Shown in pieces: positions 1 to 64,000 of a stretch of DNA of 64,000 nucleotides. The notes beneath the pieces were generated by a model. That model was not told where the DNA came from. It saw nothing but the letters and a program-made list of their open reading frames with translations, and ran no database searches. The DNA comes from Trichosphaerium sp. ATCC 40318 (lineage: Eukaryota; Protista; Tubulinea). Location of the stretch: contig JALMLS010000320.1 of NCBI GenBank assembly GCA_038496445.1, forward strand, positions 310,001 through 374,000. Reading direction: 5' to 3'. Within the stretch, counting starts at the first letter, position 1, and every line of letters begins with the position of its first letter. The position numbers were made by a program, and so were the translations under genes.

Positions 1-1538
1 TTGTTTTTTTTTGTAGACAAGAAAATACAAAATGACAACCTACAAGGATTGTTTTATAGGAAAAGAAGCTGTTGACTGGCTAGTAAAGAATGTGACAACG
101 GTTCACTCAAGACAAGAAGCTGTAGAGTTTGGTACAGGTTTGATGCAGTACCAATTAGTTCATCATGTACGTTGTTAACAACATAGCTGTTAAAAAAGTG
201 GCAAAGCTCTAACTTTGTTTTTTCGTTTAGGTTTGCAGGAGTCAGCCTTTCCGCGATGGACACTTTTTCTACAGGTTCCAGGCCGATTGTAAAGGAACTG
301 TACTTAATATGAAGACTGTTTGGACAAAACAAGCTCGTAGTGCCGAGGAGGTTGCTGAAGATTTGAGGAAGCAAATTGCTGATTTATTTGCCGCTCATGT
401 TGATGATACAGGACGTGGTGTTGATTACGCTGCTATAAGCACTTCGGACAAATTTGATGATTATAGACGTGCTGCATCCGAGTTACAAACAGTACGTTAC
501 ATCCGTGATAACAACTGTGGCGGTCGTTTTTTTTTCTCATTTTGTTTTTCTTTGAACGCTCGCCTTGAGTTGGTACTAAAATGTATCGGGTTTTTTGCGA
601 TTTGAGATGTTCTGGCTAACAATGGTTAGGTTAATTTACAATCTTTGCGTCCTCATGCTAAGAAAGCTCTTTTTGTTAACTTGTACAATGCCTTGGTATG
701 TATTCCTACTTTTTTCTGTTTTTCGCATAAAATTTTATTTCGTTCTCACGTTACTGTGCTTATTTTTGGTTAGGTTATTCATGGTATAGTTGAAGAGGGT
801 GTACCTGATAGTGCTGTTAAACGTAACTGGTTCTTTGGGAATATTAGTTACAACATCGGAGGCAATTATTTTTCTCTTAATGATATTGAGCATGGTATTC
901 TTCGTGGAAATAAGAAACCTCCTGGTCCATTTTCTTCAAGACTTATTGGTAAAGATGATCCAAGGTATGTTGTGTTTAGTATGAGGTGATTTGATTTGTA
1001 TGTTGTTTACAAGAGATAGAGCACCATTGGTTATGATTGTAAGAGATGCTCGTATTCATTTCGCGCTAGTTTGTGGTGCTAAGTCTTGCCCACCTATTCG
1101 TATTTATACAACAGAAAATGTTGATCAAGCATTGGATTGGGCTGCTGAGAGTTTTATTGATGACGAAACAACAGTTGATCCTAATAAAAAAGAGGTACGA
1201 TATCTGCTTTCTTTCGGACGCAGAAAAAATAAGAAAAACCAAAAAAAAAGATTTGTTCTTTCTTTGAGTTTAACATGAAACTAGGTCAAGCTTTCACAAC
1301 TTTTCAAATGGTATTCAAGTGATTTTGGAAAGACAAACCTAGGTACATTCTTTGATCTTTTTATACAGCCTTGTGTGTTTGATTTCTAACATCCCTTTTT
1401 TTTTATTTAGAGGTTTTAAAGTTTGTGTCGAAATACGTGACAGGTCAGAAAAAGACTGATCTAGATAAACTCATTTTAAATAAGAGCTTCTCTATTAAAT
1501 ACAGTACATACAACTGGGCCGCTAATAAGCGATCTTAA
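1..1538 (+). CDS. DEP domain + DUF547 protein, multi-exon, 5' end outside window
   Basis: Spliced exons read KMTTYKDCFIGKEAVDWLVKN...RQEAVEFGTGLMQYQLVHH...PFRDGHFFYRF (DEP), then KKALFVNLYNAL, YNIGGNYFSLNDIEHGILRGN, DARIHFALVCGAKSCPPIRIYT, LFKWYSSDFG and YNWAANKRS* (DUF547 hallmarks). Stop TAA at 1536-1538. Confidence 0.88.
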
Positions 1539-1801
1539 TTGAAAAAAAAAGCAGACAAACAAAAAAATCCAAAAAAAAAATTAGGCATCGTTTTGTTACT
1601 TGAACTACCCCTTGTATAAAAACCTTGTATGTACTCTATAAACGCTTTATTTTGTAAAATTATAGTCTATTGTTGACTTTTGCCAGAGATGCGAAACATT
1701 TCACGTGCTTTGGCTCAAAACGCAACACACGAGCCAAGTTTTTTAATTTTCTTTCGAAATCATCAAAACAAAACCACTACAGGCATCTTTGACGCCATAC
1801 C

Positions 1802-2767
1802 ATGTCGCTGGTACATCTTCAAAGTGAAAAAAATATTCCATCTCTTCAACACCTCCCACCTGAGATACTTACAGAGATATTGAGTAATTTGGACATGCTG
1901 GAGCGTATAAGCACCACGAGAGTTTGTCATTTATTAAATAACATTATTCGCAAAAACCTTGGATTTGACTGGATAAGAGTGACAGAACCAGCAGATTGTA
2001 AAGCTCTAAAAGGCAGTCCACTTCTTAAAAATACCCTTATTTTTTGTTACATAGAACTATCAGAGGCAGACTATTCTTGTCTTTCTGGTGTTACTTCAAT
2101 ACACCTCGCATTTTCGAAAATAACAGATGCAGGTGTACTTGCTTTGCTTGATGGAGACAGCCATACCATCAAAGACATTGATTTGACAAACACACTAATA
2201 ACAGATGTTTCACTAAAAGCACTCAGAGGTGTAAACGTGATTGACATTACAAATTGTATGAATATCACTGTTGAAGGTATTAAGCACCTCAAAGATGCAC
2301 GTGATATTTCAATTGGGGATCCTTTGGATTCGTGGTTTCAACACCTCTCTAATGTAAACAAAGTTACCATAAATGGTGGGGAATCTGTTTCAGATGCAGG
2401 AATCAAAGCATTGCTACATGTCAACTATCTATGTTTGAGATTTTGTCCAAAGATTACAGGCTCAGGTTTGATGCACATGACCAATCTCACAAGCCTCAAA
2501 ATCCTGCAATGTCCAAAGATTACCAGTGTAACGTTGGTCAGTCTTATAAACCTTGAACTGGACAGGTGTGATAATATTACAGATGATGGTTTGAGAAGCT
2601 TGGTCAATCTTGAGAAACTGTCAATCGTTGATTGTTCTAATATTACGGATGGTTGTTTAATGCACTTGAAATCTCTCTGCGAGGTTTTCACCAATATGGA
2701 AGAAAATATCAGAGAAATAGAAGCTGAGAAATTAGGTATAACTTTTGAATACGTACATTCTACATGA
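1802..2767 (+). CDS. Intronless F-box + leucine-rich repeat (AMN1/FBXL-type) protein
   Basis: 321-aa ORF with N-terminal LQHLPPEILTEILSNL...RVCH F-box and repeated LxxCxxITDxG LRRs. Confidence 0.85.
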   Translation: MSLVHLQSEKNIPSLQHLPPEILTEILSNLDMLERISTTRVCHLLNNIIRKNLGFDWIRVTEPADCKALKGSPLLKNTLIFCYIELSEADYSCLSGVTSIHLAFSKITDAGVLALLDGDSHTIKDIDLTNTLITDVSLKALRGVNVIDITNCMNITVEGIKHLKDARDISIGDPLDSWFQHLSNVNKVTINGGESVSDAGIKALLHVNYLCLRFCPKITGSGLMHMTNLTSLKILQCPKITSVTLVSLINLELDRCDNITDDGLRSLVNLEKLSIVDCSNITDGCLMHLKSLCEVFTNMEENIREIEAEKLGITFEYVHST

Positions 2768-3193
2768 AAAAAAAAAGGCAGAAAGGTTTTCTTCAAGATA
2801 CATTCTTCTCTGTGTTGTACCACGGACAGTACACATTTGTAGCAATAATAGAATATAACCATTGTGTTTTGTACTGTCAAGTTAAGTAAACAATGAATTT
2901 ATGTACCACTATAGAACAAAAATAAGAAAAAAAAGGTCTTCAAATAACAGGTTTATGGCTACTTGGAATTGAGAAGCAACCTTAGTGTTGAATGTCAAAC
3001 ACACTCTACTATCTCGTTACAGAGTTGACTTTATTTGTTCCGCTATTCCTTGGCTGCTAAACTAATGGAATCACGACATTTATCTATAGTAAGCTCTTAA
3101 ACCTTTGCTAGCAATTTGTCCGAAATTGTGAGCACAAGAGGGCGTCATGTGTAGATGAGGCAAAAGGTAAAAGGTGCACAACAATATATATCC

Positions 3194-4397
3194 TTAATAG
3201 TGTTTCATACTGAACATGGCATAGTCTTTAGGGTCCTCCTTAAAAGCACCAATGATAGTATTGTCAACCAAGTTAAAACAAAAAGCTGTAACATTGGTTA
3301 CACTTGGCACTGTTTTAGTCTTAAAAACGCGATGTGTATCTCCTTCTATTACCATCTGAAAGAAACCATCATCTGCTCCAAAGTACAAGGTACCTGATCT
3401 ATCAAACTTCATAGGATGTATGCGAGTGGCATGCGTATAGACGTCTTCAACTTTACCATCAATAACACGTGATATTGTCACGTGTGTATAATCGCTTGGC
3501 CAAGAATCATAATCAAGTTTCAATACATACAATATTCCAGTTTTGGGATGTACTGCCAATCCATGTGGACCAAACGCCATAAGTGGTGGTTTAGGTAGTA
3601 TTAGCTTGTAGTTAAGTTGTGTTTCTTTTTTTAAGTTTACTACACATATCCTTGAATCGCCCTCTGAACTTATCAATAAATCACCATTTAAATCAAAACA
3701 TAGATCATCTGGACCATCACCTAAGTTTAAAAAATCTAGAGACGATACTGAACCCTCACTGAGATCTGCAATCAAAAAAACAGTTAAAAAAAAAAACAAA
3801 TGTTTGCACAAGAAAAAAAAAATCTAAAAATGTGCTCTTAGAGAGGAACATATATTTTACCTATACATCTCACAGCGCTGTTATCACAATCTGATAGATA
3901 TATACAACCTTCATTGTCAACTACTACAGAGCGTGGGCAAGAAAAACATGCATCTTTGAAAAATCCATTTTTGAATTCTAGGATCTTAGAAGTTCTGCAT
4001 CCAATTGTATCCTTTAGTCTACCACTCTCTTCCATAACATACACCACACTACATGAAAAATCTACCACAAGAAGCTATTTTGTAGAAAGTTATTGACTTG
4101 CTATTTTAGTCGTTGAGAGCATTGAAAAGAGCCTTACATTACCGGACGGCAACCTAGCGATATCGGAAATGTATGAGGTATTAACTGTAAAGTCATCAAT
4201 AAATTCTAAGACTCGCGGAAGTAAACAAGCCTTAAAAGCATATTAATACGCGATAACAATAGCGTACGTACCCGGACAATACGCGAATGATTTAAATTGT
4301 CCCTTAAAGCAGTGTCGGCAAGTCTTAGCGCTTTAACGGTTTCTAACGTACAAAAATGGGCAATATGAAACAGTATTTCAGGTGGAAAGCACTGCAT
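3194..4397 (-). CDS. F-box + NHL-repeat (beta-propeller) protein, multi-exon
   Basis: MQCFPPEILFHIAHF F-box start. NHL-like FKNGFFKDACFSCPRSVVVDNEGCIYLSDCDNSAVRCI, PDDLCFDLNGDLLIS and PHGLAVHPKTGILYV. 3' end approximate. Confidence 0.75.
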
Positions 4398-5083
4398 TCT
4401 GATTTTGTATGAATACCGAGTTTGACTCTAAAAAGTAAGTTCAACGAATGAATGCCAACCACTTTGTCCATGTTTCCTAACATTGTCTACACTTTCAATC
4501 ACTTGCAACCATACACTATTAATAACGGGGTTCCATCTGTCTCAATATGGTGTTGAAGGCTCTACACCTATCTTTGGCACTGCACCATATCCATCTAACA
4601 ACAACAATGAACCAAATATTTATAGCACCTTGCGACTCCTGTCAGTACATTCATGGCTTCATTATCAACGTGAATACGCTTCCCTCCCTTTTATAGTTTG
4701 AACTCGAGCTAAGTAGATGATATGCGTGTAGTTGTTGAGAGTTTATTTGTGCTGCTAAAACGCCGTGAAATGTGCATGTCATTTCCACATGAAGCCAGGT
4801 AATTCATTCACCTTTCCAATACGCTTGCATGTATGCCTACTGAGTAAAGTGGGTGTCATTGTTAATGTCCTACATTATTGTACTAACAAATAGAAACGCC
4901 AAAGAAAGAATGGAAAAAATGCGAGTTTTCAAGGCCATATAAGTCAGCAAAAATGCTTACTAGGCAACAAAAAGGTTGCAACCAACGCTCGGTTGTAAAG
5001 GATTGTCTAGCAAAATTTTTTTGTTTTTTTTTTTGTTTTTTTTTGTTGTTTTTTTTTTTGTTTTTTTTTTTGTTTTTTTTTTT

Positions 5084-5353
5084 TTACATTCTTGGGCTTC
5101 CGCCTTCGAATGCCATTTTTGCTAGATCTATGTCATAGCTGGATATCATTATGATATTTGATACGCCTGTAGGTGGGTAGTAGAGGTCTTCTACCTGTGG
5201 GTCCCAAGTCAGAGCGTAGGTGTAGTTTGGTCTGGTGTGAACCAGGATGCTTTTAGGGACTGTGACCGTGACTTTAATCACTAATGGTCTGCCCAGGAGA
5301 GAATCGTATTTTTTACGAGCGTACTTTCGCACTGCTCGGAGTAGTCTTGACAT
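5084..5353 (-). CDS. Hypothetical intronless 89-aa protein
   Basis: ATG-to-TAA ORF, GC-richer than its flanks, running directly into a ~70-nt A-rich tract. No family recognised. Confidence 0.4.
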   Translation of the reverse strand: MSRLLRAVRKYARKKYDSLLGRPLVIKVTVTVPKSILVHTRPNYTYALTWDPQVEDLYYPPTGVSNIIMISSYDIDLAKMAFEGGSPRM

Positions 5354-6774
5354 GTCAAGCAGAAGTATAGATATTATAGTTGTAGTATTCTTATGCTTCC
5401 ACTAGATAAAAAAATACATTTTGCTTTTAACCAAGTAATTTCTTGTTGCAAAAAAATTGTGGTTTGCTATGGTTTTTGAGAAAACCGGTCCAGTGTGTTG
5501 TACACGGTAATATAAGCACATCAGGTCCAATCGGTAGTAGATAAACGGATTTTGATGCTGGGTTTTAAGATGTGGAGTTATGAAGTAAATCGGGATTGTC
5601 TTGTTGAGAAACAAATGTGAAAAAAAGTGAAATTCGAAAAAGACTTCAATGCAACTTACAGTGGTTTCTGCGTTCCCATGTGGTGTCTTCTACGCGTATT
5701 TTGATACTAGTCTATATTTATAATGGATAGAAAGTCAATAAAAAAAATAAGGACCAAGAATTTGCGTAATCAACCTTTATTTACTGGCGGTATGTTATTA
5801 ATGTAAAGTGAGGTGTTTTTGTGTTGTTCTGATCCAAAAAAAGGTTGATCTTCCTGTTGTGGCTTCTCTCAAGCTCTTGTCGCTCAAAATGTGCCTCGAT
5901 TTTATAACGTAAATGAATCATAGCGTTGGCGACGGTTTGAACCTGTTACCTGCCTTTTCGGTTTCAAAAAAAACGTGATCGTACCGTTACCGATTTTCTG
6001 TTGACTTTAGCTCTCAAACAGGCTTGTATGTAATATAAGACATAGTCGTATAACTGTAATGCCATTGTAACCTTTTTGGCGCGCTTTCAGTTCAAAATAG
6101 CGTTTGCCTTTCTTTGGCGGACTCTAATGCACTAGCAAGAGCCACAACGCGTACCTCTTAGATTCATAATACTTAATAAGCTCTTTCGAGCTGGTTCTGC
6201 ACCACAACAGCGATCACAGTTGAAAACTCGTAAGCATGGCTCATCAACTCGTTGTGACCCTAGAATATACAAGCGCTTTCCACCTAGCTTACCTTTTGGC
6301 AACCGTTCGCCTCAATAGACTTTGGTTCGCTCACAATAGATACAATGCGAATGTTCAAATGCCTTAAGCCTTGTTTTAGATAATGTCAGCCTTGCTGATC
6401 AAATTCAGCTTGAGATTTGTGTAGTTAGATACCTGCTTTTGTAGTTGATAATCATAAATACGCTAAAGAGCTATTGTCGCGTGGGCACGCTAAATTCGCT
6501 AAGAAACAAAAGTTTGCAACAACAGCAGAGTTAACAAAATTCTACATATTTGGGCTTCCGCAACAGCATGCTCGGTACAATATTTTTTTTTATCAGTTTT
6601 GCCACAATTTTGATCACCCCACTCATTCAAATACGAACTTCTTCCTAATCAAACGCGAAAAACTTATTTAAAAATCATACGACGCTTAAAAAAAAAACCT
6701 CTGCCACCAAACAAGGCACAATCTCAGTAATTTTTCATTTCTTTCTAAGTCGGAATTTAATTATTGGATTACAT

Positions 6775-8590
6775 TCAGTCGTCCTGTATGCTTTTTAAGT
6801 GCTTATTCTCATCGGATATATCTTCTTCCAGTGGGGGTATATGGATTCCATCCCATCTTGTTATAACAGAGTATGTAAAGGATTCTGCAAGCTCAGGAAA
6901 CTCATCAAATAATTCATCATTATCTAAATTGCCACCCTTACGGAACGCTCGAAACAAAGCCATAGACTTCTTTGAAAGACTCTCGCATATGTGGTCTATG
7001 CCACCTTCTTTGATATTTTCTTGGACTATCGCTTGAACTTCCTTAGGATCATCTAAAACTGATATCAAGTCACCTATTTAGACCAGTAAGAATTTGAAGA
7101 AAAAAAGTTGGTGTTCGGTACCTTCTTCTTTGAGTATTATTATCTCTTTAAGTGTAGGTTTAAACTTAAATACCTCAGGATCTGTTACATCTTTTGGATC
7201 ATCAAAACATCGTGTGAACCTTTCAGTAAGAGTTAAATGAGTTGATATTTCTTTATTCTCTTTCGCCAGAAAAAAGCATCACGTACGTTGACTCATTATC
7301 CCAATAGTCAAAAACGTCTATAATATCTTTATGTGCAATGTAGTTGCCAACCTTTTTAAATGAAGAGAATTTCGTATCGGGTATACACTCTTTCCCAGTT
7401 GCATAATCATCATCGTTGTCATAAAGTTTAAAATGATACAGTTTGCTGGATAGAATATTAGGTTTGTAGACAGTTAGCAGTGAGCGTACCCCTTTCCGTA
7501 TACATATTTGAAATCATCTTCTGGGTACGCTTCATCATCTAGTACATTCTCCACATAATCTTCAATATACTTACGTAGTTGATTAGAGTCTTCTGTATAA
7601 GCGTTGTACTTGAATCCTATTTTTTTCTTAAACTGTAAAAAAGTTCGTTCTAATAACCTACCTTGTAATAACCTCATTACAGTAAACGACAGTGCTAGGA
7701 CCTTTGTACCTATTTCTGAGCTTCTATCGTCATAAACAACTATGTAATTCTAGTAAAGAGTATCAGCAAGAAGTGCCAGAATATTAGCGTACATCAAACT
7801 GTTTCGTTTCGAAGTTAAAAACGCCAACTTGATAAAAGATTTCTCCCATTTCACCTTCTTCTGTGTCATGAATGAATAAAGGAATACCAGTTCGCCCTAT
7901 GTAACAGCTAACATCTCCGTCGCTTGGTAGCTCGATGTTAGCCACAGCCTAGATCTGTGAATAGTAGAACCAATTGGAAGAATAGTACCTCGATATTTCT
8001 CCAAACATTCAAGTTGCAGTTAACTTCTGGCTCACCAAGCTTTGACCTATGAACGAGCCTATTATACCAACAAGATTTACCAACAAATGAGTGATGAACG
8101 AAAGGTACTGAAGGGTTTGGAGATGCGAGAAACTCTAAACAAGAAAGTAAGTTCACCTAACATTAATTTGTGACCATATATCACATGTGCTTTAAACTTA
8201 AAGACCTTAACCGAAAGAAAAGAGAACATGTTAAATCACGTACCTAGCTTCTCTTTAAACTTTTGAGCGTATACTCCACGCCAATCGATATTATCTTTAG
8301 CAATCGTAATCAAGCTCTTGTTTACGCTCAGAATGTTTCTTGAAGATGACACTTCGCAAATTTTTGAGCCTAAAGTTGTCAGTGGTCATCAATTTGCTCA
8401 ATAAGCGTACAAATAACCCCCCATACATCTTTGGGTATTCCTCCAAGTGTTGTATCAGCCTGTGAACCGGGTAAAGGTGTTACAGACTATATGTTCATTA
8501 AATCAATGAGAACGTGACTAAAACGGTGTTGATTTATGGTACCTTCATTTTTACTTTCTTTGGAGGCGTTTGCTGGTCTGCAGCTTCCAT
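6775..8590 (-). CDS. F-box-like protein with unrecognised acidic C-terminal region, multi-exon
   Basis: Spliced start MEAADQQTPPKKVKMK...TLGGIPKDVWGVICSKI...ILSVNKSLITIAKDNIDWRGVYAQKF resembles an F-box. Further exons with GT-AG ends run to TGA at 6775. Confidence 0.6.
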
Positions 8591-9290
8591 TTAGATTCTC
8601 TCAAAAAATGCTCACGTTGACTTTTTTCTAGTAGATTCACAACAAGTTGTTTCTTGGAATTACGGGCTTTTTTTTTACCCGCTCCGCGGAATAGAGTTGT
8701 GTCGACAATTGTATAACTTCTTTGTAGCAATGGCTTAGATTTGCACTATATTTTGTGACCCCTTTTATCTCGACATTTACGTGTAATTGTCGAAAAAATA
8801 TGTTGTGACAAGAATGCCCGTAAATAGCTCCATGCTTGCGTTTGTATTATCGGAATTTATTTGTGCCATTTTCAGGGTTATCTTACGAATCAAGGGATAG
8901 CATGTATTTATTTGTGTGCACGCAATTACAAATGCATGATCAGATCCTCAACGTGATTTTTTCGCGGTTTGTAGTGCAAATCCCTTGTAATTCCAGACCA
9001 ATACCACTTGTTAGCCATCATGGTGTAGAGTTCCAACTGCACAACTTGAGATTCCAGGTGCTACAGATGGAGGATAGCCAGGAGAATTCACTTAGAATTT
9101 CTGGATGAGGTTCTCAATCACGAGTTGGTACTCAAGAAGGGTACTCCACAAAGCAAATAAGTACTTTGGCTTCAATTATTACCACTACAAGCGCTAATAA
9201 TAGAAATTGCAATATAACCTGTTCTTCAACAGAATTACAACCCTAATAGTGAAAAAAAAAGGAGTATATTCTTTGTGTTGTCTGCTAGAA

Positions 9291-9363
9291 GGGTGTGTGG
9301 CTTAGGCGGGAAAGCGGCCACTTTCAGTGCGGCAGGACGTGGGTTCGAACCCCACCTCACCCA
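9291..9363 (+). tRNA. tRNA with UCA anticodon (opal-suppressor-like; not tRNA-Sec architecture)
   Basis: 73-nt cloverleaf. Acceptor GGGTGTG/CTCACCC has one U-U. D stem GCTT/AAGC. Anticodon stem GCCAC/GCGGC has one A-C, loop TT-TCA-GT. Variable loop AGGAC (5 nt). T arm GTGGG-TTCGAAC-CCCAC. A73. Confidence 0.8.
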
Positions 9364-9509
9364 TATTTATGCCTTGAGTCTTTTGTGACAACTGCGCGGA
9401 TTGCACTAGTTTTCGAAATTGACATAAGCCAGAATTGGTTACTCTGTTACAATGAACATCTATAAGTGACACTTTTATTATGCACAATATCATGGATTGA
9501 TTATTGTAT

Positions 9510-9895
9510 TAATGATATGTATTATATACGTTTAGTACTTGACCATTAGATTTACAGTGCTGTATCAGTTCTCCATCCTCGTTCCAATGTTTTTCACCAC
9601 AATATTTGAAAGCCATGCCAAGCTCCCTTTATCATACTAGAAAGCTCCTCTATGGTTCCATCACTACGAAAGTACTTAATATCTCCATGATACTCCTTCC
9701 TTCTTATTCCCATCAATCTCCAAACTTCCATCTACTCTCCACTGTTTATGTGCACAATGTATTTTATCATTAACAAATATAACTTTACTCTTAACTTGTC
9801 CATTTGCATACCACTTTGTAGCTTCACCATGCCATTGACCATCAACATATACAAACTGTTTCTTCACTTGACCAACAGGAATCTTGAGCATCTGT
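9510..9895 (-). pseudogene. Degraded MORN-variant (YwqK-like) repeat gene
   Basis: GQWHGEATKWYANGQVKSKVIFVNDKIH repeats. Similar repeats continue past the stop at 9676 in shifted frames (YFRSDGTI; GEKHWNEDGEL). Confidence 0.55.
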
Positions 9896-10334
9896 TAAAG
9901 GCGATACCTACAAACAAAGTGAGAATATTTGTTAATTCTCATTTTGAGGCGTTTAAAAACTGAAACGAACAGGTTTTTGCAGGTTTTGTTAAGTTAACCA
10001 TAGCGGCTTAGCGCGTTTTTGTTGCACTCTTGGTGGCATCTGTAGGAGGCATACGAACGTCCGTTGCTTTCTGTAGCAATGGAGCTGTCACAAAGCGGCC
10101 ACATCAGTGTTAGAGTTCTATCGCGCAGTGGGTACATTAACAACACGCATTCGTCGCAGTTCTGACACTTGAAAAGAACGGAAATAGCACAAATACCGTT
10201 AAAACTAGATCAAACTGTTAACCAGGCCGCGAAATGTATTAGAGAAAACCTAGGATTGGCTTCTGTACATTTAAATTACACTTTTTGTTACATTTTTCTC
10301 AAAACCGCTTAGGGCGTATCTATAGTAGCTTACA

Positions 10335-11079
10335 ATGGATATTTACGCGCAAACAACGATAAAACCGTACAAGAATTTTTAAAGACACATAATCAAAACG
10401 AAACACCTACGTTGGTATCAATGAGGCTCTCAGAAGATCCTATACCAGTAGAACAAGTAAGAAAAAGCACCACGAGTCATAATAACGTCTTTTTTTTGAA
10501 AGTTACGAGAAGCAGCTCAAAATACGCATCAAGGAGATCGAGTGCACATTAAGAGTATTGAACCTGATAAAGGAAGCACTGCAGGTGGCCAAGTGGTTAA
10601 AATAAAAGGTCAACATTTCCCACGAACGCCATTGTCTTGCAGTTTTGGATCTGTTATTGTACCGACTGTTTATGTGTCAAACACAGAGGTATTGACATTT
10701 AAAGTATTCTAAGTACAAACACAGAGTTATCTAACATTCGCCAACAGTTGACTTGTACTACACCATCACACGCAGCTGGTCCAGGTGAGGAATACTTATT
10801 TGTCATGATTTTTTTCGTGACCTGTTTAGCAACTGTGGAGCTTGCCTGGCGTGGCGTCAAACTGACTAATGATGATAAAGTATTCACCTTCATAGATCAG
10901 CAACAATGTGCTAGCATGGGAATTGCACGTGATTTCGTTTTGATCAAAGTCAAATAAACACTAACTGGTTTTTTCGTTAGGGCGTCCCTTCTGGTCCTAC
11001 AGCTTTAGGCTACGACTGCCAAGCTACATGCACTATCACCACTGATGTTTTACCAACAGCAACACTTGATAGGTTTTGA
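10335..11079 (+). CDS. IPT/TIG domain protein, multi-exon
   Basis: LRVIEPDKGSTAGGQVVKIKGQHF...CSFGSVIVPTVYVSNTE/LTCTTPSHAAGP/ATVEL...FTF matches the IPT/TIG pattern. Last intron is GC-AG (10925-10980). Confidence 0.75.
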
Positions 11080-11326
11080 GAAATCCTTTTTGAAGAATGC
11101 TTAACAAAACTACCTCAAATAAATAGGTTATTGTACAAATAAAGAACAGAATTATGACGTATTTCTTTTCACTCTGCGTGGTTAGTTCAGGCCAAGCTTT
11201 ATAAATAGCAAGAACTATCAGTCGTTCCTCTTTGAGCATGTTTCTCAAATCATCCATCCACGCGTGATGTTGCACTTTCTTCACATTGTCAAAGTCAGTC
11301 TTTTTTTGGTGTTTTTTCTTGAATCA

Positions 11327-14300
11327 ATGGAAGAGTTGGAACCCATTAAAACCTTTGTAGAGAGGTTTTCAAACTGCACCAAGACCTTAGCGTCACTACA
11401 CAAGGTGAGAATAGTAAAAATAATTTAGATCTTAACTAAACAACGTAAAAGTTCTACCTTACTCTCAATGGTGGCGTAGAAGCAGGAATAATAGCAGTCG
11501 ATAAAGACGCAATTCGAAGGCTTTTTACAGGTGATTTTCTCGCTTTAAACCGCCGTTATTTAACATGTTAGGCTTCGCCCTACTATATGAACAAACATGG
11601 GAGTTAATTCATACATATAAAGTACTTTTAAGCGTAAACGCATTAGAATCAAACGTTACAACATTAAAACAACAGGTTCGTATAACAGATCACGTGGGTA
11701 AATTATTTTTGAATTCTCCTTTGTATTTTACCAAATCGATAATCTTCCAAGGTGAAGACGCGCGTGTCAACGTAAAGGCGTATTTTTTGTCCAAAACTTT
11801 TTCGATTTTTTGATCACGTGATCGACAAAAAAAATTAAAATTCATTCTTATTTTAGACGCAAAATCTTGTTGTCTTTTATGAGGCATATATGAAGCAAAT
11901 TCCACAACGTGAGAGATTTCTTGAAGAGCAACAAAAGAAAAATACACCACTGGCACAGTTTATGGAAAGTTGTTCTGGGATGAGTCAATTCTCTGGTATT
12001 GAGTTTAATTGGTGTCTCTTCAATGCGCCTATATATAACATTCAACCATTCCCACAAATCCTGATGGTACGTGCAAAGTCTATACTCAACTGCGAGTGCT
12101 TAGTAGTCATAAGGGGTACCTGGAGAGCCTGGAAGATGCAATCAACAAAATAAAAGAAGAGGAAGAGAAAAAGAAAGCAGAAGAAGCTGCAAAAGCAGCA
12201 AAGGAAGCAGAAGAAGAGGCTTTAAGGAATAGGATAATACCTACTAAAGAAGTAGAGGCTAAACCTCTTCAAGATAAATCACAGAATGTCTATGAAGTGT
12301 TATTCTTCAAGGTTAAGCTAGGCTACTTTTAAAAAAAACAACCTGACGACTGTATCTAGAATGATTCTCTTAAACAATCAGGAAGGCGATTCATACATAG
12401 CGGACCATTATATCTTATGCAAGATGAGATTATGCAACCTATATATGCAGCCCTATATAGTAACATACTTGCTTACTCTATCACGGTAGGCCATCAAATT
12501 ACGTTGTAGTTTTTTTTTCTGGTTTATGGAAAATACTGAGCACATTTTTAACCAACTGGCAATCATGTGGGTGTTAAACATCAGCGTAGGATGATCCCAA
12601 AGATGTCAAAATTTTATCTTTGGCTGGTATCAAAGGCGTCAGTATAGCAACAACGAAACTAGGACAAACTGTGTACACAGGATTCAAGGCAAAAATAGGT
12701 GCATCTGATGCTATAACATTTTTATGCGATCCTGAACAAGCAAATGTTGCTGAGTGGATAACTTTCTTAACAACAGCACGTGATAAAGTGTTAAAAGTCC
12801 AAAAACGTCGCTCCATATTCAATATTGGAGGATCTAAAAAAGTTAGAGAGTTTGGTCTTCTTGAAGGTAAACACTTTATACTAAAAACTCACTTCATTGT
12901 TATTCTTATCATTGAACAAGGTGAAATGCCACCACCTCCATCAAGACGCCCTGGGCAACCTCAAAAACGAACCTTTGGTTCTCTGAAACGTTCTTTGTAC
13001 GTTGAAAAAACACTTTCAATACTTTTTTCCATGCACTCATAATTCAATAAGGACTACACGCATTTCGCGTCCAAAAGGATCTTCTAGTGGTACGTTGTAT
13101 ATTGTTTTCTTACATAACTGACATGATCGAAATCAGATTCCTCACCTCGACCCCAAGATCAGAATTCATCCTCAAAAGACATCAAAGAAGAAGCTGAAGA
13201 TACGCCAATACGCATTGATACACCTCCACCACCTCCTCCGCCTTCAACTTTACCTCCTGAACCACCAAAACAAAGCCGAAACTCTATATCAAATAAAGAT
13301 ATAAAACCAAAGAGACCTGATACAAAGGCACCTCCACCACCAAGCCCTAATAAAGCTGCACCTCCACCGCCGTCTGCACCAAGCGATCCATCTGTACCTC
13401 CTCCACCGCCACTTCCATCAAATGAATCAGGCCCACCTGCTCCACCACCTCCACCGATGAGTGGTGGACCTCCCCCACCGCCACCCATGAACGGCGGACC
13501 ACCCGGACCTCCGCCCCTTGGAGGGTACGTGGTTTGTGTATTATACCTTTTGACATCCCATGTAGACCTCTAAAGCCAAAAAGAAAGGTCTTGAAACCAT
13601 TCAATTGGGTTAAAATGACAGATGCTACTGGAACTGTATTTGAACAAGAAGAAGGTGAAGATGATGGAGATATTGAGGTGGATTTTGCTGAAATTGAGAA
13701 GATATTTGCAGCGTCTGCGCCAAAGAAGAAGATTCCGAATCCAAAACAAGGTAACATAAAATTTGCGTTCTTATCCAATACTAAGATGTAATCAATAGCG
13801 AAAAAGAAAAAGACAATAACAGTTGTCATTGATGGTAAAACAAGTAATAATTTATGTACGTTGCTATTTTCAAAGGAAATCTGAGAAAGGGAAAGAAACC
13901 AAGATAACGTTGGCTTTTTTTGGATTTTCTTGCATTTTTTTTTGACTTGTGACATTCTTTTTAGCTATTTTCTTATCAAGGAACTTTAAATCGGTACGTC
14001 ATAATAGTAAACAAACATGAAATGGTTCAATTTGAAATAACAAAACCGTATGTGAAAGTTTAGATCACACCAAAGGAAGTATGTCAAAAAGTTCTTCAAT
14101 TTAACGAAGAAAGTTTCACACCTGCTCAAATATCGCTTATGCATTCTTACATGCCAACAACCCAAGACGTAACTATATCTATCTATTTCATACAATATTT
14201 ACTAAACTAGCTTGATACACTTCGGATGCACATGGAAGGAAACAATGGTGATACAACTAGCTTACCTCTTGCAGAAATTTTTTGTGTTCAGGTATGCAAT

Positions 14301-15336
14301 TATCAACAGCCATTGGTTTGCCGCCTGTACTGACATCTTTCCAGCTTCTTGAGTACCCACAAATGATACCCAGATTGAGTATAATGAGATTTCTATCTGA
14401 ATTTGGTCCAAAGAAACAAGAGCTTGAGCATGATTTGCATCTTCTTGGAGAAGCGACAGAAACACTTAAAAATTGTGATAAGTTCAAAAAAATATTGAAG
14501 GTACATTTGTATATTGAATAAGGTCTTTATTTTCCCTATTTGTAGGTTATCCTCAAGATGGGAAATTGTTTGAACGGTGGAACTTACAGAGGAAGAGCAA
14601 CAGGGTTTAAGTTGACTTCACTTAAAAAGGTATTTGAAAAGACGATTTACCAAAAAAGTAGTAAAATTACTGCTCTCAAGCCAAAACAAGTTTTTAAACA
14701 CGCATGTATATCGTTTACACAAGTGACTGTTTCGAAACAGTTTAGTCTACCTTTGCTTGTTGGAACGTTTTTCCTATTTTATTCTGGATTTTGTTTGTAT
14801 TCTTATTTTTTCTTGCTTGTAGCTCTCTTCAGTTAGAATGACTTCTGCAAAAGGATCACTCCTATCTTACTTGAAACAAGTATTATCAAAATCAGATCCA
14901 TCTTGCCTTGACTTTAAGGAAGAGCTAAAAAAACTTGATGGTGGAACACGTGTTGATATTCGGAATACACGAAATGACATACTCCAATTATCTCAACAAC
15001 TTAAAGAATTACCAAATGAAGATGATTTAACACCATTAGATGATAAAGACACCGAAATATTGGAAGGAAGAGTATTCGTATCCTCAAACAAAAAAACTTG
15101 ATTCTTTTTCTTCTTTTTTTCTGTTTTTTCAAACATTTTGACATTTGACTCTCAAGCCTGCATTACAAGGTGCTAGTGAAGAAATAGATACTCTTCAGGA
15201 AGATTATGAACGAGTTGAAAGTATTTACTCTGATCTCGCCAAGTTTTATGGAGAGGATCCAAAAGAAGTGAAACCGGAACATTTTTTCAAATCAGTTATT
15301 GCTTTTTTACAAGTTCTCTGTTCAGATGTCAAATAA
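11327..15336 (+). CDS. Formin (FH1 poly-proline + FH2) with N-terminal DH(RhoGEF)-like and PH domains
   Basis: Poly-Pro FH1 at ~13220-13520. FH2 motifs LKPFNWVKM, VDFAEIEKIF, GNCLNGGTYRGRATGFKLTSLKK and AKFYGEDPK...FF. N-terminal exons resemble DH (IRRLFTG...VGKLFL...FYEAYMKQ...LAQFMESC...LFNAPIYNIQPFPQIL) and PH (SGPLYL...ITFLC...EWITFL). Confidence 0.85.
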
Positions 15337-15447
15337 ATGCGATTTTTTGAGAAACACGAGGTGGCTCGGACGCTGCAAAGGAAATTTATTTTCACAACAC
15401 TGAGTAGTTAAATGGCATAGAGTAAAGAATATTTCTAGGAAAGGGAC

Positions 15448-17261
15448 CTACTCATCAAGTACGATCCTAACAAACATAAGAAATGTTTCAAAACAAATAA
15501 TGAAAGCGCACATTTCAGGCATGTCAAAGCGACATTCGAAAGTACGTCTTCTCTTTTTCCTTCCCTCTAATGATCTCTTACTTGGCCTACTGTATGGCTC
15601 AGCCCTGTTGATATTGACAGAGTATCTAGCACATGATAAGTTAAAGACTTTGTGTTAATAAACAAGAGTAGCTAATACCCAAGATCTCTAAGTGCTTGAA
15701 CGCTTATTCGTGAAAGTGGATTAACTCCGCCAAAGTTCAAAGTAGGTGTCATCAACTCATTGTCAAACGTTGATTCTCTCCAATGCCTAAAACACAGATA
15801 GTTAGTATAATAGAAGATAGAGGTAGATGGGTGTTACGCTAGTCGACTTCCAGGACCACCAACGTTTGCTACAGGTGTTGTAGTTGCCGAAACTCCAAAG
15901 ATGTTTCTGTATTGAGCTGTAGCTAGAGGAAGGGTATAACGTGGGTCGTTACTGTTCTGGTTGATGATGACACCGCTTCTGAACAACCATAAAGGTCCAA
16001 GACCGCTGAATGAAAACAAATGAGTGTAAACCACTTTTCCCTGGATAACTTGCGTACAGTACGTGTCCCATCTCATGTCTAACTACTTCATCGAATTGAC
16101 CTCTGTTTAGAAGTGATTGAGCATCAGCGATATCAAATCTTATAACTCCAGAAATCTAAACGTGTTAATTGTGAATTAATCCAGAAAAAAAAAAGCATAC
16201 AGGAAGACCTCTTGCTCCACCACGAATTTCTCTAGGACCAGCGCTTCCAAGAACCCTTCCAGGACCGTCTATATTCATAGTTAGAGCCTCGTAGATTGTA
16301 ATAAAAACGTACCAATGGTAGGGAATGTGATATCAATGTAGAGGTCGTCTAGAACTCAGGTGATTAAAAAAAGTTGTTTGACAAATGCGCTAACCAACAT
16401 TTCTTGAGAATACGTTAGATCTTCCATTGGGTACATCAGCTGTAATGACTCTCTCCCAAAAACGTGCAGCTGTTTCTGTTTGAGCGAGCTAACGCAATAG
16501 TTAGAAAACCAAAGAAAGGCACGTGACTTACAAGTCTTGTAATTTGTGGTGTGCGAACTCCATTGAAACCCCATTCGATGTTAAATTGTCCGTCTTGTCT
16601 TACTTGAAAGAAATTAAAGTTTAAGTTTCCTGTAACGAAAGTAATCTGTATTCTCTTTGCTCCTTGAGTTATACGGCCCAGATTAACATAAACATCTGTC
16701 CACTGATTGTTTCCTAAAAATAGAAGTCACGTGTCTCTAAAAAACAAGACGATTATGTTACCTCCTGAACCGCGAAATACTGCTGTTCTGGACACAGAAC
16801 CGACTTGAACTCGGATTGTGTTAGCGTTGGTTCTCGCCGACGCAACACGAAGTCTCATGGTATAGTCAGCTGTCCTAGCGAAGACTGGGCTAGCGTATAC
16901 AAGAAACTCTGAAGGTTGAATAAAAGCAACGTGGCAGTTACCACCTTGTGGATCTGTTGTCCGTTGAAAATCCACAAAAGGTCTTGTTTGCGATATGCCA
17001 CAACCGAAGCCACCTTGTTCAAACTGTCAGTCTCTAACACAAAGAGAAAAGAAGATGATTGAAGTAGCGCTTTGTACCAAGATTGTTCCTTGAGAGTTCT
17101 CGCTTTCCTGTAAATCTTTGAGCTTGAATACGCCCAGGAAGCCTTGTATTCAATTGAGCATAAGCCTACAGTGCGTTAGCATTGAGCAAAGTTAAAAACA
17201 TGGCCAAGTAAGTTCTTACAAGCGACAATATGACTATCAACACTAGAATACTTTGGTGCAT
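15448..17261 (-). CDS. Secreted CBM6-like carbohydrate-binding module + leishmanolysin-related (M8-like) Zn metalloprotease
   Basis: Signal peptide MHQSILVLIVILSLAYA. CBM6-like LPGRIQAQRF...YTMRLRVAS...NLNFNFFQV. Protease motifs DGPGRVLGSAGP, VRHEMGHVLGLG (HExxH), HWRESTFDNELMTP and NPLSRISVQALRDLGY. Confidence 0.8.
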
Positions 17262-18137
17262 CGTTTTAGGAGAGTTGTTGCTTCTGTATTGCTCTTTAAT
17301 CTTTTATTGTTTTTTTTGGCTAGTTTTCCTTCGTTTTGTGTGATTTTTCCGCTTTGCCTATCGCCCGCTAGAACATAAAAGCAACCGTTTGGTTTGCAAA
17401 TTTCCCTGCCCGCAATCATATCATGCCCACACGTCACGTGACTATAAAATGATTAACATCTATACGAATGAAAAAAACTGTTTGTGTACTAAATGGCGGG
17501 GTGTTTGTTTGCCTCGAAATCACTTGCTGAAACATTCGTTTGGTACGTTTTTTCGACAAAAATACAATGTTTGGGTAAAAAATGGGTAAAATACAAAAAC
17601 GGTTAAAAACACGTGCCTTTAGTGTAGACTACAACTAACTCAGCGCTAGTAGCGCTAGTACATACGTCGTTTTAACTAGAACCAGGGCAATTGTGTATTT
17701 TTCCAGGGCCATATGTGCACAACTCACGTCATTTTTTAGGTCATTCGGTTTTGATATTTTGATGCGATGGATGGTCTGTATTTAGTGCCCTTCTTTTTAA
17801 ACTGTCATTCGACATCAGTTCACACTCGGTACTACCCCTAAGTGTATTAATACGACATGAGCCTATCGTAAAAATAACAAGATGGACTGGGAACCAGGAG
17901 CTCAACATCTGTTTATATTCATAAAATACAACTTATCGAGGATTTTTGGCGGTAGATTTAGAAAACCCGCTCACTTCAAAACTATACTACAAGCTAAGGG
18001 GCATACTTGGAGATTCAAGTTACACATGGCAAACAATAAAGAGCCAAGCCCATTTTAAACAAAAATAAAAATATTTTTTGAAGCAACTCAAATAGTTTAC
18101 TAAAACTTTCTTTGTTTATTGATCTCACAAAGTTGTT

Positions 18138-21100
18138 TTAAAAGTCATCCATATCTAACTCATCTCCAAATAACGCACAACACTCATCATCCTCTGACCA
18201 AGACTCAGACTCAGACTGGGAAAGCAAGATTAGTAAAAAATTGATACTAAAAACTTTTACTGAACGAAAAATTGTTGGTACCATTTCCATTTCATCAACA
18301 AATGCACTCCTGCGGGCCAAAAGGTTGGTAAGTGAACCTATACTAATCTCTTCTTGTTTTGATGCAGGCTTAGGAGGTACAGGCTTCAGTTTGGCACTTT
18401 TAAGTCCATTAAGCAATGCATCTAATTCGCTTTGTTGTTTGTTGTTAATGTTGAAGTTGCTTGTACTATTACTTCCTTCTTGTTGAGGTGACTCTTCAAT
18501 CTTCTTACGTATACGTTCTATAGCTGCTTGAGCCTTTTTCGTCTTTTCAGAATCAGGTCCGAGTTGAGAAGAAAAGATAAAGTAGGCTTGTTCGAAATGC
18601 GGAAGAGCATCTTTTGGATCACCTTTTAAAAAAAAAAGTTAACCAATTGACTCGAAAAGTGTTCTCATGAGACCACCATAGCTGCCATCATTGAGATGCG
18701 GTACTGGTGTAAAATATAGTACAAGGGTTTTTAGAAGTTAACAATAACACAAAGGCGTACCTGTCTTCTCAGTGAAGGAAGCCAAATTATAAACAACTTG
18801 TGCGGTACTTGGATGCTCTCTACCGAATACCTTATCGTAACAATACAACGCCTTATCGTATATTTTCTTTGCTGTTTCATACTCTTTAAGGTTATAATAA
18901 AGAATAGATAAATCATTCAAAGTGATACAAACAAACTGATGATCAGTACCAAGAAGAGTCTAAATGGAATTTAGAAATAAAACAAAAACCAATCAGTTCT
19001 TGTTCAAAAAAAACCAAAGAAATAAGGAAGGCGCCAATGACGCTCTACAAATAAAACTGGATTGTTTAAAACTTATTCAATAATTTATAATTGCTTTTTT
19101 TACGAGTTTTGTAAATAATTATCATACTAGCACATCACGTGACCAACGTTTTGTTCAACAAAAAAAAAAAGGTTCATGCAAATGACAAAAAAACAAACTA
19201 AAACAGCAACGTACAAGAATGATATCCAAGGCTCTGACATACAATGGTACAGCTTCTTTTAGTTTCTTTTGTTGCTGTTTAACACCAGCTGTATTCATGA
19301 GAGTAGTTGCAATATCCATATGGACTTTACCATAAGCTTTCTCCATGATAGTAATAGCTCTGCAAAAAAATATTAGTCAGAAAGGGACAAAGCAGAGATG
19401 TATGGTTTTTGTGGAACCATGAGTACACCTCATGCTGAAACCACAATATTTCTTATTTCATCAAAGAAACGAAGGCAATCCTACATGGAAAAAGTTCTGT
19501 GATGTTGTTAACGTACTGATTGAAGTATCGAAGTGCTTTATTGAAATCTTTTCTTCTTTGTTCCATTGCACCCAAGTTAGAAAGACATGATGCATATTCT
19601 GGATGTTGATCACTATTAAGAGCCTTTCGTATAGCAAGAGATTCATTGTATAAAGCTTCAGTCTTTGGAAAGATACGTTGACGAAGATACAATCCGGCGA
19701 AATCTAACAATAAATAAGTCAGATAGATAGGGTTTTTCTCGTTTTTTTCGTCGTTTTTGCATACCGTTGAGGGTGTATGATACTTCTGGGTGGTTAGTAC
19801 CAAGTGTTGCTTTCATGATCTTGATAGCTTCTTCAAAAGTTTTCTCAGCAAGGTCATATTTACCCTTTAAAAAAGGCATCAATAATTATGGGTTTTAAAG
19901 TAAATGTTCACCTGTTGCAAGTACGTTGATGCGAGAGCACTCAATGCCATGCCGTAGTTTGGATGAGTCTTACCAAGAATTTCTTCATTAATTTCTAAAG
20001 CTGTCTCAATGACTTTCAAGGCATCATCTAGTTTTGTCCAAAGAATATACAAATCACCAAGGTCTCTTTAAGAAAAAAAGTTAAGTTCAAGAAAAAACAG
20101 TTTCCTTTCTTTCTTGGTTTAAAGACACAACCACAAAACGATTAAAATAAAGTATGCTGTTACTGTCACAAAATCAGAGGATCAAATGAGACATTGACAA
20201 GGTCAATTCCATCAAGTCTTTCTTGGAAGTTTTGTTTTCAAAAAAAAAAACCTGTTGTACAAGCGTACTTTAGTGTCTTGGCAACTTTCGGATGTCGAGG
20301 GCCATTAAGAGCTTCTCGTGTTTGTAAAGCTTTCTTAAACATTTCTTCTGCTTCAGGGTACTTTCCTTGACTCTGTCTCAATAACGCAAATGTGTTGTAC
20401 GTCTCAGCAACTGGTTCACTCGTTTCACCATGAACACGAAGAGTTAATCTTATCGCCTTGGAAAGCGTCTTATCAGCTTCATCATATAGCCCTTGATGGC
20501 GTTGAACTTTACCCAACTCTAAAGGGAATAAATTAAAATACAACTGCATAACGAAGAGTGACTTACCATGTTGAATTGAAGCTTCTTGAGCTTTATCTTT
20601 TGGACCAAATCCATCTTTACCAAAACGCTCAAGCATTGCCAAAGCCTTGTTGAGATGATTTACAGCAGGGTAGAAACGCCCTGTATCTGCGAAAAGTGAA
20701 GCTATACGTGTATACAATGTAATAGCCAACTTGCACGTTTCTTCATCGCTATGCATAGAGCTGAAAAGTCTTATTGCCTTACTAAACAACGTATAAGTTG
20801 GTTTGTATTTGAATCTCTTCTCCGTACGTTAATACTCCTTCTGCACCTGCGAACTCTCCTACATCGTATAAGCACTCTCCTATAGACAGATATACAATCA
20901 TAGACGCCTATAAAGGTATGTAAGACGGTAAAATCGAGGTTAGATGAGCGAACCTTTGGAGACAATTTTTTCTTGTTGGTTGTAATTGTGAAACCTCTGA
21001 GAACTAATTTTTTGCTTGCAGGAGGCAAAGCTCTCCATATATTGAATAACTCCATTTTAAAATCTTTATGGAGAACAGTGAAATAATCAGTCTGTATTAA

Positions 21101-24100
21101 AAGCTTGACTATCTTATTATAGTTCTTCAATGCCATATACTGATGAGGTAACTCTTCACATTGTCGACGAACATCAGCGTTCTGATGAAAAAAAAGTTAA
21201 CATAAAAAGAACCCAAATGTGATGGAGAAGAGACTTACTTTGTCTAGTTCAAAGAACGCAACAAGTTTTGATATATAGTGTTCTTTACGCCCTTTAATGT
21301 ATCGAGATTCCACAGCTTGCCTCATGTAATCGTGGAAGAAAGTCAAATAACCGTTCCTACATGAAGAATCAACAACTTGCTTCAAAAAACCCTAGTAGCA
21401 ATACCTGCTAACAAGGCTCTCCTCCATTGCATTATATAGAGGCGCCCAGACCGCATGTGGTACACTTACAAGTCCAAGGAGTTCTGTTTCAGTAAGACCT
21501 CTACGACTAGCCCAAACTAGACTGAGAATATTACCAACAAGTCCCTTGTTCTACAAAGAAAAAAGTAAGAGAAGAGTTTTACAAAAACATGACGTACAGT
21601 TTTTTCAAATTCTCGTTCTAAACGCGCAAAGACCATCTGGAATAACTCTGGAGGAGTTCTAGCAGTCAAATAGTTTTGTAATACTTGATCTAACTCTTCA
21701 AAAGTACCAAACACTCTAAAATAAAGGTAAGTAACATAAACCACAATACCATTGTTTCATGGGTACCTCATTTCTTCCAAAAGTGTCCTTAGAAACAAAG
21801 GATTTCTACAAGGTGGAGCAGACGCAATATACATGATTTGGCTCTCAGTAAATGATTTACCAAATTGTTGCATGTAAGTCTTTGCAAAAGATACTCGTTC
21901 ATGCTCTTGTAGAGGTTCTACTCTGACTTGTGGCCATTCCCTTTTCCCCAACACTTCCTGACACCTTATTAGCAGTTAGTCAAAAACAACGGTTACTAGA
22001 TGAATAGTGTACCTTCCAGGAAGCGTTGAAACAATAATACTCACTCCTTGAGGTAATTGAGAAGGTAACCACTCTAGTGCATGGCTATTTTCAGCTGGAT
22101 TGAGCTGATTCAAGGCATCCAAAACAAGTACCAAACCGCTGAAGAGATTTGTTAGAAAAGGAACAGGTAGCAGTTTCGTAGGTTTTGTGCTTACCCACGC
22201 GATCCTGCCTCGGCGAGATACTCTGGGAATACTCTAATCATCTCTTTTGGATCTGTAGGCACAGGTGAATTCATTTTTAAGTGCTGTGAAATCTCCCATA
22301 ATACGCGACGCATCAAATTAGTTAATTCTGAAGAACTAGATGTTGCACCAATGTAATGAGCAATAACTAGTTTATCAACATTATGTTGCGCATAGCGATG
22401 AGACCAGTTAGCAGTAAGAGCACTCTAATAAATAACAATAAGAGAAACTGACGCCACTAACTTAACTTGTGTGTACCTTTCCACTGCCACTTTCACCAAC
22501 GATAACACCTGGTCTGCCACTGTTGACCAGTTCATCAAGGCGATGAAAATACTCAGCGCCACCTACGTATACACGTGATCGTGATGCCTCAAAGGCTTCA
22601 TGAGCTAGTATCTGGCGTTCCATTTGAGTAGGCGCATCACTATGAAGACTAGTTAGCACTTTTGATGTGAAACAAGAAGACGTACCCAAGTGGAAAGTCA
22701 GCATCAATCAGTGTTGAGAGTTTAGTAAACATATCGTTGCCTAGCGAATGAACGTCGCTGTAAGATGTTACATCAAGACCACTTTCATTTAAGGTTTCTT
22801 TGAGCTCATTCAGCTTTGTACGCTTATAAGCAGGCTCGCTCTATTGTTCTTGTTAGTGACAAAACTAGTGATTGTGTTCGTACAGATGCATTGTTGCTGG
22901 TTCCTTTTCTTGTGAAGAATAGCGAACGCTCAGCAGTATCACTGCTTGGATCATTCAAAGTAGCATGTCTAACTTCCAGTTCAGTAACGCTGCGATCTTC
23001 ATAATCCCTTACCTGGAAGAAAAAAGGAATATTAGTTACATACAAACTCACTCTAGTTTACTAACCCATGGGAATGTAATAGCGGCTTTCTTGAGGGTTT
23101 TTTCAAGCAACGGGTCTTTTTGGGCTGGTACTTTACTCCACCCATAACGTTCTCCAAGCATGCACACAAAGTAAGGTCTGCACTTATCAACTAATAATAC
23201 ATCAGATTGAAGGCATTCGAGCTTTTTTTCAAATGAATGTACGCACTCTCGTTAAGGCAGATATCGATCGTGTTGCCTTCATTAGTTTGCTCAGATGTTA
23301 TCCCCCAACGTAAATCAACAGGCGTAAAGAATACACCACGCTCACTGCAAAATTTTCGTAATTTTGGAAAAGTTTTCTAAGGCGAACAAACGGTAAGTAA
23401 CAAACTAAACAATTGTGAATCTTACAGATATCAAGTGTTTCCGCTCTGATTGCATGTCACGAAAAGTAGACGATACAAATAATCTCACTTTACGATCTGT
23501 ACGCTTCTTTTGCCTAAGGTACACTGTTAAAACAAGCTCAAACAGACATTTAAAAAGGTGAACGTCAAGTTTTAAAATTTCAGTGAAGTGAAGAATAAAA
23601 GGAGAAACTTGACAACGTGGTCACTTTTTGCTCAAATCTACTCAACGAGGCAAATGTAAAATACGCATAAGGCCAAACAAAAAGGGCACTAAGGTAACTT
23701 TTGGAAGAAGTTGTGTTGTTTTAAAATACGCACTTGTTGCTGAGCGTAGAAAATTGAGAGTAGTCCATATGTGGTATTGTTGTAGCGTCAGAGAGAATCT
23801 GAGATGCCGAGCTGTAAGCTAATAACCTCTTATTGTATTCCTAAAAGGATGATGAGCGAAAACAATCCACACTAAACAACATACATCTTCAGTTATAAAT
23901 CCTGAAGCGTAAACATCCTTTAGCGCTTGTTCATCATTCTCCAAGTCATAAGCAGATCCTATAGTGACACCAGGAGCATCCCATGAAATGGGTTCTATTT
24001 GGTCAAAACCACAAAACCGCAAAGACTGTCAAAACGTTAAACGGTCAATTCAATGAAATTAATCTGAGGGTCTTGGAGCGTACCATATCAACGCTTGATT

Positions 24101-24913
24101 CGCCTGTAAGCCCGTAACCAATACGCGTGTCATTGTCACCAATCTTAGCTAATAACGCTTCCAGCTTTTTCAAATCTGCTTCGCCCACTTTAACAGTTTG
24201 CGTTGGACCTATTCCAAGGGTATGAGTATATGGTTATGTACATTGTAAACGTTTGAATTTAAAACAGACTATTTTGAGTGGTAGGCGCGCCAACTATGTT
24301 GTCAATGCGTAAATTTTCGACAAAGGCACGGCAGGGCAGCATTGCGAAGGTTAAAGAGTTTTAGGTTTTTTTACGTTAAACACCTTCTAAATGTGCCTCA
24401 CGCAGGTGTCCCACTTGCAAATTTTCGACATAGGCAGTGCAGAGCTTCATTTGAAAAGTTCAAGAAGATTTTATGGTACACCTTCTACATCTGCCATGCG
24501 CAGGTTTTCAGCGAAACTGTACGCCATAAATGACATGGTTGAGAGTTTGTGAAAAGTTTTGTTTGTCCGTTCAAATAAGTGTCAAAGTATTAACTTACGC
24601 GTAAAAAACTCAGCGTCAAGAGGCTCAGCGTATACCTCATCCAAAAGAGAGTCAAGTTCATCGGTTATGTTTGGTTGTATTTGTTCTTCTACATACGTGA
24701 AGTTATCAAAGCTTTGAGCCTCTACATAGGAGAAAGAGCATTCCTAAAACAGTTTTTAGCAAAAACTGCGTTTTACTCCACTGACATCAAAAGTATCCAT
24801 TGACTGCTCCTCAACGAAGCTGAAATCGCAATCCTCCTTGACATTTCAGCAACTTGTCACGGTCTTTGTTTTAACAGAAAAAAACAAAATAAAAAACTAA
24901 ATCGTACAGACAT
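18138..24913 (-). CDS. Nephrocystin-3/TEP1-like DUF4062-NACHT-TPR protein with C-terminal WH2-C-A (VCA)-like tail
   Basis: VRLFVSSTFRDMQSER and VDLRWGIT (DUF4062). Walker A GESGSGKS and Walker B LVLVLDALNQL. Many kinesin-light-chain-type TPRs (HPKVAKTL, HPEYASCLSNL). C-terminal LLNGLKSAKLKPV, LTNLLARRSAF and SESESWSEDDE. 5' end approximate. Confidence 0.82.
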
Positions 24914-25187
24914 TCTGTTGTGCGTTGCGTAACGTGTAAAAGTTGGTTTTAAGTTGTAAAAGTCATTTTTTTCAGTCAACACAGACGTACGTCCATGCTT
25001 GCACTGTTTTAGAGCCTTACCATGGTGGTTTGACGGTTTTAAGATAAGTTGCAGTGAATGAGTTGGTTTAAAATTATTAAATGACAAATGCTCAGTAGAA
25101 TAAGCAAGTGTCTTGCCCTTTTTCTTAAATGGGCGTTAAAAAACCAAAAAGTCAACCGTTTTTTCTTCTGCGAGCGTAGTCACTCTG

Positions 25188-28100
25188 ATGGCGTCCAAAA
25201 CGCTAAAGAAGTATTTAAAAGAGGCCAGAGTAGCTATTAAGAATAAAAAATATGACGTAGCTCTTGATAAAGCTACTACAGCGAGTTCAATAGACAGAAC
25301 CAATGCGACGGCGTTAGTTTTAAAAGGAGCAGCAGCATCAAAGCTAAATAAACCCGAAATTGCCACAGAGAGCTTTGAAAAGGCCTTAGAATTAGATAGC
25401 GGTAATGTCACGGCGATGCAGGTACTCGAACTCATTAATAGTGATAATTATGAATTAAAACCGCTAACTGTAATATAGGGCCTCGCAGAGCTTGCATTAG
25501 CAAGCGGTAACAGTAAAACAGTAATAAGCGCATGTTCGCCGATAATGGAGCAGCTGGGGTACGTTGCTTCACGTTTGTTTGTTTTTAAAGTCGAAATCGC
25601 TAATATCGCGGACCTAAATAGATCGAAGCATCCGAAATATAAAACATACGGTAGACACGTTGCAACAGCATACGAAGAAGAAGGCGACAATGAGAATGTA
25701 ATCAAAAAAACTGCATATTCATTTGACACATTGTGACACTTTTTTTTTTTTCTTCATTTTTTTCATGTTTTTGCTCACTCTGATTTTTATAGGCGTTAGG
25801 TATATGGGAAAACGTTCTTGATGGTCTTGAAAAAATACCTAAAACAGTGAATATAAGAACAGTAGTACTTCGTAATATTGTACGACTATACACGCTAAAA
25901 GAAGAAGCAGAACTAGTTCCGGAAATCATTTCAGGTTACAAAAGAAAATACAAAAAAACTCTTACTCCTGCTGGTGCACGTTCACATGGAATTAATGTAT
26001 TAACAGTGCGAAAGGAATTAAACGAACGATTGTATGGAAAAAGTAGAACAAAGGTAAGCGGTAATGTTGAAATAATTACTGACGTTTTTTTTTAATTTCA
26101 GGTGGCTAATTATGTCGTTGAATTTTACAACATTGTTAATAAGTTGAATGCTTCTATGGATGATATAGAACTCATTTACAGATATCTTAAGATTATATTA
26201 CTACCTTGGAATTGTGGCAAACCATACTTGACAAAGACACCTGAAGATCTACTCAAAGTAAACATTGACATTTGTAACACGTTGGGAAAAAACTTATTCA
26301 ACACGAGTGGCCGAGCTATAGCAGAAAACCAATTGACCTGGTGTTTCGGCGATAATTGTGCCTTTGAAATAGATGAAGCTATTAGAACTGCATGTAGGAT
26401 GGTTCGCATAGACCCTTCTGTTCAAATCTCGTACCTATACGTTGCTCATACGTTGCTTCATGTAAGTTTTGTTTCAGATCGTATTTTTGAATTATCTTCC
26501 TTACGGCTTTTGTAACCCTTTTGATTTAGACTTCTGGGTTTGGTTCTATGCCTATAGTTAATAAGGGTATGTCTCTATTAAAGACAGTACTCAAAACTTA
26601 CCCGAACAATCCCGTGGCATTGTGCTTGATGGCGTCATGTTGGCTAGCTAAAGATAAGTTCAAATATGCAATAGAGCATGCTAAAAAAGGTCTTTTGGCT
26701 GTGAAAAGGCTATCTGAGCTTGGACTTAGCCTTAAGAAAGTTTGGACATCTCTGCACATTGTTCTTGCGACTACATTCCTCCGTTGGCGTAAGATCAAAC
26801 AAGCAGAAATGACATTCAAAAACATACTTAAACTAGCTCCAGAAAACCCTTCTGCGTTGCTTGTACGTATCCAAAACAAACCCAAAAGCTTTTGCAATGA
26901 ACAAAAACATCACTATTTAATAGTTCAGTATGTTAATGACTTGCATATAGGGCCTAGCTCAAATAGATTACTCTAGACATGACTACACTGCTTCTTTATC
27001 TCGTCTTGAAAGTATTAAGGGTGATGCAGCTAAGAAAGCAAGCATACTTGCTATGCACGCTTGGTTGAGTTACAGGAAGATCTGTGGAAACTCAGCAGAG
27101 TCTCTTGAAGAAATTTCTAAACCAGCAAAGCCATCAAAAGAAAACCTTTACATACTCATTGAAGCGAAAAACCGTATTCAAGCTTCTATTGATGAAAGTG
27201 AGAATCCAACACCTTTCTTATATTACCGACTCGGAAAACTCTTTTGGGCTATTCAAGGTACGCTCAAGAAGACCTAAGTACAATTGCTAACGTGCACCTC
27301 CGCTCTGGAGTTCAAAAACGTTGACAAACACCTTGATTTTTATCTGTTTGAGCTAACTTGAGTTAGAGAACCTCAAGGCTTACAATGCTTGGGCTACTTG
27401 TATTAAGCAGTGCAGAGATATATCACGTGGCCGATTGACTTTTCCTCTATTTGAAGACGTTTCTCTTGCACACTATACAATACGACGTATTCATGGTCAA
27501 GCTTTGGCTTGGGTTGGTGTTTACTACAATGCCACTGCTTCGAGTGATAGATCAATGGACTGTTGGGCAATGGCTTTGAGTAAGAATATCGGTAGTAAGA
27601 TTGCAGCACGTGGAATGAGTCGTATGTATATGAAGAAAGAAGAGTTCGATAAGGCTGCTCAAGTTCTTCAACGTGTTTCTGATTTAGGACATATGTGGCC
27701 AAGAAAACTTCTTGGTGCAATACAACTCTCTTTGAGGTCATTTGATTTAGCTATTACTAATCTTAATCAATGGATAAGAGGTCATCCGAACGATGACAGA
27801 GCGTGGGTGCTACTAGCGGAATGCTACACGTAAGTATTCGGATTTCTTTTCTTTACAGTTTTTTTGTTACAAGTATAGGCTTGCTTACAAGTTTTAAGGC
27901 GTCAAGGAAAGTACAGGGCAGCATCTAGAGTTGTTGAGAAAGCTCAAGCAATTGAAAGCAGTGATGAAAGTGTTAAGCTGCTTCTTGCATATAATGCTGC
28001 ATTACTTCATGCTAAGTTGGGAGAGACAGAATTGGCTATTGGTCAACTTGAGAAGATCCCAGAATTTCTCCCTGCCTTGAAGATTCGTGGAGATGCTCAT

Positions 28101-30549
28101 TTTTCTCTTTTCCGTAGATTTTATGAGGAGACACGTTATGAACGTAGTAGAGAAGAATTAATCAAATCAGTACGTTCTTTTCTAAGTTCACTAAAAGTCA
28201 AAACATTTCACTTCGTACTTGCCTTGTGTTTAATGTTTTGTAGGTTGATACGTATGTCAAATGCGTAGAGCATAAAGAAGGTGATATGGGCGTTATGCAT
28301 AAGGCTATGGGTGATGCACTTACTTGGTGTGTTGCTTTTCAAACAATGGATTCTTCGTGGACTTTGTCTATGCTTGAAAGAGGAGAAAAAGCTTATTTGA
28401 GTGCTCTCGGTTTCCTCAGTTCCTCAAAAGCTAAAGCCAAAGGTCATTATGATTTGGGGCGTAATATATACTTGCAATATTCGATTACAAGGAGTGATAA
28501 TGATAAGAGACAAAAAGCCTTTGAACAATTTAAAATCTCTGTTTCTTTGAACCCACAATCTCCTAAATATTGGAATGCACTTGGTGTTTCTGCTTTAGAC
28601 CCAAATGTACAACAACATTGTGTATTAACTGCTCTTCATCTGAACAAACAAGTACGCTTTACTTTTTTCCATTTTGGCGCACGTGACCTAACATATGGTT
28701 TCTTTTTATAGTATGGTCCAAGTGCTGGAAATATTTCGTTATTACTTGCGAACAAGCAAGCTGATTTGTCGACTGTTGGAAACTGGACTCTTGGTATTGA
28801 TAAGAGAGGCGTTGGATGGGCTTCACTTGCGCAAACAGGAAGTGGTAAAAATGCACGTAATGGGTGGTATCAAGCGTACAAGATTGCACCACATAATGTA
28901 AGTTGCGATTGATCTATTTTTTTTGTTTGGTTTGTTGTCAACATCATTAATGGTACTTTAGACCACTTTTTGTATCGGATTTTTACAGAGCTGGATTAAT
29001 GCACCTAAAGGGCCTCCTCAACTAAATATGGCTTCTATTAGATTGTCATTGTTGTCTAAAACAGATGAAAAAGCTAGAATGCTAGCGTCAGTTTATCATG
29101 AGAGTAATGGACGTTTGGAACTGGCAAAAGGTAAGTGCCTTTGCGACTTTTTCTTCTTGTGCTTGTGTTGTACTTAAATTTACTTAGAGGGTTACAATAT
29201 TGCGTCACAAAGTAAGAATGCGACAGTATCTTTGTTCGGGACTGTGGGAACTGCTAGAGTACTTGTTAAACAGAAACAGTTCATCAAAGCAAGAGAATTG
29301 CTTGAAAGTAGTGGAAAAGGTCATCGAAGTACAAAGCCACTAGTTGCTCTTTGTCACCTTGGTGAACGGTATGTTGACTTATTTTTGTGAAGAATACATT
29401 GATTATCATCTATTCTTTACTAATCTACTCGCATTAGAGACTTTGCAAAGGCCTCAACTTCATTTCAAGACGTCCTTAAGACATATGAAAAGAAACTTAA
29501 CGAAGACCAAAAATATTACCTTCAATCATGCTTGAACCTCTCTGATGCTAATGCCAAGAACCCTGGACTTATAACTAGACTTAAGAAAGCAGTTGCAGAC
29601 GCGAAAAGTAACCAGGATAAGTTCTCTGAGTCTCTTTACCTCGCTGCTGTTTCTTACCACATTGGCGATATCTCATTGACAAAGGAAGCTCTTAAACAGT
29701 GCTATGGATTTAGTGCAAACCCTAAAACACCTGAAACAATCGTTAGAGATCCTAGATATTGGCTACTCTGCTTTGCAGTTAGTCCAAACGCTAAGACGCT
29801 CATAAGAGGTTTAACTATTACAAGAGCTACTATTCTATTAGATCTTGTACCTGGTGCTTTATTGGATGATAAAATGCGTCCAGGAATAGCTGAAGGTTGG
29901 CCTCAACTTGATGCTTTGCTTCAAAAGATTAGTAGCAGGTCTTCGAGATACAACTCCGTTATTTTCCATATCAGAGCTTTGTACTGTGTTATTGTTGCTG
30001 ATAAAGCACATGCTGGGCTTGTTTATGCTCAGCGCGCACTAAGAAGATGTCCTGAGGATGATTCACTTCGTGCTACATTGTTCTTGGCTAGAAGCAAGAT
30101 GGAAGAGAAAGATAGAGTTGAGGCTCTTACAAAAAGGCTTTCTAAGCTTAAAGAGTCATTCGAAAAATCACCAACTCTTTCTGGTTTACTCGTACGTCAC
30201 GTGATAACGTTTTTATTATCTTTTTAATTTAATTCGCATCACGTGGTTGTTGATATTTATTACGTGTTTTTAGAGGATGAGTGTTGTTTTCGATCAACTT
30301 GGTAAGGCGAAGGCTTCTGAGCATTGCCTAAAGAACGGAATGAAATGGTTCCCTGAATCAAAGAATGTAATCGCAACTTATACAGCATTGCATTATGCTA
30401 ATGCAAAGAAACACAGTGATTCTGTTAGTGCTCTTAAAGGTGTTACCTTGAAGCGTATCGAAGCACTGAAGAGCGCTTTAGAATCAATGAAAAATGGGAT
30501 GCTCAATGACGAAGTACTTCAACTGTTTAACATGCCAGGTTCTAAGTAA
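25188..30549 (+). CDS. SKI3: Superkiller complex protein 3 (TTC37/SKI3-like) TPR protein, multi-exon
   Basis: N-terminus KTLKKYLKEARVAIKNKKYDVAL...ALVLKGAAASKL...FEKALELDSGNVTAMQGLAEL closely parallels the TTC37/Ski3 N-terminus. Later WNALGVSALDPNVQQHC and TPR arrays. Confidence 0.75.
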
Positions 30550-30752
30550 AATCTTTTTGATTCAAGACTACTCCAAATTATCGATCTTACTTGTGTTTTG
30601 ATGCTATGCGGGTTACTAGCTTTGGTTTAGGCTGTTGCTTGGCTGAGTTATTTGCAACACATGTTTTTGTAAGGTTTTGCGCAAGTTCTGTTTTCTTTGG
30701 GGTGAATTGGATGTAAGTACTTTTTGTGTATTCGGGTATGAATACAGTAGTT

Positions 30753-30760
30753 AAAAAAAA
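30753..30760 (-). terminator. Candidate RNA polymerase III terminator (T8) closing the permuted-tRNA structure
   Basis: TTTTTTTT follows CACCG at the 3' end of the base-paired flank. Confidence 0.5.
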
Positions 30761-30842
30761 CGGTGGTTGCGTCTCGTGCCTCCTATCAGTTACGACAGCC
30801 AGTAGTACACCATCGAACACCGACAAGATACGAAGTATTAAA

Positions 30843-30915
30843 ATTGAGCTTAAGTCAATCGCCTTAACCACTTGGCTACTCTCCTGTTGATAGGAGAGGC
30901 GGGATTCGAACCCAC
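30843..30915 (-). tRNA. Circularly permuted tRNA-Leu(UAA): 3' half upstream of 5' half
   Basis: Minus strand reads GTGGG-TTCGAAT-CCCGC-CTCTCCT-A [TCAAC] AGGAGAG-TA-GCC-AAGTGGTTAA-GGC-G-ATTGA-CT-TAA-GC-TCAAT. The 7-bp acceptor and 5-bp anticodon stems are perfect, with a Leu-type D loop and A73. Confidence 0.85.
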
Positions 30916-31698
30916 GAGAGTTTGTTTTTTGTTATTTGGTGTGACAGCATACTGGGGGTATGAGACACGGTGACTGAGATTATTGCACCGCACTGAAAGA
31001 GAGAACCAACACGTTTAAATACACGTAATAGTTGACAGAAAAAAAAATTGTGGGATTAGTTTTCTGCTAAAATTAGCAAAACGCTGATTCAATGGCTTCA
31101 ATATAAAAAAATTTGGTACAACACAAGCAAAACTGGCTACAAAAGAGTGAATTTGTCGGTTTTTTTTCATGTGGTTTCGATAGCTTTATTAATATTATTA
31201 TGTAAACTTCTTACAGAAAAGTATTTTTTCTATTCGTTCAACTTAAACTGTTTTCGCTTCCAACAGGTTTATTTCGCAAAACTGAAATAAAGGAGGAAAA
31301 AAGCGAAGAAATTTGAAGACCTTATTACAAATAACTCTATTAAAACTAAATTTAAGGCTACATAGTGATAATACTAGGATGTAATAGGCTTTAATGAAGC
31401 ACGTGGACCACGTGAAAACGGTAAGGAGAGAAAGTTGACACTGTAAAGTTGAAAAGAGCATACTAATACTTGAACGGTATTATTTATATTTTGCTGCGTC
31501 ACAGCCATACCTTTACTCGCCACGTATGCTATATATGTTTGTGTTTGGGGCAGTAACTATATATGATGCAATTTATACTATTGCACGTTTACACAATGTA
31601 GAGCAGAAGCAACGTTTGGTTAGTATTCATTGAATCGTTGACAATTAATGAATCAATGTTGTTTTATGACTTTTAAAAAACACAAATATATTGACTCT

Positions 31699-33803
31699 AT
31701 GGAATTGAAAGCATCCTACGATTTTGGTACTACTACTAGTAGTAAGACTAAATGTTTTACGGACCTTTCCGATATTTTTAATCAACTTCTAAATGATTCC
31801 TACCAAGAAACGTACAAAAACGCTTTTAAACTGTTAGAAATAAACGTTTGTAGCTCAACAAAGGAAGAAACAGCTTATAGATTTGCGGAAGTGACCAATT
31901 TGGCGTTAAACCATATCAAAGAAGTTGTACTAGTATCCGACGAACTGCTGGAATCCAAGCAAGTGCTAAAAGTAGCTTGTTTACACTGTGCGCCAAAAAT
32001 CAACCGATTTTCTCGTAACAAAGCTTAAACACAGTTTAGCAGCTGTCAGTGGATTGCTTTGCAATCAATTACTACGAGACTCAACATTAGACAACTCTAT
32101 ACACAATAACTATGTCAAGAGGTAACAGTATTCCTCCTGCTTCAGAAATTTCGTTGCTTTTCATTTCGTTTTTGTTGTTGATCTAAAAATAGTACACTGT
32201 CACTTTTTGAGAGAGCTTGGGAACTTGCCACTGTACGACATGTCAAATACATATTTACTTTTAAACTTGAGTAGGATGAGAATGTTTTGGAATTACTTGA
32301 GTGGATGTATGGTGTTAGTTGGGGAAGTGATTGTGCTGATATGTTGGGCGAAACACAAATCTTAAAAAGTCTTTATCCTTACCTTAGTTCTGAATCAACA
32401 ACAATAAGAGATTATGCTTTTCAGAATTGTGTATATCTCTTAGATGGTGAAGCGAACACTTTACTATTCCAAGAGCTAGGCGGCATGGATTTTATCTTAA
32501 AAAATGGACTAAGAAATAAACAAGAACACGAGAAAGTTATAGTACGTTCTACCATATCAAAAATAGTCATTGCGTCTTTCTATACTTTCCTGTCTGTATA
32601 TCTAATGTTTATGTGTAAATAGGATATAGTATGGAAGATATCATTGTTTTCTTCGGCAGTGAGTGACTTGATTAGCCATGATCTATTTTTACACACAATA
32701 AAGTGGATACCTTCTACTGAAACACTTGGAGATCTAACTATTAAGCTTATAGCTTGTTGTTATCTATCTTGTTTATTGGTACAGGGAGAAACAGATAAGC
32801 ATTGTCAAAGTATACTTCAGAGAGAGGGTGCAAAGGATAAATGCTTTGAACTTGCAAAACATCTTCGTCCTAATTTACATGCTGATCTTGATTGTGTTAT
32901 TGACGGTTGGGAGTTTGCTATTCCACAGTTGAAGAACAAGAGTATAGAAGTCAATTGTAGTATATTAACACTTATATATTATACACTTCAAGACAAAGCC
33001 AATTCAGAGGTTGATGTAACAAAGGTACTATCTTAAAGAAATTTGTTTTGAACTTGCTGCACTCTTGTTTTTTTTCTTTGACACTCTAAAACACTGTAAA
33101 TGTGTCGACACTTGTAACAGTTGTGTATGTTGTGGGTTTGGAATTAATGTGTTTTCTCTAGATGCTCGAAAGGGATGGTGTTATTCCTCATATAATAAAT
33201 GTGTTAAAGAAAAAACCTCGATTGACTAACAGGGAAGTTTTCGCGATAAATTTGGTTCTTGACATACTGGAAATATGCTCTAAGGATACCAGTGTACTGT
33301 GTAGTTTGGTACACCATGGCATTTTACGGTAAGCTTGAGAAACGTTCCCAGATTCCTCTTCTTTTTTGTTGTTGAAAGTACCTATTGTCTATCTGACTGC
33401 TATGTTAATAGAGCTTTGTTCAATTGTACTGTAAATATTAATAGAAGAAATACTATTCTGGGATATATTATTACAGCAGATCCTAGCGTTTACATACATA
33501 GTATGTGCAACAAAAACAAAAATAGAATCCTACGCTAAAACCCTATTTTTAGAGGCACCTAAAGGAACTGTTTTGACATTGTTCAACACTTGTCAGAATT
33601 TCTTAATGAATAATGCGGATGACATTGTTGCTCTTGCAACTTTTAGTCATCAGCATGATATGAACGTTATGGCAGCTTTCTTTACAGCATCTGCACTTAA
33701 AAAAAAAGACACTTTATCTTCAGAAGAATTAAAAGTACTTGATCACTCAACTGAATTCAACAAGATGTTCAAGCTTCTTTCAGCTTTACATCATCTCAAC
33801 TGA
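31699..33803 (+). CDS. ARM/HEAT-like helical repeat hypothetical protein, multi-exon
   Basis: Consecutive exons with GT-AG introns. ARM-like segments (LLFQELGGMDFILK; MLERDGVIPHIINVLK; LVHHGIL). Confidence 0.55.
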
Positions 33804-34129
33804 TTCCTGTTGAAATGGTACCTCAATAGACCTATGTAATGTTATTCAAAGCCATAAGCACTTGCAAGAATATAACGCTCATTCGTTGTGTTCCATGAAC
33901 TTAGCTATGTAAATATTAGTAAATTAGACCTTGTGAAGAATGTCACTACTTTTTTACATATTGACGTGTTTCTCATGAAATAGATGAAGAACACATGGTC
34001 TGGTACAGTTTGTCCCTCAATGGTTAGTAATTGTATCTTGTTTGAATCCAGAATTATTAGCTTAATTAACCTCAAGTAGTAGTCAGTAGGCACAATTACG
34101 TTTTATTTATTTTTCAAAATGAGATTGAA

Positions 34130-35408
34130 CTAAATTCCAAGTAAATCATCGTCCATGATAGCCTCTGAAGATAGCTCCTTGTTTAACACCTTTGATATTT
34201 TTGAACAACCTTTTACGTTAATAGTATGAGCACTATCTAAAAGTTTTCTAACACTCACATCAGTAACCTTAATACATCCACTTATGTCTATTGAACAAAC
34301 GCCGGTTAAGCTCAGAAACCCCTCCATCAGTTACTTTACATCCTGCTATATTGATCACACTTACTCCTTTAAGCGCTTTAAGACTCTTATCTGTAATCTT
34401 TGTACCCCGCAGATCAACAGTATGAGCTCCTTTGAGATGACATACACCCTCATCAGTTACTCTAAAACATCTCTTTAAACTAATTCTTTGAACACCTTTA
34501 AGTGCTTTAACTCCTTCATCCGTGACTTCATTACATCCACTAAGGTCTATAGTATGTACACCTGATAGTTCTTTCAAACCAGTATTTGTTATAAGATAGC
34601 ACTCTACAAGAGATATAGTATGAACGCCAGAAAGAGACTTAAGACATTTATCAGTAACCAAAATACAATGTTTAAGCGAGATCTTATGTACACCTGCCAA
34701 AGAACATAATCCTTTATAGTTCGTTTTCCTACAATAACTAAGATCTATTGTATGCACTCCTTCTAATTGACGTATACCAATGTACGTTATATCATAACAA
34801 CGTGATAAATTTAAGGTATGAACATTCTTTAAATGAGAAATACCTTGACTATCAACCTTCGTTCTTTCACTGTTACTTCCATTTTCCTCATTATGTAAAT
34901 CAACAACCTTTGATCCATTTAAATAAGATATTCCAGGAGATGTAATTAAAGGACAATCTCTTAGAGTAACAGTATGAAAGCCTCCTTGATTGCTAAAGTA
35001 AAGTAAAGTTTTGTTCTTTAAGTTTTTACATCCAACAAAAGAAATAGTATGTACGCCAGCAAGTGCTTTAAAACCCGTATGCGTTATTCTATTACAACCA
35101 ATAAGATGTATAGTATGTACTCCTGCTAGTCTACATAATGAACGGTCTGATATAGTACTGTAAGTCGTTATTTTTGCTTTTTTAAGTAATCCTGCTTTTG
35201 TAACTCTTCTTATATCTTTTGAACTCTGTAACTTTATGTTTGGCGAGGAAGTATATCGCAGGTTTTCTAATACGATTCTCTTTAGTAGCCAGCAAACACA
35301 AACAACAGAGCCCATAGTTTCAGTATCAGTGACATCATATAGTAGTACGTGCTCTATTATTTCAACTGGGAGATCTGTTAACGCCATTTCCGCTGTATTT
35401 GATTCCAT
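34130..35408 (-). CDS. Intronless F-box + LRR protein (GVHTI repeats) with a single frameshift near 34320
   Basis: LTDLPVEIIEHVL F-box and ~12 LxGVHTIxLxxCxxITDxG repeats. The repeat continues in another frame (FLSLTGVCSIDISGCIKVTD) after a GGGG run. Confidence 0.8.
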
Positions 35409-35804
35409 TTAGCCTCAGAATTAATACTTTACGCCCAAATAGCCTGTTTCTGTATCAATCGCCTACGCAATTCGTAAGCAAACGCGTTTCTCAACAAATA
35501 GCTGAAAATACTGTCCAACCTTTTTACGATGATCTAGATGATGTTTTGAACGACAGGAAGCGTTTTGTAGTTGATTTGCGTTCAATAGCGCCAAGTACGT
35601 TCGAAATAGATGGAGTTTTCGTTAGTTATGGTAAGGTTTTTCAAAACTCGTCAAAGACAACCTATTTTTAGGTTTGAAATCACGTGATAGTTTAAGAGTG
35701 TTGGCGTACAATATTATGACTATTTTTAAGAGTTTCATGTGGTAATAAGCCTTTGGCGCAGTGGGTGTTAAGATGCGACATATAAGGTAAGCTTGGTGTT
35801 CACG

Positions 35805-36499
35805 CTATTTATTTTCTTTGGAGTCACTTTTTTTTTTTCTGTTTTCGATTATGTTACCTTTAATGTCCAATAATTTTTGCTCTCCCTTGATTTTACCATT
35901 CTTATAAGTATAGTTTACCTTTAACATAATTTTGTTGTTGTTTATGTTGATTATTCTGATACCATTTACTAGTCTATCTTCAACATAATTGCATTGTGAT
36001 CCAACATGGCTATTCTCATACCACTTACACTCGCCATGTTTTTTACCATTATTATAGTTTAGATGCGCTTTGGGCTGACCGTTCTCATACCACGATTTAC
36101 ATTCACCGTGCCTGTTGTCATTGAAATAATTCAAATGAAGTTTGAGCTGACCATTTTGAAACCACATTTTATAATCGCCTTGCAGTTTACCTTTAACATA
36201 CCGACAAAATTCTTTTAATTGGCCATTGTCATACCACTCAGAACATTCACCTTCAGCTATTCCTTTTTTATAATTGTCGTAATACTCCACTTTTCCGTTG
36301 TCATGCCACGTTATCCTGGGACCTGTTATTTCATTATTCTCATTCAACCAATGCCTACTAATTGTGTATCCATTTTTTGTTATATTTACAGGTGTAAATT
36401 CTACACTAAGTAAGCAAGCTATCTTTGCAGAAACAATCTAGTACTAGTACGTACCTTCAACTGGACGAAAATCACCCATTTGTCTTCGCGAAGCACCAT
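35805..36499 (-). CDS. MORN-variant (YwqK-like) repeat protein
   Basis: Repeats of GxxxxWYxNGQLK...YxxGKxHG. A probable short first exon splices in frame. Confidence 0.75.
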
Positions 36500-38553
36500 A
36501 GAACTCAAGATCGTTGTGCTCAAACACAGGCTATTACACTTTATCAACAACCATTTTTAACAAGAATGACTTGAAAAAATTGTGGTTTTACGTACTGTAG
36601 AGTGTTGAAACGCTGGAGACTTATCTGTCGAACAAAACCCAATATTTCGTATTTTTACCATTGAAAACGCATCCAAACTTCGATATGTATTGATCAACTG
36701 GCGTCTAGAAAGCGAACGCTTGCCTACATAAAAACGTAAACACTTATTTAGAATATGAACTCACAAAATCAAAGTGTAGAAACGGTAGTCTGACTTACAA
36801 TTGAATATGGAGTACTGCTTGCTTCTAGTGCTTCTAGAACTTGTGGTTGGCAAGAATGTATTTGGTTTGCCTGTATTCAAAGGCTCATTGCGTTTAAATT
36901 GCGGATTACTTGTTGTAAAGGTATTTCTTGCGCCTAGAGTACGTTGTTAGCATCTTACAACATACACACTTTTTGAGTTCATTTCTTTGCAGTGCTAATC
37001 AAAATACGGAGAATACCTCGTAGCATTTTAATCACGTGTTGTTGTGGTTTTTATTGTACAATCTTCATCTTTTAGTGACCAATTCTTGACTTTCAATGAA
37101 TGTGTGAGTAAGTTAAATAAAAGTGTAAACTGAGGTAAACTTTGCCACTGACAGGCTATGGCAATCGCGACTTACAAACGCTAGATAGAGATACTATCTA
37201 CACGGTCCGAACTCTTAACTGTAGGGTGAAACTTGCTTGGTATTAAAAATTACTCACGCAATATTACAAAGGAGATTAAATCTCGGTATTGCGTCATGCC
37301 GAACATCGAATACAACATTTGTTTTTAACTTGTCAATATCATATTCAGTGTACACATCCTAGTCTCATTCCTGATTACTTCTGGCACGTTGGTAGTGGCA
37401 TTACATAGATCTCCGAACAAGCGAAAATGTACTAAGGTCGAACCTACTCCTGCGAAGATAAAGTTGTGTTTCGAAACAAAAAAAGGTATTTTCTAAAGCT
37501 GCCTTCCTTGGCATTTTAGTGTCAACCCTAGACAAATTTGTACTCCCGCAGTACTACCAATGTCACAATCTTCAGACAACGGAGTACACAAGAAGACAAA
37601 ATTGTTCTTTATGAATCTTCAACACAACTTCCGATGATTTCGTCATGGTTGTTGTTAAAACTATCATCAACACTTCCTATATCCTTTCGACACTCACCCG
37701 AATGCGTTTAAACAGTATTACGCTATTCCGAGATAGACACGTGATACCTGAGCGCTAACACGTGATTTAGCGTCGTAGATACCGTAGGAACAATATAAGT
37801 GGTATTCTAATCCTTTGCCTGCACGTGCTGCAAGGTTTGGTGTTTTTTGAAGCGATTGGCGTTTTATGACGCAAGGTTGGCTTTCACTACCCAGACGCTG
37901 AACAATCATACATCAACATGTATAGTTTAAGCTTGCGGCACTATTATTGGCCGCGGTTTTGACTTATCCTATGCGTAACTTTGTGAGCTTACCAACATTT
38001 GGGAAGAAGTTTACCCGCTTGCTGATTGTAAGACTACAGAACCAAAACAGCAAGTTTTGATTTTTGGCAGTAGATGAAGATCCAAAATAATAATTCTTGT
38101 AACGATCGCTTTAAAATATAATGATAGCATCACCATGGTTGTTTCAAAACTGCACTGACTTTTTTATACGCCACAACGATGAAGTGGTATTTTCGAACTT
38201 TTAGAAAACAACACTTGCTTTAGTTACAGGTAACTCCATTATGTGAGTTTGGTAATCGTCGTTTAACAATCCAAACCTAGCCATAGGGTTCACGCTAAGA
38301 CTCCGCTTATTTACCTTTTACGTGTTTTACGTCCGGAGAGTGGTGAACGAAAAAACGTGCATAAAATAAAATAACACCCAAACGATGACACAACAGATAC
38401 AAGGTATAAAAAGTAGTGCCGAATAAAGCTACAATACTGTAGTATTTTATCATGCTTACAGCTGGCTTTGCCTTTTGCTTTAAACTGAAAAAAATGAGTC
38501 TCAAAGTCAAAACTTGGAAGATTGTTTAAAAACCGTTCGCCTTCTTTCTTCTT

Positions 38554-39922
38554 ATGTATGTAGGAGGTGATAAGTATAAGTTTGGTAAGATTATTGGTGA
38601 AGGAGCTACTGCAGTTGTATACGAAGGAAAATGTTGCTGGAGCAAAAAACGATTCGCAATGAAAGTATTGAGGAAGAATCACGTGACAAACTCTCCACGA
38701 TTATTAAGAAAAGAAATAAAAGCACACAGTCTATTCTCACACCCAAATATTGCCAAACTTGAAGCAAGCTTCTTTATGCAAGGTAAGAGAGATGACAACG
38801 CTTAACGATTCGTTTTCTGTATTCTTCAAAACGCTACAGAAAAAGAAGAAGAAAAAAGAAAAAAATACCCAAGAATTTTTTTCCTACTTTTCCCTCGTTT
38901 TACCACAGCTTTTACTCTCTTTGGATTGCTGTTGAGTTTGTTTCACACTACACGTGATGTTTTCTTGTTAATTTACAACGTTTAGACCAACTCGTTATTG
39001 TCATGGAGAAGGCTAAAGAAGACTTATTCGATGTCATTTCAAGACCTTCTTATAAGTGGAGCATAAAGAGAGTTAAATCTATTATACGACAAGTAGCATG
39101 TGGTCTAGCGTGTATACATCGCAATGGATACATACATAGAGATATCAAGCTAGGTACGGAGCTTTTTTTAGCCCGAGAATTCACCAAAGTACAAAAAAGT
39201 TGTTTACCCAAATCATAAACAAGGCGTGACCCTTACAATTTCTTTGTTTAGAGAACATCCTCATATGTAAGAACGGTCTAGTAAAAATAACAGATTTTGG
39301 TCTTGCGATAAAGACAAAAAACGCTCGGAATTGTAGAAAGAGTAAAGTAGGTGGCACTGTAGAGGTACGGACACCTTAAACGAACAAACTCCATTGGATC
39401 TTTTTTTTTTTTTTGAACAAACTGAAACGTTTTACGTTCACGTTTTTTTAATCGGTTTTATCTAATATCACGTGTTAGTACATGCCTCCAGAATGTTTTT
39501 GTTCAAGAAAACCTGTATATAATGAAAAAGTTGATATATGGTCGCTTGGTATGCTTACACTGCGACTACTCACAAAAACATCACATGGGTTCAGAAAATA
39601 TTTTAAAAAGAATGGAATTCCTCTTACAAATGAAGGTCGAATAGATTTTGTCAAGCTGGGCCAATTCTTTGATGATGATACCGTGGACTTTCTATCTAAA
39701 GTATTAGACGTCAGACCAAAGAAAAGACTTGCCGCTGTCGAATGTTTAACACACTGTTGGCTAAGTAGACCAACGCCTACTTTTCAATACAAAAAAAAAT
39801 CAAACAAAAAATCAATTGTAAAAAAGCTCAGAGGGGAAGCACTACATCGCGGAAAGAGACAGTTGAATCGAGTTTTATCTGTATCAGACCTTATAAGATC
39901 AAATAAATTACGGCCAAGTTAA
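38554..39922 (+). CDS. Serine/threonine protein kinase, multi-exon
   Basis: IGEGATAVV, FAMK, HPNIAKL, IHRDIKLENIL, ITDFGLA, GTVEYMPPE, DIWSLG and RLAAVECLTHCWL. Start approximate. Confidence 0.9.
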
Positions 39923-40327
39923 ATGCGAACGAGTTTTCGTTGGTTTTTTTCATACTATTTCTAGACTTGCTTCTGTACTCTGTTCCGTGCTAAATTTACC
40001 ACTTTGTAGTTGTTAGTAGCTTGGTGTTATAAGGTTAAGTTGTTGTAATGAAAGGTGTGAATTGTTGAAGATGTAACAACTGTTGAATGACTTCTATATC
40101 TCGTGTCAGGATTTCAGATGCTCAAAACACAAAGTGGTTGATTGTGAAGAATGTTTGGAATACGTGTTGATGAAGTATAATCCACGTGGACGAAGGTGCA
40201 AGTTGTTTGATTTTACATTTATTAAACGTTTACTTGTTGAACCCAAACCAAGATTGTACACTTGAGAAGAAGGAAGGACGATTCTCTTCTTTTGGTACAT
40301 TGGTAATAATTTTTACAGGAACTTCCT

Positions 40328-41207
40328 CTAATGCCGTCCTTCTTTTATGCATATATCTTCAGCTTTGCTTACCATTTTATCAAACATTTCGAAAACGCCT
40401 GTACCCTTTAAAACAAAAAGCAATCAGAGCAAGAACACTTTTTTTCTTGTTTTTTTCTCGTACTTCTTTTGCGCTCACTTCAAAGTATGAAACACCCCAA
40501 AAGTCTGCCAACTCACGTCCTTCTTTTGTAGATACCTCTCGTTTATCTTTCAAATCTATTTTGTTTCCTACAATGGCAATACAACATTGCTGATCGCTGG
40601 TTATCTCGAGTATCTTTTCATATCTGGCCAAGCTTTCAAAAGTGTATCGTTTGGTTACATCAAACACCACAAGTACTACATGGCTCCCTCTGACATAAGA
40701 ACGCTCTATGTCTCTAATTAAATACTTAAACGTGAGGTAAAGATCTTACGGATGAGGGACAGACCACGCTCTCTTCCAGCAGTACTAAACAACATTAAAC
40801 AGTTGTTAAATATATCACCACATGCACAGCACGTGCTGGTTCTTATCAGTCTAAGAAGCTTATACGTACTCCCATATCTGTAGCTTGATATCTTTGACCA
40901 CTTTCCCTCGTGTATGTCTAGAAAACTAAAGCAAAGTAGTTAAGATTATTTCATCAAAAACACAAGATGGCTCAGTAGGTATTTCACTGCGTACAAATTC
41001 GACACTCATTGTCATATCAGGTGTCTCCAAGAATGTATTTTCGATTTACCTTCTAATAATTGATGACTTACCCGTCTGTAGACCTACTGGACAGTCATAT
41101 AACGGTGTTACGATGGCAAGTTTACCAGTGTCACCTAACAGTACTATTTTGGATATAACTGTCTTTTGTTTATGATTTCTTGGCGTATTTGGTGTTCCCT
41201 TTGGCAT
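40328..41207 (-). CDS. Rab-like small GTPase, multi-exon
   Basis: KIVLLGDTGTGKSS, LQIWDTAGRER, VFDVT, VGNKIDL and FEVSAK. C-terminal frame ambiguous. Confidence 0.85.
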
Positions 41208-41563
41208 TCTTATTAGCTTTTTATTTGAAAAAACGGCTAGAAAATAACTGACTGAGAGTTGAACGTCTTCTATGTGATTTCTAAAATACCCTAATTAAGA
41301 ATGAGTCCCATACAGTTCTAACCTATTTTCAGGAAGTCTACCTTGCAGCGACGTCAAAAGGCGGTCCCGTGTACATATTGATAACGCGTTGCAGGTACAC
41401 AAGTCAAAGAAAATTAATATATCACGTGGAACTCGCGACTCGTTTATCCTACGGACTTTACCAGCTAACATTTGGATAAGAGTTGAAAACACGTGTTGTT
41501 TGTTGACCATTCATGAAAACTTGGTACGTTTTACCGCCAGAAAACAAAATTGTTTCTGGGAAG

Positions 41564-43047
41564 ATGCAGTACGCGAAGAGAAACTCTACATACTCTAACA
41601 CCGTTAAATAGATTTCTGTACGCAATATTCGTAATAACGCTATTACACGCCTCCACAGCTTCAAGATGCTCTGGTAAAGCAAGCTGTCTTGGCTGTTTAC
41701 AAAATAGCAGTTGTGTATGGTGCGTTGATTCTAGTGAGTGCCTACCTGGCCCAAACCCTTCGTGTTCTTGCTCTGGAAGCTGTAAAAACTGCCTTCGACA
41801 AAAAGCAGCTGAATGTCCTGTTAATTACAAACAATGCTCAAACTATAAAAACTGCGAGGCTTGTGCTAAAGACAGCGCTTGTGGGTGGAGCTCTGAAGAT
41901 GCAGTTTGTACTTGGGGTGATGTTAACGGCGCTTGCTATAGCTCACATGACGAGTCATGCTCAGGATCTGCGTCACGTGCTTATGCTTGGCAATATGGAC
42001 AAAATGCGACTTGTCCAAAGTTTTTCGGGTCTTGTAGTCAGTATTTGGACTGTATGTCTTGTACACGTGATTCAGCATGTGGTTGGAATGTAGAAGATCA
42101 AGTATGTACACCTGGAGATGCTAATGGAGCGTGTTTCAGTAGTAAAGATGATTCGTGTTCAGGCTCAGCATCACATCACTATTGGCAGTTTGTACGAACA
42201 ATCTACAACACTTTCTATTGACAGCTTACATTTTAGGGCCCGTCAGCATTATGTCCAAGCAATTTCAGCACGTGATTTTTATTAAGGTATTTTTCTAACG
42301 GTTAACAAGGTAAATGCGGTCAATACCTGAACTGTGGCGATTGTGTAAAAGATGTCGCTTGTGGATGGAATATCGAAGGCATACTTTTCTTAAGTTTGAA
42401 CTCACAACTCACACGCTTGATAAGATAATATATGCACACCAGGAAATGATGATGGTGCATGTTTTTCATCCGAGGATGATACTTGCAGTGGATCAGGTAC
42501 TAAAAAAGAAGCTATTAACTTCTAAATCCCTCCAGCATCTAAACGGTACTATTGGCAATTTGGCAAGTCGGCTATATGTCCTGAAAATAATCAAGGTTGT
42601 TCACAATACGCTGATTGCGAGTCTTGTACTGCTGATACTGCCTGTGGATGGAATGTAGAAGGTACCAATGCAAATAGAAAGGTCCAATACTAACGAATAT
42701 TAAATAGATGTTATTTGTGTTCCTGGAGACGAAAATGGTGCTTGTCTTAGCTCTCAAGATGATAGTTGTAGTGGTATGGTTTATACAAACATTACTAAAG
42801 TATTAGGCTTACAAATACATCAATAGGCTCTGCATCAAAGTACTTTTATTGGCAACGAGGAGCTTCTGCTATTTGTCCTAAAAATCATGGGACTTGTAAC
42901 CAATACGACTCATGCTCAGAGTGTATTAATGATAAAGCTTGTGGATGGAATGGAGAAGATAGTGTTTGTACGCCTGGAGACGATAATGGAGCTTGTTTTA
43001 GTTCAGAAGATCCTTCTCCAAAACAATGGTTCTATACGACATGCTGA
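41564..43047 (+). CDS. Secreted cysteine-rich PSI (plexin-like) repeat protein, multi-exon
   Basis: Signal peptide MQFLYAIFVITLLHASTA. About six repeats of CxxYxxCxxCxxDxACGW...CTPGDxNGAC...WQ. Confidence 0.8.
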
Positions 43048-43442
43048 ACAAGATGTGTTTAATAAAAACAGAATCAAATGTTCACCTTTAATCCCAAGTC
43101 TGCAAACATATGTGACAACGAAGTGATCGTAATCATTCAATACCCTAACGCATAGTTTTTCATAGTGCCAACAGTGCTATGCGTAGGGGAAGGGAACAAT
43201 GGGAATGTGTCTTGTACATTATAGTGAGAATCAGTTGGTAGCTGCAAATTGGGCTGGAACATAATTGTCTTATTCCGATGTTTGGGTATGAGCTAGCTGT
43301 AGTGAATGGTCTGTAAATCATAGGAGACTATTTTGAATGTCTAACACAGGGCGTAAAACAGTTTCAGTAGGCTCACTGAGCCTGGTGATAACCATTTCCG
43401 CAAGTATAACTTAAAAGTTGCAAAATAAAGAAAGAGTACAAC

Positions 43443-44027
43443 AATGCACACACAATTGCTTAACAGAGCCAGAAGAACCGTTCAGATTTTGCTTGTGTCA
43501 TCATCAATCACTGAGATCATCGATGCATATTCTGTACTTGAGGGTATTCTAATACCTCTAGGGTACAATCAGCTGGTCAAAAAACCAGGTAACTACTTTA
43601 AACTGTTTACATTCTTAGTGTACAAATCAGTTCTGAGGACAAGTTACAACTATTTTTTGGGCACCTTTCACTAAGTTCTATAATAGAAAAGCGGCTGCCA
43701 AACATAATATAAATGAATGGGACAATAACCAAAAAAAAAGCAGCCAGTGGAAAAGTCAAAAAGTAAATTGGCACAAACGGAAGGAGTGGTATAAAAATGG
43801 AGAACTGGTATGTGGCTTTACAAAGTCTTGTTTGACTAAATACCTATTTACCCTTTCTGTAGCTAGACATGATTTTGCTTAAAAGCCTCTACCAAAAAAA
43901 AGAAAGCGTAGCTGCAATGGGTTAACGACAATGATGAACGCCCAAAAAAGAAGCAGAAGCAGCATGCGAAAAAGCCGAAAAAGAAGCAGCCGGCAAAAAA
44001 GCCAAAATTAAAACATGGAAGGTAGGT
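43443..44027 (+). pseudogene. Possible degraded gene with a MORN-variant-like motif and Lys-rich tail
   Basis: Fragments KRKEWYKNGEL followed by a GT donor, and RPKKKQKQHAKKPKKKQPAKK*. No clean gene model. Confidence 0.25.
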
Positions 44028-44989
44028 GGAAGAAAAAGTAAGAAAACACCACAAGGTTGCTGTGTTGTATTCCTCTTGCTTTCAGAGATCATTTTTATAT
44101 TGTCTTCTTCCACCTATATACCTTGTTGTAGCTGATAATGCATTAGCTTTGAGACGTCATGCGGCCATTGGGTAAAGTACAAAAAATACTTTCATGGAGA
44201 GAGTACTAACTATGTGCCCAAGACACATCCACTATGATCTTCTGCCTGGAGTTCTTTCGTCTAGAGGATATCCTACTCCCAACAAGCTGTAGCATGTAGA
44301 TCAATAAAGCAAACCCTAAGATACGAGTGCCGTACCTTCATAGCATTGTACTAATATAGTACGCATAGTTTCATATCGTGAAGAGTTGCTGTTGTTATTA
44401 GATGAGCGGATAGAATTGTTACAATTATCACGCTTACACGTTTCACGTGTGAATCCTAAATCTAGGGTTGCACTCACAAATTACGAGTGTTGACCAAACC
44501 CCATGTTGAGAACCTTGTAAACGTGAACAACTACTTTAGAATATGCAACGTGAATCCTTTCATACAAAACACTGCCCAACCTACCTGTTCTTATTTTGCT
44601 TAGATAATACACTACCAAAAAATGTAATTGTGCTACACGTGAGTTTTTTTGTGCTGTGAACTTATGGTAAAATCGTTTTGACAAGTTTAATCCAACATAC
44701 GTTTTCACAAATCTCGTGAAATATAACACATCTCATTAGGTAGTACTACACATATTACTGCCCCGAACATAAACAGAAATTGTCAAAAGAAATGAGACAT
44801 TATTTTGTACAACATTGAACATTGTAGTTAGTTCTTAGATCCAACGTAACCTATCCAACAATAATCTAAGCAGTATCTCATTTCTGCCTTTGGAAAACGA
44901 TTTAATTGGAGTATACTAGCGCATAGTTTATTATTTTGTTTGTATGTACAATAAATGTTTGTGTTCGTGATGTATGTTTTAGTTATGTA

Positions 44990-47644
44990 TTATTTTGTGT
45001 TTTCTGCTGATGAAGACTTACTATCAGGTACATCCCAAACGTATTTTTGTATAGGATGCCATGGCTCAGGTAGTTTTTCAGCATCAACAAGGACTGTATT
45101 AACATCAAGAACTTCCGATCCTGAAATCTTAAAAAGAAAAAGGTAACCACCTGGAGAAGGAGGTGCATGAAAAGAAAATACAAATGTCCCATCTTCTTTA
45201 TCGTACACACCTACAAAAAAAACATGTTAACAAAAAGAACACGGAAAAGACAAGCCCAAAAATGGAGAAACAGTGTCACTGAGAAAAGAAAAAAAAAAAA
45301 AAACAATAACAATAATCAAAACAACATATCACCAGCAACCAAGTTTGTGTTTGGCGTACATTAAATACTAATGGTTCTGAGGGGAAAAAAATCTAGTATT
45401 AACAACGCAAATATACAAACCTCACAAAGCATGCAGAACCGACAAACCAGAAATTTTTGGGAAAGCAAAAGAAAAAAAAATTTAAACAGTTGCAACAAAC
45501 GTACCCAATACACGCTGTACTTTGCTTGGTTTTGGGAAAATACAAAAAATATCCAAGCTAGTTGATGTTCCTTCAGGTACAGAGTCTGCTGCATTATTCT
45601 TATCATCATGTAATGTAGCTCTAATCGAATGTGTATCATCTGAACTCATAGATCTTGGAAGATTTAAAGGAACCAACTTTACAGGTTCAGCTGCAGGTAC
45701 AATCATCCTCGCTGGTGATCCAGAAACATTTGTACCATCTATTTCAATATTTATATCACATTCACCAGCCCATTGCCTTGCTTTAACCTCAACTAAAGCT
45801 TTCTTTTCATCCTTCTCAATGACCTTTGTGACAATGTGTGGATTTGATGATTTTACTGTAAGTTTTGATTCGTCCAAGTTAAGTAATGATTCACCATCAG
45901 GTTTGATTGATATATATTGTGTTCCTGAATCTTTAACATCTTCCTTGCTTTTTTCAAACTCATAACCATATCCTGTACGAAAAAAAATACATAAGAAACA
46001 AACAAAAAAAAATGCAAATCTTACGTTTAACTGTGAGCGTTTTTGCACAATCTTTGAAACGTTGTTTGTTATTAAGAATGTAGTCTTCTGTTCCTACTTT
46101 CATTGCTCTCAGTAGACTCTCATCTGATGCACTTAGATCCATATCACCTATACTTTTCGTTAGACAAAGAGGACTTGTAACGCTTGGTTAAACAATCACG
46201 TGCCTAATCCTCGTTCTGGGTTGAAACGATAATAGTAAGCACTTGGATGGTGTTTTTTTAGATACCAGTCTGATCGTAAGTGAATACTCTCAGTGTTTGT
46301 TGAATGAACGTATAGTAGTCTTGCTATATCTGTAAAGCTTGTTTTGTAATTATATTGATAAGAAGCAACACCTAAAGGGAGGTAAGTACACACGAATATA
46401 TCTACTACAAGAAAGGCTTGCCTGCGCCAAGGGATACAACACAATCTATTGGTTTATCAGGCCATATTGTGGTAGCTTTTTGGAGCGCGATAAGAACTAC
46501 AAACGATGAGATACGCTCACAAGCTTAGAGAGAAGTTTTGTCTTTAAAACTTCAATGTACCAGGATTGTTCTCTAGAATACCACCATCAATCAATTCGCG
46601 ATCATTCCAAGTCATAGGCTTAAAGTATCCAGGTGCAGCAGACGTTGCTCGCGCTAGAAAAAGAGGAAATCATAAGCAAACGAGAACAAGTGAGCAATAC
46701 CAAGAGCGTACCTGCTTCCCATAATTTGGCCTCTGCTGTAGTAGAATCAGCCCGAAAGTTATGAAATATAAACGGTAGAGATACATTACTATTATTAGCA
46801 CTAACAACAAGCACCTAATCCGCGAAGAAAGCGAGTTTAGAAAAATATACACACTTTGTAATTCAAAAAAAAAAATCGAAGGCGTGCTAGCTCACTCACC
46901 TTTGGTGAAGTCTCATTTTCATGCATCATCGTAGTGTCTTCTCCAAGGTATGTTTTAAAAATCTTTGTTAAATTGTCTGTATCGAAAGCAGGTTGCTGGT
47001 AAAGCATTGATGTAAGAGGTTGCGTAATCGCCTCAAAATACGTTTTCTAGAAGAAATGTCACTTGTTGACACGGCATTTGTTTAAAGGTCCTTACCGCTG
47101 GGAAAACCTTCTCAGCAAGGTCTAGGTATAGTTTTTCGCATGTAGAAGTATCTGCCTTGCATACACCTAGAAGTAGAGCTAAAATCCCTCCAGTACTTGC
47201 TCCCGCTATTATATCGAACATTTCGTGTATCTAAGCTATAATTAAGCATAGACAGACATGAAACGGGGTTTTTAGAGCGAAATTGCAAATATAAATTGTA
47301 TCCGTTATTGGCGTTCCGAGCGTTCTAATTTAGTGATTTTAGATACCTTTTGACCCGTTTGGCGCTCCAGATGACGTAGCATGATGATTTCCATGAGTCC
47401 TTTTACCCCGCCGCCATCAAGCGCTAAAATCCTCAATCCGCCTCTCTTTGAGACATCTCTGATTGGATAAACGCTACAAGTGTAAATTAGCGACCCAAAC
47501 CTAAAGAACTCACAAATCGTACTCTGTATTACCGACAACGTCTTGCTTGCGCACAGTAGTACAATATGTGCGACGCACCGACCTTTTTACTCTTGTAGGC
47601 CGTTGTGACACGCAAAAGCGTGACGCGCTGAATTTAGATAGCAT
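44990..47644 (-). CDS. Patatin-like phospholipase (iPLA2-gamma/PNPLA8-like) with mitochondrial-type presequence and C-terminal filamin-like Ig domains
   Basis: Arg/Ser-rich start MLSKFSASRFCVSQRPTRVKRSVRR. LRILALDGGGVKG, FDIIAGASTGGI (GxSxG) and DGGILENNP. Tail GECDINIEIDGTNVSGSP and DKEDGTFVFSF...PGGY is filamin-like. Confidence 0.85.
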
Positions 47645-47964
47645 AGTCGTTATAGTACGTTACAATTAAACACAATGGCGGTGAACTAGACAACCAAATT
47701 CAACCTTAGCAAGTTCATCAAAAAACATTTTCCCAAAGTACTGTTTTTAGCCACTGAGTCTTTTCCCGTGTAAGGAACGTTACCTTGTATCTAGTAAATG
47801 CATCCAGTTCTTAAGGCGAGGGTAAGATAATGCACAATAAACCCAAGTAGGATTTGTAGGCCAAGTTTTTTTGAAGTTTTGTTTGTTATCAATACACGTG
47901 TTTTTTAGATTTTATTGTACATTTTTTAAGCGTTCTTCACGCCTTATTGGAATAATAGATACAC

Positions 47965-48956
47965 TTATAGACCGTTGTAAATTTCGTCTTCCAGAAACAA
48001 GAGCTTTTCTTGCATCTAAAGAAAAATACAATTAGGTTTTTCAAAGATCATTGAAATTTTCAAATAGCGTTTGTTTTAAACTTACTGTTAGTTTCTAATG
48101 ACTGTGTCTCTTCGTCAGTTTCTACATCTGAGGTAACGATCTATTAAAGGTGTCAAACAGATAACACGTGCGATAAAGAACGCGAAAATTGTATACCTCT
48201 GAATACGAGTCATCAACAAAACTAAATGCAGGTAGCTTTCTTACTTTTTTAGAAGAAGCTGATGAAAATGACTTGGACCTGCTTCTAGGAGATGAAGATT
48301 GACTTGCACTCCTAGCTGCTTCTTGAGCACGCTTCTTTGCGCGCTTATAGAGCTCTTCAAGGTCTACTGCGGCCGCAGTAGCACAAACAGGTTGCCTTTG
48401 GCGTTGTATATTTGCTGCTTCTGTCATTGTTGATCTACGTTTCCGTAGAGTGTCAGTATCAAGCCTGCCTGAATCCATTGACCTCGAACGCGACTTGTTT
48501 AAGTTTGGTTTTGGTTTTATATTGATAAATATCTGTTTTGCTGATTGACTGTTGAAAGTGTTCCTAAAAACAACAAAAAGTATTAGTTTGGTTTATCAAT
48601 TTTTTTTTACTGAGACCCGAGATGGTCTACTATGTGAAAGAATTACTCTTGAATATTTTTCGTACCTCCGTTTACCCTTCTTACGCTTTGGTACAGCCAA
48701 ATGAGTTTGTTTTACTTTTTTTTGCCTCGGAGGAGCAATAGTACCTCTAAATCACGTGTTATTTTGGAAAAAAAAGACGAAATTGTTTTAGCTGGTTGAA
48801 ACTAATTTCTAAATACTATTGTTGTTTTTTTTTATGTATATACCCTTCAACGTACTCACTGGATATACCTACAGCGTGTTTATTTGTGTCTTCATCTTTT
48901 TTTTTCTTGCGGTGTCTACTGAACGCTGGAAACTTATATTTTAGTTTTTTCATCAT
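47965..48956 (-). CDS. Hypothetical basic/Ser-rich protein, multi-exon
   Basis: Exons joinable by GT-AG introns, ending QEKLLFLEDEIYNGL*. No family recognised. Confidence 0.45.
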
Positions 48957-49331
48957 TACGGCGAAGGTTTTCAACCTAACTTGCGGCCCGCAAACAAGCG
49001 CTTGCGTTAAGCGGAGCTGTCTTAGGTTTTCTTGATCAGAATTCAACAAAAAGTTCACGTGTTTTTCCGTGAGAGAAGACGACATATATGACACCATCGT
49101 GCAAAAATAGTTTTTCCCTCCCGCTTTACGAGGACACACGGATCTCGAGGCACCCTGAAAGCAATTACGCTCAGTAAACGCGATTGATTAAGAGCGGAGA
49201 TGTCAAACATCAAAAAAAACAATAAAGGGAAAAAACACTTAGACGTGATCTTGTTTACAACCTTTTTTGGTATTTATTTATGTGGAAAAATTTGCTACTG
49301 TACAGTTCTTTTTTTTTTTGGATACAAGCGT

Positions 49332-49850
49332 TTAGCAGTATAGTGCTAAAGCTAGCTCCACGTTTTTTTGTTTGCAAACTTGAAACGACAACACAGATTT
49401 TCGTAGAAATGCTGTGTAGTGTGACCTGGCTGCCTCAGGGAACAGAGACGATGTAGGTACCGGTCCGTTCTCCAAAATCATCTCATAGGCATCTTGCAAC
49501 ATTACATTGCTAACGCCTACAAAGTGCCATTCTCCGTACTCATCGGCTTCTGTGTCTTCCAAGTACTCGAAGAGTGCAAAGTGCAGGAGCGTTGATATGT
49601 GGTGAAGTGGGTCTGCCATGCTCCATTCGTGTGATCGGAGGCGTTTTATGAGTGCTGGGTACTCCGTATGGCCCGTTGATGCACGTTGTGTCTTGTTTGA
49701 TCGTTTCAAAAGTTTTTCGGGTAGCGACGTGCTTTTTGTTGCTTTGTCGCTCTTTTGGAGCTGTTGAACATAGGTTACGCATGTTTTTTTAGGTTTTGTT
49801 GTTTGTTTGCGTTTTGAGGCGAAGAGTTTTGTAAAGATGCTTTTTATCAT
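49332..49850 (-). CDS. Hypothetical intronless 172-aa protein
   Basis: Long ATG-initiated ORF, GC-richer than its flanks, with an A12 run just downstream. Confidence 0.55.
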   Translation of the reverse strand: MIKSIFTKLFASKRKQTTKPKKTCVTYVQQLQKSDKATKSTSLPEKLLKRSNKTQRASTGHTEYPALIKRLRSHEWSMADPLHHISTLLHFALFEYLEDTEADEYGEWHFVGVSNVMLQDAYEMILENGPVPTSSLFPEAARSHYTAFLRKSVLSFQVCKQKNVELALALYC

Positions 49851-51932
49851 GTTAAAGTAGTGCTGATGTGTGGTGTGTGCTGTTGAGAGTTGACTAAAAT
49901 GGTATATTTGATGTTTAAGCTTAAAGAAACATTAGGAATTTGGATACCAAAAAACGAAACAACTTTCCTTTTTTGACAGGTGTTGCAAAACGACAAGTTT
50001 ATTTCAAGTGAAAAGGTTTTAGAGATTAAAGTAATTATTTAGTACGATTGTCCACCTTTGGGACAATCTTGTACAGACACCCCGACAGCAAAAAAACTGT
50101 TCTAATTTAGGATTTTTTCAAAACTACAACAGTTTATCGTATTTGAAAATACCGCTTCAAATAGCTGGCCTATGCATAGAGAATTAATTTGGAGGTTTTT
50201 AAAGAACTTTCTTATCAAACTTTTTTACTTGAGAAAAACAAAAGGTACCTAATCGAGAAAAAGGTTTTTTAAGAGTACTAGTTATGTGAGGTATGGAAAG
50301 TTTGTTAAATAATAGGAGGGAGCCAAAAATACATTTGATCTTTTTTTTTTTTTTCGATTTTGATGTTCCTGAATTGATTCGGTAACCAGTGATTTCTGGA
50401 TGTTTTTGAAATGGAGAACAAAAATACCTGCGCCTTATGGCTATTGATGGCTGTTGTGTTAGCAAGAACAGCAGACCTGAAGGGCACTTGGGGGAAAATA
50501 TTCAAATTGGCGCTAAGTCATTGAAGATGAACTTCACAAGCCCGTCCTTGGTAGAAACAATTGTAAGAACACTCAACTGTGTAGCACATACACTAAGCAA
50601 CAATAATTGCAAAATCCGAAGGTTAAAACACGTTCAGATAAATCAACGTGTCAAAATGAGTGTCAGAAAAAAGACGGAATGTTTGAGCATGTCTTCCAAC
50701 ATTTCTCGCGATACATGGTACTTAAATGTACAACACTCTCGCTTGGTTTGAGTTCAACACAAGCTGAGTGGAGACTGGTTCTCTCAGAAAAACAAAAAAA
50801 CGGTCAAAGCAAGTTAAACGAGCCTAAACTTTAGAATCGAAACAACGCCAGCAAACACTACTATGCGTACGCAAACGACTACCATAACCAACTACGGGCA
50901 GATTTTTGCTATTCGGTGGCTTGCGTTCAGCCGCGGTGAACTCAAAGTGTTAAAGGCATCTCAAACATTGCTACATAGAACACCAACGTCACTGTAGCAG
51001 CCAAATGTCACTTTTTGCCGAAACGCGCTGAAAACTTGGTTTTACAACATAAATTGCCTCAAAATCTCTTCCATACACCCACAATAGGCTCGCAGTTTTC
51101 AGACGAAAAACGTCGCATCAAAAAACAAAAGTCAAGATTAATCGATATTTGGAGGGTTTTTTTTGTTCGTTTCTTTCAAATTTGCTTTATTTAGCTTTAA
51201 AACTACCAAACGAACGCTTTTACAACACACACTATTTATTTTTAGGCGTTTTACAATACTAAACAAATTTTCTATTTACAATTCCACTGCGAAGGATACG
51301 CGTTATTTTACGATTTAGTGTACCAGAATGGCAGTAAAAACGTAAACGGCCAGCTATTAATGTCCTCGGAAATAAACCGCCTCGCACCCACATCTGTGAC
51401 TAACGGCTCGAAGTACAGGTTTTTGGAGTACGAAAATGGACCAACAACAACTATTTCTAGCGTTAGACGTAATTCAGGTAATTTAAAACAACGGTACGTA
51501 CTGTCTCGTCTGACCTTCCATGGAGTTATCGCTGGTGCAGTGTATGGCTTGGCCCGTGGGTCTACTAGTTTGGTATTGGGTCTCTGGTTCAGTTCGGAAT
51601 TTATAACGTTTACTACAGCTACGCACGCCATGTTGTTTCTTTGGGTTTATTTAGTTGGTTTGCGTTAAGTCGTTACTTGGAGTTTTGTTCATTGAAATTT
51701 CCGTCGCATTGTCAACCAATGGGTCTTCAAACACCTAAATTAAGCTGAAGTGAACCAACCGGAGTTTATTTGCACCTAAAACAAACCTTGAACTCCAAAT
51801 CTGTTCTTCTTGCAGAAAAAGAGTTTCCTTGTGTACAGTATTGCACAGTACCAGCTTTGCATGTTGCTTGACACTAACCGATACAAGTTAGGTGCATAAA
51901 TAGTTGCGTGTTTGTTGTTTCACTACTGAGCA

Positions 51933-52005
51933 TTGTGGTACTATGTTTATCAAGCTGGTACTTTCGGAAGAGTTAATGTTGTCAGAATGATTTTAGCACA
52001 TGCCG
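51933..52005 (+). pseudogene. Possible glutathione S-transferase N-terminal exon remnant
   Basis: LWYYVYQAGTFGRVNVVRMILAHAG followed by a GT donor resembles the GST-N motif (LxYF...GRxxxxRxxLxxAG). No continuation found. Confidence 0.25.
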
Positions 52006-52477
52006 GTACATATCACTTGTAACATAATAAACAAAGCTGTTCCAAGCGTCCATCAAAAGACCACTACCAGCTATACTCACATCGTATTTGCCTTAACATA
52101 GTAACACTCCTATAATTGAGTCAGCATCATACCAGCGCTTAAACTCCTTGTTTTCTACCATTGATGTTATGACTCAGATAAAATACTACTCTCATACTAG
52201 TACTTGCTTTCTCATTCTCTAATACAATCAACATAGTTATACTCATCCAACTAATACGATGCCAATACACTGTTTTCCATTTTTCACTAGTGAAAGCCCA
52301 GAAAACAAAGTCACGTTTTTAAAGACTCAATAAGGTGTCACAAAGAAACTTCACTAGTTAAATATGACAAGTGAGGATTTACAAAGTCTCAAAGTTGTTG
52401 TGGAGGTTGTTGCAATGTGTGTTACTTAGTGCTAACCGAAAGGACTTAATCTCTCTATAAACTCACTGAATCCGGTC

Positions 52478-53523
52478 ATGGGTAGCGGTTTATCGTCAAC
52501 AGAAGGTGGTGCGTTATAATTCCTTATACTTTTAAACGCTTAGATGCCCTGTAGGCGTTTTCCCGCTGACATCTCTTAATAACTTTAAACCAAGATGGGA
52601 ATGGTTTTCTGACGAGCGATACGCGCTTTCAGACGCAGTACAACAAACGACGGAGATTTCTAAACCGCAATTTTACACAAACGCCATAACAACCTGTGAG
52701 AGGGCTGTAAAGGCTGTATCATCGTTACTGCTATCAAAACCCGCTGCCTATGCTGCTGTCGCCGCTGTAATTGCGGGTACCGTTGGTGGCGTCATTGTGT
52801 GGTATAAACGAACATGCGCAGCGATGAGATACAAGGATGATCGCATTGCGTTGCTAGAAGCTGAAAATAACGAGTTGAAAGAGAAAATCAAGTCTCTGTC
52901 TGCACAGGAACTAGTAAAAGAGAACAAGGTTCTTGCACAGGATAACAGTAATTTAAGAGAAGATATAGAAAGGTTATCAAAGGATCATCTTGTCGCAGAC
53001 AATAATGAGCTAGAAGCAATTGTCAGAGAGCTTCATGCACGTAATAAGGAGCTTGAATATGAGAATAATAACTTGGTAGATCGTGTTCAACGATTAGAAC
53101 AAGAGGTACGAAGAGAAACTAAAAATGAGAATCTCGTTTCGCTAACGATTTTTTTTATAGAAGTCATCATTGGATACGCAAGTAAAAGCTAACACAAACC
53201 GTATGGCCCAACTGGAGCAACTAGTATGCGTTTTTATGGGTTTTTTAGTTCTATTTGGTTTTAATTGATAGTATTTAGCTTAAACGTCACGTGCGTGATC
53301 AAGAGGAAGCGAACCGTTGTGGTATTTGTTTAGATCATCCAAAAAACAGGTAACCTGTTTTTAGCTTTGTTCACAGTTATCCAGGTGACTTTATTAACTG
53401 AGATCTCTTAGAACACTTTATCCTTGTGGCCATGGGATGTGCTCTGAATGCTGTGAGGCAATATCAGTGTGCTCGTACTGCAGGAGAGACATTGAAAAAA
53501 TTATACCTCGCTTCCATACTTAA
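52478..53523 (+). CDS. Membrane-anchored coiled-coil RING-HC E3 ligase-like protein
   Basis: MGSGLSS myristoylation-like start, TM segment AAYAAVAAVIAGTVGGVIVW and heptad coiled coil. RING CGICLD...PCGHGMCSECC...CSYCR. Confidence 0.8.
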
Positions 53524-53972
53524 ATAGCTTTGAGGTGTAAACAGGAACTTGTACATAATTAATACGTTCCAATACCAAATAATCATACAAAATGAAGCGT
53601 TCGTAGTTGCAATTGTTGTAAAATCGTACTTTTTTGACAAAGTGCACATCACTAATGCTACTTTCCTACATAACTGATATCAGAATTACCGCCTCTCCAG
53701 GAAACAATCACTGGCAATCATTGTTTTATCTCTAATGCTATGACATACGCACGTGCGAGGATATCTGCGTACATAGTCAGCACGTTGTTGTGTTTTAAAA
53801 ATGTATCAGTTTTCTAAGGGTATAAGTTGTTTAATAAAAACTCCAGAGGATGAAACCGTGCGAGAAGGTTTACATAGAAATATTAAATCATTGTTTCCAA
53901 AGTTACTCAGCATCAAACTTCGCATTACTACTCTGTTTATTTTTGACATTTAAAATACATGTGCAACTTGCT

Positions 53973-56900
53973 TTAAGTACTATTGGTAGTTTCTAGTATT
54001 TTATCGCTATTAACGAAAGCTCCTCTACTTATTTTTTCGAGTTTTCGTTTTAAGTCAACATTACGTTGTTTCAAGTCAGCATTGTTTTTTTTCAAGTTTT
54101 GTACGTTCTTTTTTAATGCGGCTACTTCTTGTTGTAAATCATCATTCTGAACTGATCCTTGAGTTGCATTGCCTTGAACAGTCATAGTTATAGACCTTGG
54201 CCCATTACTGTTTGATATTTCAGCTTCTGTTTTTGTCATGTAATACATTCGAGGAACAAGCAATAACAATATTGAAATAAAAGGTCCAAGAACAAGACAT
54301 AAAGATCGAAGAATGAATGCCACCTCACGATTGCTTGATGAAAACATCTAAAAAATGGTTTAGCACGTGAGGATATATAATTAGAATATGGCTTGTACGC
54401 ACTTGAATGATGATAATAATGATAATGAAGAAAGTAAGGTTGTAAACAGCAAATCCAATTACTCTAAGAATAAACGTCAACAAAAAAACCAATTACGTAA
54501 CAAATCCGTAAAAATCCAAGGCACCTTGATTCGTTGTAGAGAGTTGCTTTGAGTTTCCATATTTTATATATCCAGTAAAGTCCATATACAAGAACACCCG
54601 CATTAAAGGCCATGAGAACAGCAAAAAATATTGTATCTGTTGTTGAGTTTGCACAAGTGATATAATCATCAGAATGAATAAATGGTGCTTCTTCGACAAG
54701 CTCAGCAGTGCCTCTACTTACTAATGTCCATATAGAAAGTACCACAATTTCTACTGCTAGAATGGCTGCAACAATGGGAATGATCATCATATTCGTGACT
54801 TTGAAGACAGTCAATGACTTAACAAGGAATATTTGACCAATTCTGTAAATCCTCGCAAACATAGCTCCGTATGTTAACTACAAGCACTTAACTTGATATC
54901 ACTACATAACTATAAACGTACACCAAAACCAATAGCTAGAAGCCATCTTGTAAGATTACAATGAAGGTCATCAGTGTGAAGAGTCCAGAAGAATACAGAA
55001 CTATACATCAGAATAGTGCCAACCTATTCACTTGTTAGCGATTTTGTTCAGAAAATAAAACCTTTATTAACACCCGTACCAATGTAAGGACAACAAACAT
55101 TGGCTGGGAAGCGCGTATGACTGTATGTTCACGATAAATCAACACCCATACAATGATACTAACAGTTAGGAGAATTGCGCAAGCTACAACACCTATAATA
55201 ACAAGCTCACTTGTGTGCTCTAAAGTAACTTTATCAGTACAACTCCAAGAATGTCAGTAAATAAAATACGTACTGTACCAACCGTAAGTGGTCTCTCTTT
55301 CATCCCATTTAGGTGCTGGATATACGAACTGATCTGTGACAGCGAATAGAGGAGCTATTATTTGGTATTCGATATCCTCATCAATCTGATGTGTTAAGCC
55401 TGCTCTTCCAATATTTTGACCGAACTGATCAAACTCGCACTCACCGCAAAACCCTGTTATATCGATAGAATTTATTACTTCCTGTAGTTTATCAACATCA
55501 AATGAACTAGAAACAAAATGTTGGTATCCAAAAAAAAAAAATAAAAAATCAGAATTTTCCTCATCAGCGAGAGCTCAATCTTTTTTAAATTACAACTTTG
55601 AATGTGTTTAACACCAGAAAGTTTACGAATATTAACAGGCAAAGTTTATCAAATCAAAGTGAGCCGTGATCAATGCGTCATAATTCAAATAAATTAGGAA
55701 AAAGCAAACAATTGAAATTCTCAAAATGACAAAATTATCACGTGCTTTGCTGTTTCAAAAGCGTATTGTATGATATATCCTGCACTGTAACCGGCCATGC
55801 CTAAAAACATTTGATTAAATCTAAGAAGTAAGGTAGGCGAGGGTGTACCGTGGACTACAGGTTCAATACCATATTTAGCTTTGTACTGGTTGTTGAACAT
55901 TAACGCTGAAGTTTCAGTTCCGTTGGTAATGAAATGATGGTAACGAACTCTTTCATCATATTCTTCATAACGCTCAGAACGTACTCTCTTGTCCCACTGA
56001 AAAGTTGGTCCATTAGCATTAAAAATGAATTACAAGTACGTACATTTGAGCCTCCAACCATTACGTATCGAGAGTCTTCTCCTGCCGCATCAACAATGCA
56101 TGGGTTTGACAGAACGTAAGCCTATTTGATTTGTAAGTACAGATATACATTGTAGAATAGGAAGTACATACTTTGGCATTGAAGTTCATTCTCTTTGCTG
56201 TCTGCATGAAAGCCACGCAAGAAAACAAAGTTCCACCAAGAACAACATCTGTAATAATTGTGAGTTGTAATAAGGGAGCAGAAGCACAAAGGCTGGTTAG
56301 AAAAGGTTCGGGGACATACCAGGTTCCTTCTCTTTGAGCACTGTGATTAGTTTTTCAATATCTGGTTGTACTATTGTTAAATTCGAAGAAAATGCAATAC
56401 TTGTGCTGTAAACAAGCTCCATCCCCAAAAACTCAACACTTCTTAGAGCACCATCAGCAATAGCCTCTGCGAAAGCAGTATCTACCAAGCGTAAATAAAG
56501 AAGAAAATAAGATATGGTTGTAAACATCCTACCTTCCCAAAAAATAGCAATTGTCTTAGCATTATTTGAAACAGCGAGTAAGTTCAATGCTTCAATCATG
56601 AACCTTGAATTTGGTTGTAACATGCTAGTGACATATTTAAATCTTCTCCCAAAAGGTAGAGTGCATGGAGGGCTTAGATCGTCATCACAAATGTAATTAC
56701 TCGGAGTTGAAGCGCTGGCTAAAAACAACCGTTAACAGTCAAAAACGGATAAAAGTAAAGTAGCCTCTACAACGTTACCATCGTTTGAAATAAACTTTTA
56801 AAAACACGTGATTTTTCAATTGTTAGCACTTGAAAGATTTTTTGCGTACGTAAAATAGAGTTTACTTTTAACTCATTCGCAACGATTGCCGCAGGGACTC

Positions 56901-57620
56901 CCAAGTGTGTTGTTAGTGGCTAATTAGAAAGGTTAGAAGGTTAGACTAAAAATGAAGAACATACCAACAAAAGGAAGTCGATATTTTCATTCTCTATCAG
57001 ATGCCTTGTAGCATTAGTCGTCGCGTCGCTGTTACCCTCTAAGCAAAGAGAAAATATGTTAGTTTCAAGTACACCTGCGATGGGAGTTTTACAAGTAGGA
57101 CTCTCCCGTAGCTACAATGGACTGTTTTAAACTACTCAACGAGCCATACCTGTTTCTAATACAATAATTTCTACATTATAATTCGTTCCGTTCACTAGTA
57201 TACCTCCTCGAGCGTTTACCTTAGCAAACAAGTAATTAGATATTGATCGATTTATGGGTTGGGTTAATTTATGTGAAGTTATTTGTAAATATTGTAAACA
57301 GCGTTTTTCTCACTACAACATTGATAATCCAGCTCGAAAACTACCCAAAGGGAGGATACAGTGATGCATCACAGTCTAAAAGACTGATAACTGAATTTGT
57401 AAATGCTGTGGTGAGAAATAGTACGTTTTAGAAATTCCGGATTTGTACCCCGGCCACGTACCGTTTCTTTCCACATTTGATAAGAGTTTCGAGCCCGAGT
57501 TTGAAAAATAACTGTGGAGCCTTCAGTAGGGTACACATGTCCGATGCGGATTACGTTTTGAGCAACTGAAGGTGCTATAATACATAATATTACCAAGGTA
57601 ATAATCGCATAGGAGCTCAT
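53973..57620 (-). CDS. Class C (GABA-B/Grl-like) GPCR, copy 1
   Basis: Signal peptide and periplasmic-binding-protein-like ectodomain (IRIGHVYP, VNARGG, GECEFDQFGQN, FVYPAPKWDER). 7TM motifs VIRASQPMF, MFARIYRIGQIF and YNESR, then a C-terminal coiled coil. Confidence 0.85.
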
Positions 57621-58684
57621 GTGTAATTGAGTGAATTGTAATAACTGCGAGTTAAGGAAGCACAATTTTCAATCAAAATTCCTAATGACGTGTTATGTCG
57701 ATTTTAAGCTGAAAGTTTCCCTTCTATCCCTTTTGTGTGCGTAGACTTACCATTCAGATACATTCTGAGTCGGCATTTTTTGGATACAAGCCAGGCGTGG
57801 GTTACGAAAGAATGAGTTTTCTGCAATACCTCACTTTGCAAAGAGTCGAAATATGCCAATGTAGCATCCTCTACGCTCAGTGATACCAAGCAAAGTCGGT
57901 GCGGTCCTGGAAACGTTCATAAAAATCGTCATGTAATGCATGAACACCTCAAACACTGTTTGTTGGGACATTTGGCTTATACGATTGATGATTGGTATAA
58001 TAGTAGTCACATGTGATTTGAATATCTGGGTTCAAACGTTAGGTATTCGCTTATAGTGATGTGTTCTATCATAACTCCAAAAATAGTTTAATTTAGTTAC
58101 TTTTTTAAGTATAGTTTAGCTAAGTCGGTCTCAATGCAAATATCTTCATTTCGAGCTTTGCTACATTGTATAGGGTTGAAATTAATACCATCACACGTTT
58201 CTGTTTTACAATTAAAAACACAACAAGTGGCTCACATATGGGAAATGTTGAATGAAAGTAGTTGAAATTTATTGTTTTCCCAACCTACGCGTGATGTTAT
58301 ATGTAGTGTTCTACACTTTCCTTGTTTTGAACTGAGTATATGACACGGTAGGATAACTATTACTAATTGTAAAAATACATACAATAGCGTTTGTGCCAAA
58401 CACGGTCACTTTTTCCAATTTTTCCGCAACATCAACAAACAATATGCGTACCATGTGAGTGATACATTTTAGTCAGCACGTTGTGTTTTAAAATGCATCA
58501 GTTTTCTAAGGGTATAAGTTGTTTAATAAAAACTCTAGAGGATGAAACCTTGCACGAGGAGGTTTACATACTCTTGGATGTACCAAGATGAAACAATCAT
58601 TGTTTTCAAAGTTACTCAGCATTGCAAACTTCTTTAGAGCTACTCTGTTTATTTTTGACATTTAAAATACATGTGCAATTTGCT

Positions 58685-61600
58685 TTAAGAACTATTGCTT
58701 GTTTCTTGTATTTTATCACTATTAACGAAAGCCTCTTTACTCATTTTTTCGAGTTTTCGTTTTAAGTCAGCATTGTTTTGTTTCAAGTTTTGTACGTTCT
58801 TTTTTAAAGCGGCTACTTCTTGTTGTAAATCATGAACTGATCCTTGAGGTACATTCCCTTGAATACTAATGTTTATAGACCCTGTACGATTACTGTTTGA
58901 TATTTCAGCTTCTGTTTTTGTCATGTAATACATTCGAGGAACAAGCAATAACAATATTGAAATAAAAGGTCCAAGGACAAGACATAAAGATCGAAGAATG
59001 AATGCCACCTCACGATTGCTTGATGAAAACATCTAAAAAATGGTTTAAGCACGTGATGGATATATAATTAGAATATGGCTTTACGCACTTGAATGATGAT
59101 AATAATGATAATGAAGAAAGTAAGGTTGTAAACAGCAAATCCAATAACTCTAAAAATAAACGTGTCAACAAAAAACATTACGTAAGAAATCCAAGGCACC
59201 TTGATTCGTTGTAGAGGGCTGATTTAAGTCTCCATATTTTATATATCCAGTAAAGTCCATATACAAGAACACCCGCATTAAAGGCCATGAGAACAGCAAA
59301 AAATATTGTATCTGTTGTTGAGTTTGCACAAGTGATGTAATCATCAGAACGAACAAACGGTGCTTCTTCGACAAGCTCAGCAGTGCCTCTACTTACTAAT
59401 GTCCATATAGAAAGTACCACAATTTCTACTGCTAGAATGGCTGCAACAATGGGAATGATCATCATATTCGTGACTTTGAAAACAGTCAATGACTTAACAA
59501 GGAATATCTGACCAATTCTGTAAATCCTCGCAAACATAGCTCCGTATGTTAACTACAAGCACTTAACTTGATATCCTCATTTATACTACAAGAGCGTACA
59601 CCAAAACCAATAGCTAGAAGCCATCTTGTAAGATTACAGTGAAGGTCATCAGTGTGAAGAGTCCAGAAGAATACAGAACTATACATCAGAATAGTGCCAA
59701 TCTATTCATTTGTTAGCGATTTTGTTCAGAAAATAAAGCCTTTATTAACACCCGTACCAATGTAAGGACAACAAACATTGGCTGAGAAGCACGTATGACT
59801 GTATGTTCACGGTAAATCAACACCCATACAATGATACCAAGAGTTATAAGAATTGCGCAAGCTACAACACCTATAATAACAAGCTCACTTGTGTACTCTA
59901 AAGGAACTTGATCAGTACAACTCCAAGAATGTCAGTAAATAAAATACGTACTGTACCAACCGTAAGTGGTTTCTCTTTCATCCCATTTAGGTGCTGGATA
60001 AACGAACTGATCTGTGACAGCGAATAGAGGAGCTACTATCTGCTTTTCGATATTCTCATCAATCTGATGTGTTAAGCCTGCTCTTCCAATATTTTGACCG
60101 AACTGATCAAACTCGCACTCACCGCAAAACCCTGTTATATCGATAGAATTTATTACTTCCTGTAGTTTATCAACATCAAATGAACTAGAAACAAAATGTT
60201 GGTATCCAAAAAAAAAAAAATCAAAAAAGTCAGAATTTTCCTCATCAGCGAGAGCTCAATCTTAAGCTTAATCTTTTTTCATTAAAACTTTGAATGTGTT
60301 TAACACACCAGTAAGTTTACGAATATTAACAGGCAAAGTCACAAAATTCTAAATGAGCCGTGATCAATGCGTCACAATTCAAATAAATAAGGAAAACCAA
60401 AAAAACAAAACTAATGCAAATTCTCGCAAATAACAAAATCACGTGCTTTGCTGTTTCAAATGCGTATTGTATGATATATCCTGCACTGTAACCGGCCATG
60501 CCTAGAAACGTTTGATTAAATCTAAGAAATAAGGTAGACGGGGTGTACCGTGGAGGACAGGTTCAATACCATATCTAGCTTTGTACTGGTTGTTGAACAT
60601 TAACGCTGAAGTTTCAGTTCCGTTGGTAATGAAATGATGGTAACGAACTCTTTCATCATATTCTTCATAACGCTCAGAACGTACTCTCTTGTCCCACTGA
60701 AAAGGTGGTCCATTAGCATTAAATGAATTACAAGTACGTACATTTGAGCCTGTAACCATTACGTATCGAGAGTCTTCTCCTGCCGCATCAACGAAGCATG
60801 GGTTTGACAGAACGTAAGCCTATTTCATTTGTAAGTATAGATATACATTGTAGAAAGACGGCAGGAGAATAGGAAGTACATACTTTGGCATTGAAGTTCA
60901 TTCTCTTTGCTGTCTTCATGAAAGCCACGCAAGAAAACAAGGTTCCACCAAGAACAACATCTGTAATAATTGTGAGTTGTAATAAGGTAGCACAAGCACA
61001 AAAAGGTTTTTATAAAAGATTCGGGGACATACCAGGTTCCTTCTCTTTGAGCACTGTGATTAGTTTTTCAATATCTGGTTGTACTATTGTTGAATTCGTA
61101 GAAAATGCAATACTTGTGTTGTAAACAAGCTCCATCCCCAGAAACTGAACACTTCTTAGAGCACCATCAGCAATAGCCCTGGCGAAATCACTATCTTCCC
61201 AAAAAATAGCAATTGTCTTAGCATTATTTGAAACAGCAAGTAAGTTCAATGCTTCAATCATGAACCTTGTATTTGGCTGTAACATGCTAGTAACATATTT
61301 AAATCTTCTCCCAAAAGGTAGAGTGCATGGAGGGCTTAGATTTTCATCACAAATGTAATTACTCGGAGTTGAAGCGCTGGCTAAAAACAACCGTTAACAG
61401 TCAAAAACGGATAAAAGTAACCCCAACAACGTTGTGGTCATTTTAAATAAACTTGGTTTGGACCGTTAAAAAACACGTGATTTTTCGATGAATGTAAAAT
61501 TTGTAATGTAATACACCCTTATCATTTAATTGCATTGGTTAGCACTGAGGTATGTCCGTTTTAACGTACGTAAAATAGAATTTACTTTTAACTCATTCGC

Positions 61601-62350
61601 AAGGATTGCCGGAAGGATTCCCAAGCCTGTTAGTGGCTATTGAAAAAGGTAAGAAGGTTAGACTAAAAAAAGAAGAAAACGTACCAGCAAAAGGAAGTTG
61701 ATATTTTCATTCTCTATCAGATGCCTTGTACCATTAGTCGCCGAGGCGCTGTTACCCTCTAAGCAAAGAGAAAATATGTTAGTTTCAAGTACACCTGCGG
61801 GAGTTTAACGCAGACATACTTGCGACGGAGTTTTACAAGTAGAGCTATCCCGTCTGCAAATGGACTGTTTTTAAACTACTCAACGAGCCATACCTGTTTT
61901 TATTTCAATAATTTCTACATTATAATTCGTTCCGTTCACTAATATACCTCCTCGAGCGTTTACCTGAGCAATTTGAAATTAGATATTGATCGATTAAGGA
62001 TGAAGAGAAGTTATTTGTAAATATTTTAAACAGCGTTTTTCTCACTACAACATTGATAATCCAGCTCGAAAACCTCCCAGAGAGGGATGAAGTGTTGTGT
62101 CCGCAGTAGGATAGACTGATAACGCAATTTGTAGATGCTGTGGTGAGAAAAGAAGTTTTTCGAAATTTCAGAATTTGTACCAGCCACGTACCGTTTCTTT
62201 CCACATTTGATAAGAGTTTCGAGCCCGAGTTTGAAAAATAACTGTGGAGCCTTCAGTAGGGTACACATGTCCGATGCGGATTACGTTTTGAGCAACTGAA
62301 GGTGCTATAATACATAATATTACCAAGGCAATAATCGCAGAGGAGCTCAT
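58685..62350 (-). CDS. Class C (GABA-B/Grl-like) GPCR, copy 2
   Basis: Near-identical exon series and motifs to copy 1. Confidence 0.85.
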
Positions 62351-63064
62351 GCTGTAATTTAGTGAATTGTAATAACTGCAATAATTCCGCAAGTTAAGGC
62401 ACAATTTTCAATCAATATTTCTTTGGAAATCTCTCCAAAAAATTCAGTAATATTCATGCAGTTTTGGTTCACGTCTTAGGTGAGCAAAAATTATGCCAGT
62501 TGATAGGTTAATTGTAATATTTCAGAAATCCTACAATATGTAGTACTTTGAGCGCTTTCGTGGACTGTTATTAAAAAAACCATTTCTATTAGCGCAAACG
62601 ATCTGGCAATAAGTAGTTCTACGCACACAAAGTGATGCCAATAAGTTTCTGTGGCGTTTTAGGAGCACGTGACAAATATCGCTTTTTTGCTACCAAGTAA
62701 CCGTCAACATTGCGTTTTGTGCTAGAGAACCTAGGGGGTGAAAGAAAAGCAATCATGTCAGGTCCAACAGCACAAGCGAAACAAAATCAAGATCCTCAAA
62801 ACGCCGCGATCACCAAAACACCAATGAATATTAATGAATATGGCTTACATTACCATTGCTTATATTCATAATGGGAGAACATAAGGTGGACGCAGCTTTC
62901 AATAGTCAGGTGTTTTCAAGTCCATAATATTATTGTAGAGTAAATTAAAAGCGTTATGGCGTCGCCAGAAGCAAGGCAAGTTTATTAAACTTTGTATAAA
63001 AACGTCGCCAACATTAGATTCCAAGTGCCCTCTTTTTTTGTTCTTTTACCATTAACACTGCTAC

Positions 63065-64000
63065 ATGTGTAAAGCTTACAAGCGCAACAAGTGTAAATCA
63101 GAGATTTAGTTGTTCTCGTTGCTAATATAAACTTTCTTCCAGGTTACAGTTGCTTGACTTGCCTGTTCAGATTATTACAGCAATACTTTGTTTACCTGGC
63201 ATTGTACCTTTTGATATTATTCTTGTGTGCCATTTTTTATCACGTGTAATATGGGATCACGTCGGTTATAAGGAGCTTCATATATTTACAAGAAAAGATA
63301 TTCAATCGCTATGCTCTATTGGTGGTAACTTGAAAAGAAATACGAAACTAAATATTGGATATGATTTACAACAAATAATTTCAACAAAAGATATTAAAGA
63401 CCTTTCAGGTACGTCACTGAGAAACTCTTTTTTAAAGCAAATCTGTCGTACCACTTCATAAATATACGTGGTGGTATTATTCCACAAAGTCAAGGGTTTT
63501 TTTGAGTCTACACAAGCTTTGCTTCGAAGTAGTACCCAATTTGAATTTGCTTTTCTTTCCGATTATTTTCTACCACGTGATAAACCCATACCTTAAAATA
63601 CTGTCTCAAAAGCATGCCACGTTCCTCAGAAACTCTGCTTTTTTGAATATAAAATAGTTGGTAGATATATAAAATCTCGTTTATCAGATTCCGATTTTAA
63701 GTTATTGTCCGGTGTACACACAATACAGATGCAGAAATGAGATGTTATTACTGATAAAGGTATTTGTCATTTGGCTGGTGCTCATACTGTTTTAATTTAC
63801 CTGTACAGTAAAATAACTGATATCGGCATTTCTGCTCTTGCAGGTGTTCACAATATTTATCTAAGCACGTGCAATAATATTACTGATGAAGGTATATCAG
63901 CGCTTTCCGGTGTCCATACTATACATCTGTCACAACTGAATATAACAGACAAGTGCATAAGAAGTCTCGGTGGTGTTCATACAATAACAATAACAGAGTG
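63065..64000 (+). CDS. F-box + LRR protein (GVHTI repeats) with in-frame TGA at 63738; runs off window end
   Basis: LLDLPVQIITAIL F-box. LRRs LSGVHTIQMQK*DVITDKG, LAGVHNIYLSTCNNITDEG and LSGVHTIHLSQLNITD. Confidence 0.7.

Follow-up and report, generated by a model that had tools for sequence, protein, structure and literature searches.

A STAND NTPase–TPR protein with a WH2-Central-Acidic-like C-terminal tail in Trichosphaerium sp. ATCC 40318

To our knowledge, every well-studied activator of the Arp2/3 complex is switched by GTPases, lipids, SH3 adaptors, or regulatory complexes. Clustering of WH2-Central-Acidic (WCA) tails is the common final step of Arp2/3 activation, and STAND NTPases are self-contained, ligand-triggered clustering devices. 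The class I nucleation-promoting factors (NPFs) of the WASP family (WASP, SCAR/WAVE, WASH, WHAMM/JMY, WAWH, and WAML; PMC3298513) carry a WH2 helix with LKxV, a short linker, an amphipathic C helix closed by a basic doublet, and an acidic terminus containing Trp and Phe. Similar elements terminate a protein encoded in the 64,000-nucleotide stretch of DNA analyzed here (the window), and control through clustering would suit two-site activation of Arp2/3. In contrast to the WASP family, no N-terminal WH1, SHD, WAHD, or WMD was recognized in this protein by exon-wise Pfam scans, the scaffold consists of a STAND NTPase and TPRs, and sequence homology to the family is undetectable. The initial annotation of the window described such an architecture as not known among NPF families, which agrees with the survey of the WASP family (PMC3298513), naming neither TPR nor NACHT, and with our literature search, in which no paper combining NACHT with WH2 or a nucleation-promoting factor was found.

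Among amoebozoan proteins, CARMIL of Dictyostelium and Acanthamoeba (p116/Acan125) is a precedent: on a large repeat scaffold it carries a short verprolin-like sequence and an acidic stretch, which activate Arp2/3-dependent nucleation (PMC2150732). CARMIL differs from the protein described here in its LRRs, its capping-protein-binding region, and its myosin-I SH3 sites, while an NTPase switch and a clear C helix are absent from it. STAND proteins of the nephrocystin-3/NWD1 type resemble our protein in having a P-loop NTPase, then a winged-helix-like segment, then TPR_10/TPR_12 repeats. What sets our protein apart from them is its probable N-terminal DUF4062 together with the tail resembling WCA, and the likeness itself consists of weak HTH_NWD1 and NPHP3_hel matches and a TPR_NPHP3 match below its cutoff.

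Gene structure and body domains

The gene, from an amoeba-like protist, lies on the minus strand, is intron-rich, and is expressed, as evidenced by spliced contigs from public runs. The coding region of the gene model (18138..23768, minus strand, as are all features given below) encodes 1243 amino acids in 24 exons, stop included; the exon number is approximate, and the amino acid count starts at the first Met ahead of DUF4062, the N-terminus being provisional. The introns span 43–255 nt. Fifteen GT..AG introns were evidenced by spliced contigs from four public runs, and seven further ones were deduced on the basis of GT..AG sites plus an uninterrupted reading frame; the two 5'-most introns, on which the uncertainty of the N-terminus rests, were also deduced. 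The stop codon TAA (18138–18140) is followed after 18 nt by an AATAAA polyadenylation signal (18115–18120). An 805-nt spliced contig from run X2, composed of segments 18103–18209, 18282–18620, and 18759–18959, terminates at 18103, just beyond this signal, and links the last TPR exons to both the WH2/C and the acidic exons; it is a single contig of a single run.

Compared with a closely related strain, the gene body had 14 differences, 13 of them synonymous and one a replacement; the body is under purifying selection. The architecture of the protein is probable DUF4062, P-loop STAND NTPase, TPR array of the kinesin-light-chain (KLC)/NPHP3 type, and disordered tail, the Pfam scans having been run on single exons and not on the whole spliced protein.

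The probable DUF4062 domain (23066..23513) is split across three exons. It gave two partial matches to Pfam PF13271 in the correct order, with E values of 1.8e-4 (profile positions 1–21) and 7e-3 (positions 51–68), each of which alone is under the gathering score (22.1 and 17.0 bits vs. 24.7).

The core of the P-loop STAND NTPase (21767..22639) carries two motifs read from the spliced model: Walker A, GESGSGKS (22422–22497, intron-spanning), and Walker B, LVLVLDALNQ (22105–22134). The nSTAND1 Pfam match was weak (E 0.012), and Pfam NACHT (PF05729) gave no match in the exon-wise scan; comparison of an NTPase exon with the PDB gave no useful match. The ESM-Atlas neighbors of exon 21769–21963 belonged to mixed STAND families (AAA_35, NPHP3_N, NB-ARC, nSTAND1, and NACHT) and serve as leads only. 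The initial annotation had called the protein NACHT-TPR and named HMMER searches for WH2, DUF4062, and NACHT. In these searches DUF4062 gave its two partial matches, while neither WH2 nor NACHT was matched by Pfam. The TPRs and a STAND-type NTPase stand, the latter by its Walker motifs and weak matches, and "NACHT" is better worded as "STAND NTPase of NWD1/NPHP3-like type". The NTPase is followed by a winged-helix-like segment (21405..21550) with weak Pfam matches to HTH_NWD1 (E 0.017) and NPHP3_hel (E 0.063).

The TPR array of the kinesin-light-chain/nephrocystin-3 type (18495..20907) is encoded by ten exons, and all of its introns are contig-supported. It matched Pfam TPR_12 (7.8e-27), TPR_10 (2.7e-15), and TPR_NPHP3 (1.4e-10, yet 41.5 bits vs. 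a curated cutoff of 100), and the closest solved structures were TPR domains of KLC1/KLC2 (E 2e-25). Judged by these sequence matches, the identity of the TPRs is certain.

The C-terminal tail

The tail peptides quoted in the initial annotation were all found; they share one reading frame of the minus strand and belong to the same gene as the TPRs. The WH2-like stretch SELDALLNGLKSAKLKPV (18378..18431) and the Central (C)-like amphipathic helix ISIGSLTNLLARRSAFV (18297..18347) sit in exon 18282–18622 together with the last TPR helices, which makes a separate transcript impossible; the acidic (A)-like end, DEMEM/SESWSEDDECCALFGDELDMDDF (18282–18296 and 18141–18209), is split by the last intron, and its exon is joined to the former in the 805-nt contig. 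The assignment of the VCA exons to the mRNA of the TPRs was thus supported, for the A exon by this one contig. The three motifs occupy the extreme C-terminus (last 75 residues) in the canonical order. Ten residues separate the annotated W-like and C-like stretches; in WAVE and N-WASP this gap is about 15–16 residues.

The tail was compared with WASP/WAVE tails through published patterns (PMC3298513). LLNGLK-SAK-LKPV matched seven of the ten positions of the WH2 pattern given there, namely all three helix hydrophobics and K, L, K, and V; the three failing positions were N and G at positions 3–4 and P where the pattern has its second basic residue. Between the helix and LKxV, the linker has 3 residues vs. 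4–5 in the pattern, and its usual hydrophobic residue is absent. C regions are described as carrying three large hydrophobics with a spacing of three (positions i and i+4), then two or three adjacent basic residues, and a hydrophobic at the close (PMC3298513). This description was mostly fitted by the C-like stretch (I-S-I-G-S-L-T-N-L-L-A-R-R-S-A-F-V): Leu 6 and Leu 10 are in register, and the stretch contains the basic doublet RR and closes with F/V, the first hydrophobic being off by one. The A pattern was found in full: of the last 29 residues, 13 are Asp/Glu and none is Lys/Arg. The acidic end contains one Trp and two Phe, one of them the final residue, and a W plus F/Y pattern is reported as common in WASP and WAVE (PMC3298513). 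The Trp lies 19 residues before the end in this tail, as opposed to 1–3 residues in the WASP family. Also in contrast to that family, there is no polyproline tract upstream of the WH2-like helix, where the sequence is Ser/Asn/Gln-rich; the sole proline cluster, PVPPKP, is located downstream of LKPV.

AlphaFold2 predicted a helix on the WH2-like stretch (query residues 60–75) followed by an extended LKPV, and a C-like helix at query residues 94–112 with pLDDT 80–85; the predicted succession of helix, extended LKPV linker, and helix coincides exactly with W and C. When the 110-residue tail was shuffled 200,000 times, the W pattern arose in 1.8e-4 of the shuffles, C in 3.3e-3, A in 4.8e-2, and the ordered W-C-A triple in none, figures that are an optimistic bound because the patterns were written after the tail had been seen and very many windows were scanned. 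Of the W-C-A tail proposed in the initial annotation, the order, the spacing, and the predicted helices hold, whereas its WH2 is divergent and invisible to Pfam and the polyproline is missing.

Pfam WH2 (PF02205) did not match the tail or its parts up to E 10, although HMMER filters may lose weak short matches, and no other Pfam profile matched the tail at E up to 10. A phmmer search of the PDB with the tail matched no WASP, WAVE, or WIP chain; its only matches were CheC/CheX, which at E above 0.2 were considered noise. When 1.84 billion representative proteins were searched with HMMER using the 113-residue W/C exon as a query, no relative of the tail was revealed. Two matches at E 3e-4, to bacterial-type EAD7-NB-ARC-TPR and TPR-CHAT proteins, involved TPR helices only, and no homology was found between the NTPases of these proteins and that of our gene. 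A word-index search among proteins of 88–280 amino acids with the 160-residue read-through tail gave 48 candidates, none of them significant. Metagenome contigs contained no relative of the tail either; one candidate locus was rejected as spurious, its match being interrupted by stops on an AT-rich, bacterial-looking contig. The nearest named ESM-Atlas clusters were WH2-bearing C-terminal fragments, one of them WHAMM-like, and the first three all carried Pfam WH2 (PF02205) with scores of 0.79–0.83, to be taken as leads only. The resemblance of the tail to WCA regions is at the motif level only, without detectable sequence homology to known ones.

Orthologues beyond near-identical strains were not found by the protein, word-index, and metagenome searches, which left the closely related strain as the sole comparison for LKPV, RR, and W, named in the initial annotation. 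In the closely related strain, the tail had five changed codons, all five amino-acid-changing, which corresponds to replacements per residue about 70 times faster than in the body. Three of the five replacements fell in the C helix (T to E, L to I, and R to C); the related strain keeps the WH2-like stretch, which is identical, but not RR, which is changed to CR. Genuine NPFs are best conserved in their C region (PMC3298513).

Possible functions of the tail

We tentatively prefer, with somewhat less than even confidence, to regard the protein as a STAND-type switch with a divergent WCA tail, acting as a STAND-gated Arp2/3 activator. Dimerization of VCA raises its affinity to Arp2/3 about 180-fold (PMC3762189), and the complex bears two NPF sites (PMC10944109); an oligomerizing switch would therefore be a natural regulator. 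A more specific version, which we put forward with greater reserve, is that a ligand-gated STAND oligomer is itself the NPF, converting a signal into a branched actin patch by means of its own clustered WCA tails, and that the acidic-aromatic end also serves to lock the KLC-type TPR groove in cis. In either version, the tail of the resting monomer would have little activity or be masked, perhaps because its acidic-aromatic end occupies the groove of the TPRs. Binding of a ligand to the TPRs and nucleotide exchange would lead to oligomerization, as in other STAND proteins, and would gather several WCA tails, which could then occupy both CA-binding sites of Arp2/3 and supply actin monomers. A branched actin patch would begin at the site of sensing, such as a phagosome or the vicinity of an intracellular microbe, and might serve an immune or microbe-caging role.

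If this is true, the union of STAND and WCA would be the shortest known path from sensing to actin nucleation, a new class of NPFs, and a new kind of NLR output, different from cell death, protease, or nuclease. In a phagocytic amoeba it would bear on the caging or expulsion of intracellular bacteria, as well as on the diversification of immune-type switches before animals and plants.

The tail might also be a low-complexity sequence, arisen by chance or relaxed from constraint, i.e., a disordered acidic C-terminus that drifts fast, looks like WCA, and plays no part in actin or Arp2/3 function. Its high replacement rate and the failure of profile and sequence searches to recognize it or to find orthologues agree with such an origin, and some motif triples are expected by chance among the very many windows examined; still, we consider such an origin rather unlikely: the protein is constrained and expressed, and three independent motifs, correctly ordered and spaced, lie at its very C-terminus. 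The absence of the ordered triple from the shuffles, the predicted helices falling exactly on W and C, the WH2 fragments among the language-model neighbors, and the unaltered WH2-like stretch of the related strain also argue against chance. The clustering of replacements in the C helix of a protein with a constrained body would fit an arms race, in which the tail mimics the host's own WASP/SCAR WCA as bait and a pathogen effector that binds or modifies host WCA regions triggers the STAND switch on hitting the bait. Amoebae are natural hosts of actin-manipulating bacteria. Plant NLRs with integrated decoys are similar in that a STAND receptor bears at one terminus an additional, non-canonical module resembling a pathogen-targeted host protein, and a decoy here would be their protist parallel; however, they belong to another NTPase clade and have other repeats, and a decoy role of our tail is purely hypothetical. 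We regard it as improbable, since no output domain except DUF4062 was recognized and five substitutions are too few to separate positive selection from relaxation.

The acidic end can be read in yet another way, as a ligand of KLC-type TPRs. In this case ESWSEDDE, followed by ALFGDELDMDDF, would be a short motif like W-acidic or LFP-acidic ones, docking in the concave groove of its own TPRs (autoinhibition) or in kinesin light chain (transport), with no role for Arp2/3. The TPR array is nearest to the KLC1/KLC2 domains, including structures with W-acidic, Y-acidic, and LFP-acidic peptides. KLC TPRs bind Trp/Tyr flanked by acidic residues and C-terminal Y-acidic tails, and they are autoinhibited by binding the LFP-acidic stretch of their own protein in cis (PMC6214655). 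Both proteins thus have KLC-type TPRs and an acidic stretch with Trp and Leu-Phe in one polypeptide, but in kinesin light chain (PMC6214655) the motif is N-terminal to the TPRs and reads LFP, and binding in our protein is hypothetical. The Trp of the tail has Ser neighbors, not Asp/Glu as in EWD, and such docking would account for the A part alone, leaving the WH2-like and C-like helices unexplained. We regard this reading as quite improbable, although it is compatible with a STAND-gated Arp2/3 activator and does not exclude it.

Ends of the gene model

The last intron (18210–18281, 72 nt, GT..AG) contains no stop codon and keeps the frame; if it were retained, the acidic end would also stay in frame. 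The joint 18209/18282 was observed in one X2 contig, with the acceptor 6 nt further downstream than that of the 66-nt intron in the initial annotation. The transcript thus reads EMEM-SESW, one TCTGAG (Ser-Glu) unit less than EMEM-SESESW, and the annotated SESESW was corrected. TCTGAG is in tandem at the acceptor; hence, a 66-nt alternative last intron is possible.

At the other end, possible extra 5' coding exons (23885..24233) have open frames joined by good GT..AG sites; Pfam recognized no domain in them, and the contigs analyzed gave no support for these exons. Additional 5' exon candidates are located at 24585–24845.

Structure and domains of the STAND-TPR gene

The window consists of AT-rich eukaryotic DNA (37% G+C) with very short introns. 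The STAND-TPR gene was modelled as a single gene on the minus strand (about 23770–18100). Contigs from four public runs were placed on 18050–24000; spliced pieces were found in all four, with 15 listed joints that were all GT..AG on the minus strand, so the contigs derive from processed RNA. Seven more introns were inferred where frames stayed open and splice sites were good, and several of them match contig ends, for example, a loose end at 21967 and a piece beginning at 22424. Two further 5'-most introns (23514–23733 and 23841–23884, minus strand) are less certain. The model comprised 24 exons and 1243 residues, counted from the first Met ahead of DUF4062.

The N-terminus is provisional: the start codon is uncertain because a contig of run X2, from the closely related strain organism B, lies within the putative 220-nt intron upstream of the DUF4062 exon (23562–23718; 157 nt, colinear with the genome). 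This contig may stem from an unspliced precursor or an overlapping transcript, or it may mark an alternative 5' exon. Further open exons can be joined via good splice sites, reaching about 24845. Possible 5' exons at 24585–24845 (minus strand), of uncertain membership in the gene, encoded DCDFSFVEEQSMDTF and ECSFSYVEAQSFDNFTYVEEQ, a similar pair of acidic-aromatic stretches, and gave no Pfam match.

Pfam scans were run exon by exon. DUF4062, a profile proposed in the initial annotation, was recovered as two partial matches in the correct order (E = 1.8e-4 and 7e-3). The spliced model contained Walker A (GESGSGKS) and Walker B (LVLVLDALNQ) motifs; the NTPase region had weak matches to nSTAND1, HTH_NWD1, and NPHP3_hel, and one of its exons had STAND families as ESM Atlas neighbours. 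The TPR array was unambiguous (TPR_12, 7.8e-27); TPR_NPHP3 matched at 1.4e-10, yet well below its curated cutoff, and the best solved structures were kinesin light chain TPR domains (2e-25). On these matches and the Walker motifs, the predicted architecture is DUF4062, STAND NTPase, and kinesin light chain/NPHP3-type TPRs. Of the earlier label "NACHT-TPR", the TPRs are clear, the NTPase is probably of STAND type, and the matches do not establish NACHT in the strict sense.

The C-terminal tail and its resemblance to WCA modules

The exon 18282–18622 encodes the last TPR helices and, after the last TPR, a Ser/Asn/Gln-rich linker, the WH2-like (W) stretch SELDALLNGLKSAKLKPV, the spacer PPKPASKQEE, the Central-like (C) stretch ISIGSLTNLLARRSAFV, and DEMEM. 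The last intron (18210–18281, minus strand, 72 nt) is followed by an exon encoding the Acidic-like (A) end SESWSEDDECCALFGDELDMDDF and TAA, with AATAAA 18 nt beyond. One 805-nt X2 contig, ending at 18103, runs from the last TPR exon through the W/C exon into the A exon. The tail therefore lies on the same transcript as the body, as initially proposed: W and C by exon continuity, and A by this one spliced contig. The last splice had been placed 6 nt off, the contig reading SESW and not SESESW; alternatively, the strain lacks one TCTGAG unit. Since this intron is in frame and free of stops, the acidic end would be kept even if the intron were retained.

The tail was compared with the patterns of a WASP-family survey, for which 1080 WH2 regions and some 900 C regions were used (PMC3298513). 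The WH2-like stretch agreed at 7 of 10 positions, among them L-K-x-V and the helix's three hydrophobic residues, with a 3-residue linker and Pro at the place of the usual second basic residue. The C-like stretch agreed with the description, having hydrophobics at i and i+4 and a basic doublet, then a hydrophobic residue to close it. Over 29 residues, the acidic end contained 13 Asp/Glu, one Trp, and two Phe but neither Lys nor Arg; W plus F/Y is common in such ends (PMC3298513). AlphaFold2, run on the single sequence, predicted two TPR helices and then disorder; beyond it, KQQSELDALLNGLKSA and GSLTNLLARRSAFVDEMEM were predicted as helices, and LKPVPPKPASKQEEISIG between them as extended, at low confidence. 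In the ESM Atlas, all three nearest named clusters carried Pfam WH2, one being WHAMM-like; the scores (0.79–0.83) are, by the tool's own grading, leads only.

The Pfam WH2 profile did not match the WH2-like stretch. The tail lacked a polyproline tract and matched no WASP, WAVE, or WIP chain by phmmer against PDB. No tail relatives were found among 1.84 billion representative proteins, by a word-index protein search, or in metagenome contigs. Two marginal matches among the representatives were rejected, as only TPR helices aligned.

Variation and possible roles of the tail

The sole comparison was with organism B transcripts (runs X2 and X10), 1–2% diverged from the window. Of 14 differences across the exons for the NTPase and the TPRs, 13 were synonymous, which indicates strong purifying selection on the STAND-TPR gene. 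In the tail, all five differing codons were replacements (S to I, E to Q, T to E, L to I, and R to C), and T to E involved all three bases (ACC to GAA). With the T/L/R cluster counted once, the replacement:synonymous ratios were 3:0 versus 1:13 (Fisher probability about 0.006). No change fell in the WH2-like stretch, and the C helix kept its hydrophobic face, with RR becoming CR. Relaxed constraint would account for this pattern, and so would an arms race; the pattern departs from the rule that in genuine WCA modules the C region is conserved best (PMC3298513).

Within the C-like helix, three of six codons were altered by five base differences packed into 16 nt (18314–18329). Such a cluster is suggestive of a complex mutation, of conversion over a short tract, or of positive selection. 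In two window-type runs, the contigs break off at 18313.

Our best reading, held tentatively, is that the protein is a STAND-gated Arp2/3 activator, in which a ligand-triggered STAND oligomer would bring WCA tails together on Arp2/3. This is coherent because Arp2/3 has two sites for nucleation-promoting factors and VCA dimerisation raises affinity about 180-fold (PMC3762189; PMC10944109). Dictyostelium CARMIL offers a precedent, being an amoebozoan repeat scaffold that bears a verprolin-like plus acidic activator (PMC2150732). Chance resemblance to WCA is a serious possibility, which we consider rather unlikely; ordered W, C, and A patterns arose in none of 200,000 tail shuffles, the patterns being post hoc and the scan spanning many windows.

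That the tail is an integrated decoy within the protein is suggested by the pattern of replacements and seems quite unlikely overall. As a variant of the best reading, the tail could also lock the resting state, since the TPRs are of the kinesin light chain type, which binds acidic-aromatic peptides: ESWSEDDE and ALFGDELDMDDF would be held in cis by the protein's own TPRs. W-acidic and C-terminal Y-acidic peptides are ligands of kinesin light chain TPRs, which are also bound and autoinhibited in cis by an LFP-acidic stretch of the same protein (PMC6214655). As a stand-alone explanation, such a lock is distinctly improbable.

With regard to STAND-gated Arp2/3 activation, both modules are known and their junction appears undescribed. 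We found no paper pairing NACHT with WH2 or a nucleation-promoting factor, and neither TPR nor NACHT occurs in the WASP-family survey (PMC3298513); the initial annotation likewise knew of no such architecture in described families of these factors. The combination would be a novelty provided that it is functional.

Neighbouring features

A multi-exon formin gene (10400–15400, plus strand) and the STAND-TPR gene are arranged tail-to-tail, the formin gene being about 3 kb away from the 3' end of the STAND-TPR gene. FH2 matches occur in it at 13534–13791 and 14558–14700 (each with E about 4e-6), and a stretch at ~13160–13490 is proline-rich and FH1-like. A tRNA with anticodon UCA (9291–9363, plus strand, 73 nt) was labelled tRNA-SeC by ARAGORN and matched the general tRNA model of Rfam (53.4 bits); its size suits an ordinary tRNA that lacks a long variable arm, and it may read UGA (the STAND-TPR gene ends in TAA). 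A candidate circularly permuted tRNA-Leu (30843–30915) gave nothing with ARAGORN or Rfam at the gathering threshold, neither of which is built for permuted tRNAs. The window is gene-dense: also present were a MORN-repeat gene (35805–36347, minus strand; MORN_2 at 6e-19) and two leucine-rich-repeat genes, each of a single exon and with an F-box-like N-terminus (1802–2767, plus strand; 34269–35408, minus strand, the latter matching LRR_6 at 5e-12).

Follow-up and report, generated by a model that had tools for sequence, protein, structure and literature searches.

On the minus strand of the window (the whole 64,000-nt stretch of DNA that was analysed) lies a self-contained, externally promoted small-RNA gene of ~236 nt, running from 30991 to about 30756, which spells a complete tRNA-Leu with its back part ahead of its front part. 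This order was read directly from the sequence. The unit, or near-identical copies of it, is abundantly transcribed, and it belongs to a transcribed family of permuted units. We tentatively favor, with a probability of roughly 0.45, a reading in which the unit is the precursor of a working tRNA that is matured by a BHB-independent route. The features of the gene are as follows, in the order of transcription.

31048..31055, minus strand: DUSE-like upstream box TCCCACAA, starting 64 nt before the RNA 5' end.
31014..31021, minus strand: TATA box TATTTAAA, starting 30 nt before the mapped RNA 5' end.
30991..30991, minus strand: RNA 5' end G30991, at the X1 contig stop.
30916..30990, minus strand: leader of 75 nt, with the 5' strands of the terminal helices, the A-rich linker and CUCUC.
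30991-86, 30974-72, 30969-62, 30953-43 and 30942-38, minus strand: leader helix strands, from folding.
30937-30921, minus strand: A-rich single-stranded linker, followed by CUCUC at 30920-16, the single-stranded stretch being 22 nt in all.
30891..30915, minus strand: 3' part of the tRNA, closing with the discriminator A73 = A30891 (sequence read).
30915-30899, minus strand: T arm GTGGG-TTCGAAT-CCCGC, 5 pairs, one of them U-G.
30898-30892, minus strand: acceptor 3' strand CTCTCCT (sequence read).
30886..30890, minus strand: intervening sequence TCAAC, which with A73 closes the acceptor stem into a 6-nt loop.
30828..30885, minus strand: 5' part of the tRNA, with the acceptor 5' strand, D arm, anticodon arm (UAA) and complete variable hairpin.
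30885-30879, minus strand: acceptor 5' strand AGGAGAG, 7/7 Watson-Crick with the 3' strand.
30876-30861, minus strand: type II D arm, following U8 and A9, with a 3-bp D stem (30876-74 with 30863-61) and a G18G19 loop.
On either side of the anticodon loop, minus strand: anticodon stem ATTGA/TCAAT, 5/5 pairs.
30852-30850, minus strand: UAA of the anticodon loop CTTAAGC, in which U33 and G37 are present.
30838-30828, minus strand: variable hairpin AUAC-UUC-GUAU, complete, with a 4-bp stem, preceded by UUUA after the anticodon stem.
30761..30827, minus strand: trailer of 67 nt, beginning with CUUGUC and going on with the terminal helices' 3' strands; a side hairpin lies at 30798-83.
30753..30760, minus strand: T8 run, a Pol III-type terminator (sequence read).

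The elements of a type II tRNA-Leu are all present and canonical, including A73, the 7/7 acceptor, the D arm with G26 after it, U33, G37 and the TTCGAAT T loop, and the stems of the tRNA body contain zero mismatches. A preliminary description of this locus had reported the permuted order on the minus strand (T arm, acceptor strand and A73, then TCAAC, then acceptor strand, D arm and anticodon arm) together with pair counts for the acceptor (7/7), anticodon (5/5) and T stems (5/5 with one G-U); direct reading confirms the order, and every count is right. Its proposal to re-order the halves in silico also gave a clear answer, with ARAGORN calling tRNA-Leu(taa) on 394 of 625 joins and no other identity on any of them. 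Joining U30828 to U30917 in silico yields an 88-nt type II tRNA-Leu with a 4-bp variable stem, in which C30916 occupies the C48 position that pairs with G15. In native order, neither ARAGORN nor Rfam at gathering thresholds makes a call at the unit, as had been anticipated for standard tRNA finders.

When both strands of the 64-kb window were scanned, the unit came out far beyond chance. Only one other site combines a 5/5 T stem with a 7/7 closed acceptor, at 16413 on the minus strand, and that place is devoid of the T-loop consensus and of a D arm; the unit is the only window site at which a canonical T loop and a D arm are added to the closed acceptor. No other tRNA-Leu gene was detected in the window by ARAGORN, Rfam or the both-strand scan, and neither a front half upstream of the unit nor a T arm or acceptor strand downstream was found.

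The preliminary description had placed the break in the variable arm. The junction does fall within the variable region, but it lies 3' of an intact variable hairpin and not inside the arm: the break sits between the variable hairpin and the T stem, at about position 47/48. Published junctions (15/16, 20/21, 37/38, 50/51 and 59/60) are all outside the variable region (PMC3978253), which supports the idea of a new permutation class. The idea of a new lineage is supported as well, our literature search having found no permuted tRNA gene reported from Amoebozoa; reviews of 2014 and August 2026 list permuted tRNA genes only in red and green algae, a nucleomorph and Thermofilum.

In the published permuted tRNA genes, a BHB motif at the junction is read by the splicing endonuclease, a TATA-like box stands upstream and a T stretch downstream with nothing between, and the intervening sequences measure 1-74 nt, that of the B. 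natans nucleomorph being 5 nt (PMC3978253). When all strict and relaxed trailer/leader geometries were enumerated for the unit, no BHB was found near the junction. The strict search returned 4 matches against 0.47 per shuffle, which represent one sliding alternative helix register deep in the terminal stem; the relaxed searches returned 6 and 3 against about 1.2-1.3 per shuffle, mostly from the same sliding series, and the variable regions left by the two relaxed matches closer to the junction would be implausible. The circular route of maturation, which the preliminary description gave for the known genes, is not borne out for the unit: the junction lacks the motif, and the assembled contigs of four RNA runs, which cannot show rare or short forms, contain no joints, circles or CCA-tailed ends. 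That route is something we infer by analogy rather than a finding.

Promoter, ends and terminator frame the unit as a gene of its own. The upstream box TCCCACAA fits seven of the eight positions of the printed motif [AT]CCCA[AT]AA, found about 60-63 nt upstream of Dictyostelium ncRNA genes (PMC3188802, PMC7919456). There are 13 WCCCAYAA sites in the window against 7.1 +/- 2.4 expected (2 of 100 shuffles reach 13), and the one at 31055 alone is followed by a TATA box, at a distance of about 34 nt; since the box was recognised after sequence reading, its DUSE-like identity is suggestive only. At the other end of the gene stands the T8 run. Apart from it, the unit has a single run of at least four T (TTTT, 30843-40), which is read through in the RNA contig. 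Taken together, the DUSE-like box, the TATA box and the T8 terminator make Pol III the likely polymerase. A scan for bacterial-type promoters and terminators returned nothing, as expected in a eukaryote.

The RNA ends agree with this frame. A contig of run X1 stops at 30991 and continues past it into template-switch-oligo-like sequence (CCC followed by GTACTCTGCGTTGATACC, plus strand), which places the RNA 5' end at G30991; the contigs of run X8 stop at 30982-30984, and one of them continues into Illumina adapter. Leader and trailer are paired right out to the two ends of the RNA, in a 6-bp terminal helix followed by helices of 3, 8, 2, 11 and 5 bp, and their cofold reaches -40.8 kcal/mol, compared with -32.6 +/- 3.4 in shuffles (4 of 300 shuffles reach -40.8). 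The terminal stem is linked to the tRNA body by CUUGUC on the 3' side and by the 22-nt single-stranded stretch on the 5' side. For the whole RNA, the unconstrained fold is -66.0 kcal/mol (z -2.7), and enforcing the cloverleaf comes at no cost (-66.5).

Transcription was followed in four public RNA runs, all of them assembled contigs, in which ends, strands and rare or short forms are not reliably readable, placed on 30300-31500. In X8, coverage is confined to 30809-30984 of this 1.2 kb, at depths of 100-1170, and is zero over the remainder. The exon of the neighboring gene (30300-30476) is covered at a depth of 5-10 in X1, X2 and X6 and at zero in X8. One X8 contig (30809-30953, 145 nt, depth 778) crosses the tRNA body in the permuted order, independently of the genome assembly. 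The preliminary description had raised the possibility that the order is an assembly artefact, with the halves wrongly placed; this contig keeps the same order and nothing was found in favor of an artefact, which we regard as extremely improbable.

The same contig differs from the window by two substitutions, A36>G, which turns UAA into UAG, and C32>A, and by two length changes, with an A missing at 30839/38 and an additional A in the A tract at 30924. It most likely derives from a near-identical paralogue of the UAA unit. It is the sole contig across the anticodon among the four runs, none of which contains a UAA-anticodon contig. Both substitutions fall within the 7-nt anticodon loop out of 145 nt, for which the chance is about 0.002, and such a confinement is the pattern that would be expected if the copies were kept for decoding different codons.

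These observations bear on a reading in which the unit is a functionless relic of two tandem tRNA-Leu copies 5 nt apart, the first having lost its front and the second its back, with the remnant lying by chance behind a promoter and being transcribed from it. Tandem identical tRNA genes give such a junction trivially, as a metagenome locus (L043) illustrates, and an origin of the unit from a tandem tRNA pair is plausible. The trailer opens with UCGGUGUUCGA, similar to the true T arm UCGUGGGUUCGA and located where the T arm of a conventional gene would be, and no processed product appears in the contigs. That resemblance, however, is not significant, as 31% of shuffles reach its score. A decaying remnant is also hard to reconcile with stems free of any mismatch, with promoter boxes, 5' end, end-to-end leader-trailer pairing and T8 run that frame the unit exactly, or with a second copy, known from the RNA contig, that keeps the same architecture with another anticodon. 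We therefore consider it rather unlikely that the unit is such a relic. The trailer and leader were also examined as decayed versions of the missing halves and this was rejected, local alignment being not above shuffles (P 0.31 and 0.90), with only the position of UUCGA in the trailer suggestive. A tRNA-derived SINE or dispersed repeat was rejected too: the window holds a single copy, the longest word shared by the flanks is 7 nt with no target-site duplication, and the B box precedes the A box in the unit.

Further pieces of RNA come from the leader. In X1 and X8, two runs labelled as different organisms, leader pieces start at the 5' end, reach about 30921 and continue in 9-12 non-templated A. 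They hint that an endonuclease cuts about 5 nt ahead of the T stem and that the freed leader is then adenylated. Alternatively, the A runs could reflect oligo-dT priming on the A-rich linker or a length variant of the A tract; three mismatches of the X1 contig would fit oligo-dT priming.

A separate observation concerns the CUCUC that precedes the T stem (30920-30916), which repeats the first five bases of the acceptor 3' strand (30898-30894, minus strand). Either copy is able to pair with GAGAG of the acceptor 5' strand, and the leader pieces end (about 30921/30920) at the very point where the alternative helix would start. Such a 5-nt identity has a chance of about 1 in 1000, although it was spotted post hoc, after sequence reading.

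We propose the precursor reading because the tRNA features are flawless, the paralogue diverges in the anticodon loop only, the gene layout is that of known permuted genes and the leader is possibly cut. The transcript would contain, in order, the leader, T arm, acceptor 3' strand, A73, UCAAC, acceptor 5' strand, D arm, anticodon arm, variable hairpin and trailer, with leader and trailer paired into a long terminal stem. Leader and trailer would be cut off beside the variable region, and a ligation, most plausibly of U30828 to U30917, would join the two cut ends. The acceptor loop would then be opened by RNase P and tRNase Z, and CCA would be added after this opening. Cutting, joining, loop opening, charging and translational use are all steps that we infer for the unit. 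In favor of a precursor, the TATA-like box upstream, the T stretch downstream and the absence of any signal between the halves are as in published permuted genes. Against it, the unprocessed form is abundant in the RNA contigs, which also fits a stable RNA, and the same genome has a conventional tRNA(UCA) gene at 9291-9363, so that permuted copies need not be essential.

The proposed opening of the acceptor loop has a bacterial precedent. The M. smegmatis YrlA RNA has a 7-bp closed acceptor stem that is cut by RNase P and CCA-tailed in vivo without ligation (PMC4201824). In light of this processing, a 7-bp acceptor with a 6-nt loop, like that of the unit, would be a credible substrate for loop opening, whether joined or unjoined elsewhere. 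The same precedent speaks for a two-piece tRNA, in which RNase P and tRNase Z would open the acceptor loop and CCA would be added while the break in the variable region would never be sealed, the acceptor stem and the leader-trailer helix holding the pieces together in translation. The missing BHB, which removes the known cue for cutting and joining, points the same way. On the other hand, were the terminal stem to act as the extra arm, the unit would have no need of its small but complete variable hairpin; the synthetase or the ribosome may not accommodate a long extra helix and a 22-nt linker at 47/48; and the leader pieces that stop at about 30921 point to removal of the leader. With no supporting reads in the contigs either, we judge a tRNA working in two pieces to be improbable.

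The abundance of the unprocessed form invites a different interpretation, namely that the unit is not a precursor at all but a stable ~236-nt Pol III tRNA mimic, equivalent in a eukaryote to the YrlA Y RNAs of bacteria and phages. The closed acceptor and the terminal stems would then be kept, and the tRNA-shaped domain would bind tRNA-handling proteins. The layout of YrlA is indeed matched, with a T arm, a closed acceptor stem and a D arm inside a stem of the RNA ends (PMC4201824), and the Rfam YrlA model (RF02553) aligns over 30935-30835 with 25.9 bits and an E of 0.0037, a score that remains far below the gathering score of 69. The paired 5' and 3' ends with a U tail, as in Y RNAs, and the absent BHB motif also suit a mimic. 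However, YrlA has no anticodon arm, and its exit stem, which stands in that position, binds Ro60 through a conserved motif (PMC4201824), whereas the anticodon arm of the unit is full, has a canonical 7-nt loop and is accompanied by the variable hairpin. The GNCGAAN0-1G of bacterial Y RNAs is absent from 30991-30753. Animal Y RNAs carry GGTCCG as a stem motif, and this motif too is absent from the unit. Moreover, a mimic would have no clear need for A73, U33 or G37, and the substitutions of the paralogue are confined to the anticodon loop. We regard a stable mimic as possible, though on the unlikely side.

A metagenome scan for T-loop/D-loop patterns returned 120 loci, mostly ordinary adjacent tRNA genes. 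There were no relatives of the unit among them, and none reached the Rfam YrlA threshold. About ten loci, on prokaryote-like contigs, carry tRNA-like modules with closed acceptors. Those at L006:8538, L028:1945, L056:3940, L057:1052, L074:1917, L081:774 and L118:8490 consist of a T arm, an acceptor closed by a short loop, a D arm and often an anticodon-like arm, with no front half upstream or back half downstream. An SPFH/Band 7 gene lies just downstream of the module in L006 and L074, and two closed-acceptor modules occur in series in L074 and L066.

Elsewhere in the window, a conventional 73-nt tRNA gene with anticodon UCA (9291-9363, plus strand; Rfam tRNA 53.4 bits) shows that the genome also carries ordinary tRNA genes. 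ARAGORN labels it tRNA SeC, for which it is too short. It is preceded by ACCCTAAT at a distance of about 54 nt and by a TATA-like GTATATT at about -27. Twelve nucleotides, CTTTCAGTGCGG, are shared by the region where the unit starts (30999-30988, minus strand) and the anticodon arm of this tRNA (9321-9332, plus strand), probably by chance (BLAST E-value 1.4). Next to the unit, a multi-exon gene on the other strand (27435-30549, plus) ends about 200 nt away. By eye, its exons look like helical, TPR-like repeats; one exon scanned against Pfam gave no match. In a look-up directed at orthologous loci, the 231-aa exon of this gene had no homologue at E 1e-5 and the neighboring F-box ORF was not on record.

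Permuted tRNA genes have been reported from very few lineages, and all are thought to depend on BHB and the tRNA splicing enzymes. If true, a transcribed permuted family in an amoeba-like heterotroph would differ in three ways, by its break in the variable region, its lack of a BHB and its snRNA-type external promoter. One option is then that a second way of cutting and joining a tRNA exists; the other is that eukaryotes own a class of regulatory RNAs shaped like tRNAs and comparable to YrlA in bacteria. Should the two pieces instead work unsealed, the unit would be a nuclear tRNA made naturally of two pieces, and the genome would have a whole family of them. Part of the tRNA-like genes of a genome can escape standard tRNA finders. 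In the Physarum genome paper, the Tyr1, Lys1, Ser2 and Asp1 tRNAs, known from RNA or earlier annotation, were missed by tRNAscan-SE (PMC4758236), a gap that would be worth re-examining if slime-mould relatives carry permuted tRNA genes. The sequence of the unit is absent from the published tRNA table of Physarum polycephalum, whose own tRNA-Leu(UAA) is of conventional form and differs from it.

The unit can be compared with three known systems. Like the dictyostelid DUSE-dependent ncRNA genes (Class I RNAs and snRNAs; PMC7919456, PMC3188802), it has a CCCA box about 60-64 nt upstream, a T run after the gene and paired RNA ends. Those RNAs contain no tRNA domain, and the box of the unit differs from the printed consensus at one position. 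The small dictyostelid DUSE-dependent ncRNAs are 42-65 nt long. YrlA RNAs are bacterial or phage-borne, whereas the unit is eukaryotic, of Pol III type, equipped with an anticodon arm and a variable hairpin and devoid of the Ro60 motif.

The closest comparison is with the permuted genes of Cyanidioschyzon merolae, prasinophytes, the Bigelowiella natans nucleomorph and Thermofilum pendens (Soma 2007; Maruyama 2010; Chan 2011; review PMC3978253). Unlike these, the unit has its junction at about 47/48 without a BHB motif, a long leader and trailer (75 and 67 nt) in a multi-helix stem, a 22-nt single-stranded stretch before the T arm, a DUSE-like box and an amoeba-like, non-photosynthetic eukaryotic host; the known genes mature via a circular intermediate, whereas the unit is known from the gene and assembled RNA contigs. 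In both, a single transcription unit has the 3' part ahead of the 5' part, the acceptor stem is closed by a short intervening sequence (5 nt in the unit), and the re-joined halves form a canonical cloverleaf. Class II tRNAs including Leu(UAA) are often permuted among the known genes, and the unit is likewise a Leu(UAA). What it has in common with the permuted-tRNA family is not the processing signal or the junction positions but the gene layout.
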